Shown here one piece after another: positions 1 through 7,967 of a DNA stretch of 7,967 nucleotides. The stretch is from a virus (taxonomy: Duplodnaviria > Heunggongvirae > Uroviricota > Caudoviricetes). Numbering within the stretch: the first letter of the stretch is position 1; every line of letters begins with the position of its first letter. The position numbers and the translations under genes were made by a program. Location of the stretch: the IMG/VR virus record IMGVR_UViG_2695420699_000019; one strand, 5' to 3'. Under the pieces are notes generated by a model, which had not been told where the DNA came from, did not search any database, and worked only from the letters and a program-made list of their open reading frames with translations.

Positions 1-483
1 ATGACGAAGAAAAAAGCACATAAACCTGGTTCAGCGACCATCGCGCTTAACAAGCGCGCCCGTCACGAATACTTTATCGAAGAAGAGTTCGAAGCGGGAC
101 TTGCCCTGCAAGGCTGGGAGGTTAAATCCCTGCGCGCAGGAAAAGCCAATATCAGCGACAGCTACGTCCTTCTGCGTGACGGAGAGGCATTTCTGTTTGG
201 CGCTAACATCACGCCAATGGCCGTGGCCTCCACGCATGTGGTGTGCGATCCTACCCGTACCCGCAAGTTACTTCTCAACCAGCGCGAACTGGACTCATTG
301 TACGGTCGCGTCAATCGAGAAGGCTATACCGTAGTGGCGCTCTCCCTGTACTGGAAAAATGCCTGGTGCAAAGTGAAAATCGGCGTCGCCAAAGGTAAAA
401 AACAGCACGATAAACGTTCAGATATCAAAGAACGCGAATGGCAGGTGGATAAAGCACGTATCATGAAAAACGCCCACCGTTAA
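1..483 (+). CDS. smpB: SsrA-binding protein SmpB (160 aa)
   Basis: Complete ORF, ATG at 1 and TAA at 481-483. The translation ([25 protein letters not shown]...[10 protein letters not shown]) matches E. coli SmpB as I recall it, and it sits directly upstream of ssrA as in Enterobacteriaceae. The start may be the true start or the window may simply begin at the ATG. Confidence 0.97.
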
Positions 484-674
484 ACCTGCACTCCAATTAT
501 TGACCAGTTCCTCACCGCGCCTCCCTCTCCGGCGGCGCGAATCAACATCTTATTGGCTATCACATCCGACACAAATGTTGCCATCCCATTGCTTAATCGA
601 ATAAAAATCAGGCTACATGGGTGCTAAATCTTTAACGATAACGCCATTGAGGCTGGTCATGGCGCTCATAAATC

Positions 675-691
675 TGGTATACTTACCTTTA
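675..691 (+). promoter_or_regulatory. Probable ssrA promoter: extended -10 (TGgTATACT, 675-683), predicted transcription start near 691
   Basis: TG at 675-676, one spacer base, then TATACT at 678-683. This ends 7 nt before 691, consistent with a short 5' leader removed from pre-tmRNA by RNase P. No good -35 hexamer at 17-bp spacing, which fits an extended -10 promoter. Sequence-pattern call only. Confidence 0.45.
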
Positions 692-697
692 CACATT

Positions 698-1060
698 GGG
701 GCTGATTCTGGATTCGACGGGATTTGCGAAACCCAAGGTGCATGCCGAGGGGCGGTTGGCCTCGTAAAAAGCCGCAAAAAATAGTCGCAAACGACGAAAA
801 CTACGCTTTAGCAGCTTAATAACCTGCTTAGAGCCCTCTCTCCCTAGCCTCCGCTCTTAGGACGGGGATCAAGAGAGGTCAAACCCAAAAGAGATCGCGT
901 GGAAGCCCTGCCTGGGGTTGAAGCGTTAAAACTTAATCAGGCTAGTTTGTTAGTGGCGTGTCCGTCCGCAGCTGGCAAGCGAATGTAAAGACTGACTAAG
1001 CATGTAGTACCGAGGATGTAGGAATTTCGGACGCGGGTTCAACTCCCGCCAGCTCCACCA
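698..1060 (+). ncRNA. ssrA: tmRNA (transfer-messenger RNA, 10Sa RNA), 363 nt
   Basis: Starts GGGGCTGATTCTGGATTCGACGGG and ends GGGTTCAACTCCCGCCAGCTCCACCA (tRNA-Ala-like acceptor/T-arm with encoded CCA). Contains the internal tag reading frame. Length and sequence match E. coli ssrA as I recall it. Confidence 0.97.
787..819 (+). other. tmRNA mRNA-like domain: tag-peptide reading frame ANDENYALAA followed by TAA (a second in-frame TAA at 820-822)
   Basis: GCA AAC GAC GAA AAC TAC GCT TTA GCA GCT TAA read directly from the sequence; this is the canonical E. coli proteolysis tag (the first Ala comes from the charged tmRNA). Confidence 0.9.
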
Positions 1061-1189
1061 ATCATGATTGGACGGTGTAAGGACAACACCAACAAAAACA
1101 GGAAGTTAGCAGTCTCAGCAGGACACCGACCAGACGGTGAGGAGACAAAAAAGGATACGCAAAGGAGCCGCGGCTCTCAAGTGTGAAAG

Positions 1190-1217
1190 AAGCCCGCAAA
1201 TTGCGGGCTTTTTTATT
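1190..1217 (+). terminator. Rho-independent terminator-like hairpin downstream of ssrA
   Basis: Perfect GC-rich inverted repeat GCCCGC (1192-1197) / GCGGGC (1203-1208) with loop AAATT, followed by TTTTTTATT (1209-1217). It lies about 130 nt past the mature tmRNA 3' end. It may terminate the ssrA precursor or insulate the downstream cargo operon. Confidence 0.5.
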
Positions 1218-1269
1218 GATCAGTCAACAATAAACAGTAACCGAATGAGAATTTAATAAGGATATTCAT

Positions 1270-2301
1270 ATGGAAGCTACTGTGGATTCGATTGATTTTC
1301 TGATCCGTAGTGAAGATGATTTTCTAAACTTTCTGGAAGAAATGAAAGCCCGAGAGGGGCTTGATTCTAAAGAGTTTATTTTCCCTAACGTAAAGTTTGC
1401 AGGCTGGCCATCCTTAGACATAAATGTAAAAGGAGAGCGGTATCATTCATCAATTACATCAGCAATGTTGTTTGGTATGTCAATGCTCAACGAGGAGATA
1501 CAGCGGGCGTTTGCAACCATACGATACGGATCGCAGAATCTTCAACGCTTGACTAATGAAGACAAGCAACGACTTGATATAAATTTTAAAATTAGCGAAG
1601 GTTCTAGTGATGCGGAAGGCACCACTGACAAGATCATCAACGCAGTAACTGATTTTTTGCGAGATACTATGTCTGGACTGAACGGCTGGCAGAAAATGCT
1701 TGTTATAATCACAATGGTTGGCGCGGCCAGCACATGTGGTTATCACTACATTTCAGAAAATGCCGTAACAGAAAGACATGCAACTGATCGGCAGGTTGAA
1801 ATTGCAAAAACCACATCCGATGGCATAAACAAAGCCATAGAAGCAACATTAGATTATAAAATCTATGGGAAATCAGCGATTAGCGATAAAGTTACTAGTC
1901 ACGGACAAGCAGGTAAAAGTGCTTTAGTGAAGCAATTAGCTGCTGATCCTACTGTCGAAACCGTGACTTTAGGAAATGAGAAACTAACACGACAAGACCT
2001 AAATACCTACAACAGCCGACAATCTGTAGATAGAGAACGTAAAGAACGAACTGATATATTTTCCATCAAAGGTGTAACCAGAACAGGGCCAACAAATCAG
2101 GATATTAATATTAACGTTGTTAGGGTCTCTAATGACGAATGCTTCACAATCAAAGCTTCAGCTGATGTTATCACCCAAGATGAGTTGACAGCTATTGTTG
2201 ACGCTTTGTCAAACAACTCTCATATTAAAATCAGTTACTTAGAGGTAATTGAAAAGGGTGCTGTTTCTATAGGTCAGTTCAACACTATTGTTTCAGAATA
2301 A
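1270..2301 (+). CDS. Hypothetical protein, 343 aa, no family recognised
   Basis: Long ORF with a good RBS (AAGGA at 1258-1262, 7 nt before the ATG). Strongly acidic N-terminus (MEATVDSIDFLIRSEDDFLNFLEEM). One hydrophobic stretch (WQKMLVIITMVGAASTCGY, about residues 140-158) that could be a single transmembrane helix or buried core. No Walker A or other catalytic motif recognised. AT-rich relative to smpB. Confidence 0.8.
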   Translation: MEATVDSIDFLIRSEDDFLNFLEEMKAREGLDSKEFIFPNVKFAGWPSLDINVKGERYHSSITSAMLFGMSMLNEEIQRAFATIRYGSQNLQRLTNEDKQRLDINFKISEGSSDAEGTTDKIINAVTDFLRDTMSGLNGWQKMLVIITMVGAASTCGYHYISENAVTERHATDRQVEIAKTTSDGINKAIEATLDYKIYGKSAISDKVTSHGQAGKSALVKQLAADPTVETVTLGNEKLTRQDLNTYNSRQSVDRERKERTDIFSIKGVTRTGPTNQDININVVRVSNDECFTIKASADVITQDELTAIVDALSNNSHIKISYLEVIEKGAVSIGQFNTIVSE

Positions 2302-2352
2302 TCACTTAACCCCATTTATGTCGGTTGAGGTTATAAGTCACGGAGACCAGAT

Positions 2353-2697
2353 ATGTCCTTAAAGTATGCACATGAAAAATTTCATACTGCAGTACTTACT
2401 CTTGCGGGCCATGGAAGTATTCAAGAACGCTTGATTAATTCGTATGTTTTTAGCCTTGGGCATCTTAAAACAGCCGATGATATTCCAAATGCCTTACAAA
2501 GCAGGTTCGATGAATTATGTAAGGAACTGACTAAGTTTGATGCCACTGGCGATGAGGGGCGAGTTCAAGCAACAGTATCAAAACTTAACGATTTCGAGAT
2601 CAATAAACTGATCGAAGATATTGTCAGTCTTAACGATGATATTTGCATGAAATTGGCTCTGACGGATGAGACTTACCAAGACATACACCAAAGTTAA
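2353..2697 (+). CDS. Hypothetical small acidic protein, 114 aa, no family recognised
   Basis: ORF 51 bp downstream of the 343-aa ORF on the same strand, so probably an operon. RBS GGAG at 2342-2345, 7 nt before the ATG. Net acidic by my residue count (about 19 D/E versus about 10 K/R); looks helical. Followed by a terminator hairpin. Confidence 0.7.
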   Translation: MSLKYAHEKFHTAVLTLAGHGSIQERLINSYVFSLGHLKTADDIPNALQSRFDELCKELTKFDATGDEGRVQATVSKLNDFEINKLIEDIVSLNDDICMKLALTDETYQDIHQS

Positions 2698-2724
2698 TTG
2701 ATTAAATTCAAAAAGTTAACGTTC

Positions 2725-2756
2725 AACCAGCCAGTTTTTGGCTGGTTTATTGTCTT
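2725..2756. terminator. Probable bidirectional intrinsic terminator between convergent genes
   Basis: Perfect 8-bp stem AACCAGCC (2725-2732) / GGCTGGTT (2740-2747) with loop AGTTTTT, then a T-rich tract on the plus strand (TATTGTCTT); on the minus strand a TTTTT run follows a few nt after the stem. Lies between the stop of the 114-aa gene (2697) and the stop of the minus-strand 70-aa gene (2782). Confidence 0.45.
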
Positions 2757-2781
2757 ATAATATTCTTGCTCGAATGATGCA

Positions 2782-2994
2782 CTATTTATGATGTAATCCG
2801 GACATCAGTTCATGGACAAGATTATCTCTTTCATTGTGTTGCAACCGTAAATGCATAGCAAAAAGGTGAGCACTATCCTCATTCCTCTTCAAGCCATGCT
2901 GTTCAAGATACCCGAAAAAACGGCTTCTCTTATCCGCTATTTCCTGAGTCTGACGTGCAACATTTACCAAATTTTCTAGCGTTTTTCTTGGCAT
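2782..2994 (-). CDS. Hypothetical small protein, 70 aa, no family recognised
   Basis: Minus-strand ORF with a near-consensus RBS (AGGAGG, 7 nt before the ATG; plus-strand complement CCTCCT at about 3002-3007). MPRKTLENLVNVARQTQEIADKRSRFFGYLEQHGLKRNEDSAHLF..., no Cys, basic N-terminus. Lies immediately downstream of the invertase on the same strand. Confidence 0.65.
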   Translation of the reverse strand: MPRKTLENLVNVARQTQEIADKRSRFFGYLEQHGLKRNEDSAHLFAMHLRLQHNERDNLVHELMSGLHHK

Positions 2995-3035
2995 ACTATT
3001 TCCTCCTGAAATTGTTGTAATTCACTAGGATATTC

Positions 3036-3062
3036 ATTTTAATTTGTATCATTTAGTACCAA
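3036..3062 (-). promoter_or_regulatory. Possible sigma70 promoter for the 70-aa gene (TTGGTA - 15 bp - TAAAAT on the minus strand)
   Basis: Minus-strand reading: -35 TTGGTA (complement of 3057-3062), 15-bp spacer, -10 TAAAAT (complement of 3036-3041), about 40 nt upstream of the start codon. Pattern match only; the spacer is short. Confidence 0.2.
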
Positions 3063-3192
3063 AACCGCTATCAATTAACAAAGCCATCGTTGTGGTTTAC
3101 CTTGCAGCCGTTTTTTGTCATTGACTCTATGTGAAAATAATGAATCATCATGAGATTGGCTCACACGTTCTTGAATTCGACGAGCTGTGTCT

Positions 3193-3747
3193 TTATTTAT
3201 CTCCTGCCGGAAACCTCTGATACAAAGTCGATACGCCAACATCATAGATAATCGCAACTTTCTGGCGCGGAACTCCTGATGCAATTAATCGTCCGGCTTG
3301 TGCCCATTGTTCTGGTGTAAGTTTGGGACGACGTCCACCAATTCGTCCCTGTGCGCGAGCAGCTTCCAGTCCAGCTTTTGTTCGTTCAACAATCAGTTCT
3401 CGTTCCATTTCAGCCAGGGCCCCCATCACATGAAAGAAAAAGCGCCCCATTGGGGTACTGGTATCAATTGAATCCGTCAGACTACGAAAGTTGATGCCTC
3501 GTTCGCGCAACTCCTCCACCAGCACGACAAGATGCCGCATACTGCGCCCCAGTCGGTCCAGTTTCCAGACCACCAGCGTATCGCCTGCCGATAATGTCCT
3601 GAGCAGTTTTTTCAGTCCCGGCCTTTCGGACTTTGTACCGCTTATCTTGTCTTCAAAAATCAGCTCACATCCTGCACAGTTCAGCGCATTACGTTGTAGA
3701 TCTGTGTTCTGGTCATTTGTTGATACGCGTACATAGCCAATAAGCAT
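3193..3747 (-). CDS. Serine-recombinase DNA invertase, Gin/Pin/Cin/Hin (Din) family, 184 aa
   Basis: Translation from the Met at 3747: MLIGYVRVSTNDQNTDLQRNAL...DTLVVWKLDRLGRSMRHL...GRFFFHVMGALAEMERELIVERT...GRIGGRRPKLT...YDVGVSTLYQRF. Contains the catalytic-serine motif YVRVSTNDQ and a C-terminal HTH region, and is close to e14 Pin/Mu Gin as I recall them. RBS GGGGGA 6 nt before this ATG. The ORF track's longer start (3783, MASFLLLSGGST...) is probably not used. Confidence 0.93.
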   Translation of the reverse strand: MLIGYVRVSTNDQNTDLQRNALNCAGCELIFEDKISGTKSERPGLKKLLRTLSAGDTLVVWKLDRLGRSMRHLVVLVEELRERGINFRSLTDSIDTSTPMGRFFFHVMGALAEMERELIVERTKAGLEAARAQGRIGGRRPKLTPEQWAQAGRLIASGVPRQKVAIIYDVGVSTLYQRFPAGDK

Positions 3748-3801
3748 GGTAGATCCCCCTGACAAAAGCAGGAATGATGCCATTTGCTCGTTATTTCTGC
3801 A

Positions 3802-3827
3802 TTTTCATAAACGTTGGTTTGGGAGAA
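3802..3827 (+). other. Din-type 26-bp recombination crossover site (site a): TTTTCATAAACG-TT-GGTTTGGGAGAA
   Basis: Two imperfectly symmetric 12-bp half-sites around a central TT; resembles hix/gix sites (hixL as I recall: TTCTTGAAAACC-AA-GGTTTTTGATAA). Lies 55 bp upstream of the invertase start, as in Mu gin/gixR. The right half-site encodes the conserved GLGE junction of the tail-fibre cassettes. Confidence 0.6.
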
Positions 3828-4040
3828 GCGGCAAAACGGAATGTGGGCAACGGGGAAAACCAAATCCCTGATATGTCTTTCTGGACGGTTACTGGTGGCA
3901 ATGGAAATTTTGTGATTCGTCAACCTGACGGGCTAATCACTCAGATGGTTACTGTAAGTATAAGTGGTCCAGTGGCGATGAATGGAATGACTGATAATGC
4001 TTATGCCATTACAGGTTCTAATAAGTCTTATATTGCCACA
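3828..4040 (+). pseudogene. Fragment of a tail-fibre variable cassette (first 71 codons only), identical to the start of the cassette at 5998-6210
   Basis: Region 3814-4040 is an exact copy of 5984-6210 (encodes [71 protein letters not shown]). It stops abruptly at 4040, where sequence from inside the invertase gene begins. Confidence 0.6.
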
Positions 4041-4367
4041 ACCCATCACATGAAAGAAAAAGCGCCCCATTGGGGTACTGGTATCAATTGAATCCGTCAG
4101 ACTACGAAAGTTGATGCCTCGTTCGCGCAACTCCTCCACCAGCACGACAAGATGCCGCATACTGCGCCCCAGTCGGTCCAGTTTCCAGACCACCAGCGTA
4201 TCGCCTGCCGATAATGTCCTGAGCAGTTTTTTCAGTCCCGGCCTTTCGGACTTTGTACCGCTTATCTTGTCTTCAAAAATCAGCTCGCATCCTGCACAGT
4301 TCAGCGCATTACGTTGTAGATCTGTGTTCTGGTCATTTGTTGACACACGTACATAGCCAATAAGCAT
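4041..4367 (-). pseudogene. Truncated second copy of the DNA invertase (N-terminal 109 codons only)
   Basis: 4042-4458 repeats 3422-3838 with 4 substitutions. It encodes MLIGYVRVSTNDQ...GRFFFHVMG, then runs into unrelated antisense tail-fibre sequence (CGNIRLIRT...). Lacks the C-terminal part of the invertase including the DNA-binding HTH. Confidence 0.85.
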
Positions 4368-4421
4368 GGTAGATCTCCCTGACAAAAGCAGGAATGATGC
4401 CATTTGCTCGTTATTTCTGCA

Positions 4422-4447
4422 TTTTCATAAACGTTGGTTTGGGAGAA
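4422..4447 (+). other. Din-type crossover site (site b), same sequence and orientation as site a
   Basis: Part of the duplicated unit, 620 bp offset from site a: TTTTCATAAACG-TT-GGTTTGGGAGAA. Confidence 0.6.
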
Positions 4448-4807
4448 GCGGCAAAACGGGATGTAGGGACAGGGGAAAATCAGATACCGGACATGGCCTC
4501 TTTTGCCAGTGGTGATGGATGGATGAAATTACCCAACGGTAAAATTCTGCAATATGGTCGAGGCGAGGCTATGCCGAAATTATCGACGCAAACAATGAGG
4601 ATTACATTTCCTATCCCTTTCCCTAAAAAAGCGGACTGCGCCATTCTTACCCATTCTGGTGATGGCGGTGCGCCTTTAGGCGCTGGGCGAGGGTTCGTGA
4701 TGACTGCAGAAGGCCCTACGTTAACCGGCTTTAATTCTGCTTACAGAACGTCATCAACCAGTGACACGGTATCTATGCATTACAGTTGGTGGGCTGTTGG
4801 TGAGTAA
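4448..4807 (+). CDS. Tail-fibre C-terminal variable cassette B (silent; no constant 5' part attached)
   Basis: In frame with the GLGE junction of site b: ...[54 protein letters not shown]...HYSWWAVGE, TAA at 4805-4807. Same N-terminal junction motif as the other cassettes but a different C-terminal (receptor-binding) sequence. The upstream ATG at 4394 has poor RBS context and lies antisense to the invertase copy. Confidence 0.65.
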   Translation, partial: AAKRDVGTGENQIPDMASFASGDGWMKLPNGKILQYGRGEAMPKLSTQTMRITFPIPFPKKADCAILTHSGDGGAPLGAGRGFVMTAEGPTLTGFNSAYRTSSTSDTVSMHYSWWAVGE

Positions 4808-4827
4808 TTTTATTCAGGGTGATTTAT

Positions 4828-5688
<861 letters not shown>

Positions 5689-5694
5689 TAATCC

Positions 5695-6438
5695 ATGCAT
5701 CGTATAGACACGAAAACCGCGCAGAAGGATAAGTTCGGCGCGGGTAAGAACGGTTTTACCCGTGGTAACCCCCAGACCGGCACACCTGCCACCGATCTGG
5801 ATGATGACTACTTTGACATGTTGCAGGAAGAACTCTGCAGCGTGGTGGAGGCATCCGGTGCCAGCCTGGAGAAGGGGCGGCATGACCAGCTGCTTACCGC
5901 GCTTCGTGCGCTGCTGTTAAGCCGCAAGAATCCGTTTGGCGATATCAAATCTGATGGCACGGTGAAAACGGCTCTCGAAAACCTTGGTTTGGGAGAAGCG
6001 GCAAAACGGAATGTGGGCAACGGGGAAAACCAAATCCCTGATATGTCTTTCTGGACGGTTACTGGTGGCAATGGAAATTTTGTGATTCGTCAACCTGACG
6101 GGCTAATCACTCAGATGGTTACTGTAAGTATAAGTGGTCCAGTGGCGATGAATGGAATGACTGATAATGCTTATGCCATTACAGGTTCTAATAAGTCTTA
6201 TATTGCCACAGCCACATTGCCCTTTGTATTTCCTAATAAGGTACTGGGCGTTATCCCTCTGGTATCAACAACAGCCTATGGTGGTGTATCCAGTAATATT
6301 ACAGGTTCATACGCGACGGCGGTTTGTTCTTTTGCCGCTGTCCGGGGGAATAATACGATTGTATTCAAAGTCGACAAACCACTGAATGCAGCCTTTCCTT
6401 CAGATACCAGCGTCTCAGCGTTAATCATTGGACGGTAA
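5695..6438 (+). CDS. Short side-tail-fibre protein (247 aa): constant N-terminal part fused through crossover site c to variable cassette C (the expressed cassette in this orientation)
   Basis: ATG at 5695 with RBS GGAG 6 nt upstream. N-terminal 97 aa ([21 protein letters not shown]...[10 protein letters not shown]), then the variable part ([19 protein letters not shown]...SALIIGR). The junction motif L-G-L-G-E resembles the constant/variable junction of lambda Stf and Mu S; size and context resemble e14 StfP (from memory). Confidence 0.8.
5972..5997 (+). other. Din-type crossover site (site c): CTCTCGAAAACC-TT-GGTTTGGGAGAA, inside the tail-fibre gene at the constant/variable junction
   Basis: Right half-site and centre identical to sites a and b; the left half-site differs and resembles the hixL left half (TTCTTGAAAACC, from memory). 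It sits where constant and variable tail-fibre parts are joined, as gixL does in Mu. Confidence 0.65.
5984..6210 (+). repeat. Exact 227-bp direct repeat, partner at 3814-4040
   Basis: Manual comparison shows identical sequence across the right half of the crossover site and the first 71 codons of cassette C. Confidence 0.85.
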
Positions 6439-6440
6439 TA

Positions 6441-6884
6441 ATGAACTCAGTATTCTTTTCACCCGGAAGTAAAAGTTTTTATCTACAAGAATTGTTTCCA
6501 GAATATGAGGATGCGGGAACGCTTCCAGATGATGTTATTGAAATTACCCGAGAAACATATGAGCAATTTCTTGGGCTGCATCCAGAAGGGAAAGAAATTG
6601 GCGCTGACAGTTCAGGACGGCCAATATGGATTAATTCCCCACCGCCTTCAAAAGAGGATGAGGTGTTGATGGCTGAAATGAAAAAAATATCTTTGGTTTC
6701 AGAAGCCAATACCTACATCAATACCCATCAGTGGCCTGGCAAAGCTGCTATTGGTCGTCTGAAAGGTAACGAGCTGGAGCAATATAATTTATGGCTGGAT
6801 TATCTGGACGCACTGGAACTGGTTGATCCCTCCAGTGCTCCAGATATTGAATGGCCTACGCCTCCGGCAGTTCAGGCCAGATGA
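6441..6884 (+). CDS. Tail-fibre assembly protein (Tfa), cassette C partner, 147 aa
   Basis: Starts 2 nt after the tail-fibre stop (TAATAATG). Ends ...[31 protein letters not shown], typical of lambda Tfa / Mu U chaperones. Confidence 0.8.
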   Translation: MNSVFFSPGSKSFYLQELFPEYEDAGTLPDDVIEITRETYEQFLGLHPEGKEIGADSSGRPIWINSPPPSKEDEVLMAEMKKISLVSEANTYINTHQWPGKAAIGRLKGNELEQYNLWLDYLDALELVDPSSAPDIEWPTPPAVQAR

Positions 6885-7458
6885 CATTCGGCGCGGTGCT
6901 GGTATCTGTTGCCGTCACCGCGTCAATGTAATCCAGCACAGCGTTAAGCTGGGTTGTTTCTGCCTGCGTCAGTTTCCGTCCGGCCTGTAATTTCAGCTGA
7001 ATCAGACTGATGGAAGCCATTGCAGCATCAATCAGTGACTGGCGCTGTGCTTCTGCCGCGTCTACTGCGGCGCTATGCTGTGCCTCAGTATCGGTTACCC
7101 ATTTCTCACCATCCCATTTATCGTATGGAGATAAAGGGGCGATAGTGGTTGTATTTTCAGGGTAATCACCCGGAGCTTTGATTTCTTTTGATTCTCCTGT
7201 TTCTGTGCTAAAGACGATTTCACCACGATGGTCTGGCACATATTCCCATGAGTTAAAATCTGCAGAACGGCAAATTGCATACCCAGTTTTGTATGAGCCA
7301 GGAGCATCTAAACAGGAACATGCCGGAATGCCGACACCCACAGCAAGATATTCAGTTGATGTGAAAATATATTCCCGTGTTTCACCATCATAGTTATAAA
7401 CCGTAATATTTCCTGCCTGGGTGGCGATAAATTCGTTATTTAATACAGCGTAATCCAT
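6856..7458 (-). CDS. Tail-fibre assembly protein (Tfa), cassette D partner, 200 aa, inverted orientation
   Basis: MDYAVLNNEFIATQAGNITVYNYDGETREYIF...WDGEKWVTDTEAQ...DTSTAPNVIWPELPEA, typical Tfa architecture. Its 3' end overlaps the 3' end of the convergent tfa at 6441-6884 by 29 bp. Same length as e14 TfaE as I recall. Confidence 0.8.
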   Translation of the reverse strand: MDYAVLNNEFIATQAGNITVYNYDGETREYIFTSTEYLAVGVGIPACSCLDAPGSYKTGYAICRSADFNSWEYVPDHRGEIVFSTETGESKEIKAPGDYPENTTTIAPLSPYDKWDGEKWVTDTEAQHSAAVDAAEAQRQSLIDAAMASISLIQLKLQAGRKLTQAETTQLNAVLDYIDAVTATDTSTAPNVIWPELPEA

Positions 7459-7967
7459 TATGCAGCCCTCACGATATACGCAAATGCCAGGTTCCGTGGT
7501 CTGGTTTCTTTAATTAAAGAGGAGGCATCAGGTGAACTCACTGATTCAGCACCATTTCTTCCACCAGTGGTATAAGTAAAAACTCTTTCACTGTTAGACC
7601 AGTAATCCACACCAACTGTTTTTGCTGATGAAAAAATGGTTTCATCAGATATAACCTGTTCTATTCCATACGGGATATTAGTAACTGACCCCACTTTTGT
7701 AGGTATTCCATGATTATGAGAAATTACTGCATGCTCTTGATTCGTTAATAAAGTACGACCGCTATCCACTCCACGCCCGTCATCCCAGCCACGAATAAAC
7801 TCACCACGTAAATCAGGCAATTTATTTGTCGGATAAGCCTTTGCCAGTTCCGGGTATTCTTCAGCAGAAAAAGCGGCACCGTTGCATTTCAGCCAGCCTG
7901 TTGGCGGAGTGGCGGAAGGCCACGGAACAGGCACGCCAACGGGTAATGCCGAACCTTCTCCCAAACC
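7458..7967 (-). CDS. Tail-fibre C-terminal variable cassette D (inverted, silent in this orientation); 5' end runs off the window
   Basis: Minus-strand translation (G)LGEGSALPVGVPVPWPSATPPTGWLKCNGAAFSAEEYPELAKAYPTNKLPDLRGEFIRGW...RPRNLAFAYIVRAA resembles the lambda Stf C-terminal region (from memory). Its stop overlaps the start of the downstream tfa (TAATG). It begins with the GLGE junction at the window edge; the M shown in the ORF track is a TTG Leu codon inside the junction. Confidence 0.8.
   Translation of the reverse strand, partial: GLGEGSALPVGVPVPWPSATPPTGWLKCNGAAFSAEEYPELAKAYPTNKLPDLRGEFIRGWDDGRGVDSGRTLLTNQEHAVISHNHGIPTKVGSVTNIPYGIEQVISDETIFSSAKTVGVDYWSNSERVFTYTTGGRNGAESVSSPDASSLIKETRPRNLAFAYIVRAA
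7956..7967 (-). other. Partial Din-type crossover site (site d, right half-site GGTTTGGGAGAA on the minus strand); the rest lies beyond the window
   Basis: Plus strand 7956-7967 is TTCTCCCAAACC, the reverse complement of the conserved half-site. It is inverted relative to sites a, b and c, so c and d form an inverted pair flanking about 2 kb (cassette C + tfa / tfa + cassette D). Confidence 0.5.

Follow-up and report, generated by a model that had tools for sequence, protein, structure and literature searches.

The window analysed here, the whole 7,967-nt stretch of DNA, contains smpB, ssrA, an AT-rich block of three ORFs, the invertase gene pin and a tail-fibre region. The order smpB-ssrA-ORF1-ORF2-ORF3-pinE-tail fibre was common to all five genomes inspected. 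ARAGORN and Rfam (RF00023, 295.8 bits) place ssrA, the tmRNA gene, at 698–1060 on the plus strand; an Rfam scan of the window returned tmRNA only, with sub-threshold leader matches corresponding to the terminator hairpin described below. The final ~34 nt of ssrA (1028–1061) form the attL core of a prophage. In Escherichia coli 042 a 34-nt direct repeat of 1028–1061 lies at the far prophage end, 3' of int (positions 6516–6549 of contig L014), and the att repeats bracket the entire element, block included. A conserved ~160-bp segment follows ssrA (1061–1221, plus strand) and carries a rho-independent terminator hairpin at 1186–1214 (inverted repeat I15). This segment is found at 88–95% identity in ~4170 of 5426 E. 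coli genomes and is also kept in Mangrovibacter, in Cronobacter and at a secondary att copy of E. coli H7.

On the other side of the block, pin lies on the minus strand (3193–3747 from the PGAP start, with the open frame reaching 3783). Its product combines a catalytic resolvase domain (Pfam Resolvase, 1.8e-51) with a C-terminal helix-turn-helix (HTH_7, 3.9e-13) and tail-fibre cassettes adjoin the gene, identifying it as a serine DNA invertase of the Din family (pin/gin/cin/hin). It is annotated as pinE, 184 aa, in five genomes, and its DNA is ~90% identical to pinE of e14. The tail side of pin holds Gp53-like, tail-collar and Caudo_TAP genes together with three crossover-like sites, all in direct orientation in the window. 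The right half of the window, searched as a whole against complete E. coli genomes, was not found so arranged in any record. The prophage is lambdoid, of the e14/CPS-53 type, bounded by att sites and inserted at the 3' end of ssrA; the block lies within it, flanked by attL on one side and by the 3' end of pin on the other.

The original prediction, made by eye, that the block is markedly richer in AT than its surroundings was borne out by computation. GC content is 38.5% over 1230–3192 and 38.4% over the refined cassette (1222–3167), compared with 47.6% in the remaining window, and the lowest value of any equal-length window outside the block is 44.6%. The flanking parts stand at 51.6% (smpB), 52.9% (ssrA), 49.6% (pin) and 46.5% (tail-fibre region). 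Codon usage shifts as well, with GC3 of 0.34, 0.34 and 0.37 in the three block ORFs, 0.57 in smpB and 0.43 in pin. A break in homology sets the left edge of the cassette at ~1217–1221, directly 3' of the ssrA terminator. Its right edge lies at 3164–3168, ~25 nt beyond the pin stop codon, where homology to other pin elements begins.

Within these edges, a short upstream region and ORF1 (1270–2301, plus strand, 343 aa) make up an ORF1 module (1222–2303, plus strand), which is followed by ORF2 (2353–2697, plus strand, 114 aa). ORF3 (2782–2994, minus strand, 70 aa) converges on ORF2, and between the two a terminator scan placed a bidirectional hairpin (2725–2747) with a 10-bp stem followed by a T-run. 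A non-coding AT-rich stretch (2995–3167, 35% GC) extends from ORF3 to the conserved 3' flank of pin and ends the cassette. Each ORF is preceded by a Shine-Dalgarno sequence ~7 nt upstream, and by codon-usage score each annotated frame is the best of six, the margin being small for ORF3. No consensus sigma-70 promoter was found 5' of ORF1 or, on the minus strand, of ORF3; by eye, no more than a weak TCAACA-17-GAGAAT was seen. The block had been described as lying downstream of the invertase. This holds for its position 3' of pin, but only ORF3 is co-oriented with pin, whereas ORF1 and ORF2 are read from the ssrA side toward it, meeting ORF3 at the 2725–2747 hairpin. The full-length block occurs in 46 of 5426 complete E. 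coli genomes.

The block is placed as mcrA is in e14 and mom in Mu, as the original prediction had it, between the 3' end of pin and the prophage att site: the e14 end reads pinE-mcrA-attR and the Mu end gin-com-mom-right end. The further proposal that this is a slot for varying cargo was upheld by a survey of relatives. In E. coli H7 the left flank (93.5%) and the pin flank (81%) are kept while the genes between them differ, comprising BRO-N, HTH plus ImmA/IrrE and GIY-YIG genes. In other prophages of the e14 type, the place 3' of pin is taken by a GIY-YIG gene, by a HipA-like kinase with DUF3037 or by a single hypothetical gene. That related pin prophages hold other cargo supports the reading of a variable slot, in which ORF1 itself recurs, adjoining pin in three genera. 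P2-like phages place the same invertase amid structural genes, so its position there is not a cargo slot. With its different composition, and replaced or absent between conserved flanks in relatives, the block is a real, horizontally exchanged accessory (moron) cassette at the ssrA-proximal, int-distal end of the prophage.

Separate acquisition of the block had also been proposed. It is compositionally foreign, but it is a mosaic of two modules, ORF1 on the one hand and ORF2/ORF3 on the other, and not a single acquisition. In Mangrovibacter an ORF1 homologue (81% amino acid identity) stands alone between ssrA and pin. In Citrobacter a 47%-identical homologue converges on pin at a locus where no tRNA or tmRNA gene was found, and ORF3 is missing from both versions. 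ORF2 and ORF3 are present only in the E. coli/Salmonella version, as an added module, and are orphans restricted to this block. ORF2 is acidic (pI 4.9) and all-helical by prediction, and has only six matches among 5.8 billion proteins; its single-sequence AF2 model (pLDDT 52) was unusable. Three ORF2 homologues of 84–86% identity (P0078–P0080) were considered as a possible second context. The one contig checked among them, that of P0080 (L024), proved to be the same locus in frameshifted form at 99.25% DNA identity. ORF3 is basic (pI 9.4), lies 3' of pin and has an AGGAGG Shine-Dalgarno sequence 7 nt before its start; its homologues form only three near-identical clusters. Searches of PDB sequences with ORF2 and ORF3 gave nothing meaningful, and a role for either as modulator or regulator would be a guess.

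ORF1, by comparison with these, belongs to a large family. It matches PHROG 6191 over nearly its full length (E=6.8e-38, residues 7–340 on positions 5–331 of the 338-position profile), and the same profile matched all 42 aligned family members (41 remote relatives and ORF1). The family comprises 839 cluster representatives; as a phage family PHROG 6191 is found chiefly in Enterobacterales, and it has remote relatives in Pseudomonas and Pseudoalteromonas. The closest relatives of ORF1 lie between cI and N, co-oriented with cI, in phi458, PhiR12 and contigs L018–L023 and L029–L030. Two Izhakiella contigs (L044 and L045) stop within the ORF1 homologue, and in them it is visible only that the homologue directly follows a cI-like gene. 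Other relatives are situated between icd and an e14-like int, beside tRNA-Pro at a prophage end, or next to tail-fibre genes, and one subfamily is inside the tail module of Klebsiella prophages. As the sole gene constant across these contexts, ORF1 is a single-gene module, one that stands alone and travels from one prophage accessory slot to another.

In the predicted structure of ORF1 a single transmembrane helix lies between an N-terminal domain and a C-terminal OB-like barrel. The position of the helix is conserved, with KD of at least 1.6 in 31 of the 33 close members and 30 of the 42 remote ones; in ORF1 of the window itself it is only moderately hydrophobic (KD19 1.41). Charges flanking the helix favour an N-in orientation, though among the remote members this bias is weak. 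No signal peptide or secretion signature was found, the hydrophobic segment being internal. No structural match was found for the N-terminal domain, and the biochemical activity of ORF1 cannot be named for that reason.

PGAP calls ORF1–3 hypothetical proteins in all five genomes examined, and scans against Pfam, NCBIfam, PADLOC and PHROGs yielded PHROG 6191 for ORF1 as the only match, in agreement with the original view of three uncharacterised genes. None of the three proteins matched PADLOC-DB v2.0 at E<=1. The same scans of the 42-member ORF1 family alignment added nothing further, and PADLOC v2 gave only scattered single matches among these members (E 4e-4 to 1e-2). Homology of ORF1 to RexAB was rejected on the comparison of the family profile with the lambda proteins (hhalign probability 0.7% for RexA and 0.2% for RexB). 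No functional study of the family was found in the literature under phi458, PhiR12, the accession numbers or the PHROG identifier.

The interval between cI and N is a hotspot (rexAB/bstA) for abortive-infection and exclusion genes expressed by the lysogen (PMC8585504). The closest homologues of ORF1 occupy this interval, the window copy being between ssrA and pin, and the presence of relatives in the rex-gene slot makes ORF1 a reasonable predicted anti-phage candidate. A machine-learning screen, DefensePredictor (Science 2026, PMC13092281), places the cluster WP_021530618.1 in its Table S10 as 'Putative novel defense gene', one of 1,041 uncharacterised predicted defence clusters. WP_021530618.1 is the exact ORF1 protein and the accession that annotates ORF1 in the five genomes. 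This call is not fully independent, since a machine-learning prediction partly reflects the same kind of signal. No experimental validation of the cluster was found, and the motifs of the cluster were absent from those validated protein sequences of that paper (PMC13092281) that were examined.

We infer expression of ORF1 in lysogens, its membrane topology and its anti-phage activity from these features. As a whole, the block is best explained as a mosaic moron cassette whose ORF1 is probably, by a modest degree of confidence, a lysogen-made, membrane-anchored phage-exclusion protein. In the lysogen, ORF1 would form a bitopic protein of the inner membrane, with a cytoplasmic N-domain of ~135 aa carrying the invariant GWP..INVKG and EGS motifs; the invariant residues include W46, K54, G55 and E110–S112. 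A transmembrane helix at ~141–161 would lead to an extracytoplasmic helical stalk and the OB-like barrel. The protein would shield its host cell against other phages, most likely at the inner membrane, where it would block genome entry or else set off membrane-based abortive infection. More tentatively, and with rather less than an even chance of being right, we suggest that PHROG 6191 provides temperate phages with a new and widespread anti-phage system, consisting of a single gene for a membrane-anchored protein, which functionally takes the place of rexAB in the cI–N slot and reaches prophage ends as well. The conserved, cytoplasmic GWP..INVKG/EGS domain would then be the effector or sensor, the extracytoplasmic OB-like domain would touch incoming phage components, and ORF2 and ORF3 would be modulators specific to the lineage and perhaps of de novo origin.

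Several other explanations were weighed against phage exclusion. Accessory slots also typically house lysogenic-conversion genes unrelated to defence, such as bor and lom of lambda. The block, or at least ORF1, might likewise be an envelope gene altering host physiology, surface or virulence; the logic of the accessory slot serves this reading as well as it serves defence, and many carriers are clinical or animal isolates. We nonetheless regard it as rather unlikely: an OB fold is generic, ORF1 lacks the secretion signature and its hydrophobic segment is internal, the DefensePredictor score points to defence, and the cI–N slot of the closest homologues is known above all for genes of exclusion and abortive infection (PMC8585504). 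The earlier expectation that the slot implies restriction-related cargo, either anti-restriction or a modification-dependent nuclease, drew on positional analogy with e14 mcrA and Mu mom, and a GIY-YIG nuclease is among the other occupants of the slot. It is unsupported here because no nuclease or methylase signature was found in the block. HNH, GIY-YIG, methyltransferase, Mom and nuclease families gave no match at E<=1 to the three proteins in Pfam, NCBIfam or PADLOC, and the ORF1 model, a membrane helix and an OB barrel, has no nuclease fold among its top structural matches. A restriction or modification enzyme was rejected on these grounds, the family scans largely refute the idea, and we give it very little credence. 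An addiction module stabilising the prophage end, with ORF1 as membrane toxin and ORF2 as antidote, or ORF3 as small regulator or antitoxin, is suggested by the tight ORF1-ORF2 operon (51-nt gap, shared terminator) and by the small sizes of acidic ORF2 and basic ORF3. No toxin-antitoxin family matched ORF1–3, and in all the other contexts examined the ORF1 homologue is accompanied by neither ORF2 nor ORF3, which indicates that ORF1 is independent of both. An obligate (type II) pair was rejected for this reason, and we consider any module of this type improbable.

Two further alternatives concern the origin of the block and the role of ORF1 in the phage itself. The block could derive from an earlier element integrated in ssrA, as a leftover that stayed attached to that gene and its terminator and that the pin prophage, or a truncated end of it, now borders. 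Cronobacter loci contain a degenerate copy of the ssrA 3' end, the 160-bp segment and a homologue of ORF1 on the far side of unrelated islands or of a P2-like prophage, and nothing resembling pin was found in them. Elements often stand in tandem at ssrA, many genomes having the 160-bp segment at two places, and transcription of ORF1-ORF2 points away from ssrA and opposite to pin. Against this, the only att copies of E. coli 042 enclose the block with the rest of the element, no extra ssrA 3' copy or att remnant was found between the block and pin, and the Citrobacter homologue abuts pin at its locus without a detected tRNA or tmRNA gene. Moreover, Mangrovibacter shows the ssrA-ORF1-pin order too, at ~76% DNA identity, implying an old linkage, and we judge a leftover of this kind unlikely. 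That ORF1 is a conserved component of the phage life cycle (lysis, injection or tail assembly) and not cargo could be argued from the subfamily within the Klebsiella tail-gene module and from the several homologues adjoining tail-fibre genes. However, the gene occupies at least five different slots and is missing from closely related prophages, the allele is in just 46 of 5426 E. coli genomes, and relatives in the immunity region are co-oriented with cI, which implies expression in the lysogen and not late expression. Such a role therefore seems highly improbable.

Prophage ends and immunity regions are stores in which temperate phages keep genes that shape which phages infect the lysogen. The cassette ties two such hotspots, the post-pin slot and the lambda rex slot, together through one protein family, which is uncharacterised, has hundreds of diverged members and lacks a Pfam or defence-database entry. 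If ORF1 does act in defence or exclusion, it adds a new single-gene membrane system; even if it does not, the locus illustrates clearly how cassettes are exchanged at the ssrA integration site. A single 1-kb gene with natural versions with and without ORF2/ORF3 makes a compact test case. The practical value is modest because a machine-learning screen had already flagged the gene as a candidate.

Among known arrangements, the cassette resembles the defence hotspots of P2 and P4 (Rousset et al. 2022, PMC9122126) in having variable cargo between conserved phage flanks, but the phage type here is lambdoid and the site is the pin end. With e14 pinE-mcrA and Mu gin-com-mom it shares a Din-family invertase controlling tail-fibre cassettes, then accessory cargo, then the prophage or genome end. 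It differs from both in that the cargo is unrelated to McrA (HNH) or Com/Mom, with restriction-related domains absent, and in that its main operon converges on pin instead of trailing it; unlike e14, the element is integrated in ssrA and not in icd. As with lambda rexAB and BTP1 bstA, the closest ORF1 homologues fill the exact cI–N slot in the orientation of cI, whereas the ORF1 copy of the window does not adjoin cI. RexB, a reported ion channel (PMC8585504), is membrane-embedded, as is predicted for ORF1. However, ORF1 has no sequence relationship to RexA or RexB and lacks the KilA-N domain of BstA, and it is one gene with one transmembrane helix where rexA and rexB are two genes. Membrane-anchored superinfection-exclusion proteins such as T4 Imm, HK97 gp15 and P22 SieA are inner-membrane proteins of small to medium size that phages or prophages encode; they act alone and are expressed in the protected cell. 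ORF1 as proposed would be like them an inner-membrane protein acting singly, a likeness of general character with no homology expected, but at 343 aa it exceeds them in size, and it comprises two soluble domains.

The AT-rich block of the window is an accessory cassette. It fills a variable slot at a prophage end, between the terminator segment of ssrA and a Din-family serine DNA invertase. The window opens with smpB (1–483) and ssrA, the tmRNA gene (698–1060; ARAGORN; Rfam 295.8 bits), followed by a 160-bp segment with a terminator hairpin at its end (1061–1221), the cassette as refined here (1222–3167), and the invertase on the minus strand (pin, named pinE in annotated genomes; 3193–3747/3783; Resolvase and HTH_7 domains). 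Tail-fibre C-terminal cassettes and tail-fibre assembly genes lie to its right in scrambled order. The original prediction had judged the block AT-rich by eye; that estimate was accurate, and the shift is confirmed on computation. In sliding windows GC falls from ~0.52 to 0.36–0.42 across ~1200–3300 before returning to 0.49–0.54. GC is 38.5% for 1230–3192 and 38.4% for the refined cassette vs 47.6% overall outside the block (smpB 51.6%, pin 49.6%), where the minimum of any same-length window is 44.6%. GC3 is 0.34, 0.34, and 0.37 for ORF1–3, 0.57 for smpB, and 0.43 for pin.

Three genes make up the block: ORF1 (1270–2301, plus strand, 343 aa), ORF2 (2353–2697, plus strand, 114 aa), and ORF3 (2782–2994, minus strand, 70 aa). 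ORF2 and ORF3 converge on a hairpin terminator that separates them (2725–2747). A Shine-Dalgarno motif precedes each of the three genes by ~7 nt, and the annotated frame scored highest for all three in a codon-usage test, by a small margin for ORF3. Only ORF3 is both on the same strand as pin and strictly downstream of it. A 69-aa TTG-start ORF overlapping the 3′ end of pin (3075–3284, minus strand) is favoured in its own frame by the codon test, had no family matches, and is probably spurious.

The block is part of an att-bounded prophage and lies at its int-distal end. In E. coli 042, which carries the block at the identical location, the ssrA 3′ end (window 1028–1061) recurs as a 34-nt direct repeat ~29 kb away; the lambdoid genome leading up to this repeat runs tail fibre, lysis, Q, replication, cI/cro-like, yfdPQR, int, an AAA ATPase, and a Dam-like methylase, and past it comes the integrase of the next island. 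No further copy of the att core was found between the block and pin, which together with the bracketing repeats places the block inside the prophage, opposite int. Between its int and attR this prophage has another cargo slot (L014:3731–6443), with genes for a DNA adenine methylase and an AAA-family ATPase of 577 aa.

Cassette edges were defined by homology breaks. On the left, the 160 bp after ssrA are found at 88–95% identity in ~4170 of 5426 E. coli genomes, with homology ending at 1213–1221; on the right, homology with other pin elements resumes at 3164–3168. The full block occurs in 46 of the 5426 complete E. coli genomes, with at least 99.6% identity among the matches listed, and the order smpB-ssrA-ORF1-ORF2-ORF3-pinE-tail fibre was seen in all five carrier genomes inspected. 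Two short assemblies, NZ_CP148395.1 (PLSDB, 2637 bp, a single-cell assembly labelled plasmid), consisting of the block alone at 99.8% identity, and a Logan contig of equal extent (L024, 2676 bp), are probably not replicons but assembly unitigs that end at the repeated 160-bp segment on one side and at pin on the other. The ~160-bp segment is conserved in E. coli, Mangrovibacter, and Cronobacter. Terminator included, it accompanies partial copies of the ssrA 3′ end at secondary att sites in two comparison loci (L016:2299–2481; L005:~7762–7960), suggesting that elements targeting ssrA bring with them, or preserve, a substitute terminator for the gene.

Comparison with other genera resolves the block into two modules, ORF1 (1222–2303) and ORF2/ORF3 (2304–3167). 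Mangrovibacter yixingensis has the order smpB, ssrA, ORF1 homologue (81% aa), pin (81% aa), lacks ORF2 and ORF3 at this locus, and shares DNA homology with the window (76%) from ssrA through 2303, where it ends. The ORF1 homologue of Citrobacter sp. Awk 4 (47% identity) is convergent with an 87%-identical pin ~110 bp away. Cronobacter has a homologue of ORF1 (82% aa) together with the 160-bp segment and a degenerate copy of the ssrA 3′ end; there they are located distal to a P2-like prophage or to unrelated islands. ORF2 and ORF3 are rare, with six and three matches, respectively, among 5.8 billion proteins; the one contig checked for a lower-identity ORF2 match was the same locus as the window, frameshifted. 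The module structure follows from these contexts and this rarity, and ORF1 is evidently independent of ORF2 and ORF3.

The tail-fibre side of pin (3784–7967) is scrambled, in an arrangement found in no complete E. coli genome (top coverage 73%). It includes a truncated second pin copy (3933–4403; identical over its first ~120 aa), an exact 300-nt direct repeat (3422–3721 = 4042–4341), a 235-nt repeat (3809–4043 = 5979–6213), and three sites resembling invertase crossover sites, each directly oriented (3809, 4429, and 5979). A duplication or deletion mediated by Pin could account for this arrangement, as could misassembly of a population of mixed inversion states. Amid the tail-fibre cassettes is an IS3-family transposase orfA-like ORF (5263–5691; HTH_Tnp_1, E=3e-12), just upstream of a 247-aa ORF with a weak gp53-like C-terminal match. 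Inversion or fusion between two invertase-bearing prophages is suggested in E. coli FDAARGOS_1287, where the ssrA 3′ end recurs in inverted orientation 13 kb from ssrA (L002:33213–33243) and P2-like tail genes with a second invertase abut the pin region (L002:24748–32581).

ORF1 had no matches in Pfam, NCBIfam, or PADLOC, and matches PHROG 6191 (function unknown) end to end. A profile search of 1.84 billion cluster representatives returned 839 relatives, 495 of them at E≤1e-10 and most 320–350 aa long; PHROG 6191 matched all 42 aligned family members, none of which had a consistent Pfam or PADLOC match. An AF2 model (pLDDT 74) predicts an N-terminal alpha/beta domain (residues 1–135), a helix coincident with the sole hydrophobic segment (139–154), a helical region (169–224), and a C-terminal beta-barrel (229–340). 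The position of the hydrophobic segment is kept across the family (KD ≥1.6 in 31/33 close and 30/42 remote members), and among close relatives the charges on either side of it point to an N-in, C-out topology. Invariant motifs lie in the N-domain (F43, G45-W46-P47, I51-N52-V53-K54-G55, and E110-G111-S112) and also cluster in the barrel.

This large, uncharacterised, phage-borne family recurs in accessory slots, especially the rex slot. Relatives co-oriented with cI sit in the cI-N interval, the position of lambda rexAB, in phage phi458, PhiR12 phages, Yersinia, and two metagenomic lambdoid lineages (65–67% identity); ORF1 has no homology to RexA or RexB. Izhakiella contigs terminate within the homologue, with only a cI-like gene visible just upstream. 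The cI-N interval, also the site of bstA, is described in the literature as a mosaic hotspot under a promoter that ranks among the most active in prophages during lysogeny (PMC8585504). Other relatives lie between icd and an e14-type integrase (Serratia, Klebsiella, and Scandinavium), adjoin tRNA-Pro (at the prophage tail-fibre end in Enterobacter; in Serratia only that adjacency was seen), adjoin tail-fibre genes (Xenorhabdus), or fall within a siphophage tail module (Klebsiella). ORF1 is the sole constant gene across these contexts and thus behaves as a self-contained single-gene module. A remote relative (30% identity) 2.5 kb upstream of ssrA in the marine gammaproteobacterium Pseudoalteromonas sp. 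P1-9 (L042:6001–6921 and 9419–9773) hints that the link to ssrA-associated elements reaches beyond Enterobacterales.

The accessions and PHROG 6191 were not mentioned in the literature searched. Table S10 of DefensePredictor lists cluster_id WP_021530618.1, the exact accession given to ORF1 by PGAP, as a "Putative novel defense gene", one of 1,041 uncharacterised clusters; its top-scoring member averages a log-odds of 6.86, and neither HHblits nor Foldseek connects it to known defence (DeWeirdt, Mahoney & Laub, Science 2026, PMC13092281). ORF1 was therefore previously flagged computationally. The conserved motifs of the family are absent from the validated-protein sequences obtained for that paper, so a defence role remains a prediction. 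We hypothesize that ORF1 would be expressed in lysogens as a bitopic inner-membrane protein and might exclude or abort infection by other phages. Action at the inner membrane is tentatively favoured by the single-gene action, by the conserved transmembrane helix together with a domain predicted to lie outside the cytoplasm, and by the lack of a recognisable enzymatic fold. The cassette is a small and experimentally tractable candidate for a new family of single-gene membrane defence.

The core of the original prediction, a cargo slot after the invertase, was right, and its contents vary among related pin elements. In E. coli H7 a secondary copy of the ssrA 3′ end with its 160-bp segment (93.5% identical) forms one flank and the pin side (81%) the other; they enclose BRO-N, HTH and ImmA/IrrE, two small ORFs, and a LEM-3-like GIY-YIG gene; an AAA ATPase lies just left of the secondary att copy, as at the E. 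coli 042 int end. The LEM-3-like gene, convergent with pin, is the commonest alternative occupant in E. coli (loci L015 and L016; O157:H7, O121, and other strains). ECONIH2 has a lone 215-aa hypothetical, and UTAK-5 (L028:2297–3852) a HipA-family kinase and a DUF3037 protein downstream of pin, a further candidate defence or stress pair, then DinI and umuDC-like genes. K-12 e14 reads pinE-mcrA-icd′ and Mu gin-com-mom, so that the equivalent slot holds different genes across H7, e14, ECONIH2, UTAK-5, and Mu rather than one fixed conserved set; the restriction-related flavour proposed for the block by likeness to e14 and Mu is unsupported. In a P2-like prophage, by contrast, the invertase lies between tail-fibre and tail-sheath genes, a structural neighbour rather than cargo. 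The cassette belongs to a known kind, the cargo of prophage morons or defence hotspots, and does not represent a novel type of system.

Follow-up and report, generated by a model that had tools for sequence, protein, structure and literature searches.

An allelic alternative to rexAB: a prophage-borne protein family of conserved membrane-type architecture, found as cargo beside repressors and at prophage ends

Lysogen-expressed exclusion genes are a well-known kind of prophage gene, and a few of them are close enough to the locus described here to serve as a reference. The Rex system is made of the cytoplasmic protein RexA and the membrane protein RexB, the latter with four transmembrane segments. 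P22 SieA, T4 Imm and Sp, and HK97 gp15 are small (pro)phage membrane proteins that block genome entry, and BstA is soluble and has a KilA-N domain. Accessory genes expressed in the lysogen ("morons") also include genes that are not devoted to defence, such as bor and lom of lambda. In prophage BTP1, bstA is a single gene immediately downstream of the cI repressor, a synteny that is conserved across diverse prophages, and its product localizes to sites of phage DNA replication (PMC8585504). The region between cI and N is a mosaic hotspot where the abortive-infection genes rexAB and, in BTP1, bstA are found, and few promoters of a lysogen are more active than that of the repressor (PMC8585504). 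SNIPE, or PD-lambda-1, is a membrane-anchored nuclease acting at genome injection, and consists of an N-terminal transmembrane helix, a DUF4041 domain and a GIY-YIG nuclease (PMC13190303).

The window analysed in this work is the whole 7,967-nt stretch of DNA from the IMG/VR virus record IMGVR_UViG_2695420699_000019. A sequence-only reading had singled out two of its reading frames, called A and B hereafter, as a self-contained operon bracketed by hairpin terminators, coding for two unrecognised proteins that were put forward as a defence or anti-defence module. These genes and their surroundings are the following.

1-483: smpB of E. coli, at the start of the window
698..1060, + strand: ssrA (tmRNA), detected by ARAGORN and by Rfam RF00023 (295.8 bits), an E. 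coli chromosomal landmark adjoining the island
1061..1214, + strand: conserved ssrA trailer, ending with a terminator hairpin at 1186-1214 (−19.3 kcal/mol, z −5.1)
1270..2301, + strand: gene A, 343 aa, RBS AAGGA at 1258-1262, member of phrog_6191, under purifying selection
2353..2697, + strand: gene B, 114 aa, acidic (net charge −8), RBS GGAG at 2342-2345, dN/dS 0.15
2725..2747, no strand assigned: bidirectional terminator-like hairpin separating B from the convergent ORF C (−15.2 kcal/mol and z −5.0 on one strand, −16.2 kcal/mol and z −5.4 on the other)
2782..2994, − strand: ORF C, 70 aa, convergent with B and travelling with it in most window-like loci

Both reading frames turned out to be real and placed as had been described, since ORF calls, Shine-Dalgarno matches and purifying selection all agree. 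The matches of A and B each lie 7 nt 5′ of the ATG, and the two genes are co-oriented with a gap of 51 nt. Relative to an 87%-identical locus (L012), dN/dS was 0.15 for B, at a dS of 0.49, and 0.066 for the C-terminus of A. Between A and its Cronobacter counterpart, pN was 0.10 for a pS of ∼0.77, at which synonymous sites are saturated. The two bracketing hairpins are real as well (z about −5), but the upstream one is not specific to the operon, because it terminates the ssrA trailer, which 4073 of 5426 complete E. coli genomes carry. Upon folding, the A-B spacer gave no structure (z −0.07), hence no terminator separates the two genes. To call the pair a self-contained operon was an overstatement, because no sigma-70 match of at least 9/12 is present in the 55 nt that run from the upstream hairpin to the ATG of A; by eye, only a weak 8/12 candidate was seen for a promoter of A (TCAACA-16 nt-GAGAAT, ∼1224-1251).

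In 2 of 9 window-like loci, gene A is broken by a frameshift or a nonsense mutation (L010, 124-1156, and L019, 1270-2300). Because of these broken copies, A may be decaying in the present prophage remnant. Purifying selection nonetheless remains strong across the family.

The E. coli locus that carries A, B and C is a mosaic prophage remnant. Several complete E. coli chromosomes match region 1061-3200 of the window at 100% identity, and a full copy is present in 46 of the 5426 complete genomes. The gene order in the matching genomes is ssrA, A, B, C, pinE, invertible tail-fibre genes and P2-type tail genes; in another assembly, the same A-B-pin-tail-fibre block runs on into Mu-type baseplate genes. 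The G+C content of the A-B-C stretch is 37-41%, compared to ∼50% in its flanks, which points to a foreign origin. In the window, A, B and C fill the interval from pinE to the prophage end, where the cryptic prophage e14 of K-12 has mcrA. This likeness is positional only, as mcrA encodes a type IV restriction enzyme, a protein unrelated to A.

To place the three proteins, we scanned A, B and ORF C against Pfam, NCBIfam and PADLOC, and found no match; with PADLOC-DB v2.0.0, no component was hit at E≤1 by any of them. A matched a single profile of phage proteins, phrog_6191, whose function is unknown (E 6.8e-38), with residues 7-340 aligned to profile positions 5-331 of 338 and the same order of domains. 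The sequence-only reading had recognised neither A nor B, and both are indeed real, uncharacterised and prophage-carried. A word-based search with A returned 76 clusters from Enterobacterales, all labelled "hypothetical protein". The profile search with hmmsearch, which covered 1.84 billion representatives, gave 832 cluster representatives at E≤1e-3 and 483 at E≤1e-10, nearly all of them 320-350 aa long, and the exact A sequence was present on at least 1000 contigs. When 77 family members were scanned with Pfam, only scattered single chance hits appeared. A literature search on the RefSeq accessions and on phages PhiR12, phi458 and mEp332 yielded no functional study of the family. The papers on HepS and SNIPE describe unrelated proteins, and the GenBank label "T2SS GspM containing protein" borne by the PhiR12 and mEp332 homologues had no Pfam support. 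We conclude that A truly belongs to a large prophage-borne family that is uncharacterised and has a conserved membrane-type architecture. Such a family is worth a name, and it brings a new domain fold to proteins that are now "hypothetical" on more than 1000 contigs. The parts of protein A are listed below.

1270..1683, + strand: residues 1-138, conserved alpha/beta N-terminal domain with the motifs GWP..I.VKG and EGSS/T
1696..1752, + strand: residues 143-161, single hydrophobic segment and candidate transmembrane helix (Kyte-Doolittle 1.41)
1774..1944, + strand: residues 169-225, two long helices forming a hairpin after the membrane segment (AF2 secondary structure, pLDDT 50-67)
2032..2298, + strand: residues 255-343, C-terminal beta domain with an OB-fold

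The N-terminus of A is acidic, as had been noted, with 13 D/E against 7 K/R in the first 60 residues. The hydrophobic segment noted as a possible membrane anchor was also found: the best 19-residue hydrophobic window is residues 143-161, and its Kyte-Doolittle (KD) value of 1.41 is borderline in this protein, but the segment keeps its position in the whole family. Across the 77 homologues, one hydrophobic segment lies at the same position (median start 132), with a mean maximum KD of 1.73, and 70% of them reach 1.6 or more. In the model of A, the segment is a helix spanning residues 139-154. The full-length model is mediocre (pLDDT 67), and the N-terminal domain, for which a confident model was obtained, had no fold match in searches of the PDB and BFVD. 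The C-terminal domain is a five-stranded beta-barrel superposable on known OB-folds, and is most like ligand-binding proteins that are periplasmic or secreted, such as SilF/CusF, the B subunits of AB5 toxins and YgiW. Mean pairwise identity in the family is 28.8% for the N-domain versus 16.6-18.0% for the C-terminal half, the helical hairpin being the least conserved part (16.6%). The flanks of the membrane segment have a net charge of +0.2 on the N-terminal side versus −0.56 on the C-terminal side, a weak positive-inside signal. Together with the 138-residue acidic N-terminus devoid of a signal peptide, the slightly more positive N-flank would favour an N-in/C-out topology. Pfam, PADLOC and fold searches did not suggest an effector chemistry for either domain. 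MotB, which provided the only PDB sequence matches to A (E 0.01, limited to the transmembrane-plus-helix region), was rejected as compositional.

We then looked at the genomic contexts of A, with loci drawn from phage records, IMG/VR, GTDB genomes and metagenomes, and a locus scan that used the closer family alignment. Relatives of A are almost always in prophages. Among the 24 non-redundant loci with a called upstream gene, this gene was an HTH_3+Peptidase_S24 repressor in 12, and a Phage_CI_repr in 2 more. Where read, the repressor-sized ORFs upstream of A homologues were co-oriented and 26-290 nt away. On the downstream side, 5 N antiterminators and 5 convergent integrases of the lambda type were among the neighbours; in one locus icd is on the side opposite the integrase, so that A lies between the attachment site and int. 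Other relatives border att, int or pin at the ends of prophages, and the homologues of Cronobacter and Mangrovibacter (80-82% identical) occupy the same place after the ssrA trailer. As for distant members (24-28% identity), those of Mu-like transposable phages are in the orientation of the repressor, two genes downstream of an HTH repressor-like gene; a second setting is terminal in a P2-like phage, after gpD, and a third is near an integrase. The A family thus occupies repressor-linked and prophage-end cargo slots, positions that are probably transcribed in the lysogen.

As a side observation, an unannotated 343-aa ORF is present ∼1.1 kb downstream of the A homologue in the Cronobacter loci L004-L006 (8157-9188), and is followed by a DUF7079 gene.

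In lambdoid phages, A homologues are found downstream of cI and upstream of N, whereas the window copy is instead at a prophage end. In phi458, the homologue is 46% identical to A, and the flanks of the slot (the 3′ part of cI and the N region) share ∼96% identity with their counterparts in lambda, SfI and ev243, where rexA-rexB lie in between. The same flanks enclose other cargo as well: two other hypothetical genes in HK542 and HK244, and an NYN-domain protein in ev099; in Dewey and Louie the slot is apparently empty, as judged from query coverage. In mEp332, a phage with lambda immunity, cI is followed at 23 nt by a 345-aa gene, which hhalign places in the A family (probability 100%, E 1.4e-50, over 328 aligned columns). 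At the lambdoid loci, A is a single gene with N directly downstream. We conclude that the A family is an allelic alternative to rexAB. Lambda and mEp332 amount to a natural swap, with a common immunity region that holds rexAB in one and an A-family gene in the other.

How does A compare with the systems described above? With RexA/RexB, the A family shares the slot, directly after cI and before N, the presumable co-transcription with the repressor in the lysogen, and a membrane component. It differs in that A is one protein with one hydrophobic segment, and a profile comparison with lambda RexA by hhalign showed no relationship (probability 0.3%). Nor is there a multi-pass partner that would correspond to RexB beside A: B has no segment above KD 0.85, and in lambdoid phages N comes directly after A. 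Like bstA, A-family genes are single prophage genes just 3′ of a cI-type repressor, but A has a central membrane segment and lacks any Pfam domain, as do the 77 family members. SNIPE is also a single protein with one inner-membrane helix, and may be a mechanistic analogue for an action at genome entry; A differs by the lack of DUF4041 and GIY-YIG (no Pfam or PADLOC match) and by the place of its helix, central between two folded domains. By analogy, the genome-entry block of SieA, Imm/Sp and gp15 is the mode that we would favour for A, but these proteins, which we set against A by description, are much smaller and have neither its N-terminal domain nor its OB-fold. Our searches did not relate A to any described system by homology.

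Taken together, architecture and position suggest that A may be a stand-alone exclusion or defence protein of the prophage at the inner membrane, carried by temperate phages as an accessory gene; of the readings considered this is the most likely, and we give it an even chance. An anti-phage role, whatever its form, also appears about evenly balanced, and any specific mechanism is much less certain. The earlier proposal of a defence or anti-defence candidate is in this respect retained in part: the repressor-linked context and the rexAB slot point to a lysogen-expressed exclusion or defence role for A, but anti-defence is unsupported, and defence is favoured over it because the slots of the A family are probably lysogen-expressed.

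A possible course of events is as follows. A would be produced in the lysogen, downstream of the repressor or at prophage ends, and would insert in the inner membrane, with its N-terminal domain in the cytoplasm and its C-terminal half in the periplasm. It would then protect the cell from other phages, either through superinfection exclusion, i.e. a block of genome entry, or through a membrane-triggered abortive response. The variable C-terminal half may confer specificity and the conserved N-domain may perform the common step. Such a division into a common effector or anchor and a variable recognition part would fit the data, because the N-domain is conserved, while the C-terminal half is divergent and probably periplasmic.

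A search for experiments or homologies linking the A family to defence gave none, and PADLOC had no hit. The main rival explanation, which we regard as rather unlikely, is that A is a membrane protein for lysogenic conversion or for the phage lifecycle, acting on the envelope, on colonisation or stress tolerance, or on the lysis-lysogeny switch, with no anti-phage role. The positions of A are indeed typical of morons in general, its OB-fold is closest to that of periplasmic or secreted ligand binders, and neither of its domains is a recognisable effector. Moreover, even the Rex proteins have been proposed in a preprint to aid the transition from lysogeny to lysis (bioRxiv 10.1101/2021.04.19.439022). 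However, in the alleles that we read, near-identical flanks hold exclusion genes annotated as RexA/RexB, and BTP1 has bstA at the same position (PMC8585504). In addition, the phages that carry the A family are lambdoid, Mu-like or P2-like and come from several genera, and a function of phage against phage suits this distribution better than one related to a host niche.

Coming back to the exclusion reading, its broadest form is one that we hold tentatively, somewhat on the doubtful side: the A family might be an unrecognised and widespread single-protein anti-phage system, interchangeable with rexAB, in which an N-domain of novel fold would act as effector or in signalling, and the fast-diverging, membrane-tethered OB-fold half would recognise phages at the envelope. 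If the family is anti-phage, it adds a common defence or exclusion protein that has no homologue among known systems and is found in Enterobacterales and other Gammaproteobacteria, in lambdoid, Mu-like and P2-like prophages.

The situation of gene B is different. Its homologues form only 6 clusters, all at least 84% identical, and no match to it was found in phage genomes, Pfam, PADLOC, PHROGs or PDB sequences. B and C are restricted to window-like E. coli loci, where A is at least 94% identical to that of the window wherever this could be measured. They are absent from ∼40 other non-redundant A loci, as determined with tblastn and phmmer --max on every fetched locus, and are missing even beside the 80-82%-identical A of Cronobacter and Mangrovibacter, as well as in all lambdoid, Mu-like and P2-like contexts. 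The A+B pair is kept in the 87%-identical variant L012.

These data bear on the two-gene module initially proposed, in which a membrane effector or toxin, A, would have an obligate small acidic partner, antitoxin or regulator in B. Co-orientation, the 51-nt spacing, the lack of a terminator in between, purifying selection on both genes, the maintenance of the pair in L012 and a similarly low G+C are all in keeping with it. Conserved co-occurrence had been set beforehand as the test for such a module, and it was not found: the few close homologues of B are missing from every other A locus, including those where A is 80-82% identical, and in the cI-N slot A stands alone, followed directly by N. 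Since B is absent beside all other A homologues, it is not a conserved partner of A, and we consider the obligate module to be improbable. B is a real gene, and judging from its distribution it behaves, like C, as a lineage-restricted add-on or passenger of this E. coli island that the A family does not require.

The sequence-only reading had also described B as net acidic, which is exact (charge −8), and had evoked anti-restriction DNA mimics. With its small size and negative charge, B could in principle be an anti-defence protein of this type, but acidity alone is not diagnostic, and we found no match to Antirestrict/ArdA or to any other family (Pfam, PADLOC, PHROG), no phage homologue and no PDB sequence match. 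Furthermore, B is placed as prophage-end cargo beside a lysogeny-type gene, and not in an early or leading region. We therefore deem this hypothesis highly implausible.

ORF C is a second lineage-restricted orphan, with no family hits (Pfam, NCBIfam, PADLOC, PHROG), and shares the bidirectional hairpin at 2725-2747 with B.

Upstream of A, the ∼150-nt ssrA trailer (1061-1214) is 85-92% identical to that of other genera. In K-12-type genomes, it is at the right (far) end of CP4-57, just before ypjA. It contains invariant blocks such as GACAAAAAAGGATACGCAAAGGAGCCGCGGCTC, and is much better conserved across genera than the synonymous sites of gene A. This trailer may have a function in the tmRNA precursor, serve as the attachment region, or both. 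We considered the possibility that the island is an ordinary insertion at the tmRNA site, at the 3′ end of ssrA, and rejected it, as the downstream sequence is the conserved trailer. At one locus (L001, 33213-33243), an inverted 31-nt copy of the ssrA 3′ end is found just past ogr of the P2-like tail block, which suggests an old copy of the attachment site and an inversion within the mosaic island.

Downstream of A, B and C, the window enters an inversion module, one site of which is inside B.

3193..3783, − strand: pinE-type DNA invertase (RefSeq annotation of the identical locus; Resolvase + HTH_7), marking the adjoining tail-fibre inversion module of the prophage
3800..3825, no strand assigned: pix crossover site TTTTCATAAACG-TT-GGTTTGGGAGAA, identified from the sequence, one inversion breakpoint in L011
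2575..2600, no strand assigned: Pin-type quasi-recombination site inside B, GTATCAAAACTT-AA-CGATTTCGAGAT, the other inversion breakpoint in L011

In L011, a locus of the draft E. coli genome GCA_042170565.1 (4560-5788), the segment corresponding to 2587-3815 of the window is inverted between the quasi-site of B and the pix site. The inverted 1.2-kb segment comprises the 3′ end of B, ORF C and pin, and the event yields a 122-aa variant of B. The inverted B junction was present in 0 of the 5426 complete genomes. A programmed switch of the B C-terminus by Pin was therefore rejected as a regular event, and the L011 inversion looks like a rare event at a secondary site.

Rearrangements have affected the inversion module. 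Part of pin is perfectly duplicated over 300 nt (3422-3721 and 4042-4341), which gives rise to a truncated second pin ORF (3933-4403). A 67-nt repeat carrying the pix site is present in three copies, starting at 3809, 4429 and 5979, beside shuffled fragments of tail-fibre and tail-fibre-assembly genes. The tail-fibre region is interrupted by a full-length Rfam match to the sRNA isrC (5295-5417, 150 bits), which overlaps an ORF at 5263-5691; from our own reading of its sequence, this ORF looks like a candidate IS transposase orfA.

Follow-up and report, generated by a model that had tools for sequence, protein, structure and literature searches.

The short open reading frame that lies between a DNA invertase gene and a convergent two-gene operon in this stretch of 7,967 nucleotides from a virus of the Caudoviricetes (hereafter the window) raises two questions: is it a gene, and, if so, does it belong to either of its neighbours? 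An earlier note on this DNA, made from the letters alone, had argued that the ORF is translated and had offered three options for its product, namely a regulator of the operon, an antitoxin or immunity partner for it, or independent cargo. Its description of a 70-aa ORF without Cys, preceded by AGGAGG at a 7-nt spacing and convergent with the operon, was correct throughout (Table 1). The translation is MPRKTLENLVNVARQTQEIADKRSRFFGYLEQHGLKRNEDSAHLFAMHLRLQHNERDNLVHELMSGLHHK, with zero Cys, and the letters 5' of the start codon on the minus strand are AGGAGGAAATAGTATG. The product has a RefSeq entry, WP_001137529.1, under the name 'hypothetical protein'.

The AGGAGG-N4-10-ATG pattern occurs a single time in the window and at least once in 51 of 200 shuffled windows. 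The earlier argument from this ribosome-binding site stands in so far as the Shine-Dalgarno sequence is strong and is also present in the homologues, where a purine-rich version (AAGGAG, AGGAG, AGGAGG and similar) lies 5' of every copy read, but it does not go beyond chance; since about a quarter of the shuffles contain the pattern, it is supportive and not decisive. We assign coding status because of conservation, not because of the ribosome-binding site alone. The ORF is unbroken in 19 of 19 near-identical E. coli and viral loci read, and more than 1000 contigs record the identical protein. A lack of conservation or frameshifts in orthologous loci, which the earlier note had named as evidence against a gene, was not seen; the homologues align without gaps. 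The E. coli locus is nearly clonal (at least 99% identical), so within-species data are uninformative on the small gene. Among six family genes with pairwise nucleotide identities of 45-65%, pN was 0.26-0.45 against a pS of 0.70 to more than 1, with synonymous sites saturated, and substitutions were concentrated at third codon positions. Collectively, these comparisons indicate that the ORF is a genuine protein-coding gene under purifying selection.

Table 1 Features of the window and relic att sites in related loci (positions of the window, or of the locus named)
Feature	Position	Strand	Basis or remark
smpB	1-483		window start
ssrA tmRNA	698-1060	+	Rfam
ssrA 3' end, att core of the prophage	1025..1060	+	repeat at far prophage end; junction homology
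343-aa gene	1270-2301	+	phrog_6191; low-GC cargo between small gene and att
114-aa gene	2353-2697	+	low-GC cargo between small gene and att
9-bp perfect inverted repeat between convergent 70-aa and 114-aa genes	2725..2747	both	folding
70-aa CDS (small gene)	2782..2994, stop codon included	minus	ORF call, ATG start, homologues, pN<pS
AT-rich spacer, pinE stop to 70-aa ATG	2995..3192 (198 nt)	minus	GC 0.35-0.36
Shine-Dalgarno AGGAGG	3002..3007	minus	7-nt spacer to ATG of 70-aa ORF
pinE DNA invertase	3193-3747	minus	Resolvase + HTH_7, phrog_125 'DNA invertase'
Relic att site, L012	7815-7925
Relic att site, L021-25	7790-7925
Relic att site, L034/36	6880-7010
Relic att site, L020	2800-2895
Relic att site, L013	263-290
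Relic att site, L037	about 6870-6920

With the 70-aa protein as query, phmmer was run exhaustively against 1.84 billion cluster representatives and returned five further homologues of 67-76 aa and 40-58% identity, and a word-index search found near-identical proteins in E. coli and Salmonella only. A profile search extended the family to 17 clusters (E 1e-24 to 1e-35, or to 1e-39 over all searches; 37-58% identity), all named 'hypothetical' and all confined to Enterobacteriaceae: E. coli, Salmonella, Citrobacter, Pantoea, Scandinavium and Escherichia sp. The alignment is gapless across 65 residues and has eight invariant columns (A13, L30, A42, A46, R56, L59, V60 and L63); the 70-aa protein shares full-length similarity, length and these conserved columns with the other members. 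Searched with the family HMM, each locus contained exactly one member and none elsewhere. The Pfam, NCBIfam, PHROGs and PADLOC libraries gave zero matches for the query and all 16 members, a tblastn search of 50,697 phage genomes with three members gave no match, and a sequence profile search of the PDB returned nothing but a P450 segment matched by chance (E 0.04). When species-representative genomes were scanned with a sub-alignment, a Scandinavium MAG that was known already was the sole match. The family was observed solely in prophages, prophage remnants and metagenome contigs. Literature searches for the 70-aa protein by accession and by peptide found nothing, and the prophage sRNA paper PMC12803456 concerns a locus other than that of the small gene.

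Two observations made along with the searches concern single proteins. A Tyr29->Asp allele of the 70-aa protein (P0018, E. coli) is recorded on 330 contigs; every other family member has an aromatic residue (F or Y) there, and this common allele may be functionally impaired. The 1959-aa protein P0030, a hit of the search of representatives, had seemed to lead to RecA/RAD51-binding BRC repeats, and there are DinI, UmuD and SRAP genes nearby. This lead was rejected: P0030 is eukaryotic and BRCA2-like, its score sums weak repeat matches, and pairwise BLASTP against the 70-aa protein gave E 0.37.

The complete genome of E. coli EC1515 (NZ_CP021844) places the same DNA at one end of a prophage of ~39 kb. 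The order there is smpB-ssrA-343-114-70-pinE-tail fibres-Mu-like baseplate/tail, followed by HK97-like head-terminase-lysis-Q-replication-cro/cI-xis-int-AAA-ATPase/RloB and then, where the prophage ends, by 32 nt that repeat ssrA nt 331-362. This order and the ssrA repeat put the small gene inside the prophage, whose end at the ssrA core lies 1.7 kb 3' of it. Similarity to attP-like junctions in two other loci (L002 and L032) begins at window position 1025, and the window covers one end of a prophage that has integrated at ssrA. The small gene is on the late-gene strand, as the last co-directional gene after the tail-fibre/invertase module. GC content is 0.35-0.41 over the cargo block (0.39-0.40 in each of the three cargo genes), 0.50 in pin and 0.50-0.55 from the invertase on, with the shift exactly at the pin stop. 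In its accessory position and in a base composition unlike that of the phage backbone, the small gene resembles a moron.

Other cargo was noted at both ends of such prophages. In L002 (9933-12809) and L032, a 43-kb IMG/VR contig, an attP-like junction of the window's phage carries the 343-aa gene, a 38-nt ssrA core, 113-aa and 255-aa cargo (phrog_2594 and phrog_3307), int and xis in that order, which points to tandem prophages or to a circularly permuted assembly of an active phage. The int-proximal cargo of EC1515 (L026 9390-11341) is an AAA-ATPase and RloB pair that adjoins attR and probably serves in defence. An older P4-like island follows on the other side of attR; it has an integrase, AlpA and YfjI, then genes for an ATP-dependent nuclease, a helicase like UvrD and a TIR protein, so that multiple elements are stacked at ssrA.

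The invertible tail-fibre region of the window is rearranged, at 3422-4448 and in the repeats 3809-4043 and 5979-6213. A 300-nt piece from the 5' half of pin occurs twice, 620 nt apart (3422-3721 and 4042-4341, 100% identical), leaving a truncated second pin ORF at 3933-4403, and a 235-nt tail-fibre segment (3809-4043) is repeated 2170 nt away at 5979-6213. Three copies of a 67-nt unit with a putative crossover site, AAACGTTGGTTTGGGAGAAGCGG, lie at 3809, 4429 and 5979. The region could be a multi-segment, shufflon-like system, or the product of aberrant recombination or assembly. Among the tail-fibre genes there is also an IS3-family fragment (5227-5570; transposase orfA N-terminus, ORF 5263-5691), which holds a full-length match to the Hfq-binding sRNA isrC (RF01387, 150 bits) at 5295-5417; another locus (L006) has a complete IS at the same place.

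How the small gene is transcribed was addressed from its flanks. It had been described as directly downstream of the invertase; it is indeed the co-directional neighbour on the 3' side, but a 198-nt AT-rich spacer intervenes. On the gene's strand, neither a terminator nor a consensus sigma-70 promoter was detected in this spacer, and no such promoter was found 5' of the gene in the window or in three homologous loci. On the other side, the inverted repeat between the convergent genes gives a hairpin whichever strand is folded (-18.6 and -16.8 kcal/mol, z -3.3 and -2.4). The earlier proposal of a shared bidirectional terminator holds for the 9-bp hairpin itself, but a U-rich tail follows it directly on the + strand only, so that the hairpin is convincing as a terminator of the 114-aa operon but no more than plausible as one of the 70-aa gene. 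In Pantoea (L012), 140 nt 5' of the homologue, there is a terminator-like hairpin, and the same hairpin was found in L020, L021 and L034. Its own Shine-Dalgarno sequence and a terminator just 5' of several homologues suggest that the small gene is a separate transcription unit, probably of the 'moron' type and expressed in the lysogen. The promoter is presumed to lie within 2995-3192; as no consensus sigma-70 site was found, this promoter stays an assumption, and co-transcription with pin may occur in E. coli. Of the signals expected of a moron, a hairpin was seen 3' of the gene and a terminator 5' of it in homologues, and a consensus sigma-70 promoter was found in none of the four loci.

Near-consensus LexA boxes were seen in two related loci, TACTGTAAATGCATACAG in L012 (7710-7728) and TACTGTAAAAATATACAG in L034 (6794-6813). 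They precede a divergent cargo operon of DinI, SRAP (YedK-like) and UmuD-like genes that abuts the relic tRNA-Pro arm described below and appears to be an SOS-controlled cargo module at the prophage end. A LexA-controlled antirepressor was considered for the small gene and rejected: the good boxes belong to this divergent operon beyond the terminator, and none precedes the small gene.

What the family has in common is its position. In other genera, a functional att core (icd or tRNA-Leu) lies 150-420 nt 3' of the small-gene homologue, with strict adjacency in 7 of the 8 non-E. coli lineages examined. An icd 3' fragment made of the last 51 codons (Pfam Iso_dh positions 306-348 of 348) was found ~150-350 nt 3' of the gene in L013, L021-25 and L034-36; the lineages using this site are Citrobacter braakii (L021-25), Scandinavium (L013/14) and L034-36. 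For e14, attachment at icd is already known (PMC12803456). The core is instead a tRNA-Leu 3' fragment in Pantoea (L012) and Citrobacter portucalensis (L037); it lies ~150 nt 3' of the gene, with yecA further 3' on the host side. The same tRNA-Leu fragment directly adjoins yecA in E. coli, and we take the tRNA-Leu gene beside yecA to be leuZ of the K-12 map. In the window, the 343/114 cargo sits between the small gene and the ssrA core.

The arrangement in the phage could be read from two loci whose sequences are the same, small gene and icd segment included, up to position 7792. Past this point the genome L034 continues into host genes (attR form), and the 36-kb metagenome contig L036 has three CCCCAAAA repeats, a convergent int-xis pair and then early genes (attP form). 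The two forms imply that the small gene faces int across attP in the circular phage, a convergence seen in one unintegrated example (L036). A place beyond attP and distal to int is the position of lambda sib (PMC2951348).

A second set of att remnants was found on the other side of the gene (Table 1). In most homologues, the 3' fragment of an RNA gene lies 75-93 nt before the ATG on the opposite strand, either tRNA-Pro (47-55 nt, 89-100% identical) or ssrA (28 nt). The tRNA-Pro fragment, which comes from the gene beside yejM (proL in K-12 nomenclature, by E. coli annotation), has a terminator hairpin and three TTCCCC repeats in front of it. The same arrangement forms the phage arm beside the intact tRNA-Pro gene in an E. 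coli lysogen (L039), and this match identifies the upstream fragment as what is left of a second attP, or as a copy of one that can still be used. L034 has, in addition, a relic P arm of tRNA-Leu on the way from the small gene to the active icd site. Taken together, the loci suggest that the small gene stayed the nearest gene to the att site while integration modules were swapped around it. The hairpin region of the window was compared with the terminator of the tRNA-Pro P' arm, and the match (44 nt, about 77%) was too weak to use.

The state of the tRNA-Pro relic is an observation in its own right. The fragment, terminator and TTCCCC repeats are 89-100% identical to the host gene and to the L039 arm; around them both flanks are unalignable and the adjacent gene is down to 40% amino-acid identity. 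In L037 the same relic is decayed. This suggests a second att site that is still in use or was recently refreshed.

The 70-aa protein has a mass of 8.3 kDa, a pI of 9.4, no hydrophobic segment and a short basic arm at its N-terminus; having no signal peptide or membrane segment, it is presumably cytoplasmic. The family members have masses of about 8 kDa; seven of nine have a pI of 8-9.6, and two are acidic (5.6 and 6.2). AlphaFold models of two members that are 49% identical gave the same three helices (pLDDT 78 and 76), at about 4-33, 39-48 and 53-65, an all-alpha fold with an unusually long helix 1 of about 30 residues. The best-conserved stretch, A46-x-x-L-G-L-S-x-x-x-R56-x-N-L-V, covers helix 2, the turn and helix 3, a segment that in the models resembles a helix-turn-helix; at the 'turn' position, which is Gly in half the family, the protein of the window carries Arg. 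Foldseek found no significant neighbour in the PDB or among viral models (E >1), and none of the HTH families in Pfam and NCBIfam reached even E = 1. The insignificant structural neighbours are mostly DNA-binding helical domains, including XRE proteins and homeodomains, with the N-terminal domains of Cre, Xer and IntI heading both lists. Derivation of the small ORF from an integrase domain was tried and dropped, as hhalign against two neighbouring integrases gave probabilities of 0.1-0.2%.

Does the small gene belong to a neighbour? If it were part of the invertase system, for example a Pin accessory factor co-transcribed like com-mom after gin, its place would fit: it is co-directional, 198 nt 3' of pinE with no terminator detected between them, and in E. 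coli it is always beside pin or a pin fragment. However, of 5426 complete E. coli genomes, 1528 have pinE homology and just 45-46 the small gene; in the rest of the 1528, the shared homology ends at the pinE stop (around window ~3164-3191). No invertase lies near the homologues of other genera, the lack of Cys excludes a Com-type zinc finger, and GC falls from 0.50 to 0.35-0.40 exactly at the pin stop, which together leave a tie to Pin barely credible. We find it just as hard to believe that the gene is the regulator, antitoxin or immunity partner of the convergent operon, although the three genes always form one block in E. coli, with a common low GC and a hairpin. This pin-70-114-343 block is constant in E. 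coli while the rest of the prophage varies: it is still present beside a lambda-like tail and a truncated pin (L003), IS insertions (L006) and a rearrangement (L008). Yet it is at least 99% identical in all 46 complete E. coli genomes that carry it, so the co-occurrence is clonal and says little on linkage. Both pin and the 343/114 pair are absent beside the homologues in the five of five distant lineages that could be tabulated on both sides (Pantoea, two of Citrobacter, Escherichia sp. and the L034-36 lineage; the Scandinavium and metagenomic L020 contigs are cut off on one side of the gene), and the HMM search of all loci agrees. Conversely, a 46% identical homologue of the 343-aa protein in Escherichia phage phi458 (L033 6001-7047) lies immediately 3' of cI beside a different small gene, in a genome with no member of the small family, and none of the 70-, 114- and 343-aa proteins matches a PADLOC model. 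The partnership that the earlier note had considered is thus largely refuted, and the constant association with the invertase or the pair that it had suggested looking for is limited to the clonal E. coli block. As most pin genes lack the small gene and its homologues lack both neighbours, it is a partner of neither and travels independently of the Pin invertase and the 343/114 operon, which favours the independent cargo among the three options offered.

Two further explanations take the position beside att as the key. In one, the product is an att-linked accessory factor acting on site-specific recombination or int expression, by binding the P arm, by biasing integration versus excision, or by acting together with convergent transcription into int in the circular phage. 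Such a role would account for the gene staying closest to attP. Adjacency to att cores in 7 of 8 non-E. coli lineages despite differing att types and upstream cargo agrees with it, as do the convergence with int across attP in L036 and the relic tRNA-Pro P' arm and core 75-88 nt 5' of the gene, 96-100% identical to the host gene. In L013 and L020, the stop codon is within about 10-30 nt of repeated CAAAAC-type motifs, with putative IHF-like sites, assigned by eye, further along the P arm. There is also a precedent in KplE1, where the RDF gene torI and intS form a recombination module at the prophage junctions (PMC2951348). However, the same phages have a canonical excisionase beside int (phrog_2917, E 1e-41 to 1e-44; Exc in L036), and the small gene is kept with unrelated integrases (Arm-DNA-bind_1, Arm-DNA-bind_2) and differing att sites, unlike directionality factors, which co-vary with the integrase. 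In the window it does not adjoin the att core, as 1.7 kb of other cargo lies in between. A role as a recombination accessory is weakened by these facts and is, in our judgement, unlikely. As for a directionality factor in the strict sense, no excisionase, winged-helix or other family was matched (Pfam, PHROGs and NCBIfam gave none for the 16 members), the models are all-alpha, the canonical xis overlaps int, and the family occurs with icd, tRNA-Leu and ssrA sites. A broader version, in which the gene is an accessory component of the integration module that tunes integrase expression, site choice or directionality by the integrated or excised state, is rather improbable; since the gene faces int across attP only in the circular phage, its product or convergent transcription could have a state-dependent effect. 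Finally, the reading frame might be incidental to an RNA or DNA element near attP (a sib-like retroregulator or an int terminator), or the copies might be decaying relics. Lambda sib occupies the equivalent place, past attP on the side away from int (PMC2951348), the family occurs in prophages and remnants and never in isolated phages, and some copies are in obvious remnants (L015-19, L038). Against this stand a pN well below pS, the third-position excess, the absence of any indel in 65 codons, a conserved start and length, and a Shine-Dalgarno sequence before every copy; Rfam on the whole window matched the tmRNA and the IS-associated isrC only, with nothing at the small-gene locus. We consider this explanation very improbable.

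We are strongly confident that the small gene is a real, independently inherited, att-proximal accessory gene of prophages. The fuller explanation that we prefer, a free-standing accessory gene of temperate phages whose product is likely a binding regulator, has about an even chance of being right. The gene is carried in the low-GC cargo block with which the late (tail-fibre) arm ends on the att side, and the protein would be made in the lysogen from its own moron-type unit and bind a partner common to all these hosts or phages. Our first choice of partner would be DNA, contacted through helix 2-turn-helix 3 and the basic N-terminal arm, in which case the protein would act as a small transcriptional or architectural regulator. 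DNA binding is favoured because of the HTH-like segment, the basic arm and the mostly basic pI of the family, and we propose a small DNA-binding regulator tentatively, at somewhat less than an even chance. A conserved host protein would be the second choice of partner, and a modulator that binds such a host factor is almost as likely.

The neighbouring pair may have a function of its own. The 343-aa protein has one predicted membrane helix (residues ~141-160), its homologues in PhiR12 phages are annotated 'T2SS GspM containing', and the 114-aa protein is an orphan with no phage match. Lambda keeps rexAB immediately 3' of cI, and by analogy the slot of the 343-aa homologue in phi458 may be a rexAB-like position for exclusion genes expressed in the lysogen. 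We regard the two genes as a candidate module for prophage defence or exclusion that PADLOC does not contain.

What was a 'hypothetical protein' is now a validated small-protein family with a defined genomic niche, a modest result on its own, and two functional links that had looked attractive, one with the invertase and one with the neighbouring operon, have been removed. The comparisons across genera indicate a conserved gene that temperate phages of enteric bacteria carry beside the chromosomal att site. If this positional rule reflects function, the result matters more, since few kinds of att-acting small proteins are known, and such proteins control the entry of prophages into chromosomes and their exit. 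The loci are also a clear example of stacked att relics, useful for the question of how temperate phages change their integration specificity. Pfam, PHROGs and NCBIfam have no model of the family, so prophage annotation would gain from a profile based on the present alignment.

Among known systems, the three-helix HTH regulators (Cro/XRE-type and homeodomain-like) are similar in size, basic charge and basic N-terminal arm, and in the HTH-like segment 39-65 with its A-x-x-L-G-L-S...R-x-N-L-V pattern; XRE proteins and homeodomains are among the weak structural neighbours. The small protein differs from them in its long helix 1, in matching no HTH family at E = 1 and in structural scores that are insignificant. 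Mu Com, the zinc-finger translational activator encoded after gin, is likewise a small ORF after a Gin/Pin-family invertase at a phage end. Unlike Com, the small protein has no homology to it and lacks the four Cys zinc ligands, and the earlier verdict that it is not Com-like is borne out by the lack of any zinc-finger or other family match; no mom-like gene follows 3', where the hairpin and the convergent 114-aa gene lie, and most pin genes have no small gene beside them.

A third comparison is with torI, whose exact position we take to be one flanking the attachment site. TorI, the 66-aa RDF of KplE1/HK620-type modules (PMC2951348), is also a small basic protein with a gene in an att-flanking region. 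The small family has no sequence or family similarity to it, its predicted fold is all-alpha whereas TorI is a winged helix, the phages with the small gene already encode a canonical Xis, and the family is not bound to one integrase type. A further parallel is with the morons and other prophage cargo carried between tail-fibre genes and att, such as mcrA 3' of pinE in e14 and the lambda b region. Like these, the small gene comes straight after pinE where the late arm ends on the att side, is lower in GC than the backbone, is neither needed by nor linked to the structural or recombination genes beside it and is patchy among related prophages. Unlike a typical moron, which shifts position and is freely swapped, the family holds one att-side position across genera and att types, and no promoter was found for it. 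The small gene is a rare small-protein family in a familiar class, the att-proximal accessory genes of prophages, and the unusual part is its constant position beside stacked att relics.

Follow-up and report, generated by a model that had tools for sequence, protein, structure and literature searches.

This stretch of DNA raises the question of whether a tail-fibre inversion locus can carry, beside an intact invertase gene, a tandem copy of the 5′ half of that gene. Tail-fibre switches operated by the Hin, Gin, Cin and Pin invertases have long been known, and an enhancer in the 5′ end of the invertase gene is a feature of the family. In an earlier note made from the same DNA, a unit of about 620 bp was reported to occur twice in tandem. 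In our opinion, the tandem duplication is a scaffolding artefact of a short-read draft assembly and not a real feature, a reading to which we give a probability of about 90%.

The window, by which we mean the whole stretch of 7,967 nt that was analysed, is the last 8 kb of the contig CYEQ01000044.1 (31,360 nt) in the draft E. coli assembly GCA_001283285.1. Of the 7967 positions, 7965 are the same in window and contig. At the other two, 4041 and 5583, the window has A where the public record has N, and no further N occurs in the 14 kb of the contig that were retrieved. By comparison of sequence, the window is composed of three separately assembled pieces joined at these Ns: piece a (1-4040), piece b (4042-5582) and piece c (5584-7967). 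Piece a would be the end of an ssrA-linked prophage, with an invertase gene, a crossover site and 213 nt of the cassette Sv1. Piece b would be that portion of a second invertase module which lies near the crossover site: an invertase 5′ half, the site itself, the cassette Sv2, the tail-fibre assembly gene U2 and an IS3-family element into which IS30 has inserted; its counterpart in the close relative 602687 is prophage e14 beside icd, 1.6 Mb away. Piece c would be a tail-fibre inversion segment in the opposite switch state. The features are listed in Table 1.

Table 1. Features of the window, with coordinates, strand and the evidence for each.
Feature	Coordinates	Strand	Evidence
smpB	1..483	+	ORF; smpB by annotation in strain 602687, 100% identical here
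ssrA (tmRNA), attachment region of e14-like prophage	698..1060	+	ARAGORN, tag ANDENYALAA
Pin-type serine DNA invertase, full-length, 184 aa, ssrA-linked	3193..3747	-	Pfam Resolvase 1.5e-51 and HTH_7 3.6e-13
Repeat copy 1: first 109 codons of the invertase, leader, crossover site and initial 12 nt of the cassette	3422..3839	.	
Crossover site 1, invertase-side, 26 bp	3802..3827	.	TTTTCATAAACG TT GGTTTGGGAGAA, read directly
Sv1 tail-fibre variable cassette fragment; right end of piece a	3828..4040	+	Identical to 5998-6210
Scaffold join J1	4041..4041	.	A in window, N in public record
Invertase codons 1-109 only; left end of piece b	4042..4367	-	Reading-frame comparison
Crossover site 2	4422..4447	.	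Identical to site 1
Sv2 tail-fibre variable cassette, gp53-like C-terminal domain	4448..4807	+	Pfam PF21882 1.8e-13
Tail-fibre assembly gene U2, truncated at its 3′ end by an IS3-family element	4828..5227	+	Pfam Caudo_TAP 2.3e-22
IS3-family insertion sequence, left ~343 nt (orfA 5′ part)	5228..5570	+	Pfam HTH_Tnp_1
IS30 terminal inverted repeat, first 12 nt; right end of piece b	5571..5582	.	TGTAGATTCAAT
Scaffold join J2	5583..5583	.	A in window, N in public record
ymfQ-like baseplate gene, 3′ end; left end of piece c	5584..5691	+	Sequence identity
Tail-fibre gene: constant part, crossover site 3, cassette Sv1	5695..6438	+	ORF; annotated in strain 90-1
Crossover site 3	5972..5997	+	CTCTCGAAAACC TT GGTTTGGGAGAA
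Tail-fibre assembly gene U1	6441..6884	+	ORF; annotated in 90-1; Caudo_TAP in CYEQ01000044.1
Tail-fibre assembly gene, inverted, tfaE-like	6856..7458	-	ORF list and annotation comparison
Alternative cassette Sv′, inverted (Collar domain)	7458..7964	-	ORF list and annotation comparison
Crossover site 4, half, inverted	7956..7967	. (inverted)	Public contig stops 2 nt later at central AA

The full-length invertase gene encodes both the catalytic N-terminal part and the HTH C-terminal part that characterize the Hin/Gin/Cin/Pin family. Its counterpart is annotated as pinE in the ssrA locus of 602687 and in NWU_3 and 0-4, the last two being strains in which intact e14-like prophages occupy ssrA. The second copy is without the end of the E-helix and without the HTH. 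Three ORFs between ssrA and pin had no matches in Pfam and PADLOC scans. In piece b, the cassette Sv2 is 100% identical to that of the e14 module of 602687, and the junction between U2 and the left end of the IS (at about 5228) is also present in this e14 locus. The IS3-family portion itself is 100% identical to the IS3-family copies of both the e14 locus and the ssrA locus of 602687. The ymfQ-like 3′ end in piece c is 100% identical to the ssrA locus of 602687 in inverted orientation (6160-6053 of the locus as retrieved) and 99.5% identical to strain 90-1. Further to the right, an inverted pair of crossover sites, 5972-5997 (+) and 7956-7967 plus 2 nt (-), flanks an Sv1-U1-U′-Sv′ segment, and the same inverted-pair layout is found in 602687, 90-1, NWU_3 and 0-4.

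The two repeat copies (3422-3839 and 4042-4459) are direct repeats with a spacing of 620 nt, and differ at 4 of 418 nt (99.0% identity). Three of the mismatches are synonymous third-position changes in the invertase gene, at 3667 (codon 27, TGT/TGC, Cys), 3724 (codon 8, GTA/GTG, Val) and 3727 (codon 7, CGC/CGT, Arg). The fourth, at 3756, is non-coding and lies 9 nt upstream of the invertase ATG. The two invertase reading frames encode the same residues 1-109. The previously reported count of three synonymous differences and one upstream change is therefore accurate. The repeated share of the 620-nt period, on the other hand, amounts to 418 nt. Beyond the 26-bp crossover site the copies retain about 85% identity over roughly 36 nt and are then unrelated: copy 1 continues into the 213-nt Sv1 fragment (3828-4040), copy 2 into a complete and different cassette, Sv2. 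Thus, of the supposed 620-bp unit in tandem, the 418-nt repeat is indeed present, but the cassettes differ past the crossover sites and the base at 4041 is N. Because 4041 is N, the head-to-tail adjacency of the two copies is without support from determined sequence.

Comparison with finished genomes divides the window at the same two bases. Positions 1-4040(43) are collinear with the ssrA locus of 602687 (100% identical over 1-3200), and positions 4041-5570 with the icd/mcrA-adjacent e14 locus of the same strain. In the latter, identity is 100% over 4377-5570, a stretch that contains the crossover site, Sv2, the tail-fibre assembly gene and the left end of the IS3-family element. Positions 5584-5998 again match the ssrA locus of 602687, this time in inverted orientation. 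Both Ns coincide exactly with the breaks in collinearity, which is the mark of a false join. The 100% identity over 4377-5570 agrees with the proposal in the earlier note that the second copy came from a related but distinct element; the physical tandem duplication that accompanied this proposal is not supported. At J1, nt 232 of Sv1 abuts codon 109 of the invertase. Since the homology between the two sides is only 2 nt, no repeat or recombination site explains the junction. Invertase-mediated recombination at a pseudo-site was also considered for J1 and ruled out, as neither side resembles the 26-bp crossover site. At J2, an IS30 end abuts the 3′ end of ymfQ.

The ends of piece b fall at points of repeat divergence. 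It starts 1 nt after the SNP at 3421, where 602687 has C in its ssrA-linked pin but A in its e14 pinE; this SNP is the nearest difference on the left-hand side of the shared stretch. Piece b ends with TGTAGATTCAAT; the two IS30A ends of K-12 have these 12 nt in common and first differ at nt 13. The public contig likewise stops at a repeated element, the central AA of crossover site 4. For the other two ends, 4040 in piece a and 5584 in piece c, no known repeat boundary could be matched, a point against the artefact. By analogy, this pattern of piece ends is the behaviour of a gap filler that extends contig edges. GapFiller extends an edge by single bases, each chosen by majority vote, and gaps stay open where repeats offer competing alternatives (PMC3446322).

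The alleles of the two copies were also compared with those of related prophages, as had been proposed before. At the four variable sites the alleles are exchanged in comparison with 602687 and 0-4: copy 2 has the ssrA-type bases (G, C, A, T) and copy 1 the e14-type bases (A, T, G, C). Such a swap would fit mis-threading of the assembly through the 245-nt identical stretch 3422-3666, for which it is suggestive but not decisive. The type of each copy has to be read with the knowledge that natural mosaic pin alleles exist, namely in NWU_3, which has an Sv2-type cassette beside its ssrA-linked pin. The allele combination of piece a had an exact match in none of the complete genomes examined. The paoD-adjacent prophages of ETEC were tried as a source of the tail of piece a and rejected, their pin being only about 93% identical.

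If J1 were a real junction, it might be expected to recur. Among 5,426 complete E. coli genomes, not one had a contiguous match to a 96-nt probe centred on it. Both halves of the probe occur in 11 genomes, and in all 11 they are 626-630 bp apart and in reverse order, which is the ordinary single-copy arrangement of invertase, crossover site and Sv1. Three complete genomes contain the pinE-Sv2-U2-IS3 module in single copy, 620 bp shorter than in the window. The ssrA prophages of 602687, NWU_3 and 0-4 and the paoD-adjacent prophage of 90-1 each have one invertase and two inverted crossover sites. Exact and N-wildcard searches for J1 in metagenomes and species-representative genomes gave no match. 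The chimeric ORF reported earlier at 3933-4403 is present in the window as supplied. From its likely start it encodes 144 aa, and this product corresponds to exactly one database protein, CTY26103.1, a 144-aa entry annotated as "DNA invertase from prophage CP-933H" and found on CYEQ01000044.1 alone. An annotated protein exists across J1 because the codon GGN specifies glycine whatever the base. The catalytic-domain-only protein that had been envisaged is an entry that exists once and was called across an N. The idea that a truncated pseudogene supplies a second enhancer is not supported either, given that its junction is a scaffold join at N, seen in 0 of the 5,426 complete genomes. What looks like a second enhancer would just belong to the other locus.

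The earlier note had also warned that assembly errors typically arise from long tandem repeats that are nearly identical, and this is the correct explanation. Pin-type invertase genes with near-identical 5′ halves probably occupy two or more loci in the isolate. One of these loci is probably at ssrA, and the other an e14-type module in which Sv2 and a truncated assembly gene are accompanied by an IS3-family element that IS30 interrupts. The 418-nt near-identical stretch common to both invertase genes could then have caused read pairs to link piece b to piece a. One read of such a pair would be anchored in the unique 3′ half of the invertase and its mate would fall in the shared stretch. These pairs would imply an overlap of about 620 nt between a and b, yet the two pieces have no terminal sequence overlap, and they would have been placed end to end with one N. 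Junction-spanning reads would be lacking. In addition, piece a may switch locus inside the identical stretch 3422-3666, and mis-threading of alleles of this kind would strengthen the cross-links between the pieces. The style of the accession and the pattern of Ns point to a greedy paired-end scaffolder followed by a gap filler, presumably of the SSPACE/GapFiller type. According to the paper on the Sanger high-throughput pipeline, SSPACE and GapFiller are greedy and may produce false joins, and joins are marked with N (PMC5320598). Collapse of k-mers in a de Bruijn graph was ruled out as the origin of J1: with only 2 nt shared, the join must come from pair-based scaffolding and not from graph traversal.

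Two other explanations deserve consideration. A real partial tandem might have been generated by illegitimate recombination, or by deletion between once-adjacent modules, with the N standing for one uncalled base. A single N could in principle be just that in a continuous sequence, and rearrangements of this kind occur readily in prophage remnants that contain IS elements. The scaffolder, to judge from the join, had enough read pairs to place b after a, and the four differing sites mean that the genome does contain the invertase 5′ half twice. We nevertheless consider a real tandem very improbable. The uncalled base is precisely the junction base, 4041, and a second N lies exactly at the other break in homology, 1.5 kb away. 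Moreover, both ends of piece b are points of repeat divergence, which are predicted by assembly and not by biology. Finally, the junction is absent from all 5,426 complete genomes and from the other collections, and is carried by one database protein and one contig only. A real tandem would leave a truncated invertase gene, a second crossover site and a second enhancer beside the intact gene. That an intact Pin-type gene lies beside a truncated gene for the catalytic domain only, complete with a promoter region, a crossover site and an enhancer of its own, is hardly to be expected. Were the junction true, the locus would be an array of three direct sites, and switching could be modulated, or deletions driven, by the half-protein or by the additional enhancer.

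It is also conceivable that the order a-b-c is right and that each N is a gap with sequence missing. An e14-type module would then have moved to the ssrA prophage, for instance via invertase-mediated or IS-mediated rearrangement. Cassettes and pin alleles do move between loci in nature, as in NWU_3 with Sv2 at the ssrA-linked pin and mosaic alleles, and 602687 has identical IS3-family copies at both of its loci. However, at the least the remainder of Sv1, additional genes and the 3′ half of the invertase would have to be missing, which is too long a stretch for a short-insert library to bridge. Furthermore, piece c is oriented as the opposite strand of the ssrA locus, and would run back into an invertase gene and not onward. 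We regard this explanation as highly unlikely, and even then the tandem duplication would not exist in the form reported.

With the tandem duplication read as a scaffolding artefact, the underlying biology is ordinary and well known, that is, Pin-type tail-fibre inversion switches in e14-like prophages. The closest known system is Pin/e14 of E. coli K-12. The likeness includes a 184-aa invertase with Resolvase and HTH_7 domains and 94% DNA identity to K-12 pinE, 26-bp crossover sites at the boundary between the constant and variable parts of the tail-fibre gene, and paired cassettes of opposite orientation, each with its own tail-fibre assembly gene. Unlike in K-12, the intact copy belongs to an e14-like prophage integrated at ssrA and not at icd, and the extra half-gene and extra crossover site come from the joining of contigs. 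A candidate further likeness is a pair of Fis-consensus matches in the invertase 5′ end (3663-3677 and 3711-3725), 48 bp apart as expected of the two Fis sites in the enhancer of this family. The evidence from this pair is weak, as the consensus is degenerate enough to match about 19 sites per kb.

The Min system of plasmid p15B and the shufflons invite comparison as well, since 4.2 kb of the scaffold contain four crossover sites along with three different cassettes. In contrast to these systems, three of the four sites here are in direct orientation and separated by scaffold joins, and the loci in complete genomes have two inverted sites and one invertase each. The window also resembles the false joins of SSPACE/GapFiller-type assemblies. 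It shares with them the single Ns at the joins, the location of joined ends at repeat-divergence points, a near-identical repeat common to the ends of neighbouring pieces and a junction absent from finished genomes. This likeness is limited in that the pipeline is here deduced from the accession style and the N pattern.

These observations call for caution in the use of public sequences. The protein CTY26103.1 was translated across a scaffold N. In the window, where the N is shown as an ordinary base, the false join resembles a clean junction of illegitimate recombination. Searches for rearrangements in draft assemblies are open to the same error wherever loci are phase-variable or rich in repeats.

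One further observation concerns the cassette Sv1, which is joined both to the invertase-side half-site (3802-4040) and to the constant-side half-site (5972-6210). This double joining may mean that the sequenced culture contained the switch in both orientations, or that a further locus exists. The occurrence of Sv1 on both half-sites, together with the stop of the contig at the centre of a crossover site, fits a mixed population, but two loci could produce the same picture.

An IS3-family element cuts the tail-fibre assembly gene U2 at 5227/5228. Strain 602687 has its U2 gene cut at this very nucleotide in the e14 locus (L001 7417), and the junction is 100% identical between the two sequences. 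The shared junction ties piece b (4042-5582), the part of the contig between the two scaffold Ns, to the e14 module of the 602687 lineage. In E. coli NWU_3 (L007 12193-13651), the ssrA-linked invertase carries e14-type alleles at 3553-3583 and 3724-3756, and a tail-fibre cassette of the Sv2 type adjoins it. Judging from NWU_3, the exchange of cassettes and invertase segments between prophage loci is a natural process.

In the public record (L003), the contig breaks off precisely on the central AA of crossover site 4, which is inverted (window 7956-7967 and the next 2 nt of L003). The variable cassette Sv1 was assembled both beside the invertase-side half-site (3802-4040) and beside the constant-side half-site (5972-6210). 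Together, these observations suggest that the sequenced DNA held the tail-fibre switch in both orientations, or an extra locus.

The database entry CTY26103.1, a 144-aa 'DNA invertase from prophage CP-933H', was called across a scaffold N (window 3933-4367, minus strand). Because the codon at this N, GGN, is read as Gly, the last 35 residues of the protein are antisense tail-fibre sequence.

Within the 5′ end of the invertase gene, a degenerate Fis consensus has two matches 48 bp apart, at distances of about 97 and 145 bp from the centre of the crossover site, and the second invertase copy has the equivalent matches (see table). By position, this candidate pair fits the enhancer of the invertase family, but hits to this consensus occur at about 19 sites per kb.

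Coordinates of ORFs and candidate Fis sites in the window
Feature	Location	Coordinates
ORF	prophage end, ssrA-invertase interval	1270-2301
ORF	prophage end, ssrA-invertase interval	2353-2697
ORF	prophage end, ssrA-invertase interval	2782-2994(-)
Fis-consensus matches	invertase 5′ end	3663-3677, 3711-3725
Fis-consensus matches	second invertase copy	4283-4297, 4331-4345

The IS3-family element is itself interrupted by an IS30 end (TGTAGATTCAAT) directly after AAAAAAGGCTAC (window 5555-5582). In E. coli K-12, IS911A is interrupted by IS30A at the same spot (L006 1030-1053), even though the 5′ ends of the two interrupted elements share only about 80% identity. The spot is a possible hot spot for IS30 insertion, adjoining the A6G frameshift motif.

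The three ORFs between ssrA and the invertase gave no match in Pfam and PADLOC scans, and the block is kept in 41 complete E. coli genomes (coverage at least 80%). The start of ORF 1270 (GCTACTGTGGATTCGATTGAT, window 1276-1296) matches the IS3/IS30 junction (GCTACTGTAGATTCAATnGAT, 5566-5586) at 20 of 23 positions, and the peptide ATVDSID is common to both. Since the junction copy runs across a scaffold N, this likeness probably reflects chance or an IS30-end-like target.
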